A DNA stretch of 13,750 nt, from UHGV virus genome UHGV-0180054, one strand, 5' to 3'. This DNA is from a virus. Under the pieces are notes generated by a model. The model was given only the letters and a program-made list of their open reading frames with translations, made no database searches and was not told the origin of the DNA. Within the stretch, counting starts at the first letter, position 1. Every line of letters starts with the position of its first letter. Both the position numbers and the translations under genes were made by a program. Positions 1 to 13,750 of this stretch are shown here, one piece after another.

Positions 1-253
1 GCACCGGCTGCAAAAACAGCGACGTGACAATCTTCACGGCCAGCGATTCCGGCGGCAGCTCCCGTCCGTAGCGTTCCAGCACATACTCAGTGGCATACAC
101 ACCGACACCACCGGCAACCACACAGATAACCGTCGCCAGAATCGCCCAGGCAGCGACAAAATTGACGGCCACGCTCTGCGGGTAAATCAGGGACAGTGCC
201 AGCATCAGCGCCAGCGACACGTTCAGCATCAGTGAAAGGGATAATTTCTTCAT
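1..253 (-). CDS. lysA: LysA-like lysis accessory protein, N-terminal 84 codons (C-terminus runs off the window edge)
   Basis: Manual translation of the reverse complement from ATG at 253-251 gives MKKLSLSLMLNVSLALMLALSLIYPQSVAVNFVAAWAILATVICVVAGGVGVYATEYVLERYGRELPPESLAVKIVTSLFLQPV with no stop before position 1. Hydrophobic membrane-type segments; GGAG 6-9 nt upstream; sits immediately downstream of K as in P2. Not in the ORF track because no stop lies inside the window. Confidence 0.7.
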   Translation of the reverse strand, partial: MKKLSLSLMLNVSLALMLALSLIYPQSVAVNFVAAWAILATVICVVAGGVGVYATEYVLERYGRELPPESLAVKIVTSLFLQPV

Positions 254-267
254 GGTGTTTACTCCGT

Positions 268-765
268 TTAAGCCGGTACGCCGCCAGCGGTACGCCAGAC
301 GGTGACCAGTTTTTCCAGTGAATGCTCACGCTGACCGTAACCGGCACCCGGCAGGGACGCCCAGATATTGCGACAGCGGGAAATGGCGCGCTCAATGCGT
401 CCTGCCCGGATGTCATCCAGCGCACCGCGTTCGCGGATCAACTGAATGGCGAGTCTGTCCTGTGACAGCGGACTGAAATCCGGCAGGGCAAGCTGTTTGC
501 GGTAATGCGGCCAGAACAGGTAAAGCTGCTGATAGCGACCGGAGGCCGTGGACTTTTCACCGCGACGGTTAAACACCTTCGCCGGTCGGCCATGTGCGAA
601 CGGGTGGTCACTGTAGTCGGTGAAAATTTCCGGCTTCCCGTCCAGTCCGGTGACTATCACGTCATAGCCCCGGTTTTTCGTCAGCGGATGGTTCGCCGTC
701 CCTTCGGACACGGCCAGCATGTCGAGAAAGGCGGCGATATTCTGGTGCGTGTTAATTACCGGCAT
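268..765 (-). CDS. K: Phage endolysin (P2 gpK-type lysozyme), 165 aa
   Basis: ORF 268..765 minus, starts MPVINTHQNIAAFLDMLAVSEGT, which I recognise as P2 gpK; same length as P2 K (165 aa); start overlaps Y stop by 1 nt (TAATG); position Y-K-lysA as in P2. Confidence 0.9.
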   Translation of the reverse strand: MPVINTHQNIAAFLDMLAVSEGTANHPLTKNRGYDVIVTGLDGKPEIFTDYSDHPFAHGRPAKVFNRRGEKSTASGRYQQLYLFWPHYRKQLALPDFSPLSQDRLAIQLIRERGALDDIRAGRIERAISRCRNIWASLPGAGYGQREHSLEKLVTVWRTAGGVPA

Positions 766-1046
766 TACTGTTTCCCCCTGCCCTTAAAGCGGCGCTGAAT
801 GGCAATCTCAATCACCTGATAACCGGCGATACCCAGCATGGAGCCGATGCCGCACACCGCAGGCAGTGACAGGTCAGGAAACTGCACCAGAACAACACCG
901 GCAACCATCGAGACAAAACCACCGAGCAACATGCGCCCGATAAACAGACGCGGGGTGATGGGTTCACCACCGGCAAGCACCTTGCCGACAACAATCAGCA
1001 CCCCAATCATGAAAAGCGACAGGACGCTTTTTTCTTCTGCTGTCAT
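765..1046 (-). CDS. Y: Holin (P2 gpY-like), 93 aa
   Basis: ORF 765..1046 minus, ATG at 1046-1044; hydrophobic transmembrane stretches (VLSLFMIGVLIVVGKVLAGG, LLGGFVSMVAGVVLVQF) with charged C-terminal tail; directly upstream of the endolysin. Confidence 0.85.
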   Translation of the reverse strand: MTAEEKSVLSLFMIGVLIVVGKVLAGGEPITPRLFIGRMLLGGFVSMVAGVVLVQFPDLSLPAVCGIGSMLGIAGYQVIEIAIQRRFKGRGKQ

Positions 1047-1049
1047 GCG

Positions 1050-1253
1050 TTACTCCCACAGATTGACAGTTTCAGCCACGGGCGCGGTCTGAACGTCGGG
1101 CAGTTCGACGGCGGTGCCGTGTGGCAGCACCGCGCCCAGTTCAGCCAGTCCCGGATTTACGGCGAGCACGGTCTCAACCACGCCCTCAGTGCGCCCGTAA
1201 TACCGGACACAGATGGCGTCGAGCGTGTCGCCCTGTAGCGCAAAGGTCTTCAT
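1050..1253 (-). CDS. X: Tail protein X (P2 gpX-like), 67 aa
   Basis: In-frame ATG at 1253-1251 (MKTFALQGDTLDAICVRYYGRTEGVVETVLAVNPGLAELGAVLPHGTAVELPDVQTAPVAETVNLWE); the track's upstream extension to 1322 was rejected. Start overlaps L stop (TGATG). Size and position match P2 X. Confidence 0.8.
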   Translation of the reverse strand: MKTFALQGDTLDAICVRYYGRTEGVVETVLAVNPGLAELGAVLPHGTAVELPDVQTAPVAETVNLWE

Positions 1254-1762
1254 CAGATTTGACTCACGATGCAGCGCGGCTTGTCCTGAATGCGCGCCAC
1301 TGCCCAGCGCATATCCCGCCACAGCTCATCAATGGTGCTGTCAATGCTGTCAGCCTTCTTGTCGCCTTTGGCACTGGCATCCACGCCGCGATAACGCTCA
1401 TAAAGCGACGCGGTCGCCATCGCACACACGGCGCGTTCGTAGTAAAAAACCTTGATGCTTTCACCGTCGATGTCGTCCGCTGGGACGTCAGCCAGACGCG
1501 TAAAACCGGCAGCAATTTTTTGTTCGCGGTACTCGTACAGCTCCGCATTCGTCTCCGCCATGCCTGACTTGATGGCCTCACGCAGACGGGCGGGGGCGAC
1601 GGTCTGCTCAAGGCGCATACGTTCCCGGACGCGCTTCGGGTCGATATCGGGAAAAAAGAACGTGTTTTTAATCACCGGCTCGTCGCCTGCCGGTTGCGGG
1701 ATGACCACCGTACCCTCACCGGACACGGAAGCCTCCTTTCGCGGAATAATCAGCGTCATCAT
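1253..1762 (-). CDS. L: Head completion/stabilization protein (P2 gpL-like), 169 aa
   Basis: ORF 1253..1822 minus trimmed to ATG ATG at 1762/1759 (MMTLIIPRKEASVSGEG...), with GAGG Shine-Dalgarno upstream; length 169 aa matches P2 L; gene order M-L-X. Confidence 0.85.
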   Translation of the reverse strand: MMTLIIPRKEASVSGEGTVVIPQPAGDEPVIKNTFFFPDIDPKRVRERMRLEQTVAPARLREAIKSGMAETNAELYEYREQKIAAGFTRLADVPADDIDGESIKVFYYERAVCAMATASLYERYRGVDASAKGDKKADSIDSTIDELWRDMRWAVARIQDKPRCIVSQI

Positions 1763-1861
1763 GACTACCTCTGAAAAGTCGGGCGGTGGACGCCGGTGCA
1801 GTGTCAGGTGATTCACCCTCACTGACCGGCGTGCCGCCCTGGCGCGGGGCGCATTCGGTTG

Positions 1862-2605
1862 TTAACTGGCTTTCTTTTTCGGGCGTCCACGTTTTGCCGG
1901 TGTCACGCTCCGGGTCTTACGCGGGGTACGGATGGCCGCTTTGGGCTGCGGCTCCGGCTTCGGTTTCAGCTCCCGCTCCAGTCGTTCAATCTCTTTTTTG
2001 ACGCCTGCCTGACAGTCGAGCTGCGTCGCACGTTGCAGGTGCGCCAGCGCCCCTGCGGCATCACCAGCGTCACGCAGAAACAGACCGGTGATTTTGTGCA
2101 GCTTTGCGCGCACTTCATCAGGCATGTCTGCCGTGGCAGTCAGTTCAAGTGTGTCCGTCAGCAGGCGGGGATCCACAGACTCACCGGCAGCGTGAGCGCG
2201 CATGGCCGCGAGCGCCACCTCCTCGGTGAACATGTACGGCGGGGTGCGGCGGTGTTTACCCGGCATGGTCAGACCGTACTTCAGGGCATAACGGGCAATC
2301 TCCAGCGCGCCGGCAATATCGCCGGTATCCAGACGCCACAGCATGACCGTCATCAGAATGTCATCCTGTGCACCTTTGCCCTGCTCCAGCACGCCGTTCA
2401 CCCACGGCAACCAGAACGGCAGCAGTTCGCGTTTTTTTGCGGCCTTCAGCTCTTTTGAATAAATCGCTTTCAGTGTGCGCTGGTCTGCGGCGAGCTTAAC
2501 CAGCATCTGCTCATAGACAGTTGCATGTCGCAGCGGGGCGGCTTCCCGCTGCGCGGTCATCGCTGCCGAGACCCGCATCATGTGGCGCTGTGCGGGACTC
2601 GTCAT
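1862..2605 (-). CDS. M: Terminase small (endonuclease) subunit (P2 gpM-like), 247 aa
   Basis: ORF 1862..2605 minus, ATG start, 247 aa as P2 M; basic C-terminal tail (RKTRSVTPAKRGRPKKKAS); located between N and L. Confidence 0.9.
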   Translation of the reverse strand: MTSPAQRHMMRVSAAMTAQREAAPLRHATVYEQMLVKLAADQRTLKAIYSKELKAAKKRELLPFWLPWVNGVLEQGKGAQDDILMTVMLWRLDTGDIAGALEIARYALKYGLTMPGKHRRTPPYMFTEEVALAAMRAHAAGESVDPRLLTDTLELTATADMPDEVRAKLHKITGLFLRDAGDAAGALAHLQRATQLDCQAGVKKEIERLERELKPKPEPQPKAAIRTPRKTRSVTPAKRGRPKKKAS

Positions 2606-2608
2606 CGG

Positions 2609-3682
2609 TTACGCTCCCGGCTCTGCGGTCGCTTTAGCCGGTGTGGAGAAGTCACCGACCTTAATTTTTTCCACCAGACAACCGGCGGCATAGTCTTCCA
2701 CCACGTAATCAATGTTCATTGACTCGTAGTTCTCCACGCGGTCGAGTTTCGGGTTTTCCTCAATCACGCGGCGATGGCTGTCATCCATGTAGTAGATGGA
2801 CAGGTTTTCCAGCTTTGTGATGAGCATCGCATCCGCCGGGAAGTACGGGACGCGTACCGCTGGCAGGTTACCGATGCGTTTCTGGCTGATGATGACGTCA
2901 GCGGCCAGCATTTCGCTGTTGTCCTGCTCTTTGTTGACGATGGGGAAATACTTGTCCGCCAGTAGCTGACGCCCCACAATCACCACAAGGTCAGGGTCTT
3001 CCTGATACCACGGTTCAATCAGGTTGTTGGTCGCATCCATCACCAGTGCATCAAGGCTGGCATAATCGCCGCCCTTACCCACGCGGATAACCTCAGAGGT
3101 GGTGCGCCCTTCCTCGTCAGTGACCTTGCTCATCACGCGCGCCGGGGCTTCATTGCGGTATTTCTGCAACCAGCCGACCGCCACATCCTGCAACATCGGA
3201 TTGCTGCTGCGGTCAGAGGTTTCGGCACGTTTCACTCCGTTAAAACCGGCCATGATTAAATCAAGGGACTGGCGTTTGATAATGGCGTTACGGACACGGA
3301 GCTGGAAATCCTGATAACGCGCCCACAGGTCAAGCGTTTTGTAGCGGATATAAAAATCGAAGTTAATCTGGTCGCATTCGTACTTGTTTGACGCCAGCTT
3401 CGAGAAGTCCTTCGGCTGACGCTCGGTGCCACCGGCGGTGTCGGTGGTGCTGGCGATGGAGCCGGTGACACCGATGCCAATTTTTTCCCCTTTCATTTCG
3501 CTGACCGGCACAATATTGATGCGGGTCAGAAAGTCAGAGGACTCCTGCATGGTGTTCATCAGGGTCTGGGTGACTGACGGTTCAACGGTGAATTTTTTCG
3601 ACACATCACCGGCGTCGATGCCGTTCAGTTCGGCAACACGGGACAGGTAGGCATTAAATTTAAAGCGGGTTTCCTGGCGCAT
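2609..3682 (-). CDS. N: Major capsid protein (P2 gpN-like), 357 aa
   Basis: ORF 2609..3682 minus, ATG start with AGGA Shine-Dalgarno (AGGAAAAACT ATG); 357 aa as P2 N; sequence recognised as P2-family major capsid protein; position O-N-M. Confidence 0.9.
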   Translation of the reverse strand: MRQETRFKFNAYLSRVAELNGIDAGDVSKKFTVEPSVTQTLMNTMQESSDFLTRINIVPVSEMKGEKIGIGVTGSIASTTDTAGGTERQPKDFSKLASNKYECDQINFDFYIRYKTLDLWARYQDFQLRVRNAIIKRQSLDLIMAGFNGVKRAETSDRSSNPMLQDVAVGWLQKYRNEAPARVMSKVTDEEGRTTSEVIRVGKGGDYASLDALVMDATNNLIEPWYQEDPDLVVIVGRQLLADKYFPIVNKEQDNSEMLAADVIISQKRIGNLPAVRVPYFPADAMLITKLENLSIYYMDDSHRRVIEENPKLDRVENYESMNIDYVVEDYAAGCLVEKIKVGDFSTPAKATAEPGA

Positions 3683-3740
3683 AGTTTTTCCTGAAATTAA
3701 GGGTTAATCGTGAAGGTTTTCCCGGACTGACTGACGCCGG

Positions 3741-4595
3741 TCAGCAGTTCGTCATCAGGGCGTCACCGCCACCGCCGGTGGCTTTACTGCGGCGCTGCTG
3801 GGTCAGACTTTCGGTGTGGTCGAGACTGTTTTTCAGGCGGGTGAATGCCTGGCTGGTTTCATCCGCCCTGTCAGTCACCTCCTGCTTAAGAGCGGAAAAG
3901 GCAGTTTCCATCTCAGCGAGGCGCTGCTCAGTGGCGCTCAGTTTTTCCTGCACATGTTCAGCAACAGCGGTCACCGCTTCATGCACGTCATTCAGACGGG
4001 CGTCATCGCTGGCCTGTTTGCGGCCAAAAATGGATTTCACCTTTTCGGTCAGGGCGGTGAACACGGTTTCAGGCAGGTCTTCAAATTCCAGCTCAACGGG
4101 CGTTGCCACTGAAATCAGGTTTTCAGGGCTTAATTTGAAGCGGTTCAGGGGGTTGTGTTTTGCCGTGCGGCAGAATTCCAGGTATTCCGTGCCGAGGCTT
4201 GCCGGGTCATCGGTGACGGCCAGCCCCACCAGATAACATTTGCCGGTGTTGGCAAAGTTCGGCTGAATTTCCATTGAGGTGTAGACCTTCTGCGCGGCCT
4301 TGTTCATCGCGATAAGGTCATCGGTCGGGGTGATTTTCGCAAACAGCGCCCATTTGCCTTTCAGCGCCGAATCATCGTCAATCTTTTCGGCCTTCAGTTC
4401 GACCACATCGCCATAACGTTTAAAAATACCGTCAGGCAGGATGCCGCGCAGATGTTCCAGGTTAATGCGGCAACCATAGACTCGCGGGTCAAAGGTTTCG
4501 GCCATTTCCTGAATATCCTGCGCACTGATGACACGCCCGTCACAGGTGTCACCCTCAACGCCGATACGAAAGAATTTTGAGACTTTTTTTGCCAT
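3741..4595 (-). CDS. O: Capsid scaffolding protein (P2 gpO-like), 284 aa
   Basis: ORF 3741..4661 minus trimmed to ATG at 4595-4593 (MAKKVSKFFRIGVEGDTCDGR...) with AGGA upstream; 284 aa as P2 O; divergent from P. Confidence 0.85.
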   Translation of the reverse strand: MAKKVSKFFRIGVEGDTCDGRVISAQDIQEMAETFDPRVYGCRINLEHLRGILPDGIFKRYGDVVELKAEKIDDDSALKGKWALFAKITPTDDLIAMNKAAQKVYTSMEIQPNFANTGKCYLVGLAVTDDPASLGTEYLEFCRTAKHNPLNRFKLSPENLISVATPVELEFEDLPETVFTALTEKVKSIFGRKQASDDARLNDVHEAVTAVAEHVQEKLSATEQRLAEMETAFSALKQEVTDRADETSQAFTRLKNSLDHTESLTQQRRSKATGGGGDALMTNC

Positions 4596-4768
4596 TGTCA
4601 GGAGTCCTGAATAGTGATTAGAGGAGTCACATGTCGGCATCAGTTTCCCGACGATGCGCATCCTCCGCCATCAGTCCCGGATGGCTTATCACTGACACAA
4701 CAGCACCTTAGCGAATCGCGGGGCGCGACTCAGTATCCTTGCCGTGTATTCATCACGGCGAGGTATTC
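4596..4768. promoter_or_regulatory. Divergent intergenic region between O (minus) and P (plus); expected site of the two Ogr-dependent late promoters
   Basis: 173-bp non-coding gap between divergently oriented operons; in P2 this gap holds the late promoters for the P-Q and O-N-M-L operons. Contains inverted repeats GTCGG-N10-CCGAC (4633-4652) and TCGCG-GGG-CGCGA (4716-4728). I could not find an exact TGT-N12-ACA Ogr motif. Confidence 0.45.
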
Positions 4769-6541
4769 ATGACCATCACCACAGACACCACTCTTTTACA
4801 CGACCCGCGTCGTCAGGCGGCGCTGCTGTACTGGCAGGGATTTTCCGTGCCGCAGATTGCCGCCATGTTGCAGATGAAACGCCCGACGGTGCAGAGCTGG
4901 AAACAGCGCGACGGCTGGGACAGTGTTGCCCCCATCAGCCGTGTCGAAATGAGCCTGGAAGCGCGGCTGACCCAGCTCATCATCAAACCGCAGAAAACCG
5001 GCGGTGACTTCAAGGAAATTGACCTGCTCGGACGCCAGATTGAACGACTGGCACGGGTAAACCGTTACAGTCAGACCGGCAACGAGGCAGACCTTAATCC
5101 GAACGTCGCTAACCGCAACAAAGGCGGTCGTCGCAAACCGAAAAAGAATTTTTTCAGTGACGAGGCCATCGAAAAGCTGGAGCAGATTTTCTTTGAGCAG
5201 TCTTTCGAATATCAGTTGCACTGGTATCGCGCCGGGCTTGAGCACCGCATCCGCGATATCCTGAAATCCCGCCAGATTGGCGCGACATTTTATTTTTCCC
5301 GCGAGGCGCTGCTGCGCGCCCTGAAAACCGGTCATAACCAGATTTTTCTGTCGGCCAGTAAAACGCAGGCGTATGTGTTCCGCGAATACATCATCGCCTT
5401 TGCCCGGCTGGTTTACGTTGACCTGACCGGTGACCCGATTGTCCTGGGCAATAACGGCGCAAAACTGATTTTTCTCGGCACCAACTCCAACACCGCACAG
5501 AGCCATAACGGTGACCTGTACGTCGACGAGATTTTCTGGATCCCGAATTTTCAGGTACTGCGTAAGGTGGCATCAGGTATGGCCTCACAGAGTCACCTGC
5601 GCTCGACCTATTTCTCCACCCCGTCCACACTGGCGCACGACGCCTACCCGTTCTGGTCGGGTGAACTGTTTAACCGGGGACGCGCCAGCGCCGCCGAACG
5701 TGTGGAAATCGACGTCAGTCATAACGCCCTTGCCGGTGGGCTTCTCTGTGCGGACGGCCAGTGGCGGCAGATTGTCACCATTGAGGACGCCCTGAAAGGC
5801 GGCTGCACGCTGTTCGACATTGAGCAGCTCAAACGTGAAAACAGCGCCGACGATTTTAAAAACCTGTTCATGTGTGAATTTGTTGACGACAAGGCGTCGG
5901 TGTTCCCGTTCGAGGAGCTGCAACGCTGCATGGTCGACACGCTGGAAGAATGGGAAGACTATGCGCCGTTTGCCGCCAATCCGTTCGGCTCCCGCCCGGT
6001 ATGGATTGGTTACGACCCGTCACACCGTGGCGACAGCGCCGGATGCGTGGTGCTGGCACCGCCGGTGGTGGCCGGAGGTAAATTCAGAATACTTGAGCGT
6101 CACCAGTGGAAAGGCATGGACTTTGCCACCCAGGCTGAATCCATCCGCGAACTCACCGAAAAATACAACGTCGAATACATCGGAATTGATGCCACCGGCC
6201 TCGGTGTCGGCGTGTTCCAGCTCGTGCGCTCGTTCTATCCCGCCGCGCGCGATATCCGCTACACGCCGGAAATGAAAACCGCAATGGTGCTCAAGGCAAA
6301 AGACGTTATCCGCCGTGGCTGTCTGGAATATGACGTCAGCGCCACCGACATCACCAGCTCGTTTATGGCTATCCGCAAGACCATGACCAGCAGCGGACGC
6401 AGCGCCACCTATGAGGCCAGTCGCAGCGAGGAAGCCAGCCACGCCGACCTCGCCTGGGCGACCATGCACGCCCTGTTAAATGAGCCACTCACCGCCGGTA
6501 TCAGCACCCCGCTGACATCCACCATTCTGGAGTTTTACTGA
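4769..6541 (+). CDS. P: Terminase large subunit, ATPase (P2 gpP-like), 590 aa
   Basis: ORF 4739..6541 plus begins with TTG in the track; the first ATG at 4769 (MTITTDTTLLHDPRRQAALLYWQG...) follows GAGG and gives 590 aa, the P2 P length. Stop overlaps Q start (TGATG). Confidence 0.9.
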   Translation: MTITTDTTLLHDPRRQAALLYWQGFSVPQIAAMLQMKRPTVQSWKQRDGWDSVAPISRVEMSLEARLTQLIIKPQKTGGDFKEIDLLGRQIERLARVNRYSQTGNEADLNPNVANRNKGGRRKPKKNFFSDEAIEKLEQIFFEQSFEYQLHWYRAGLEHRIRDILKSRQIGATFYFSREALLRALKTGHNQIFLSASKTQAYVFREYIIAFARLVYVDLTGDPIVLGNNGAKLIFLGTNSNTAQSHNGDLYVDEIFWIPNFQVLRKVASGMASQSHLRSTYFSTPSTLAHDAYPFWSGELFNRGRASAAERVEIDVSHNALAGGLLCADGQWRQIVTIEDALKGGCTLFDIEQLKRENSADDFKNLFMCEFVDDKASVFPFEELQRCMVDTLEEWEDYAPFAANPFGSRPVWIGYDPSHRGDSAGCVVLAPPVVAGGKFRILERHQWKGMDFATQAESIRELTEKYNVEYIGIDATGLGVGVFQLVRSFYPAARDIRYTPEMKTAMVLKAKDVIRRGCLEYDVSATDITSSFMAIRKTMTSSGRSATYEASRSEEASHADLAWATMHALLNEPLTAGISTPLTSTILEFY

Positions 6542-7611
6542 TGAGCAAGAAAAAACGGAAAACACCGCAACCTGCGGCAAAAACAATGACCGCCAGCGCC
6601 CCGAAAATGGAGGCGTTCTCCTTTGGTGAGCCGGTGCCGGTCCTCGACCGCCGTGACATTCTGGATTACGTCGAGTGCATCAGTAACGGCAGATGGTATG
6701 AGCCGCCGCTCAGCTTTACCGGTCTGGCAAAAAGCCTGCGTGCTGCCGTGCATCACAGCTCACCGATTTACGTCAAACGCAATATTCTGGCCTCGACATT
6801 TATCCCGCATCCGTGGCTTTCCCAGCAGGATTTCAGCCGCTTTGTGCTGGATTTTCTGGTGTTCGGTAATGCGTTTCTGGAAAAGCGTTACAGCACTACC
6901 GGTAAGGTCATCAGACTGGAAACCTCACCGGCAAAATATACCCGCCGTGGCGTGGAGGAGGATGTTTACTGGTGGGTGCCATCCTTCAACGAGCCGACGC
7001 CTTTCGCGCCCGGCTCCGTGTTTCACCTGCTGGAGCCGGATATTAATCAGGAGCTGTACGGCCTGCCGGAATATCTCAGCGCCCTTAATTCTGCCTGGCT
7101 GAATGAATCAGCCACGCTGTTCCGCCGCAAGTATTACGAAAACGGCGCTCATGCCGGATACATCATGTACGTCACTGATGCCGTGCAGGATCGCAACGAT
7201 ATCGAAATGCTTCGCGAAAACATGGTGAAGTCAAAAGGCCGCAATAACTTTAAAAATCTGTTTCTCTATGCCCCGCAAGGGAAAGCCGACGGCATTAAAA
7301 TTATCCCGCTCAGTGAAGTGGCAACGAAGGACGATTTTTTTAATATCAAAAAAGCCAGCGCCGCTGACCTGCTGGACGCGCACCGCATCCCCTTTCAGTT
7401 GATGGGCGGCAAGCCGGAGAACGTCGGGTCGCTGGGTGATATTGAGAAAGTGGCAAAGGTCTTTGTCCGCAATGAGCTTATCCCGTTACAGGACAGGATC
7501 CGCGAGATAAACGGCTGGCTCGGTCAGGACGCTGAAAAAATAAAATCAGCACCCCCGCCAGCGCGCAGTGCTTTCCCCGCCTCGCCCGCCCGCTTCATGG
7601 GTCGGTTTTAA
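6541..7611 (+). CDS. Q: Portal protein (P2 gpQ-like), 356 aa as read; 3-prime boundary uncertain
   Basis: ORF 6541..7611 plus, ATG start coupled to P stop; sequence recognised as P2 portal Q. The last ~25 residues (SAPPPARSAFPASPARFMGRF) are low-complexity and overlap the cos 19-mer, so the true C-terminus may differ (P2 Q is 344 aa as far as I recall). Confidence 0.8.
   Translation: MSKKKRKTPQPAAKTMTASAPKMEAFSFGEPVPVLDRRDILDYVECISNGRWYEPPLSFTGLAKSLRAAVHHSSPIYVKRNILASTFIPHPWLSQQDFSRFVLDFLVFGNAFLEKRYSTTGKVIRLETSPAKYTRRGVEEDVYWWVPSFNEPTPFAPGSVFHLLEPDINQELYGLPEYLSALNSAWLNESATLFRRKYYENGAHAGYIMYVTDAVQDRNDIEMLRENMVKSKGRNNFKNLFLYAPQGKADGIKIIPLSEVATKDDFFNIKKASAADLLDAHRIPFQLMGGKPENVGSLGDIEKVAKVFVRNELIPLQDRIREINGWLGQDAEKIKSAPPPARSAFPASPARFMGRF
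7568..7586. other. cos cohesive-end sequence (P2/186/P4-type 19-mer)
   Basis: Plus strand reads GTGCTTTCCCCGCCTCGCC, the exact reverse complement of GGCGAGGCGGGGAAAGCAC, which I recall as the 19-nt cohesive end shared by P2, 186 and P4. Late operon (P, Q) and early operon (A side) both point toward it, as on the circular P2 map. Confidence 0.55.
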
Positions 7612-7714
7612 TGCAGGTGCACGAACACACTGGAGACGCACCAGTACTGGCGGTGGTCACGTAGATCCGCCCCTTAAAAGCCATGCAGAATAATGCAACT
7701 ATTGCGGGCGTCGG

Positions 7715-8134
7715 CTAATCATCTCCTAAAGGTGGAATTTTGATGCCACTAATTAGCAGTACTTTCCGATATGCCTCAAAAATAATGTTGTGTGTTTTTT
7801 GTAAATCATCGAGCATTTTTTGCCGTCCTGCTGGGGTATCTTTGGCAAAATTATGAGCGCGAAAAAAATCATGTGCCAAGTAGTTTCTGGCTTTAAGAGC
7901 ATCTGACACATACTCCAGTGTATCAGCATCCTCCACCATCCTAGATTTCAGTGCGTAATTCAATTTACCCAGCGTGTATTTATCCATTTCTAAAAACTGT
8001 TTTTTCAGCGACTGTATATCTTTCCCCTGACTCATATCATACTCAGTGATAACATTTATCAACTCAGTCTCCAGTAATTGAGCTGCTTCCGAAGCATAAC
8101 CAAATTTCCAATAAACCGTATCAAGCGTCACCAT
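7715..8134 (-). CDS. Hypothetical 139-aa protein, hotspot cargo (candidate partner/immunity/regulator of the upstream HNH protein)
   Basis: ORF 7715..8134 minus, ATG at 8134-8132, stop TAG at 7717-7715; AT-rich codon usage unlike the phage core; mildly acidic (about 21 D/E vs 18 K/R), no motif I recognise; 91 bp downstream of the 443-aa gene on the same strand. Confidence 0.6.
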   Translation of the reverse strand: MVTLDTVYWKFGYASEAAQLLETELINVITEYDMSQGKDIQSLKKQFLEMDKYTLGKLNYALKSRMVEDADTLEYVSDALKARNYLAHDFFRAHNFAKDTPAGRQKMLDDLQKTHNIIFEAYRKVLLISGIKIPPLGDD

Positions 8135-8225
8135 ATAATCTATTCCCCATATAATAAATCACACCCCAAATTAAATCATAATACATAATTAAATCTAACG
8201 CCTCGCTGCACCAGAAGAAGTCATG

Positions 8226-9557
8226 TTAACGCTTATCATGGAACTTTTTCCATTTTGTCATCAACTTTCCAGCATCAAGTTCTACATGATGCGGTTGTAG
8301 AGTTTTTCCCTCAAACATAGTTTTGTGGATACAATTAATAGAGAAATGAACCGTTAAGTCTTCTGGATTAATCCCCATTAATCCTTTATCAAACATTCGG
8401 TGTAAACTTACTTCAAGTAACAGGCCATTAGATGTGTTATTATTTGCCGATTCTGTTATTGCTTCAATATGTGCGGCTTCCAATATCCCCTCTGGCAATG
8501 GATAGCCAGTAATAGCACATCTGCCATTGAAGTTATCCCAAACACGGCGTTTGAAATCAGCTTGATCTCCAGCATGACGGACTTTGTGAGTAACCTCGAC
8601 TGTTCGTCCTGTAGCACAGGTATCGTTTGCGGCCTTGAAAGGATTAGTTAGACTTTCATTAATGGCTATATCCGTTCCATCCATGATAAGAGATATTTCA
8701 TTATTGGGTTCGTGTGATGTTAATGGACTTATGTACTGATTGCTTAAAAAAGTCATACTAGATTCTTCATCAGTCGCGAGTTTCCACGCTTCTGATTGTG
8801 TCATTGTTAGCAATGCCGTTTGATAAACTTGCTTATTAAAATAACGTTTATCTTTCTTGTCACTCCCCATATTAATAGTACTAGATTTAATCGGAAGTGT
8901 TTTATCACCAATTAGTAGATCACGTATTTCTACAGTCTCTTCTAAGGTATCAATAGGAGCTACTATAGGGTTAGTAAACGGGTTATCTACATGATCTACG
9001 TGGTTGTGTCGTAAATGCCACTCTATAGCACTATCTTTTATATGTATCTCGCAGACAGGGCATACAATAAGCCCCATAGATGTTACAGGTAGCTTTTTGC
9101 CACCGATTAAGCGTAATGTATTTGCATTCTGGTTATGTACTTTCTTTTGGTTCTGTGTCAGTACACTACGCTTAGCCTCTAAACGGGTCGGAATCTTAGC
9201 AAGATTAAGCGATTTACGGCTCTCTTGTCTCTCAAGATCATAGATCCGAATCCCTGCTTCAGTTTTGATTTTTGTCCACATAGAGATAGAACTAAGGAAT
9301 TTATGTCCATGTACTTTTTCATAATCAGCATAAACTTGCAAAGTAGCAGTGGAACTATCTAATCCTTTTTTACGGAGTGCTGTATATTGCTGAAAAAGAT
9401 TAATAGCATGAGCTGTAATAGAGCGCCTATTCTCTATAATTTGCGCTTTTTTTGCTGCTTGTTCTGCTTGCAATGCTTTTTGTTCAGGGGTAAGCGACTT
9501 CTTTTTGGTTTTCTTGGTTCTTTTCTTACTCAAAATTTTCTTACTGTTATTGTTCAT
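8226..9557 (-). CDS. HNH (HNH_2-type) nuclease-domain protein with lysine-rich N-terminus and central Cys/His cluster, 443 aa, hotspot cargo
   Basis: ORF 8226..9557 minus, ATG start with AAAGG upstream. C-terminal residues ~341-410 read GRCAITGYPLPEGILEAAHIEAITESANNNTSNGLLLEVSLHRMFDKGLMGINPEDLTVHFSINCI, matching the C-x-x-TG ... AHI ... NGL ... H-x-x-FD signature of HNH_2 (PF13391-like) endonucleases. Residues 5-40 are a K-rich basic tract; residues 166-189 CPVCEIHIKDSAIEWHLRHNHVDH resemble a zinc-binding motif. About 33-38% GC. Confidence 0.75.
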   Translation of the reverse strand: MNNNSKKILSKKRTKKTKKKSLTPEQKALQAEQAAKKAQIIENRRSITAHAINLFQQYTALRKKGLDSSTATLQVYADYEKVHGHKFLSSISMWTKIKTEAGIRIYDLERQESRKSLNLAKIPTRLEAKRSVLTQNQKKVHNQNANTLRLIGGKKLPVTSMGLIVCPVCEIHIKDSAIEWHLRHNHVDHVDNPFTNPIVAPIDTLEETVEIRDLLIGDKTLPIKSSTINMGSDKKDKRYFNKQVYQTALLTMTQSEAWKLATDEESSMTFLSNQYISPLTSHEPNNEISLIMDGTDIAINESLTNPFKAANDTCATGRTVEVTHKVRHAGDQADFKRRVWDNFNGRCAITGYPLPEGILEAAHIEAITESANNNTSNGLLLEVSLHRMFDKGLMGINPEDLTVHFSINCIHKTMFEGKTLQPHHVELDAGKLMTKWKKFHDKR

Positions 9558-9666
9558 TTTGCAAGCCTTTAATCTAATTCATGGAAAGGGGCATTCACTT
9601 GCCCTGTATCCAGTAAACTGACATAACACGATATAAGCAAGCTCCGTAATTCTTTCATGTTAATCA
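9558..9666 (-). promoter_or_regulatory. Intergenic region between A stop and the 443-aa cargo gene; candidate terminator/promoter for the cargo cassette
   Basis: 109-bp gap; weak hairpin (stem around 9588-9592 / 9601-9605) followed on the minus strand by TTTCC; weak sigma70-like hexamers (TTGCTT-17nt-TTTACT on the minus strand). Assignment is speculative. Confidence 0.25.
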
Positions 9667-11943
9667 TCAATGGTCCATTGTGAATCCCGCCCCCTCATAA
9701 GCGACCGGATACGTGAACTTTTTCCCGTCATAATTTACGGTTGCCCCACGCGCCAGCGCCTCAAGCTCCCATCGCTGCGGCCTGATACCGTTCTGAGCAA
9801 GGTCAACGCGGATACGGGTAATTTGCATTCGTTCCGACCGGGTCATTCTGGCCGATGGCGCTATTTCATGCGGTTTTAACGGGCTTCCGTTTCTTTGCTG
9901 ACGATTTGGTGTTCTCATGTCGTGTTTTAATGCGCCCCTGAGCGCCCTCACGACCTCCGGGTCATTCCATTCGATAACACCGTCATCTACCAGATTAAGC
10001 ACTGCTGCGGCGTGTTCAGAAGGTGTGGGAGCCGGTAACGAAGTATCACCACCGGTGAGCTTTCCACAGTTATTGACAGGACTCCGAGGCGCGGCGATGC
10101 CGCTTTTTAAAGTCAAAGGCTCAACGACCGGAACTTTCGGCACAATGCGCCAGTCCGTCGTTCTGGTGATATGAATATGACGCGCGCCGAGATGCGGCGC
10201 GTAAATGCCGACCACTCTCTCGACTTCTTCCTCGTACTCGTTAACGTCATCCGACGGGCTACGGGCGACCCTGACAGTCTGACAATCGCGCGGGACATTT
10301 GCCCCGCCCTGCGCGCTGATATACAACGCAAAATCACCACTGTCTGCAGCGGCGCGTGCAGCCTCGACGCGCTCGTCAAACTCATCAGCAATGCTGACGC
10401 CGCGAGGCAATTTGCGTAGTTCACGGTAAGCCCCCATTGTCGGCAGACCAACCGTTTTAAATTGCGGGATGCGCCACGTTGACGCCCATGCGGTAACAGC
10501 CGCGGCAGTATCTTTCAGCGGTCTGCCGGTATCATTATCGAGCTGACCATCCAGTGCATAGCCGTCGATATTTTTTGAGATGTATTTCGCGATATACCCC
10601 GCAGCACCGCCCCGGTTAAGATGTTTTGCCTGAAAACGGTTTCGCGCGGCTCCTCTTTCGTCTCCATCCTCTTTGAGCGCGTAGCGACGCATGATTTCAA
10701 TAATCTGGTTACGCTGGCGTGGATTACAAAAAAGCATCATATGCCAGTGCGGCGTTCCGTCGTGGTGTGGCTCGACGACACGCAAACCGTAGACCTGTAA
10801 ATCATTATCCTTGAATGCCGTGCGCATCAGGCTCCAGATACGGCAGAGATAACGCTGCGCATCCTTTGGATTAAATGCCTCATCGTTCCAGCCGTGATTA
10901 AGCTGCACGGTTTTACTTTCGCCTTTTCCGACCTGACGTGTCGGGTGATACTTTGACGGCGCGGTCAGCGTGATAAACATCCCCACGTCACCCTCTGCAG
11001 CGGCGTAACGCTCAATACCGGCAATGGTGTTCATCAGCTCCATCCGGCGAATTTCAGGATTAGAAATACTGCCCATCACCTTACTGATAAGGTCGATGCG
11101 CTCGCCGGTTTCCCTGTTCTCAAGGTCACACGATTTAAGAAACTCCAGATTTGCCTGGCGGCGCGCACGCACATCACGAATGGCATGTTTACTGGCATAA
11201 GGAGAACGGTCTTTATTGACCTCCCCGACAGCAATCAGTAACGCCTCATGCCAGCGCATACGCTGGCCTTTAAGCTGATGAGTCCACCACTCATCGTTAA
11301 ACAGGCGGGCAATGGCAGAATATGCCTGCCTCGTGGTCATCTGTCCTTTACGGTATTTTTTCCAGTAGAGAGGGGAAATATTGAAAGCACGTGCAGCGCC
11401 AGCAACATGACCATAGAGGTGAGCCTGCGCCTCATCCGTAAACAGCGATTCTTTCTCGCCATGCGCATCCACCCAGGCATCGCAGAGTTCCTCATACATC
11501 ATGAAAAGCTGTGATGAGATACGGGCGGCAAACTTTTTCAGCTCCTTGTCATTCATCCCCGGCAGGCGCGCATAATGGTCACGCTCTGCCAGAAACAGCA
11601 ACGACGCGTCGGTGTTCATTTCATGGCGCTGATTCACGCGCTCAATGCGCGGCCATAAACGACGCTGAAAAGTGGATGTGAGGAAATAAAACCCGTGCAC
11701 CGGGCTTTTATTGCGCCGGATGTAGTCATAGCGTGAAGTAAACAGCGAGCGCAAAAAGTAAGGCAGGCGGTTAATCGTGGATAAAACACCTTGCACCTGA
11801 CGCATCTCGTCACGTGTAAGGGGTCTTTCGCGCCCGACGGCCTCGCGTGGCGCGTTCCATGCATAAGCACCGGTAAACGTCTTACCGGTGCCTGCGGCAA
11901 ATGCTGACGGAGGGACAAAATGCCCGGAGGCTTTAACGGCCAT
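9667..11943 (-). CDS. A: Replication initiation protein, rolling-circle endonuclease (P2 gpA-like), ~758 aa
   Basis: ORF 9667..11985 minus begins with TTG in the track; first ATG at 11943 (MAVKASGHFVPPSAFAAGTGK...) matches the P2 A N-terminus as I recall it. Contains HUH-type motif (PHWHMMLF) and paired-tyrosine motif (AAGYIAKYISK) typical of rolling-circle initiators. Last gene of the early operon. Confidence 0.9.
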   Translation of the reverse strand: MAVKASGHFVPPSAFAAGTGKTFTGAYAWNAPREAVGRERPLTRDEMRQVQGVLSTINRLPYFLRSLFTSRYDYIRRNKSPVHGFYFLTSTFQRRLWPRIERVNQRHEMNTDASLLFLAERDHYARLPGMNDKELKKFAARISSQLFMMYEELCDAWVDAHGEKESLFTDEAQAHLYGHVAGAARAFNISPLYWKKYRKGQMTTRQAYSAIARLFNDEWWTHQLKGQRMRWHEALLIAVGEVNKDRSPYASKHAIRDVRARRQANLEFLKSCDLENRETGERIDLISKVMGSISNPEIRRMELMNTIAGIERYAAAEGDVGMFITLTAPSKYHPTRQVGKGESKTVQLNHGWNDEAFNPKDAQRYLCRIWSLMRTAFKDNDLQVYGLRVVEPHHDGTPHWHMMLFCNPRQRNQIIEIMRRYALKEDGDERGAARNRFQAKHLNRGGAAGYIAKYISKNIDGYALDGQLDNDTGRPLKDTAAAVTAWASTWRIPQFKTVGLPTMGAYRELRKLPRGVSIADEFDERVEAARAAADSGDFALYISAQGGANVPRDCQTVRVARSPSDDVNEYEEEVERVVGIYAPHLGARHIHITRTTDWRIVPKVPVVEPLTLKSGIAAPRSPVNNCGKLTGGDTSLPAPTPSEHAAAVLNLVDDGVIEWNDPEVVRALRGALKHDMRTPNRQQRNGSPLKPHEIAPSARMTRSERMQITRIRVDLAQNGIRPQRWELEALARGATVNYDGKKFTYPVAYEGAGFTMDH

Positions 11944-12208
11944 GTGAGCCAAAAGCCTCTGAACAACGCTTGCTGAGTTGCTCAACCTGCGCGTTTAAAT
12001 CAGCAAAAGACTTTGCGCTTCCGGTCAGAATATCGTGATGCATCATGCCGGAAACGAGCTGGCTTAATTTCGGGTAATAACCAACCACCGCCAGCCATTC
12101 CTGACCGGCGTTTTTACCACTTTCAGCTCTCTTTTTCTCGTGGAGAATAAACTGAAAGCTGTCACTGGTAACGACATAACGTTCGCCAATTTCAATACGA
12201 ATACTCAT
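11933..12208 (-). CDS. Small early-operon protein (P2 orf83 position), 91 aa
   Basis: ORF 11933..12208 minus, ATG start with GGAG 8 nt upstream; overlaps A start by ~11 nt and is coupled to the upstream ORF by ATGA; function unknown. Confidence 0.6.
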   Translation of the reverse strand: MSIRIEIGERYVVTSDSFQFILHEKKRAESGKNAGQEWLAVVGYYPKLSQLVSGMMHHDILTGSAKSFADLNAQVEQLSKRCSEAFGSHGR

Positions 12209-12429
12209 GCCATTCTCCGGTAATGCTTGTTTTTTGCTTCAAAGACTGACTGGCAGGAAACACAACGCGTGACTGACGGATAAGCCGCACGACGGGCAGC
12301 AGGTATTGGCGCGTCACACTCTTCGCAAACCAGCGCAGAAACACCGCAATGCTTTACCCTTGCCGCGTTAATCTGGCGCTCCAGTAATTCAGCCTGTTGT
12401 TCCTGAATAAAATCTACGTTGTCCGGCAT
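12205..12429 (-). CDS. TraR/DksA-family C4 zinc-finger protein (P2 orf82 position), 74 aa
   Basis: ORF 12205..12429 minus, ATG start with AGGAG 7 nt upstream; CEECDAPIPAARRAAYPSVTRCVSC gives C-x2-C-x17-C-x2-C, the spacing of TraR/DksA-type zinc fingers common in P2-like early operons. Confidence 0.7.
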   Translation of the reverse strand: MPDNVDFIQEQQAELLERQINAARVKHCGVSALVCEECDAPIPAARRAAYPSVTRCVSCQSVFEAKNKHYRRMA

Positions 12430-12731
12430 TACCAGCTCCTTTTGTCGTTCAGCTTCTTAAATTCATCAGCGCAATAGCTGGCGATTTCTGTCGTTAATTT
12501 TGTCAGTTCATCCACGGATGAAATTTGCTTATGAAATACAGCGCGTTTAACAAGTAAATTGACCACATCAGACAGGAGATTTAATTCGTTCTGATAAATC
12601 GCGAAAACAGATTCAGTTATTTCGCGTTTTTCTTTATCAAGACCAAGTTGAATAAGAGACAAATCGCCATTTTTCATAACGGCGATTTTTAAGGCATTGT
12701 TCAGTAATACAACTGAATGAGAACAGGACAT
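12429..12731 (-). CDS. Small early-operon protein (P2 orf81 position), 100 aa
   Basis: Track ORF 12429..12734 starts with TTG; first ATG at 12731-12729 with GGAGG upstream; start overlaps upstream stop (TGATG); function unknown. Confidence 0.6.
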   Translation of the reverse strand: MSCSHSVVLLNNALKIAVMKNGDLSLIQLGLDKEKREITESVFAIYQNELNLLSDVVNLLVKRAVFHKQISSVDELTKLTTEIASYCADEFKKLNDKRSW

Positions 12732-12955
12732 CAAAGCACCTCCCCGCGAGACAATCCGATGTTGTGAAATTTTTCCGACTCCTGACTGAGCAGCTCGACT
12801 ATCTCCACGCGGGATAACTCCGCCTTTGTGATGTGGCGAATCATGGCGTCAAGATGAGAAGAAAAGCGCGTCGCTGCGTCGGCCTGTGCTTCGGCTCTGG
12901 CCTGTTGCAGCAGTAATGCGTATTTACCGCACTGATTTTCAGAAACTGTATGCAT
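12731..12955 (-). CDS. Small early-operon protein (P2 orf80 position), 74 aa
   Basis: Track ORF 12731..12988 begins at a non-ATG codon (ATT); first ATG at 12955-12953 ([18 protein letters not shown]...) with GGAG 6 nt upstream; function unknown. Confidence 0.55.
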
Positions 12956-13018
12956 GACTTTCTCCAGGCAAAAAGAAGCCCCGCACAATTAAGTGCGTTA
13001 AAAACTCTGGTTAATTAC

Positions 13019-13519
13019 TTAATGCAGATATTGCTCTGGTTTTACCGACGTCAGAATTGTCGGTGCATACTCAAACAGACTGAATAATTCACGTAATGCA
13101 CGGAATAAAGCATCACGCCAGTAACATGATTCTTCATTAATTCGCCAGTATGGCTGGTTGAATTCTTTTTCAGTCAATCCGGCATGCATAAATAAAGTAC
13201 GACGCTGACTGACTGTTAAAAAACTAATATATGCATACTCACTTGCGCCAACCTGACGGCGTTTTGAGAATGCCCCACGCAATTCATCAATTGCACAAAC
13301 CAGCCGTTCACGTTCGACGTCGTTCATTTCTTCAAAACGCATCGTTGCGTGACGCTGTTTTAACTGCGCATGAAAGCAAACCGTTAACCGTTCGCGCTCC
13401 ATCATCTGATTATAATAATCACATGTATCCTGCCAGCGAGGGACGGCAAGATGCTTACCAATTATCCGGCGCATAGCTGCTGGCTGTTTCTCAACGAGAT
13501 TAAGCGTCATCACTGTCAT
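13019..13519 (-). CDS. B: Replication protein B (P2 gpB-like, helicase-loader type), 166 aa
   Basis: ORF 13019..13525 minus; second ATG at 13519 (MTVMTLNLVEKQPAAMRRIIGKHL...) has GGAGGG at proper spacing and gives 166 aa; sequence recognised as P2 B; located between cox side and the orf80-83 cluster. Confidence 0.8.
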   Translation of the reverse strand: MTVMTLNLVEKQPAAMRRIIGKHLAVPRWQDTCDYYNQMMERERLTVCFHAQLKQRHATMRFEEMNDVERERLVCAIDELRGAFSKRRQVGASEYAYISFLTVSQRRTLFMHAGLTEKEFNQPYWRINEESCYWRDALFRALRELFSLFEYAPTILTSVKPEQYLH

Positions 13520-13686
13520 TTCCATACCCTCCGGCTTTTCAGAAAGGTCAGAGCCTTCTTTAACGGACTCTGTTTTTTGGTGCGGATAATGATTCCCTTA
13601 CGCCCCTTACCGTGGGTGATGGTGAAGTCAATCGCCCTGGGGCTTTCGTTACGCAGTAACTGAGCAATACAACGAGGTTCATTCAT
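13516..13686 (-). CDS. Small basic protein between cox and B (P2 orf78 position), 56 aa
   Basis: Track ORF 13516..13710 begins with GTG; in-frame ATG at 13686-13684 preceded by a strong AAGGAG Shine-Dalgarno; product MNEPRCIAQLLRNESPRAIDFTITHGKGRKGIIIRTKKQSPLKKALTFLKSRRVWK is K/R-rich; stop overlaps B start. Confidence 0.5.
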   Translation of the reverse strand: MNEPRCIAQLLRNESPRAIDFTITHGKGRKGIIIRTKKQSPLKKALTFLKSRRVWK

Positions 13687-13696
13687 ACGGTTCTCC

Positions 13697-13750
13697 TTAA
13701 CGTGGTTCACCGAGACCTAACCACATCAACCAGCCGTCACGAATCTCTTT
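13697..13750 (-). CDS. cox: Cox (excision/immunity-switch control protein), C-terminal 17 codons plus stop (5-prime part outside the window)
   Basis: Reverse complement of 13697..13750 translates KEIRDGWLMWLGLGEPR then TAA, which I recognise as the C-terminus of P2 Cox; position upstream of B on the same strand fits the P2 early operon. Confidence 0.55.
   Translation of the reverse strand, partial: KEIRDGWLMWLGLGEPR

What the first reader, a model, noticed from the sequence alone, without database searches (positions are those of the whole stretch)
7587..9666. AT-rich two-gene cargo cassette in the A-cos slot, replacing P2 orf91/tin/old: candidate undescribed defence system
Seen in sequence: the A stop (9667) and the cos 19-mer (7568-7586) are separated by ~2.1 kb holding two minus-strand ORFs (443 aa and 139 aa). 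Sampled 60-nt lines here are about 33-38% GC (8281-8340, 8341-8400) against about 62% in phage structural genes (2041-2100). Established knowledge: in P2 this slot carries orf91, tin and old (tin and old are phage-exclusion genes), and in P2-like prophages it is a recognised variable hotspot carrying diverse anti-phage systems. Inference: the cassette is horizontally acquired and most plausibly a phage-exclusion/defence or toxin-immunity module. The HNH protein does not look like Old (no ATPase Walker motifs or TOPRIM seen) or Tin.
Basis: partly seen in the sequence, partly recalled or inferred. Interest (0 to 1): 0.85.

Follow-up and report, generated by a model that had tools for sequence, protein, structure and literature searches.

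The report
Two separate cargo genes in P2 hotspot
The AT-rich insert between the replication gene and the cos site of this P2-like prophage is real hotspot cargo, but it consists of two independently mobile, untested single genes (a zinc-finger HNH nuclease and a small HEPN-like protein) and is not one two-gene defence system.

Summary
Window 7587-9666 lies between the P2 cos 19-mer and the stop of gene A. It is 38.7% GC against 50-57% in the flanks and holds two minus-strand ORFs of 443 and 139 aa.

The "one two-gene system" reading does not hold.
- Nucleotide homology splits the insert at about 8212-8217.
- The HNH module (about 8214-9646, with its own conserved 5' region) recurs at 81-85% identity in a Citrobacter island beside Gabija, a Pectobacterium integrative element and a lambdoid prophage. 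It never has the 139-aa gene there.
- The 139-aa module (PSP3 orf38 family, also with its own conserved 5' region) sits in P2/186-like hotspots with at least five other neighbour sets. It also occurs as a solitary gene across many phyla.

The 443-aa protein combines a helical N-terminus, one C2H2 zinc finger and an intact HNH_2 domain. There is no methyltransferase and no known modification sensor. The 139-aa protein is all-helical with an invariant RNxLxH motif. A HEPN assignment is plausible but unproven.

The arrangement is already listed, untested, in Rousset 2022 Table S5A. It matches no named defence system. Defence is inferred from context only. Interest is moderate.

The parts
7568..7586 (.). 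P2-type 19-nt cohesive-end (cos) sequence. It forms the left border of the slot.
   Evidence: Sequence read. Linear P2-like phage records end 19 nt beyond the match to window 7587 onward.
7587..7714 (.). Cos-proximal P2 backbone (GC 0.56). Non-coding and not part of the foreign cargo.
7715..8134 (-). 139-aa gene of the PSP3 orf38/gp38 family. All-helical protein with invariant RNxLxH (R83-H88) and an invariant N-terminal EAAQLLE motif. Candidate minimal HEPN-like protein that acts alone.
8135..8211 (-). Conserved 5' region of the 139-aa module, presumably its promoter and ribosome-binding site. It travels with the gene in every P2/186-like context.
   Evidence: Alignment. Homology to L002, L009 and L026 ends at 8209-8211.
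8194..8215 (-). Terminator-like hairpin just after the HNH stop. It lies at the junction of the two modules (about 8212-8217).
8226..9557 (-). 443-aa gene. Lys-rich tail, helical N-terminal region (residues 24-143), single C2H2 zinc finger, small helical domain (242-275), and C-terminal HNH_2 nuclease.
9003..9116 (-). Codons for the C2H2 zinc finger (residues 148-185). C166, C169, H181 and H186 are invariant or nearly so in the family.
8229..8573 (-). Codons for the HNH_2 nuclease domain (residues 329-443). H363, N377 and H386 are invariant.
9558..9646 (-). Conserved 5' region of the HNH module. It is shared with copies in Citrobacter, Pectobacterium and a lambdoid prophage. P2 backbone homology resumes at about 9654.
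9667..11985 (-). Replication endonuclease gene A. It forms the right border of the slot.
6541..7611 (+). Portal gene Q, beyond the left border. Its 3' end is altered by a deletion of about 177 nt near 7525.

Best explanation
The slot holds two self-contained single-gene modules that recombination placed side by side. It does not hold an operon.

Module 1 (about 8214-9646) encodes a stand-alone DNA endonuclease.
- The HNH_2 active site is intact.
- A single classical C2H2 zinc finger and a Lys-rich tail probably bind DNA.
- The long N-terminal helices probably mediate oligomerisation.
- It has no methyltransferase, no immunity gene and no conserved partner.
- So it must either target a feature that host DNA lacks (restriction-like, type IV-like) or be held inactive until infection.

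Module 2 (7715 to about 8211) encodes a 139-aa helical protein with an invariant RNxLxH motif. The likeliest reading is a minimal HEPN-type RNase that works alone as an abortive-infection effector, in the manner of HepS.

Shown: the anatomy, the intact motifs, the modular independence and the mobile-element or defence-island contexts.

Inferred: that either gene defends against phage, the substrates, the triggers, and the HEPN assignment itself.
For: Independence of the two genes:
- tblastn of both proteins against all fetched loci finds them together only in copies that are 98% or more identical (L001, L032-35). Otherwise each occurs without the other.
- The HNH module shares 81-85% nucleotide identity with L003, L007 and L030 over window 9646/9582 to 8214/8218. 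The 139-aa module's homology to other prophages starts at 8211.
- Each module has its own conserved upstream stretch. A terminator-like hairpin lies between them.
- Five HNH contexts share no neighbouring gene. In 67 loci of the small gene from many phyla, no neighbour family occurs in more than 4 loci.

Contexts of HNH homologues:
- Beside Gabija-like genes.
- In an integrative element with a relaxase.
- Beside AAA_15/DUF4435 genes.
- Beside a TIR-domain gene in a lambdoid prophage.

Contexts of the small gene:
- At least five different partner sets in the P2/186 hotspot.
- On a plasmid-like element with a VapC-type (PIN-domain) toxin gene, an ArdC antirestriction-like gene and a GmrSD_N gene.

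Domains of the 443-aa protein:
- HNH_2 at E 7e-11, above Pfam's cut-off.
- H363, N377 and H386 are invariant.
- The closest solved relative is the HNH domain of VcaM4I, 6yex. From my own knowledge, not a tool result, VcaM4I is a modification-dependent (type IV) enzyme.
- C2H2 zinc-finger families and solved zinc-finger structures match residues 148-185.

Features of the 139-aa protein:
- RNxLxH is invariant in the close family. R83 is invariant, and N84, L86 and H88 are nearly invariant, in remote members.
- The AlphaFold model has pLDDT 89.6 and is all-helical.
- Family members give sub-threshold hits to six HEPN Pfam families and to PADLOC Cas13-ApeA.

Precedent: HepS is a single HEPN protein on a prophage that works as a self-sufficient abortive-infection system (PMC13043305).
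Against: - No phenotype exists for either gene.
- Profile searches of the PDB found no HEPN chain.
- hhalign against a HepT-like subfamily and against DUF4145 and DUF6988 proteins was negative.
- The one significant HepT-like hit lies in a second domain of a fusion protein, not in this domain.
- The HNH protein has no recognisable modification-sensing domain, so 'type IV-like' rests only on the absence of a partner.
- Its model has pTM 0.31, and the fold search on it gave nothing.
- Both genes could be selfish or serve the phage rather than the host.
Confidence: 0.55

Rival explanations
1. One reading: one obligate two-gene system. The HNH nuclease acts as toxin or effector. The 139-aa protein acts as its immunity, sensor or partner.
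For: The genes are adjacent, on the same strand and 91 nt apart. They are always together in the 12 E. coli genomes and 4 other contigs that carry this cassette. Both are AT-rich.
Against: - All those copies are 98% or more identical, so they amount to one recombination product.
- HNH homologues of 65-77% identity occur in four other element types without the small gene.
- Small-gene homologues of 63-83% identity occur with at least five other neighbour sets.
- There is a clean nucleotide junction, and each gene has its own conserved 5' region.
Confidence: 0.07
2. The HNH gene is a selfish mobile nuclease, similar to a free-standing homing endonuclease. It spreads by cutting elements that lack it. 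The small gene is a phage accessory gene with no defence role.
For: - The nearly identical 1.4-kb module, including its 5' region, sits in four unrelated mobile-element backbones.
- Sequence-reading DNA-binding modules such as zinc fingers are typical of homing enzymes.
- Related HNH domains occur in virulent Salmonella phages.
Against: - The insertion sites have no common flanks.
- HNH_2 is, from my own knowledge, the restriction-type branch. The closest solved relative is a restriction enzyme.
- The neighbours are repeatedly defence genes.
Confidence: 0.15
3. The 139-aa protein is not a nuclease. It is a counter-defence factor or a regulator carried by P2/186-like phages.
For: It is small, helical, without a Pfam family, and lies at the end of the genome next to cos. 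In PSP3 it follows tumA and the dinI-like tumB gene. The HEPN evidence is sub-threshold.
Against: - The family has 1962 clusters at 50% identity, spread across many bacterial phyla, mostly outside recognisable P2 contexts.
- The invariant charged and polar residues (E16, Q19, E22, E24, R83, N84, H88, H94) look like an active site.
Confidence: 0.12
4. The HNH protein is a DNA-packaging accessory nuclease, like the HNH proteins found beside cos and terminase genes in other phages.
For: It lies about 0.6 kb from cos and near the portal and terminase genes. That class is described in PMC3592412.
Against: - It is absent from nearly all P2-like prophages. Only 12 genomes carry it, while 2153 of 5426 match the cos-portal region.
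- It occurs in non-phage islands.
- It is 443 aa and of the HNH_2 type, without the [CxxC]2 zinc site that defines that class.
Confidence: 0.02

Closest known systems
P2 gpA-gpQ (tin/old) defence hotspot (Rousset et al. 2022, PMC9122126; Vassallo et al. 2022, PMC9519451)
   Same: Same slot, between the replication endonuclease gene and the portal gene/cos. Same pattern of AT-rich, rapidly swapped cargo. This exact gene pair is listed in their Table S5.
   Different: The cargo is not Old, a retron, PARIS or any validated system (Tin was not compared directly). It was not among the systems they tested.
HNH_2-type restriction endonucleases such as VcaM4I (6yex); from my own knowledge these, with TagI and ScoMcrA, are modification-dependent type IV enzymes
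   Same: Same catalytic domain family with conserved H-N-H residues. Single polypeptide and no methyltransferase.
   Different: It has no EVE, SRA, PUA or sulfur-binding sensor domain. Instead it has a helical N-terminus and one C2H2 zinc finger. The NCBIfam PT-DNA restriction model scores 33 bits against a cut-off of 180.
HepS, the single-protein HEPN abortive-infection system of prophage Gifsy-1 (PMC13043305)
   Same: A small stand-alone protein with an Rx4-6H motif, encoded on a prophage, with no conserved partner.
   Different: No detectable sequence relationship was found, and HepS itself was not compared directly. The HEPN fold of the 139-aa protein is unproven. Its trigger and substrate are unknown.
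Salmonella phage PSP3 gp38 (orf38)
   Same: Orthologue at 71% identity over the full length, in the same position next to cos.
   Different: PSP3 gp38 is itself uncharacterised. Its neighbours are tumA, tumB and gp37, not an HNH gene.
PD-Lambda-3 (PADLOC model PD-Lambda-3_B)
   Same: Weak local match of residues 32-95, including RNYLAH, to the B component (E 0.002).
   Different: The match is sub-threshold and partial. No A component is present. Only one member of the wider family matches.

Membership tests
P2 gpA-gpQ hotspot cargo | Lies between replication endonuclease gene A and portal gene Q/cos of a P2-like prophage | tested here: met
P2 gpA-gpQ hotspot cargo | Content varies among otherwise similar prophages | tested here: met
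   The flanks are 98% identical to other prophages. The slot holds other genes in L002, L009, L013, L026 and L027. The cassette is in 12 of 5426 genomes.
HNH_2 (PF13391) nucleases | Profile match above the curated cut-off, with conserved catalytic His-Asn-His | tested here: met
   42.2 bits against a cut-off of 21. H363, N377 and H386 are invariant in 54 sequences.
Type IV modification-dependent HNH restriction enzymes (PUA/SRA/EVE/SBD-HNH) | A modification-sensing domain fused to the nuclease | tested here: not met
   No such Pfam domain in the protein or in 53 homologues. The AlphaFold model shows only helices, one zinc finger and the HNH domain.
Type IV modification-dependent HNH restriction enzymes (PUA/SRA/EVE/SBD-HNH) | Cleaves modified DNA but not unmodified DNA | not testable with these tools
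   Needs biochemistry or plating on phages with and without modified DNA.
Restriction-modification system | A cognate methyltransferase is linked to the nuclease | tested here: not met
   No methyltransferase in the window's prophage genes or beside the homologues.
Old (ABC ATPase + TOPRIM) | ATPase and TOPRIM domains | tested here: not met
   Absent in the Pfam and PADLOC scans.
Two-gene toxin-antitoxin or toxin-immunity system | The two genes co-occur across diverged homologues | tested here: not met
HEPN superfamily (139-aa protein) | Conserved Rx4-6H motif | tested here: met
   RNxLxH is invariant in 32 close members. R83 is invariant and N84, L86 and H88 are at least 90% conserved in 32 remote members.
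HEPN superfamily (139-aa protein) | HEPN helical-bundle fold | tested here: inconclusive
HEPN superfamily (139-aa protein) | Significant profile similarity to a curated HEPN family | tested here: not met
   Only sub-threshold hits. hhalign against a HepT-like subfamily was negative. No PDB hit.
HEPN superfamily (139-aa protein) | Metal-independent RNase activity that depends on the Arg and His | not testable with these tools
   Needs an assay.
Packaging-associated HNH endonucleases beside cos and terminase genes | A small HNH protein with a [CxxC]2 zinc site, conserved across the phage group | tested here: not met
   The protein is 443 aa and of HNH_2 type. It is present in 12 genomes while 2153 carry the cos-portal region. 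The class is defined in PMC3592412.
PD-Lambda-3 | Both components present with significant matches | tested here: not met
   Only the B model matches, at E 0.002 over 64 residues. There is no A component.

The most novel reading that the evidence does not exclude
Both genes are new, self-sufficient single-gene anti-phage systems.

The first would be a C2H2 zinc-finger HNH_2 nuclease. It would tell phage DNA from host DNA without a methyltransferase or any known modification-sensing domain.

The second would be a 139-aa minimal HEPN-like RNase. It belongs to a family with no Pfam model, about 2000 clusters at 50% identity, and members in many bacterial phyla.
Probability: 0.3. Interest if true: 0.6.

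Novelty: new member of a known kind. Interest (0 to 1): 0.4.

Why it matters
About one in five P2-like prophages carry hotspot cargo with no recognisable defence gene (PMC13586616). This locus is a clean example of that group, and it resolves into two separately testable genes.

If they defend, the zinc-finger HNH family would raise the question of how a lone nuclease spares host DNA.

The 139-aa family is very widespread, has no partner and has no Pfam model. It would be one of the smallest self-contained immune effectors known.

The precise module borders found here also illustrate how hotspot cargo is assembled by joining ready-made promoter-plus-gene units.

Tried and rejected
- Foldseek of both models against the PDB returned only generic helical hits. 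The afdb50 library was not available.
- Profile searches of PDB sequences with the small family found nothing meaningful.
- hhalign of the small family against a DUF4145 protein, a DUF6988 protein and a HepT-like subfamily alignment was negative in every case.
- The HepT-like hit at E 1.5e-5 turned out to lie in a second domain of the fusion protein P0161, so I did not count it as evidence.
- The PDC-S18 hit lies outside the shared domain of P0184.
- A 58-aa insert in the Citrobacter, Pectobacterium and Enterobacter homologues looked AP2-like by eye. It gave no Pfam hit, so I dropped it as evidence.
- Rfam, tandem-repeat and repeat scans of 7400-9900 found no RNA antitoxin-like element.
- The promoter scan found no more sites than shuffled sequence, so I name no promoter.
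- The accessions are absent from the DefensePredictor supplements. The supplements of the 2026 NAR P2/P4 paper are not held.
- I considered a packaging-HNH role and rejected it on distribution and domain type.
Full report
**1. Observation**

The window is a P2-like prophage segment. Terminase, capsid and portal genes lie on the left. Gene A and the early genes lie on the right.

Two minus-strand ORFs lie between the portal gene and gene A. One is 8226..9557 (443 aa) and the other is 7715..8134 (139 aa).

The 19-mer at 7568-7586 is GTGCTTTCCCCGCCTCGCC. Window 7587 onward matches the last bases of linear P2-like phage records. In phage L-413C exactly 19 nt remain beyond the match.

The cassette is 38.7% GC. 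The left flank is 56.7% and the right flank is 50.3%. No equally long stretch elsewhere in the window falls below 46.8%.

**2. The two genes are separate modules**

This is the main result. The whole cassette occurs at about 99% identity in 12 of 5426 complete E. coli genomes and in a few other contigs.

Diverged homologues tell a different story. Homologues of the 443-aa protein occur without the 139-aa gene in several places:
- At 65% identity in a Citrobacter island, 1.2 kb from Gabija-like genes.
- At about 65% identity in a Pectobacterium integrative element with recombinases and a relaxase.
- At 77% identity in a lambdoid prophage, beside a TIR-domain gene between the antiterminator and lysis genes.
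- At about 37% identity beside AAA_15/DUF4435 genes in E. coli, and in a Cronobacter islet.

None of these loci encodes the 139-aa protein. The five contexts share no other neighbouring gene.

The 139-aa gene, for its part, occurs in P2/186-like hotspots with other neighbours:
- DUF2971 plus two hypothetical genes in ST131 strains.
- DUF3850 plus a 68-aa gene.
- DinI plus a 243-aa gene in Salmonella.
- DinI plus a GmrSD_N gene in Kosakonia.
- tumA, tumB and gp37 in phage PSP3, where it is gp38/orf38 at 71% identity.

In E. coli it is in 31 of 5426 genomes, and only 12 of those carry the HNH gene.

At the nucleotide level the split is sharp:
- The HNH module matches its Citrobacter, Pectobacterium and lambdoid copies at 81-85% over window 9646/9582 to 8214/8218.
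- The small module's homology to other prophages begins at 8211/8209.
- P2 backbone homology resumes at about 9654.

Each module brings about 80-90 nt of conserved upstream sequence with it. A terminator-like hairpin sits at the junction. This excludes an obligate toxin-immunity pair as the simplest reading.

**3. The 443-aa protein**

Pfam finds HNH_2 at residues 347-397, above the cut-off. H363, N377 and H386 are invariant in 54 family members.

The closest solved sequence is the HNH domain of VcaM4I (6yex). From my own knowledge, VcaM4I is a modification-dependent EVE-HNH enzyme. The nearest NCBIfam model is the phosphorothioate-DNA restriction enzyme, but it scores far below its cut-off and matches only the nuclease part.

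C166, C169, H181 and H186 are invariant or nearly so. Family members match several C2H2 zinc-finger Pfam families, and the family profile matches solved classical zinc fingers. The AlphaFold model shows a beta-beta-alpha unit at that position.

The model (pLDDT 70, pTM 0.31) contains:
- Long helices at 24-143.
- The zinc finger.
- A small helical domain at 242-275.
- The HNH domain.
- Disordered linkers joining these parts.

No modification-sensing domain and no methyltransferase is present. PADLOC matches only generic HNH models.

My inference is a lone DNA nuclease. It either recognises something host DNA lacks or is kept inactive until infection. I cannot tell which.

**4. The 139-aa protein**

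It has no Pfam family. It matches PHROG 12893, of unknown function.

The family is large. A profile search of 1.84 billion representatives found 1962 clusters at E up to 0.001. It spans Acidobacteriota, Proteobacteria, Gemmatimonadota, Planctomycetota and other phyla. In 67 loci there is no conserved neighbour.

Invariant residues include EAAQLLE in helix 1 and RNxLxH (R83-H88). The model is confident (pLDDT 89.6) and all-helical.

Evidence for HEPN:
- The Rx4H motif.
- Repeated sub-threshold hits of family members to HEPN_RiboL-PSP, HEPN_Apea, HepT-like, HEPN_Cthe2314, HEPN_Swt1 and DUF4145, and to PADLOC Cas13-ApeA. That DUF4145 belongs to the HEPN clan is from my memory.

Evidence against HEPN:
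- No PDB sequence hit.
- Negative hhalign against a HepT-like subfamily and against DUF4145 and DUF6988 proteins.

I put HEPN at roughly even odds. HepS shows that a single HEPN protein on a prophage can be a complete abortive-infection system (PMC13043305).

**5. Literature**

Rousset et al. 2022 define the gpA-gpQ hotspot, with 1,650 arrangements in 18,150 loci. They list this exact arrangement with these accessions in Table S5. It is not in their table of tested systems.

Vassallo et al. 2022 also found systems in this slot. None of them matches this locus in the PADLOC scan.

The accessions are absent from the DefensePredictor supplements.

A 2026 study reports that 19% of P2 elements lack identifiable defence genes. 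In that study, 6 of 8 such P4 loci tested gave protection (PMC13586616). That sets a reasonable prior for defence here, but it is not evidence for these particular genes.

**6. Verdict**

The locus is real hotspot cargo, horizontally acquired and not matched by any named system. It is a mosaic of two independent single-gene modules and not a two-gene system.

It is already catalogued but untested, and its defence role is inferred from context. It is an ordinary, though cleanly resolved, example of a known phenomenon, carrying two uncharacterised protein families that are worth a simple plating test.

Noticed in passing
window about 7521-7529: The window lacks about 177 nt that are present in all the closest E. 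coli relatives. The junction shows the microhomology GTCAGGA. The deletion removes the last 15 portal codons, the stop codon, a GC-rich terminator hairpin and about 120 nt to the left of cos. As a result the portal ORF reads through cos (356 aa instead of 344). The closest complete E. coli genomes listed do not share the deletion. It may mark a defective prophage.
   Followed up: partly
homologues P0003, P0008, P0010 (L003 and L007, about 6600-6780): These homologues carry a 58-aa insert between the zinc finger and the small helical domain. The window protein and P0007 lack it. By eye it looks like a beta-rich DNA-binding (AP2-like) unit, but it gave no Pfam hit.
   Followed up: partly
protein P0161 (279 aa, from the representative search): A natural fusion of the 139-aa family domain (residues 1-143) to a HepT-like domain (residues 169-263). 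The HepT-like domain has lost its usual motif.
   Followed up: partly
NZ_CP080235.1, E. coli W13-16 (hit H30): This copy of the cassette is interrupted by an IS3-family transposase. The match falls in two pieces that span 3.4 kb.
   Followed up: no
L016 4084-9113: A 43%-identical homologue of the 139-aa protein in an Acidobacteriota genome sits in a same-strand run of small genes that includes a DUF4145 and a DUF6988 gene, with a DUF5677 gene about 2.6 kb further on. A resolvase gene lies nearby.
   Followed up: no
L013 5631-7409; L028 7355-8471: Homologues of the 139-aa gene lie within 3 kb of GmrSD_N (type IV restriction-like) genes in two unrelated elements. This could be chance.
   Followed up: no
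Salmonella phages 7-11, SeKF_80 and SE131 (hits H47-H55): These Salmonella phage genomes of about 90 kb encode proteins whose C-terminus is 36-48% identical to the HNH domain studied here. One of them is annotated as ParB-like.
   Followed up: no
window 12400-12800: A second, smaller GC dip (0.40) lies in the early-gene region to the right of gene A.
   Followed up: no

Follow-up and report, generated by a model that had tools for sequence, protein, structure and literature searches.

In phage P2, genes P and Q form one late operon with tQ as its usual terminator. In its genome (NC_001895), cosL occupies nt 1-19, tQ nt 160-181 and Q, on the complement strand, nt 187-1221, with an untranslated spacer of 167 nt between Q and the cohesive end; that such a spacer exists was correctly stated in an earlier note on the present DNA. 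Phage 186 resembles P2 in this respect, the stop codon of its portal gene W being followed by the terminator tW, a spacer of ~145 nt and a 19-nt cos. When the cos junctions of P2 and P4 are set side by side, the sequence they have in common consists of the 19-mer with exactly 29 nt on its right-end side and 7 nt on its left; a 55-bp core common to P2 and P4 is credited to Ziermann and Calendar (1990), as cited in PMC9594776 and PMC5694545.

Here, I show that in the virus genome UHGV-0180054 the portal reading frame runs through cos, and that this overlap goes back to the absence of a short piece of DNA that is present in all close relatives. The window, i.e. the whole stretch of 13,750 nt that was analysed, contains the following features around the site (strand in brackets where one applies).

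4769-6541 (+), terminase large subunit gpP, overlapping the start of Q by 1 nt as in P2 (gene calls, P2 annotation)
6541-7611 (+), chimeric portal (gpQ) open reading frame of 356 aa, with its TAA at 7609-7611 (ORF list, translation, Pfam, portal alignment)
6541-7527 (+), true gpQ part of the chimeric frame, codons 1-329 (alignment with P2, 186 and other portals)
Codons 330-356 of the chimeric frame (+), accidental read-through, DAEKIKSAPPPARSAFPASPARFMGRF (same alignment)
7528-7531, deletion junction at 7529/7530, with the GA at 7528-7529 common to both sides (gapless BLAST blocks)
7530-7567, leftover 38 nt of the Q-to-cos spacer, including an A6 run at 7535-7540; non-coding in all relatives, translated here
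7561-7615, intact 55-bp cos core, with the 19-mer between 7 nt of left and 29 nt of right-end flank (ungapped comparison of P2, P4, UPEC85 and the window)
7568-7586 (-), 19-nt cohesive-end sequence, P2 cosL, which reads GGCGAGGCGGGGAAAGCAC on the minus strand (exact match)
7587-7611 (+), last 8 codons and TAA of the chimeric frame, lying in the future right end of the virion chromosome

In reverse complement, GGCGAGGCGGGGAAAGCAC has a single match in the window even if up to three mismatches are allowed, 0.01 matches being expected in shuffled sequence, and the 19-mer is identical to nt 1-19, the annotated cosL, of both P2 and fiAA91-ss. According to the gene calls it is situated between the portal gene Q and the cos-proximal cargo/gpA region, and the core around it is identical to that of the UPEC85 prophage at 55/55 positions and to that of P2 at 53/55. 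It had been noted beforehand that an exact copy of the cos 19-mer in reverse complement occupies 7568-7586 and that the portal frame stays open through it to the TAA at 7609-7611; both observations hold, the frame 6541-7611 containing the whole 19-mer and ~14 of its codons lying in or past it.

Two prophages provide the closest background. That of UPEC85 (L004) is 97.8% identical to the window, whereas a prophage in E. coli GCA_043074035.1 (L145), found via the 139-aa protein encoded next to cos, reaches 99.94% identity over all 13,750 nt and lies in the bacterial chromosome beside integrase and host genes. Together with the contiguity of both cos flanks in the window, the chromosomal position of L145 bears out the earlier suggestion that the sequence stems from a prophage or circular form. 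Both prophages share the cos-adjacent cargo genes of the window, but have an intact Q of 344 aa, tQ and the spacer.

Compared with UPEC85, the window falls into two gapless BLAST blocks (440-7529 and 7528-13750) between which 177 nt are present in UPEC85 only; compared with L145, the blocks are 1-7529 and 7528-13750. The difference amounts to one clean deletion, with no other indel over 13.3-13.75 kb in comparisons with P2, fiAA91-ss, UPEC85 and L145, and its length is 176 bp if L145 is taken as reference, but 177 bp with UPEC85 or P2 (NC_001895, about nt 58-234). The same gap recurs in larger collections: a BLAST search of 7300-7760 against 50,697 phage records matched 136 of them, none in one piece, the 287 nt of the window up to the end of the 19-mer corresponding to ~464 nt in phage records, and in 2,153 E. 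coli genomes 261 nt of the window correspond to 438 nt. At the junction the window jumps from ...GGCTCGGTCAGGA (Q codon 329/330) to CGCTGAAAAAATAAAATCAGC..., a point which in relatives lies 38 nt from the 19-mer. The two sides have a microhomology of 2 nt (GA, within TCAGGA / T(C/G)AGA).

The overlap of portal and cos is thus explained by a deletion of 176-177 bp, after which the truncated frame happens to be open for 27 codons. What has been lost comprises Q codons 330-344 (EVIRFKNYSLDTDN[D/G]) with the stop codon, the tQ hairpin GCCGCCTGCGGGCGGC followed by T6, and ~110 bp of spacer. One of the explanations offered in the earlier note, namely that this phage has lost the spacer and that its portal C-terminus is reconstituted only upon circularisation, is right in its first half, for the spacer is gone; circularisation rebuilds nothing, and the last 15 codons of Q, its stop and tQ have disappeared as well.

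Two further explanations had been put forward, i.e. a frameshift or miscall near the A6 run that hides the stop of Q, and a misplacement of cos. The A6 run and the TAA at 7541-7543 are where they had been reported, while the out-of-frame TGA given as 7532-7534 is one base off (7533-7535). The run and its flanks have the same sequence in the intact relatives, where they are non-coding and lie ~120 nt downstream of the real stop of Q, and a misplacement of the 19-mer is at odds with the annotated cosL of P2 and fiAA91-ss (nt 1-19) and with its embedding in the conserved P2/P4 core. Either explanation is refuted by the alignments. The left end of P2 and the portal C-termini of P2 and 186 show the same cos and portals that end well before it.

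As for the portal itself, the domain is clearly recognised (PF04860, E 8e-14, 51.9 bits with a cut-off of 39.1, residues 89-322), and residues 1-329 align with P2 Q nearly without a difference. P2 residues 330-339 form a conserved segment, E[VI][VI]xFxx[YF]x[LI], in place of which the window has DAEKIKSAPP...; its new tail is rich in Pro and Ala and replaces EVIRFKNYSL. The 27 codons of the tail run through the leftover spacer and the 19-mer and stop at the first TAA, 25 nt into the right-end flank. The replaced segment is far from variable: tblastn alignments of P2 Q extend to residue 339-343 even at 47-60% identity, and the motif is kept in portals of seven genera, one of them with a recombinant Q 3' end, including those of Escherichia, Klebsiella, Ralstonia, Burkholderia, Mannheimia and Pseudomonas phages. 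In the cryo-EM model of the P2 virion, residues 27-340 of gpQ are resolved (bioRxiv 10.64898/2026.09.14.750843); a search of PDB sequences with the window portal returned no chain at E <= 0.001. Because a C-terminal segment is lost that is conserved throughout the Peduoviridae and ordered in the structure, the portal of the window is probably impaired in assembly or function. On the evidence of the alignment, the 27 codons across cos are best described as translated spacer, cos and right-end flank, not as a portal C-terminus that circularisation restores.

The end of the operon is likewise affected. In UPEC85 the terminator scan locates tQ (GCCGCCTGCGGGCGGC-T6) at L004 7142-7157; in the window, the same scan found no tQ directly after Q, only weak hairpins of 5 pairs being left. 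Since tQ is lost, a late P-Q transcript would run across cos and become antisense to the cargo genes on the minus strand. Two weak terminator-like hairpins flank the 19-mer, both being present in UPEC85 too: GCGCTGGCGGGGGTGC followed by a T-rich run at 7549-7564 (-), whose stem is altered by a private change at 7554, and GCCCGCTTCATGGGT followed by CGGTTTT at 7588-7602 (+), within the cos core.

The cos site seems to have fared better. The end of the deletion lies 31 nt outside the core, and other elements carry foreign DNA still closer to it, for in P4-like satellites and in the P2-like loci L055 and L147 unrelated DNA begins directly after GCGCGCA, and in another locus (L127) only ~9 nt of this left flank are kept. 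P4-like satellites must be packaged by a P2-type terminase. Given the intact core, which the P2 terminase recognises in P4 too, and the existence of elements with unrelated DNA up to it, recognition and cutting of cos are probably retained in the window; by the same comparison, the flanks that remain may suffice for cleavage by gpM/gpP into 5' overhangs of 19 nt and for packaging.

To what extent the junction is peculiar to this contig was seen in several collections. In IMG/VR, 120 loci with the P2-type cos sequence were detected by a scan. The table of loci in which a portal gene lies upstream of cos comprises 96 rows, but the window and its copy L005 account for two of these, which leaves 94 for comparison. 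In 92 of the 94 the portal stop codon is situated 157-173 nt before cos, the outliers being L127 (79 nt) and L055 (942 nt), while a negative distance (-44) occurs, within the 96 rows, in the window only. When a 40-mer with the junction at its centre was searched by megablast, where the 20 nt on each side are too few for a match to intact sequence, it hit neither the 5,426 complete E. coli genomes nor the 50,697 phage records, and junction 24- to 30-mers were not found in GTDB representative genomes, IMG/VR or JGI metagenomes. The exact 356-aa portal protein is on record for one contig only, as is the exact gpP protein. In these collections, the deletion is confined to the present contig, and a phrase search of the literature yielded no relevant precedent for a gene that spans a cos site.

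The window corresponds to ENA ERZ1034798 NODE_128, a singleton SPAdes metagenome contig with a coverage of 2.61 (~2.6x), and at such a depth the junction might have been created by a chimeric or template-switched read, or by another low-coverage assembly error, the true sequence being an ordinary succession of Q, tQ, spacer and cos. Beyond the deletion, eight substitutions separate the contig from L145 (at 4736, 5414, 6619, 6642, 7554, 9690, 9693 and 9699), all of them transversions (G>T twice, A>T, A>C three times, G>C, C>A); most copy the adjacent base, and three are crowded into 9690-9699 at the 3' end of gpA. With the ~2-3:1 ratio of transitions to transversions in natural relatives, eight transversions out of eight have a probability of ~2e-5 to 2e-4, and, because they are so improbable as natural divergence, the eight substitutions are best taken as uncorrected read errors in the contig. 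One of them, the private A-to-C change at 7554, falls inside the leftover spacer, 24 nt from the junction (p ~0.03); around the junction the local depth probably amounts to a single read or so and, in view of this private change, the junction may rest on a single one.

Low coverage, error-like substitutions, one of them 24 nt from the junction, a contig otherwise identical to the intact prophage L145 and the absence of the junction from every collection searched all speak for an artefact, and amplification-based libraries (e.g. by multiple-displacement amplification) can yield template switches of this kind. The junction itself, however, is not easily generated in vitro or in silico. Ligation and PCR chimeras seldom join collinear points of the same strand that are 176 bp apart. 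The ends of the deletion share only 2-4 nt, by which a skip of the assembler between repeats is ruled out; since repeats of k-mer length are absent from the flanks of the deletion, a de Bruijn assembler would have needed a read spanning the junction, without which it could not have passed over 176 bp. All in all, an artefact is a tenable explanation, albeit the less probable one.

A real and very recent deletion in a P2-like prophage of E. coli appears somewhat likelier, with a probability of roughly 0.55. Events in vivo classically leave a local deletion of this kind, collinear, on the same strand and with microhomology, and relatives (L127, L055, L136, L140 and L147) show that the stretch between Q and cos is readily rearranged. 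Replication slippage or illegitimate recombination across the 2-nt GA microhomology would have removed 176-177 bp and joined Q codon 329/330 to the point 38 nt from the 19-mer; the truncated frame would then run, by chance, across cos to the TAA, and one would expect cutting at cos to survive, the portal to be impaired and the late transcript to pass cos.

Might the locus instead be a viable, evolved compact arrangement, in which the phage tolerates the altered portal tail and the portal gene straddles cos, has its 3' end at the opposite terminus of the virion chromosome and becomes whole only after ligation of the cohesive ends? The frame is indeed open across cos, the 55-bp core is intact and so are all other genes on the contig. 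Moreover, as a late gene Q is expressed when the DNA is circular, and its splitting in the virion would not stop expression. Against this, the arrangement is unique among thousands of relatives; its new tail is translated non-coding DNA, put in place of a segment conserved across genera and ordered in the virion; and a background 99.94% identical to that of an intact prophage leaves no time for selection. Such an arrangement is therefore most doubtful. The chimeric frame would be split in linear virion DNA, but this has no consequence for function, because circular DNA is the template for Q and the distal 27 codons do not encode portal. Were the deletion real and the phage viable, the virion would carry a split portal gene joined at cohesive-end ligation, and the conserved C-terminal strand of gpQ as well as tQ would have to be regarded as dispensable, which would make the locus a curiosity, not a mechanism.

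Other changes near cos were met with among the relatives. The IMG/VR locus L127 has an independent deletion of 90 bp in the spacer, ~80 nt upstream of cos, Q and tQ being intact, and loci of the L055/L147 types carry ~1 kb of foreign DNA between Q and cos, which abuts the core exactly at GCGCGCA. The insert (L147 5028-6043, also in L136, L140 and L055) has two ORFs of 89 and 156 aa, neither with a PADLOC match. Q of the L147 type has a recombinant 3' end that keeps the C-terminal motif, along with an in-frame stop at codon 210. L147 also has a 355-aa ORF with a small-terminase domain, possibly a fusion; in the window, the small terminase (247 aa) and gpL (169 aa) are separate at this place. 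Of the 120 IMG/VR loci, 29 (e.g. L018, L038 and L052) have a P2-type cos (GCGCGCA and the 19-mer) and no portal within 1.6 kb; the left flanks of these portal-less loci are highly diverse beyond the 7 nt, and many of them are 94-100% identical to the right end of P4 and are therefore P4-like satellites.

On the other side of cos, a hotspot of P2-like phages has been described (PMC9122126). In the window this defence hotspot, between gpA and cos, holds a two-gene cargo, 7715-8134 (-) and 8226-9557 (-), which is present also in UPEC85, GCA_043074035.1 and several metagenome contigs. The 139-aa product has no Pfam match and a weak PADLOC match (PD-Lambda-3_B, E 0.002), whereas the 443-aa product has an HNH_2 nuclease domain (PF13391, E 7e-11). 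PADLOC assigns no named defence system to the pair, which may be a candidate defence system of the kind surveyed in PMC9122126.

Taken as a standard P2-type cos/portal locus with a private 176-bp deletion, in a contig with read errors, the window carries little biological weight. A caution may be drawn from it, namely that odd reading frames in singleton contigs of <3x coverage call for a comparison with near-identical relatives before any interpretation. As regards cos, the natural variants (this deletion, if real, L127 and the L055/L147 types) all spare the 55-bp P2/P4 core, which fits the view that, on the Q side, conservation of cos does not extend beyond the core.

To sum up, the window is like P2 in the order P, Q, cos, in the 1-nt overlap of P and Q, in the identical 19-mer and in 53 of 55 core positions; it is unlike P2 in being without the equivalent of nt 58-234 and in having a reading frame that ends 25 nt past the cohesive-end sequence. 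In phage 186, which belongs to a different genus (Eganvirus), the portal gene also ends well before cos, unlike in the window. Relatives with independent changes between Q and cos (L127, L055, L136, L140 and L147) keep the stop codon and the C-terminal motif of Q, and in none of them does Q run into cos. The locus is a known P2-type Q/cos arrangement that carries a lesion or an artefact, and not a new kind of system.

Follow-up and report, generated by a model that had tools for sequence, protein, structure and literature searches.

The window analysed here, a stretch of 13,750 nucleotides from the virus genome UHGV-0180054, is a P2-like prophage in which two minus-strand ORFs are separated by a gap of 91 bp (8135-8225; plus-strand sequence ATAATCTATTCCCCATATAATAAATCACACCCCAAATTAAATCATAATACATAATTAAATCTAACGCCTCGCTGCACCAGAAGAAGTCATG). 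The gap is bounded by the start of a 139-aa ORF (7715-8134) and by the stop of a 443-aa ORF (8226-9557), and transcription runs from the 443-aa gene (9557..8226) across the gap into the 139-aa gene (8134..7715). What this short non-coding stretch does, and whether it ties the two genes into one system, is the question raised by the locus. A preliminary description had suggested that it contains an internal promoter and/or repeated operator half-sites, by which the small gene could be expressed independently of, or in excess over, the nuclease gene, as expected for an immunity gene. The reading favoured here, with a probability of about 0.6, is that the gap is the seam of two single-gene morons together with the portable leader, and probable promoter, of the small gene, located at the gpA-portal hotspot of P2-like phages.

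Composition and direct repeats of the gap

Re-reading of the sequence confirmed the coordinates of the gap and the presence of the 9-mer AATTAAATC, which occurs in exact form at 8169-8177 and 8187-8195, 18 bp apart from start to start. The tandem CATAAT needed correction: two copies are present and the second lies at 8184-8189 as described, but the first is located at 8177-8182 and not at 8178-8183, with a period of 7 nt instead of a 6-nt tandem. As the second CATAAT overlaps the second 9-mer, it is not an independent observation. The context was also called very AT-rich; the gap is AT-rich but not extreme, with 67% A+T where the window has 48% and the cassette 61.5%.

Upon shuffling of the gap, a direct repeat of at least 9 nt was obtained in 4.6% of the mononucleotide and 6.1% of the dinucleotide shuffles, and 32 of the 1366 91-nt windows taken from the whole sequence contain one. 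The 9-mer repeat is real but only marginally unusual, even without correcting for how many gaps were inspected. AATTAAATC occurs a third time in exact form on the minus strand at 12578-12586, inside a DUF5405-like early gene. Exact and one-mismatch matches to the 9-mer amount to seven in the window for about 3.4 expected, a number reached by 13 of 200 shuffles, and this excess is probably due to chance.

A longer direct repeat, which had escaped the first reading, was detected with a repeat finder on the plus strand (TCACCATATAAT at 8128-8139 and TCCCCATATAAT at 8144-8155; 11/12 identical, spacing 16). It spans 8128..8155, covers the start codon and the Shine-Dalgarno region of the small gene, and reads ATTATATGGTGA and ATTATATGGGGA on the coding strand. 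In ST131 and Salmonella the two copies match at 10/12 positions (GTTATCTGGAGA and GTTATATGGTGA on the coding strand). This 12-mer repeat resembles the trace of an old duplication of 16 nt in the start region.

Two cargo modules in the gpA-portal hotspot

In E. coli loci 99% identical to the window, the annotated gene order is terminase ATPase, portal, hypothetical protein (139 aa), HNH protein and replication endonuclease. The gap thereby sits in the gpA-portal (gpA-gpQ) cargo hotspot, between gpA on one side and the portal gene and cos on the other. This hotspot of P2-like phages has been described previously (Rousset et al., 2022, PMC9122126, section 10), and again in a 2026 NAR study (PMC13586616). 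In the supplement of the former, WP_023304084 and WP_023281582 are listed as the arrangement 'HNH_2 + hypothetical'; the hotspot systems of that study were cloned 'with their native promoters', and neither of the two cassette genes was assayed or named as a defence system (PMC9122126). A literature search by accession or PHROG number retrieved no paper on the two genes. PADLOC assigned no system to them, returning only generic HNH matches and a sub-threshold match to PD-Lambda-3_B. The two genes share with the known cargo modules of the P2 hotspot their position and their organisation as short single- or few-gene cassettes exchanged by recombination. They differ in that the listed arrangement corresponds here to two separable modules and not to one system.

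The first module carries the 443-aa gene (8226..9557, minus strand), whose product belongs to phrog_20585 (E 6e-181), a PHROG family of unknown function, and is annotated in RefSeq (WP_023304084) as an HNH endonuclease signature motif protein. Its Pfam HNH_2 domain is located in the C-terminal part, at residues 347-397 (E 7e-11). Homologues with 65% identity are encoded in Citrobacter and Pectobacterium islands, where the small gene is not found alongside. The closest non-prophage homologues, of 502 aa and 65% identity, are those of Citrobacter islands (L095-L098), in which the neighbours are a resolvase and a Gabija-like pair (OLD-type TOPRIM ATPase and UvrD helicase). These homologues are in a defence-island context.

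Comparison with relatives allowed the two modules to be delimited. The HNH_2 nuclease module extends over 9653..8212 (minus strand) and includes a 5' flank (9558..9653), homology to other P2-like prophages stopping at 9654, and a 14-nt 3' tail (8212..8225) which the alignments identify as the recombination junction. A promoter-like candidate, TTCACA-16-TAACAT, is found near the 5' flank at 9684..9657 on the minus strand. The small-gene module, consisting of a 77-nt leader and the 139-aa gene, covers 8211..7716 (minus strand). Upstream of about 8211 no similarity to non-HNH relatives was found in three alignments (A1, A3 and A4), and similarity to the ST131 relatives disappears exactly upstream of GTGCAGCGAGG. 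A blastn comparison with one ST131 locus (L001) returned matches only at 9900..9654 and 8211..7528, which places the break points at 8211 and 9654.

A megablast search of complete E. coli genomes retrieved the whole cassette in 12 genomes and positions 7716-8211 only in 18 others, at 82.6% identity. These 18 genomes, from ST131 and others, do not carry the HNH gene; upstream of the leader they have genes for a DUF2971 protein and two hypothetical proteins. Loci with unrelated neighbours share the block 8211..7716, which moves as a unit with its own non-coding flank. Close homologues of the small protein (63-83% identity) occur at the same site in P2-like prophages of other genera. In Salmonella the gene is preceded by genes for DinI, a 243-aa and a 69-aa protein, in Klebsiella aerogenes by DUF7415, and in phage PSP3 by tumA, tumB (DinI) and orf37. 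In Kosakonia it stands between DinI upstream and GmrSD downstream. The Citrobacter loci have 114-aa and 79-aa genes upstream and either 273-aa and 239-aa genes or none downstream, and in sequences from uncultured sources a 528-aa gene follows, one set also having the 114-aa and 79-aa genes upstream. The Lelliottia copy has no neighbouring cargo gene and lies behind a hairpin, 280 nt past gpA. The small gene is thus found behind at least six different sets of upstream neighbours, and alone in one prophage. At 46 loci encoding more distant homologues (35-45% identity, many phyla), no family of neighbouring genes is shared by more than three related genomes.

By its position and its mobility, the small gene with its leader is an autonomous cargo module (moron) of the P2 gpA-gpQ hotspot. 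The idea that it serves as an immunity gene of the nuclease is contradicted by the independent distribution of the two genes: co-occurrence is the defining test of a nuclease/immunity pair, and these genes do not consistently occur together across genomes.

A diverged copy of the whole cassette was found in L105 (IMGVR_UViG_2703718839_000009), which is 92.8% identical to the window overall, with 94.8% in the spacer and 86.2% (nucleotide) or 84% (protein) in the small gene. This pattern suggests mosaicism inside the small gene.

The product of the small gene (7715..8134, minus strand), the second module, belongs to phrog_12893 (E 3e-85), also a family of unknown function, and is a member of the PSP3 orf38 family, with 71% identity to gp38 of Salmonella phage PSP3. 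As in the window, no gene separates orf38 of PSP3 from the right cos end. An AlphaFold model of the 139-aa protein predicted an acidic five-helix bundle (pLDDT 89.5). Nothing significant was obtained for the protein from Pfam, NCBIfam and PADLOC, nor any match from a profile search of PDB sequences or from Foldseek against PDB and BFVD. A profile search collected about 1,900 orf38-family clusters at 50% identity; among the best 150 matches listed, nearly all are about 100-200 aa long and are covered by the profile almost end to end.

Small RNases of the HEPN superfamily, for example HepT-like toxins, are a close known group. Like them, the family has an invariant R-x4-H motif (R83-x4-H88, in 18 family sequences) in an all-alpha bundle of about 140 aa, and individual members gave sub-threshold matches to HEPN_RiboL-PSP, HEPN_Apea and HepT-like. 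On the other side, no profile match of the 139-aa family itself reached a Pfam threshold, and Foldseek gave no match for the model. HEPN-like identity is a lead for the small protein and not a finding. One 279-aa homologue (P0156) combines an orf38-family domain (1-143) with a HepT-like HEPN RNase domain (169-263) that passes the Pfam threshold, which may be either a genuine fusion or two genes called as one. With a separate HepT-like domain in P0156, the orf38 family could equally be a HEPN partner and not a HEPN domain itself.

The 77-nt leader and its candidate promoter

The leader (8211-8135, minus strand) accompanies the small gene in every P2-like prophage examined, whichever gene lies upstream. 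In order to compare it, 14 distinct upstream sequences were aligned, 10 of them non-HNH and 4 HNH-linked. With 80-82% identity to its counterparts in ST131 and Salmonella, the leader is conserved at least as well as the coding sequence (75-83%). Three features are conserved: the block GCGAGGCG-TTAGAY, the pentamer ATTAT and the Shine-Dalgarno sequence.

The most conserved of them, GCGAGGCG-TTAGATT at 8192..8206 (minus strand), is present in all 14 sequences, single substitutions aside. Within it TTAGA never varies and is followed by T in the HNH-linked variants (GCGAGGCG-TTAGAT(T)) and by C in the other sequences (GCGAGGCG-TTAGAC(T)). Its TAGAYT is a candidate -35, overlapped by one copy of the 9-mer (8187..8195, GATTTAATT on the coding strand). 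ATTAT is found in 13 of the 14 sequences, in the window as part of TATTAT (8178..8183, minus strand). The second 9-mer (8169..8177, minus strand) overlaps a candidate extended -10, TG-A-TTTAAT (8178..8170), 16 nt past TAGATT, where the relatives read TGGCTTAAT. The Shine-Dalgarno sequence GGGGA (8144..8148, minus strand), read directly from the sequence, stands 9 nt before the ATG and is replaced by GGAGA or GGGTGG in the relatives.

A scan of the gap for sigma-70 sites with at least 9 of 12 consensus matches was negative. In the majority class of relatives, however, TAGACT and CATTAT are exactly 17 nt apart in all six distinct sequences while the spacer sequence varies, which is the signature expected of a real promoter; ATTAT is there part of the -10. 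The window forms a subclade with ST131 and Salmonella/PSP3 in which the spacer is 9 nt shorter, so that ATTAT is only 8 nt from TAGAYT (TAGATT in the window), and in this subclade an alternative -10 is correctly placed (TAGAYT-16-TGnYTTAAT). The candidate promoter of the window consists of TAGATT (8197..8192) and TGATTTAAT (8178..8170). The best conserved candidate, TAGATT-16-(TG)a-TTTAAT, has 3+5 of 12 consensus matches plus the TG; its TAGATT-16-TTTAAT scored 4.88 bits in an own PWM scan, the 99.88th percentile of window positions, which taken alone is not significant, as about one such score is expected by chance per region of this size.

Of the proposed internal promoter, what stands is its plausibility, given the autonomous module and the conserved boxes at fixed spacing; a strong sigma-70 match was not found. 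It is plausible that the leader carries the small gene's own sigma-70 promoter, on a comparative basis and not by motif score. The conserved GCGAGGCG block is left unexplained by a simple promoter model.

Higher-scoring combinations in the window are specific to it and were rejected. ATGATT-17-TATTAT (8179..8151), the top PWM match of the coding strand, needs a window-specific A at 8155 and would start transcription inside the Shine-Dalgarno sequence. An antisense promoter was also considered: the plus strand has perfect TATAAT hexamers at 8134-8139 and 8150-8155 and the region's highest PWM score (8.6 bits), and GTCACC-17-TATAAT on this strand exceeds the proposed promoter. It is not conserved: in the closest relatives (L102-L105) the second TATAAT is replaced by TATAAC, and neither hexamer is intact in ST131 or Salmonella. 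The combination TTGAAC-19-TAGACT reaches 8.6 bits in the relatives. The window does not have its -35, and a 19-nt spacer of conserved sequence is atypical; such a promoter is a possibility in the relatives only. A putative upstream leader peptide of 21 codons (ATG at 8186) was also discarded as not conserved: the frame, open in ST131 from a GTG, is stopped after 6 codons in Salmonella/PSP3.

All ten non-HNH upstream sequences contain a GC hairpin, CCGCCAGCGCTGAAA-CTYGC-TTTCAGCGCTGGCGG, followed by GGTTGAACAA. It has 17 predicted pairs with compensatory changes at 8 of them, and is always located about 90-130 nt upstream of the small gene, for instance at 3870-3915 in L075 and 3462-3500 in L115, and likewise in L087, L083, L079 and L092. 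No canonical U-tract is present on the gene strand, CGTTT(T/G)C following on the opposite strand, and a simple terminator scan did not call the hairpin a terminator. These two results weaken the argument that the leader follows a terminator and must hold a promoter. The hairpin may act as an insulator, a terminator or a recombination site. The window has neither the GC hairpin nor the TTGAACA box; the 3' end of the HNH gene stands in their place. The region upstream of PSP3 orf38 resembles the window's subclade in its GCGAGGCGTTAGACT block, ATTAT and TGGCTTAAT, but has kept the hairpin of the other relatives.

At the junction itself, a minimum-free-energy fold revealed a weak hairpin, a possible leaky terminator (8194..8215, minus strand). 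Its 8 pairs include 3 G-C and 3 G-U and are followed by the tail TTTAATTATG; it is not conserved in the relatives, and the region has a z-score of only -1.47. It is the only terminator candidate after the HNH gene, the 14-nt 3' tail leaving no room for a terminator of its own. Because the module ends 14 nt past the stop codon without a convincing terminator, read-through from the HNH gene into the small gene is likely. No structured RNA was recognised in the gap (MFE -26.2 kcal/mol, with 17 of 200 shuffles folding at least as well), and no Rfam match at E <=1 was obtained in and around it. The consensus fold of the relatives supports only the upstream hairpin that the window does not have.

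In the favoured reading, recombination in the gpA-portal hotspot would have brought the two single-gene cargo modules together, with 8225-8212, the 14 nt past the HNH stop, derived from the HNH module and 8211-8135 being the 77-nt leader of the small gene. The promoter of most relatives would be TAGACT-17 nt-CATTAT. In the window's subclade, the shortening of the spacer by 9 nt would have moved the usable -10 to TG-n-YTTAAT, 16 nt past TAGAYT, which predicts that transcription starts at about 8164-8162, with a 5' UTR of some 30 nt. The two 9-mers, which overlap the -35 and -10 boxes, would be a lineage-specific by-product of an AT-rich promoter and not operator half-sites. Upstream of the leader, the HNH gene appears to have replaced the GC hairpin and TTGAACA of the relatives, and with these gone the small gene is probably also reached by HNH read-through transcripts, perhaps damped by the weak junction hairpin.

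Alternative readings and consequences for the locus

The proposal of the preliminary description was that the 9-mers are operator half-sites at an internal promoter, bound for instance by the 139-aa protein, with the immunity gene expressed separately or in excess. Part of its appeal is geometrical. In P2, the operator of the early promoter Pe, on which the C repressor acts, consists of two direct repeats on both sides of the Pe -10. A close relative has GTTTAGAT twice in its C-cox region, 22 bp apart. The gap likewise has direct repeats of 8-9 bp flanking a -10-like hexamer, TATTAT, and its GTTAGAT resembles the P2 half-site GTTTAGAT. There are several differences: the spacing is 22 bp in P2 but 18 bp in the gap, the repeated word of the gap is GATTTAATT and not TTAGAT, of which there is a single copy, and the gap repeat is not conserved in relatives. 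The resemblance is one of geometry only. A C-repressor operator of P2 in the gap was rejected, as only one GTTAGAT is present and the relatives have TTAGAC under other immunity types. No LexA box was found in the gap either (no CTG-N10-CAG).

The history of the repeat gives arguments on both sides. None of the four HNH-linked variants, one of them 7% diverged, has a change in either 9-mer, and position 3 appears concerted between lineages, being T in both copies of the window and C in both copies of the sisters. From these two observations, a lineage-specific function of the 9-mer repeat would remain conceivable. Outside the HNH-linked lineage the exact repeat is absent: sister lineages match the 9-mer at 7/9 and 6/9, the copies reading GACTTATTT and GGCTTAATC in ST131, Salmonella and PSP3; in ST131 and Salmonella they match each other at only 6/9, and the majority class has no counterpart. 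With a shuffle p of about 0.05-0.06 the repeat is not clearly above chance, and its 18-bp spacing is not a whole number of helical turns. The search for a cognate DNA-binding protein, which covered the 139-aa protein, found no DNA-binding domain or HTH (Pfam, NCBIfam, model and Foldseek) in the acidic five-helix bundle. As the independent distribution of the two genes also speaks against any nuclease/immunity coupling, the half-site proposal is not supported and is considered improbable.

A different objection to the favoured reading is that the gap holds no promoter at all. The small gene would then be expressed here solely as second cistron of the HNH mRNA, and the 77 nt would be a translation-initiation leader and recombination scar, conserved because crossovers in the hotspot occur within it. 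The negative consensus scan and the unremarkable PWM scores agree with this, as do the missing insulating hairpin and TTGAACA box, the mere 14 nt between the HNH stop codon and the conserved leader, and a break point that falls exactly on the border of the conserved block, as a crossover site would. It fits poorly with the Lelliottia gene, which stands alone behind its hairpin, and with the unrelated genes found upstream in seven other contexts. Dependence on read-through would also not preserve a pair of boxes at a fixed 17-nt spacing around a variable spacer. This explanation is rather unlikely, yet deserves some weight. Less is given to the view that the GCGAGGCG-TTAGAY block is the functional core, as a regulator binding site or RNA element, and the AT-rich repeats incidental. 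No other non-coding stretch is as well conserved across contexts and immunity types (Cox-type and 186 CP76-type prophages), such conservation is unusual for a promoter spacer or for the sequence preceding a -35, and GTTAGAT in the window recalls one P2 C half-site. Against it, the block exists in a single copy, its identity under different immunity systems shows that it is not tied to one repressor, no Rfam match was obtained, and conserved RNA structure there is limited to a 3-pair stem.

The most far-reaching version is a long shot: the orf38 family would be an unrecognised single-gene HEPN-like (counter-)defence factor that anchors the hotspot, the hairpin, the GCGAGGCGTTAGAY block and the promoter would form a regulated switch, and the HNH-linked 9-mers flanking TATTAT would be a new operator coupling expression to the nuclease or to infection.

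The spacer behaves as an ordinary moron upstream leader in an already described prophage hotspot. For practical work, 'HNH_2 + hypothetical' should be neither interpreted nor cloned as a single nuclease/immunity system, since it consists of two independent cargo genes with their own flanks, and the two genes are best assayed separately in anti-phage assays. Clones of the small gene should keep at least 77 nt of upstream sequence; the hairpin-containing 140 nt or so of PSP3-type loci would be a better choice. The conserved leader block also appears to mark a recurrent recombination boundary in the hotspot. What novelty is left at this locus resides in the uncharacterised orf38 family and in the conserved unit of hairpin, block and promoter, not in the repeats.

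A separate observation concerns the portal ORF (6541-7611) on the other side of the small gene. At 7528|7529 the window is missing a segment of 177 bp that every relative examined contains. The missing segment holds the normal 3' end of the portal gene, its stop codon and a GC hairpin (AAAAAAGCCGCCCGCAGGCGGCG). Because of this absence, the portal ORF runs through the cos region to 7611 and encodes 356 aa, compared to 336-348 aa in the relatives. The sequence GGCGAGGCGGGGAAAGCAC at about 7569-7587 (minus strand) would correspond to the 19-nt cohesive-end sequence of P2, and falls inside the extended ORF. The deletion is flanked by short microhomology (GCGTC|TGAG ... CCTC|CTGA), and could reflect a defective prophage or an assembly artefact.

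What the first reader, a model, noticed from the sequence alone, without database searches (positions are those of the whole stretch)
8226..9557. 443-aa protein: lysine-rich tail, Cys/His cluster and C-terminal HNH_2 nuclease motif
Seen in sequence: residues ~5-40 (nt ~9438-9545) form a strongly basic tract (KKILSKKRTKKTKKKSLTPEQKALQAEQAAKKAQ). Residues 166-189 (nt ~8991-9062) read CPVCEIHIKDSAIEWHLRHNHVDH, a C-x2-C-x11-H-x4-H arrangement close to a C2H2-like zinc site. Residues ~341-410 (nt ~8328-8537) carry the HNH_2 signature (CAITG ... LEAAHI ... SNGLLL ... LHRMFDKG) with the expected catalytic His/Asn/His spacing. The ~300-residue N-terminal and middle region has no fold I can name. Inference: a DNA-targeting effector in which the basic tail and zinc module recognise a nucleic-acid substrate (possibly modified or phage-specific DNA) and the HNH domain cleaves it. 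I cannot place this architecture in a named defence family from memory.
Basis: partly seen in the sequence, partly recalled or inferred. Interest (0 to 1): 0.8.

Follow-up and report, generated by a model that had tools for sequence, protein, structure and literature searches.

The report
Prophage-borne zinc-finger HNH nuclease cassette
A P2-like prophage carries, in its known anti-phage "hotspot", a self-contained gene for a DNA-cutting enzyme whose cutting domain matches that of restriction enzymes that attack chemically modified foreign DNA, but whose DNA-reading part is a eukaryote-style C2H2 zinc finger not described for such enzymes; nobody has tested it.

Summary
The 443-aa ORF (8226-9557, minus strand) has a Lys-rich tail, a conserved C2H2 zinc finger and an intact C-terminal HNH_2 nuclease. 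It lies in a 37-39% GC island in the gpQ-gpA defence hotspot of a P2-like prophage. The gene is an autonomous ~1.43-kb cassette (8214-9646). The same cassette sits in a lambdoid prophage, an integrative element and a Citrobacter island beside a Gabija-like pair, never with a methyltransferase or a fixed partner. The adjacent 139-aa gene is a separate P2 module. The nuclease domain is homologous to the modification-dependent enzymes VcaM4I, TagI and PcaRCII. The N-terminal part (helices, C2H2 finger, three-helix unit) matches no known modification reader. The window copy has lost a 61-residue domain present in most close relatives, yet remains under purifying selection. Best reading: a stand-alone, methyltransferase-independent, Type IV-like defence nuclease with a new zinc-finger reader. 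Rousset et al. 2022 catalogued the locus but did not test it. I class it as a new variant of a known kind, of moderate interest. Its target and its defence phenotype are inferred, not shown.

The parts
8214..9646 (-). Autonomous HNH cassette: the ORF, about 90 nt of upstream region and about 10 nt past the stop codon.
   Evidence: blastn homology to the gene in three unrelated contexts (L003-L006 Citrobacter island, L007/L008 Pectobacterium element, L009/L010 lambdoid prophage) spans window 8214/8218 to 9582-9646. Homology to a P2-like prophage with different cargo (L001) stops at 8211 and resumes at 9654.
8226..9557 (-). 443-aa ORF encoding the C2H2 zinc finger / HNH_2 nuclease (stop codon at 8226-8228).
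   Evidence: It is 99% identical to WP_023304084-type proteins annotated 'HNH endonuclease'. dN/dS against homologues is 0.22-0.30.
9489..9557 (-). Residues 1-23: Lys/Arg-rich tail, predicted disordered.
   Evidence: pLDDT of 44-57 in the first two blocks of 10 residues. 15 K/R in the first 45 residues; strongly basic only in the close subfamily.
9129..9488 (-). Residues 24-143: four long alpha-helices (24-63, 68-87, 91-116, 125-143). This is the variable N-terminal module of the family.
   Evidence: AlphaFold gives pLDDT above 90 for most of the region. Fold searches return only generic helical-bundle matches. The region differs between subfamilies. dN/dS is about 0.3.
8991..9116 (-). Residues 148-189: C2H2 zinc-finger module (C166, C169, H181, H186) with flanking beta-strands.
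   Evidence: The four ligands are invariant in alignments A1 and A4 and present in 51-54 of 64 sequences in A2. The model shows strands 163-165 and 172-174 followed by helix 175-185. The family profile hits C2H2 fingers. Relatives pass Pfam C2H2 cut-offs.
8935..8953 (-). Junction of an in-frame 183-nt (61-codon) deletion relative to full-length homologues.
   Evidence: Two blastn pieces to the full-length genes overlap here. Full-length genes carry the imperfect 16-nt direct repeat TTGATACTGTCGAAGA / TTGATACTTTAGAAGA on either side of the lost segment, and the window reads TTGATACCTTAGAAGA.
8913..8942 (-). Residues 206-215: the helix that remains from the deleted three-strand-plus-helix domain (DTLEETVEIRDLLIG).
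   Evidence: Alignment A1. The AlphaFold model of the full insert gives strands 17-23, 32-36 and 57-61 and helix 64-74.
8730..8849 (-). Residues 237-276: conserved three-helix unit (YFNKQVYQTALLTMTQSEAWKLATDEE...).
   Evidence: pLDDT of about 95. Conserved across subfamilies. Lowest dN/dS together with the HNH domain, 0.07-0.18.
8580..8729 (-). Residues 277-326: disordered inter-domain linker.
   Evidence: pLDDT of 31-48. Variable in sequence and length. dN/dS is 0.35-0.58.
8229..8579 (-). Residues 327-443: HNH_2 nuclease domain. Lead-in helix 329-342, beta1 360-363, beta2 378-381, alpha 383-390, then C-terminal extension.
8400..8471 (-). Codons of the catalytic triad: H363 (8469-8471), N377 (8427-8429) and H386 (8400-8402).
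   Evidence: Invariant in 64 of 64 sequences. [quoted passage not shown]

Best explanation
The gene encodes a stand-alone, methyltransferase-independent restriction-type DNA endonuclease that mobile elements carry as an anti-invader (anti-phage or anti-plasmid) cargo cassette.

Proposed mechanism:
1. The C-terminal HNH_2 domain is the DNA-cleaving effector. By analogy with VcaM4I and TagI it acts as a dimer, has little sequence specificity of its own, and is kept inactive by the upstream modules. (The domain and its catalytic residues are shown; dimerisation and auto-inhibition are inferred.)
2. It consists of the Lys-rich tail, long helices, the C2H2 zinc finger and the three-helix unit, joined to the nuclease by a roughly 50-residue flexible linker. 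(The modules are shown; their role is inferred.)
3. The most likely feature is a DNA modification other than E. coli's own Dam and Dcm marks, such as the hypermodified bases of some phages. (Inferred.)
4. The window copy has lost a 61-residue beta3-alpha domain between the finger and the three-helix unit. That returns it to the architecture of the wider family, so it probably remains active, perhaps with altered specificity. (The deletion and the purifying selection are shown; activity is inferred.)

For: Reader. The C2H2 finger is conserved and is confirmed by profile hits and by relatives that pass Pfam thresholds. The finger and the three-helix unit are under strong purifying selection. In 17 of 19 relatives found with an N-terminal-only profile, the finger and three-helix module is fused to HNH_2.

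Defence context. The gene lies in the P2 gpQ-gpA hotspot, where old, tin and validated systems reside (PMC9122126), in a low-GC island. The same cassette lies next to a TIR-domain gene in a lambdoid prophage, beside a GajA/GajB-like pair in Citrobacter, and in an integrative element. Wider family members lie in an ICE hotspot, in an smpB-linked island with a NACHT gene, and near repA on IncN plasmids.

Stand-alone. No methyltransferase, immunity gene or conserved neighbour is found in any context. Cassette homology stops at the ORF plus about 90 nt. No Rfam RNA, repeat array or hidden ORF is present.

Auto-inhibition template. In VcaM4I the isolated HNH domain is toxic and non-specific, and the linker helix blocks it (PMC7897488).
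Against: - There are no experimental data for this protein or for any family member. Rousset et al. list the locus but did not test it.
- The N-terminal region matches none of the known modification readers (PUA/SRA/EVE, NEco, SBD, winged helix). It is not homologous to the N-terminal bundle of PcaRCII. Modification dependence therefore rests only on the kinship of the effector domain.
- HNH_2 also occurs in Type II enzymes and in CBASS Cap5.
- PADLOC gives only generic HNH hits.
- The 61-residue deletion could have inactivated the enzyme or changed its regulation. The window allele is too uniform (99% identity among copies) to measure selection since the deletion.
- The whole-protein model has low inter-domain confidence (pTM 0.36).
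Confidence: 0.5

Rival explanations
1. Abortive-infection or trigger-activated effector. The HNH domain is a non-specific DNase held off by the N-terminal modules. It is released by a phage protein or an infection-specific nucleic-acid structure rather than by a DNA modification. It then degrades all DNA in the cell, including the host chromosome, so the infected cell dies before the phage completes.
For: It has the same stand-alone cargo context as many single-gene Abi systems. HNH_2 serves as a regulated suicide effector in CBASS Cap5, which appears among the structural matches. No recognisable modification reader is present. The N-terminal helices vary between subfamilies, as expected for a surface that co-evolves with phage proteins.
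Against: No known sensor or signalling domain (SAVED, STAND, TIR and so on) is present. The conserved core of the family is made of DNA-binding-type modules (a C2H2 finger and a three-helix unit) rather than the variable part. The nearest nuclease homologues are direct restriction enzymes.
Confidence: 0.17
2. Selfish free-standing homing-type endonuclease. It would be a mobile nuclease gene with modular DNA-binding units on a flexible linker (as in I-TevI and I-HmuI) that spreads by cutting cassette-free alleles. On this view its presence in hotspots reflects its own mobility rather than a benefit to the host.
For: The cassette is precisely bounded, has no recombinase of its own and occurs in four unrelated elements. 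The architecture is a nuclease plus a long linker plus small DNA-binding modules. The extra domain in full-length relatives has a beta3-alpha topology compatible with AP2, a domain typical of homing endonucleases (PMC5714182).
Confidence: 0.12
3. Decaying or inactive remnant. The 61-codon deletion has disabled the protein, and the ORF persists only because the event is recent.
For: The window copy lacks a domain present in most close relatives. The same prophage has a second lesion: a 177-nt deletion that removes the portal gene's 3' end and its terminator. Copies of the window allele are about 99% identical, so the event may be recent.
Against: The deletion is in frame and leaves every conserved motif intact. 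More distant subfamilies naturally lack the domain. The same domain was lost independently in P0007, again in frame. The allele occurs in 12 complete E. coli genomes from pigs, humans and chickens, and its 90% cluster has 57 member sequences. dN/dS against homologues is 0.22-0.30.
Confidence: 0.1
4. A function in the biology of the carrier element, for example a nuclease that assists cos cleavage or packaging (as HNH proteins do next to the terminases of some cos phages), or one that acts in plasmid maintenance or transfer.
For: The gene lies near the P2 cos site (7568-7586). A paralogue sits in the backbone region near repA of IncN plasmids.
Against: Only 12 of 5,426 E. coli genomes carry it, although P2-like prophages are common (18,150 hotspot loci in PMC9122126). 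The position is occupied by unrelated cargo in other P2-like phages. The same cassette occurs in non-cos contexts. It is much larger than, and in a different Pfam family from, the small HNH proteins linked to terminases.
Confidence: 0.05

Closest known systems
PcaRCII (R.PcaRCII, locus F9W95_06460) of Pectobacterium carotovorum, a 5mC-dependent HNH restriction endonuclease (Birkholz et al. 2022, PMC8989522)
   Same: It is a single polypeptide with no methyltransferase nearby. It has an N-terminal helical DNA-binding module, a linker and a C-terminal HNH_2 domain. The nuclease domains are homologous over their full length (26% identity, BLASTP E=1e-8; hhalign probability 98.5%). It has been shown to restrict phage and plasmids.
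   Different: PcaRCII is 263 aa and has no zinc finger, no long helical region and no basic tail. Its N-terminal three-helix bundle is not detectably homologous to the window protein (hhalign probability 0.06%). It belongs to the Pectobacterium core genome and is not a mobile cassette. Its target (Dcm-type C5mCWGG) would be self DNA in most E. coli, so the window protein is unlikely to share that specificity (inference).
VcaM4I (EVE-HNH, PDB 6yex) and TagI (SRA-HNH, PDB 6ghs), two-domain modification-dependent restriction endonucleases
   Different: Their readers are PUA-superfamily base-flipping domains (EVE, SRA). The window protein has no such domain and carries a C2H2 finger and helical modules instead.
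EcoKMcrA (PDB 6ghc)
   Different: Its N-terminal reader (the NEco fold) is different. The similarity is weaker than to TagI or VcaM4I.
Eukaryotic-type C2H2 zinc fingers (Pfam zf-C2H2, zf-met, zf-C2H2_jaz)
   Same: The ligand pattern and the predicted beta-beta-alpha fold are the same. The family profile hits ZBTB17, ZNF524, the consensus finger 1MEY and Zfp57. Relatives pass the curated cut-offs of zf-C2H2_jaz, zf-met, zf-C2H2_4 and zf-C2H2_6.
   Different: There is a single finger (two in P0141) rather than an array. The window copy has x11 rather than x12 between the second Cys and the first His. It is fused to a nuclease in an enterobacterial mobile element.
old and tin of phage P2, and the hotspot systems validated by Rousset et al. 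2022 (PMC9122126)
   Same: They occupy the same locus, between gpA and gpQ next to cos. They are short cargo systems that exclude other phages.
   Different: The proteins are unrelated. This arrangement ('HNH_2 + hypothetical', WP_023304084 + WP_023281582) appears only in the raw locus table and was not tested.

Membership tests
HNH_2 (PF13391) / His-Me finger (beta-beta-alpha-Me) nucleases | Profile match above Pfam's curated threshold. | tested here: met
   42.2 bits against a cut-off of 21, E=7.4e-11, residues 347-397 covering profile positions 1-66 of 66.
HNH_2 (PF13391) / His-Me finger (beta-beta-alpha-Me) nucleases | Catalytic His (end of beta1), Asn (before beta2) and metal-binding His (alpha-helix) present and conserved. 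| tested here: met
   H363, N377 and H386 are invariant in 64 of 64 sequences. Secondary structure is beta 360-363, beta 378-381, alpha 383-390.
HNH_2 (PF13391) / His-Me finger (beta-beta-alpha-Me) nucleases | Fold match to solved HNH nucleases. | tested here: met
HNH_2 (PF13391) / His-Me finger (beta-beta-alpha-Me) nucleases | Metal-dependent nuclease activity. | not testable with these tools
   Requires biochemistry.
Type IV (modification-dependent) two-domain restriction endonucleases (TagI / VcaM4I / McrA / PcaRCII kind) | Nuclease domain homologous to those of characterised members. | tested here: met
Type IV (modification-dependent) two-domain restriction endonucleases (TagI / VcaM4I / McrA / PcaRCII kind) | No cognate methyltransferase; a single-gene system. 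| tested here: met
   No methyltransferase is adjacent in the window or in the contexts of homologues that were examined. The cassette is the ORF only.
Type IV (modification-dependent) two-domain restriction endonucleases (TagI / VcaM4I / McrA / PcaRCII kind) | A recognised modification-reader domain (PUA/SRA/EVE/YTH/ASCH, NEco, SBD, DpnI-type winged helix, or the PcaRCII N-terminal bundle). | tested here: not met
   No Pfam, NCBIfam or PADLOC hit to any of these. Fold searches match only the HNH part. hhalign against the PcaRCII N-terminus gives probability 0.06%.
Type IV (modification-dependent) two-domain restriction endonucleases (TagI / VcaM4I / McrA / PcaRCII kind) | Cleavage or restriction that depends on modified DNA. 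| not testable with these tools
   Needs restriction assays with modified and unmodified phage or plasmid DNA.
C2H2 zinc finger | C-x2-4-C-x12-H-x3-5-H ligand pattern with conserved hydrophobic positions. | tested here: met
   The window has C-x2-C-x11-H-x4-H, one residue short. Distant family members are canonical, for example CIICRKKFGTVQKLHRHYKKKH. The ligands are invariant in A1 and A4.
C2H2 zinc finger | Profile match above a curated threshold. | tested here: inconclusive
   The window protein itself gives only sub-threshold hits (OrsD at E=0.034, E=0.012 on the N-terminal fragment). Homologues P0133, P0136 and P0141 pass Pfam C2H2-family cut-offs. The family profile hits solved C2H2 fingers at E=0.003-0.05 and poly-finger proteins at about E=1e-9.
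C2H2 zinc finger | Zinc binding. | not testable with these tools
   Needs metal analysis.
Free-standing HNH homing endonucleases (I-HmuI / HNH_3 with NUMOD or AP2 modules) | HNH of the HNH_3 / zf-His_Me_endon type with NUMOD, AP2 or helix-turn-helix modules. | tested here: not met
Free-standing HNH homing endonucleases (I-HmuI / HNH_3 with NUMOD or AP2 modules) | Insertion at a specific, conserved homing site, or within an intron or intein. | tested here: not met
   The flanks in four contexts are unrelated. The gene is intergenic and in generic cargo hotspots.
Named anti-phage systems in PADLOC-DB v2.0 | Match to a system-specific protein model. | tested here: not met
   Only the generic 'HNH' models PDLC04132 and PDLC03546 match, and only over the nuclease domain.
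Two-gene toxin-immunity or defence pair with the adjacent 139-aa gene | Conserved co-occurrence of the two genes. | tested here: not met
   The 139-aa gene is absent next to the HNH homologues outside P2. It occurs in P2-like prophages with other cargo. Homology breakpoints place it outside the cassette.

The most novel reading that the evidence does not exclude
The C2H2 finger and three-helix unit form a new kind of reader for restriction-type immunity. On this reading a zinc finger, whose clearest Pfam matches in relatives are zf-met and zf-C2H2_jaz (which Pfam describes as a double-stranded-RNA-binding finger; from my own knowledge this finger type favours A-form helices, not checked here), licenses an HNH nuclease. 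It would do so by recognising a nucleic-acid feature other than the classical methyl marks. Candidates are hypermodified phage bases, or RNA:DNA hybrid or replication-intermediate structures. The family would then be an uncharacterised Type IV-like defence class. It occurs on prophages, ICEs and IncN-type plasmids of Enterobacterales.
Probability: 0.2. Interest if true: 0.75.

Novelty: new variant of a known kind. Interest (0 to 1): 0.55.

Why it matters
If it is active, this would be a compact single-gene immunity nuclease (about 1.4 kb with its promoter). It would use a C2H2 zinc finger, a domain that is uncommon in bacteria (from my own knowledge, not measured here), in place of the PUA, SRA or winged-helix readers known for methyltransferase-less HNH restriction enzymes. 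That would add a new reader class to Type IV-like restriction.

The family is not a curiosity. Relatives sit in P2 and lambdoid prophages, in ICEs and near repA of IncN plasmids. Some IncN-type records also carry resistance genes such as aac(6')-Ib-cr and blaOXA-1. The family could therefore influence phage susceptibility, which matters for phage therapy, and the flow of plasmids in Enterobacterales.

Two further points make it attractive for experiments:
- The same domain has been lost twice through a built-in direct repeat, which offers a natural experiment on how such enzymes change specificity.
- Everything needed for a test is defined here: the cassette borders, the catalytic and zinc-ligand residues, and the full-length and deleted alleles.

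Tried and rejected

2. The 139-aa neighbour as immunity protein or partner. Rejected.

3. Membership of a named defence system. PADLOC gives only generic HNH models. NCBIfam PT-DNA_restrict scores 33 bits against a cut-off of 180, over the nuclease domain only.

4. Homology of the three-helix unit to the N-terminal bundle of PcaRCII. Rejected (hhalign probability 0.06%).

5. A hidden RNA or small-ORF partner in the cassette. There is no Rfam match at E<=1, no repeat family and no independent ORF.

7. The afdb50 fold library was unavailable, so there was no comparison with AlphaFold DB models.

8. Literature searches. I searched for the accession, PF13391/HNH_2, C2H2 with HNH and defence, and IncN with HNH. 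No functional study turned up. One search was too loosely phrased to be informative.

9. Sequenced phage genomes. These gave only matches at the level of the HNH domain, with no full-length relatives.

10. A terminase-helper role. Considered because cos is nearby, and rejected on distribution and family grounds.
Full report
SETTING. The window is part of a P2-like prophage. It carries lysis genes, capsid and scaffold genes, terminase (4739-6541), portal gpQ (6541-7611), the replication gene gpA (9667-11985) and early genes (annotation of near-identical E. coli loci). GC content is 52-60% over the phage genes. It drops to 37-39% between about 7650 and 9650. That island lies between gpQ/cos and gpA, the position of old and tin in P2. 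Rousset et al. 2022 showed this to be a hotspot of anti-phage systems, with 1,650 gene arrangements in 18,150 loci (PMC9122126). The island holds two minus-strand genes: the 443-aa ORF of the finding (8226-9557) and a 139-aa ORF (7715-8134).

OBSERVATION.
- HNH. Pfam HNH_2 scores 42.2 bits against a cut-off of 21, E=7e-11. In a 64-sequence alignment H363, N377, H386 and C347 are invariant.
- Zinc finger. C166, C169, H181 and H186 are kept in 51-54 of the 64 aligned sequences; most of the rest have a gap at those columns. Distant members show the textbook pattern C-x2-C-x3-F-x5-L-x2-H-x4-H.
- Independent confirmation of the finger. An N-terminal-only profile searched against 1.84 billion representative proteins hits long proteins in 5-13 repeated stretches. 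One that I checked (P0149) is a classical C2H2 array. Three bacterial relatives pass Pfam's curated C2H2 thresholds: P0133 for zf-C2H2_jaz (28.7 bits against 22.6); P0136 for zf-C2H2_6 and zf-met; and P0141, which has two fingers. The whole-family profile hits solved C2H2 fingers: ZBTB17 at E=0.0026, then ZNF524, 1MEY and Zfp57.
- Basic tail. It is real (15 K/R in the first 45 residues), but strongly basic only in the close subfamily.

ANATOMY. An AlphaFold2 model built on 64 sequences has mean pLDDT 76.5 and pTM 0.36, so individual domains are reliable but their mutual arrangement is not. It shows these modules:

| Residues | Feature |
|---|---|
| 1-22 | disordered tail |
| 24-143 | four long helices, pLDDT above 90 for most of the region |
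| 148-185 | small beta-sheet plus helix carrying the Cys/His ligands |
| 206-215 | short helix |
| 242-276 | very confident three-helix unit |
| 277-326 | disordered linker |
| 329-443 | HNH domain |

Selection analysis against three homologues agrees with these borders. Overall dN/dS is 0.22-0.30. It is 0.10-0.15 for the HNH domain, 0.07-0.18 for the three-helix unit and 0.19-0.38 for the finger. It rises to 0.35-0.8 in the tail, the 191-236 segment and the linker.

A DELETED DOMAIN. Most close homologues are about 500 aa. They carry 61 extra residues between the finger and the three-helix unit. Full-length genes have an imperfect 16-nt direct repeat on either side of that segment (TTGATACTGTCGAAGA and TTGATACTTTAGAAGA), and the window's junction (8935-8953) lies inside the repeat. 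P0007 is 99.6% identical to full-length P0009 but lacks the same domain with different end points, and it is only 77% identical to the window protein. The domain was therefore lost twice, independently and in frame. More distant subfamilies never had it. The segment is predicted as three strands plus a helix (pLDDT 70). My guess that it is an AP2-type DNA-binding domain could not be confirmed.

A MOBILE, STAND-ALONE CASSETTE. blastn shows that homology between the window and the gene in a lambdoid prophage, a Pectobacterium integrative element and a Citrobacter chromosomal island runs from 8214/8218 to 9582-9646 and no further. Homology to a P2-like prophage with different cargo ends at 8211 and resumes at 9654. 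The unit of transfer is therefore the ORF plus about 90 nt upstream.

The neighbours differ in every context:
- a TIR-domain gene in the lambdoid prophage;
- a GajA/GajB-like pair and a resolvase in Citrobacter;
- integrases and a relaxase in Pectobacterium;
- for the wider family, an ICE hotspot between conjugation operons and an smpB-linked island with a NACHT gene and toxin-antitoxin genes;
- a site between a recombinase-family (resolvase-like) gene and a NYN-domain gene near repA on IncN plasmids.

No methyltransferase or conserved partner is ever present. The 139-aa gene travels with the P2 flank and not with the HNH gene. The cassette contains no Rfam RNA, repeat array or independent small ORF.

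DISTRIBUTION.
- The exact island is in 12 of 5,426 complete E. coli genomes, from pig, human and chicken isolates.
- The protein family (84 clusters in the first search; 25 representatives at E<1e-10 with the N-terminal profile) carries names only from Enterobacterales. All are annotated merely as 'HNH endonuclease'.
- Of 19 relatives found through the N-terminal profile, 17 end in HNH_2. The smallest (282-301 aa) consist of just the finger, the three-helix unit and HNH. That trio is the conserved core, and the N-terminal helices are the variable part.
- tblastn finds matches on 1,473 plasmid records, 1,041 of them conjugative. In an evenly spaced sample of 30, only four (the IncN type) align beyond the HNH domain. 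The number of true family members on plasmids is therefore not determined.
- Sequenced phage genomes give only matches at the HNH-domain level.

WHAT THE NUCLEASE DOMAIN RESEMBLES.
- The family profile hits VcaM4I at E=6e-9.
- Through the literature I found PcaRCII, an HNH enzyme of Pectobacterium carotovorum with no methyltransferase. Knock-outs show that it restricts 5mC-modified phage and plasmids. It is described as an N-terminal three-helix bundle plus a VcaM4I/TagI-like HNH (PMC8989522).
- I recovered the PcaRCII orthologue from a related Pectobacterium genome by searching for the published promoter sequence. Its nuclease domain is homologous to the window protein along its full length (26% identity; hhalign probability 98.5%, E=2e-15). 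Its N-terminal bundle is not (probability 0.06%).

MECHANISM.
Shown: an intact HNH_2 nuclease of the restriction-enzyme lineage; a genuine C2H2 finger and a conserved three-helix unit under purifying selection; a flexible linker; a stand-alone cassette in defence and cargo hotspots; no methyltransferase.

Inferred: the N-terminal modules tether the enzyme to DNA and license an otherwise restrained, probably dimeric, HNH domain. Most E. coli strains carry Dam and Dcm methylation (established knowledge). A PcaRCII-like C5mCWGG specificity would therefore be self-destructive, and the target, if it is a modification, should be a different one, for example the hypermodified bases of some phages.

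I give this reading about 0.5. The rivals are a trigger-activated abortive-infection nuclease (0.17), a selfish homing-type endonuclease (0.12), an inactive remnant (0.10) and a role in carrier-element biology (0.05).

KNOWN OR NEW. The locus appears as 'HNH_2 + hypothetical (WP_023304084 + WP_023281582)' in Table S5 of Rousset et al. 2022. It is not among the systems they tested. PHROGs lists the family as of unknown function. PADLOC-DB v2 has no specific model. I found no functional study.

The protein passes every test I could apply for membership of HNH_2 nucleases. It shares the effector and the methyltransferase-less, single-gene organisation of Type IV two-domain enzymes, but it fails the test for a recognised modification reader. 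I therefore describe it as working like those enzymes without filing it as a member of the TagI, VcaM4I or PcaRCII families. My classification is a new variant of a known kind.

LIMITS.
- There is no experiment.
- Inter-domain geometry is unreliable (pTM 0.36).
- The AFDB fold library was unavailable.
- The effect of the 61-residue deletion on activity is unknown.
- The size of the plasmid-borne part of the family is only bounded.

Noticed in passing
window 7715-8134 (minus strand): The adjacent 139-aa gene is an independent module next to cos in P2-like hotspots. It is found with unrelated cargo in E. coli (DUF2971 plus two hypotheticals) and in Salmonella (DinI plus two hypotheticals). Its family has an invariant R83-N84-x-L86-x-H88 motif, which is the HEPN-type Rx4-6H pattern, and an invariant E16-AAQLLE-x-EL stretch. 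Single members give sub-threshold hits to four HEPN-clan Pfam models (best E=0.0022), and PADLOC gives a weak PD-Lambda-3_B hit. It is possibly a minimal HEPN RNase and a defence gene in its own right.
   Followed up: partly
window about 7522-7530; cos at 7568-7586: Compared with two related P2-like prophages, the window lacks 177 nt. The deletion removes the last ~15 codons and the stop of the portal gene gpQ, and its terminator hairpin. As a result the portal ORF (6541-7611, 356 aa against 344-348 aa) reads through the 19-nt sequence GGCGAGGCGGGGAAAGCAC, which I recall from memory as the P2 cohesive end. The prophage may be defective in packaging.
   Followed up: partly
L017 5254-6723 (IncN plasmid NZ_CP058883.1); L018: A 489-aa paralogue with the same finger, three-helix unit and HNH core sits between a recombinase-family (resolvase-like) gene and a NYN-domain gene near repA on IncN plasmids. 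The same segment is embedded between IS26 copies in a Klebsiella IncFIB plasmid that also carries aac(6')-Ib-cr and blaOXA-1. Its function is unstudied.
   Followed up: partly
L003 4658-5827 and 8702-11866 (Citrobacter island): In Citrobacter the full-length homologue lies between a 389-aa gene with no Pfam hit and a resolvase. These are followed by a GajA-like (AAA_15/AAA_21/OLD-TOPRIM) and GajB-like (UvrD) pair, which makes the region look like a composite defence island.
   Followed up: no
L009 7655-8662 (lambdoid prophage): The other domain-deleted allele (P0007) sits between the lysis cassette and antiterminator Q of a lambdoid prophage, next to a 335-aa CAP12-PCTIR TIR-domain gene. This is probably another defence cargo position.
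   Followed up: no
L001 6823-9322 (E. coli LS4 P2-like prophage): The alternative cargo at the same hotspot is a DUF2971 protein plus hypotheticals of 158 and 380 aa. It replaces the HNH cassette exactly between window-equivalent positions 8211 and 9654. It is listed in Rousset Table S5 and is apparently uncharacterised.
   Followed up: no
L023 4084-9113 (metagenome contig): Distant 153-aa relatives of the 139-aa protein lie in a run of small genes with DUF4145, DUF6988 and DUF5677 domains, near a resolvase and a capsid-gene fragment. This may be a cluster of small helical defence or abortive-infection proteins.
   Followed up: no
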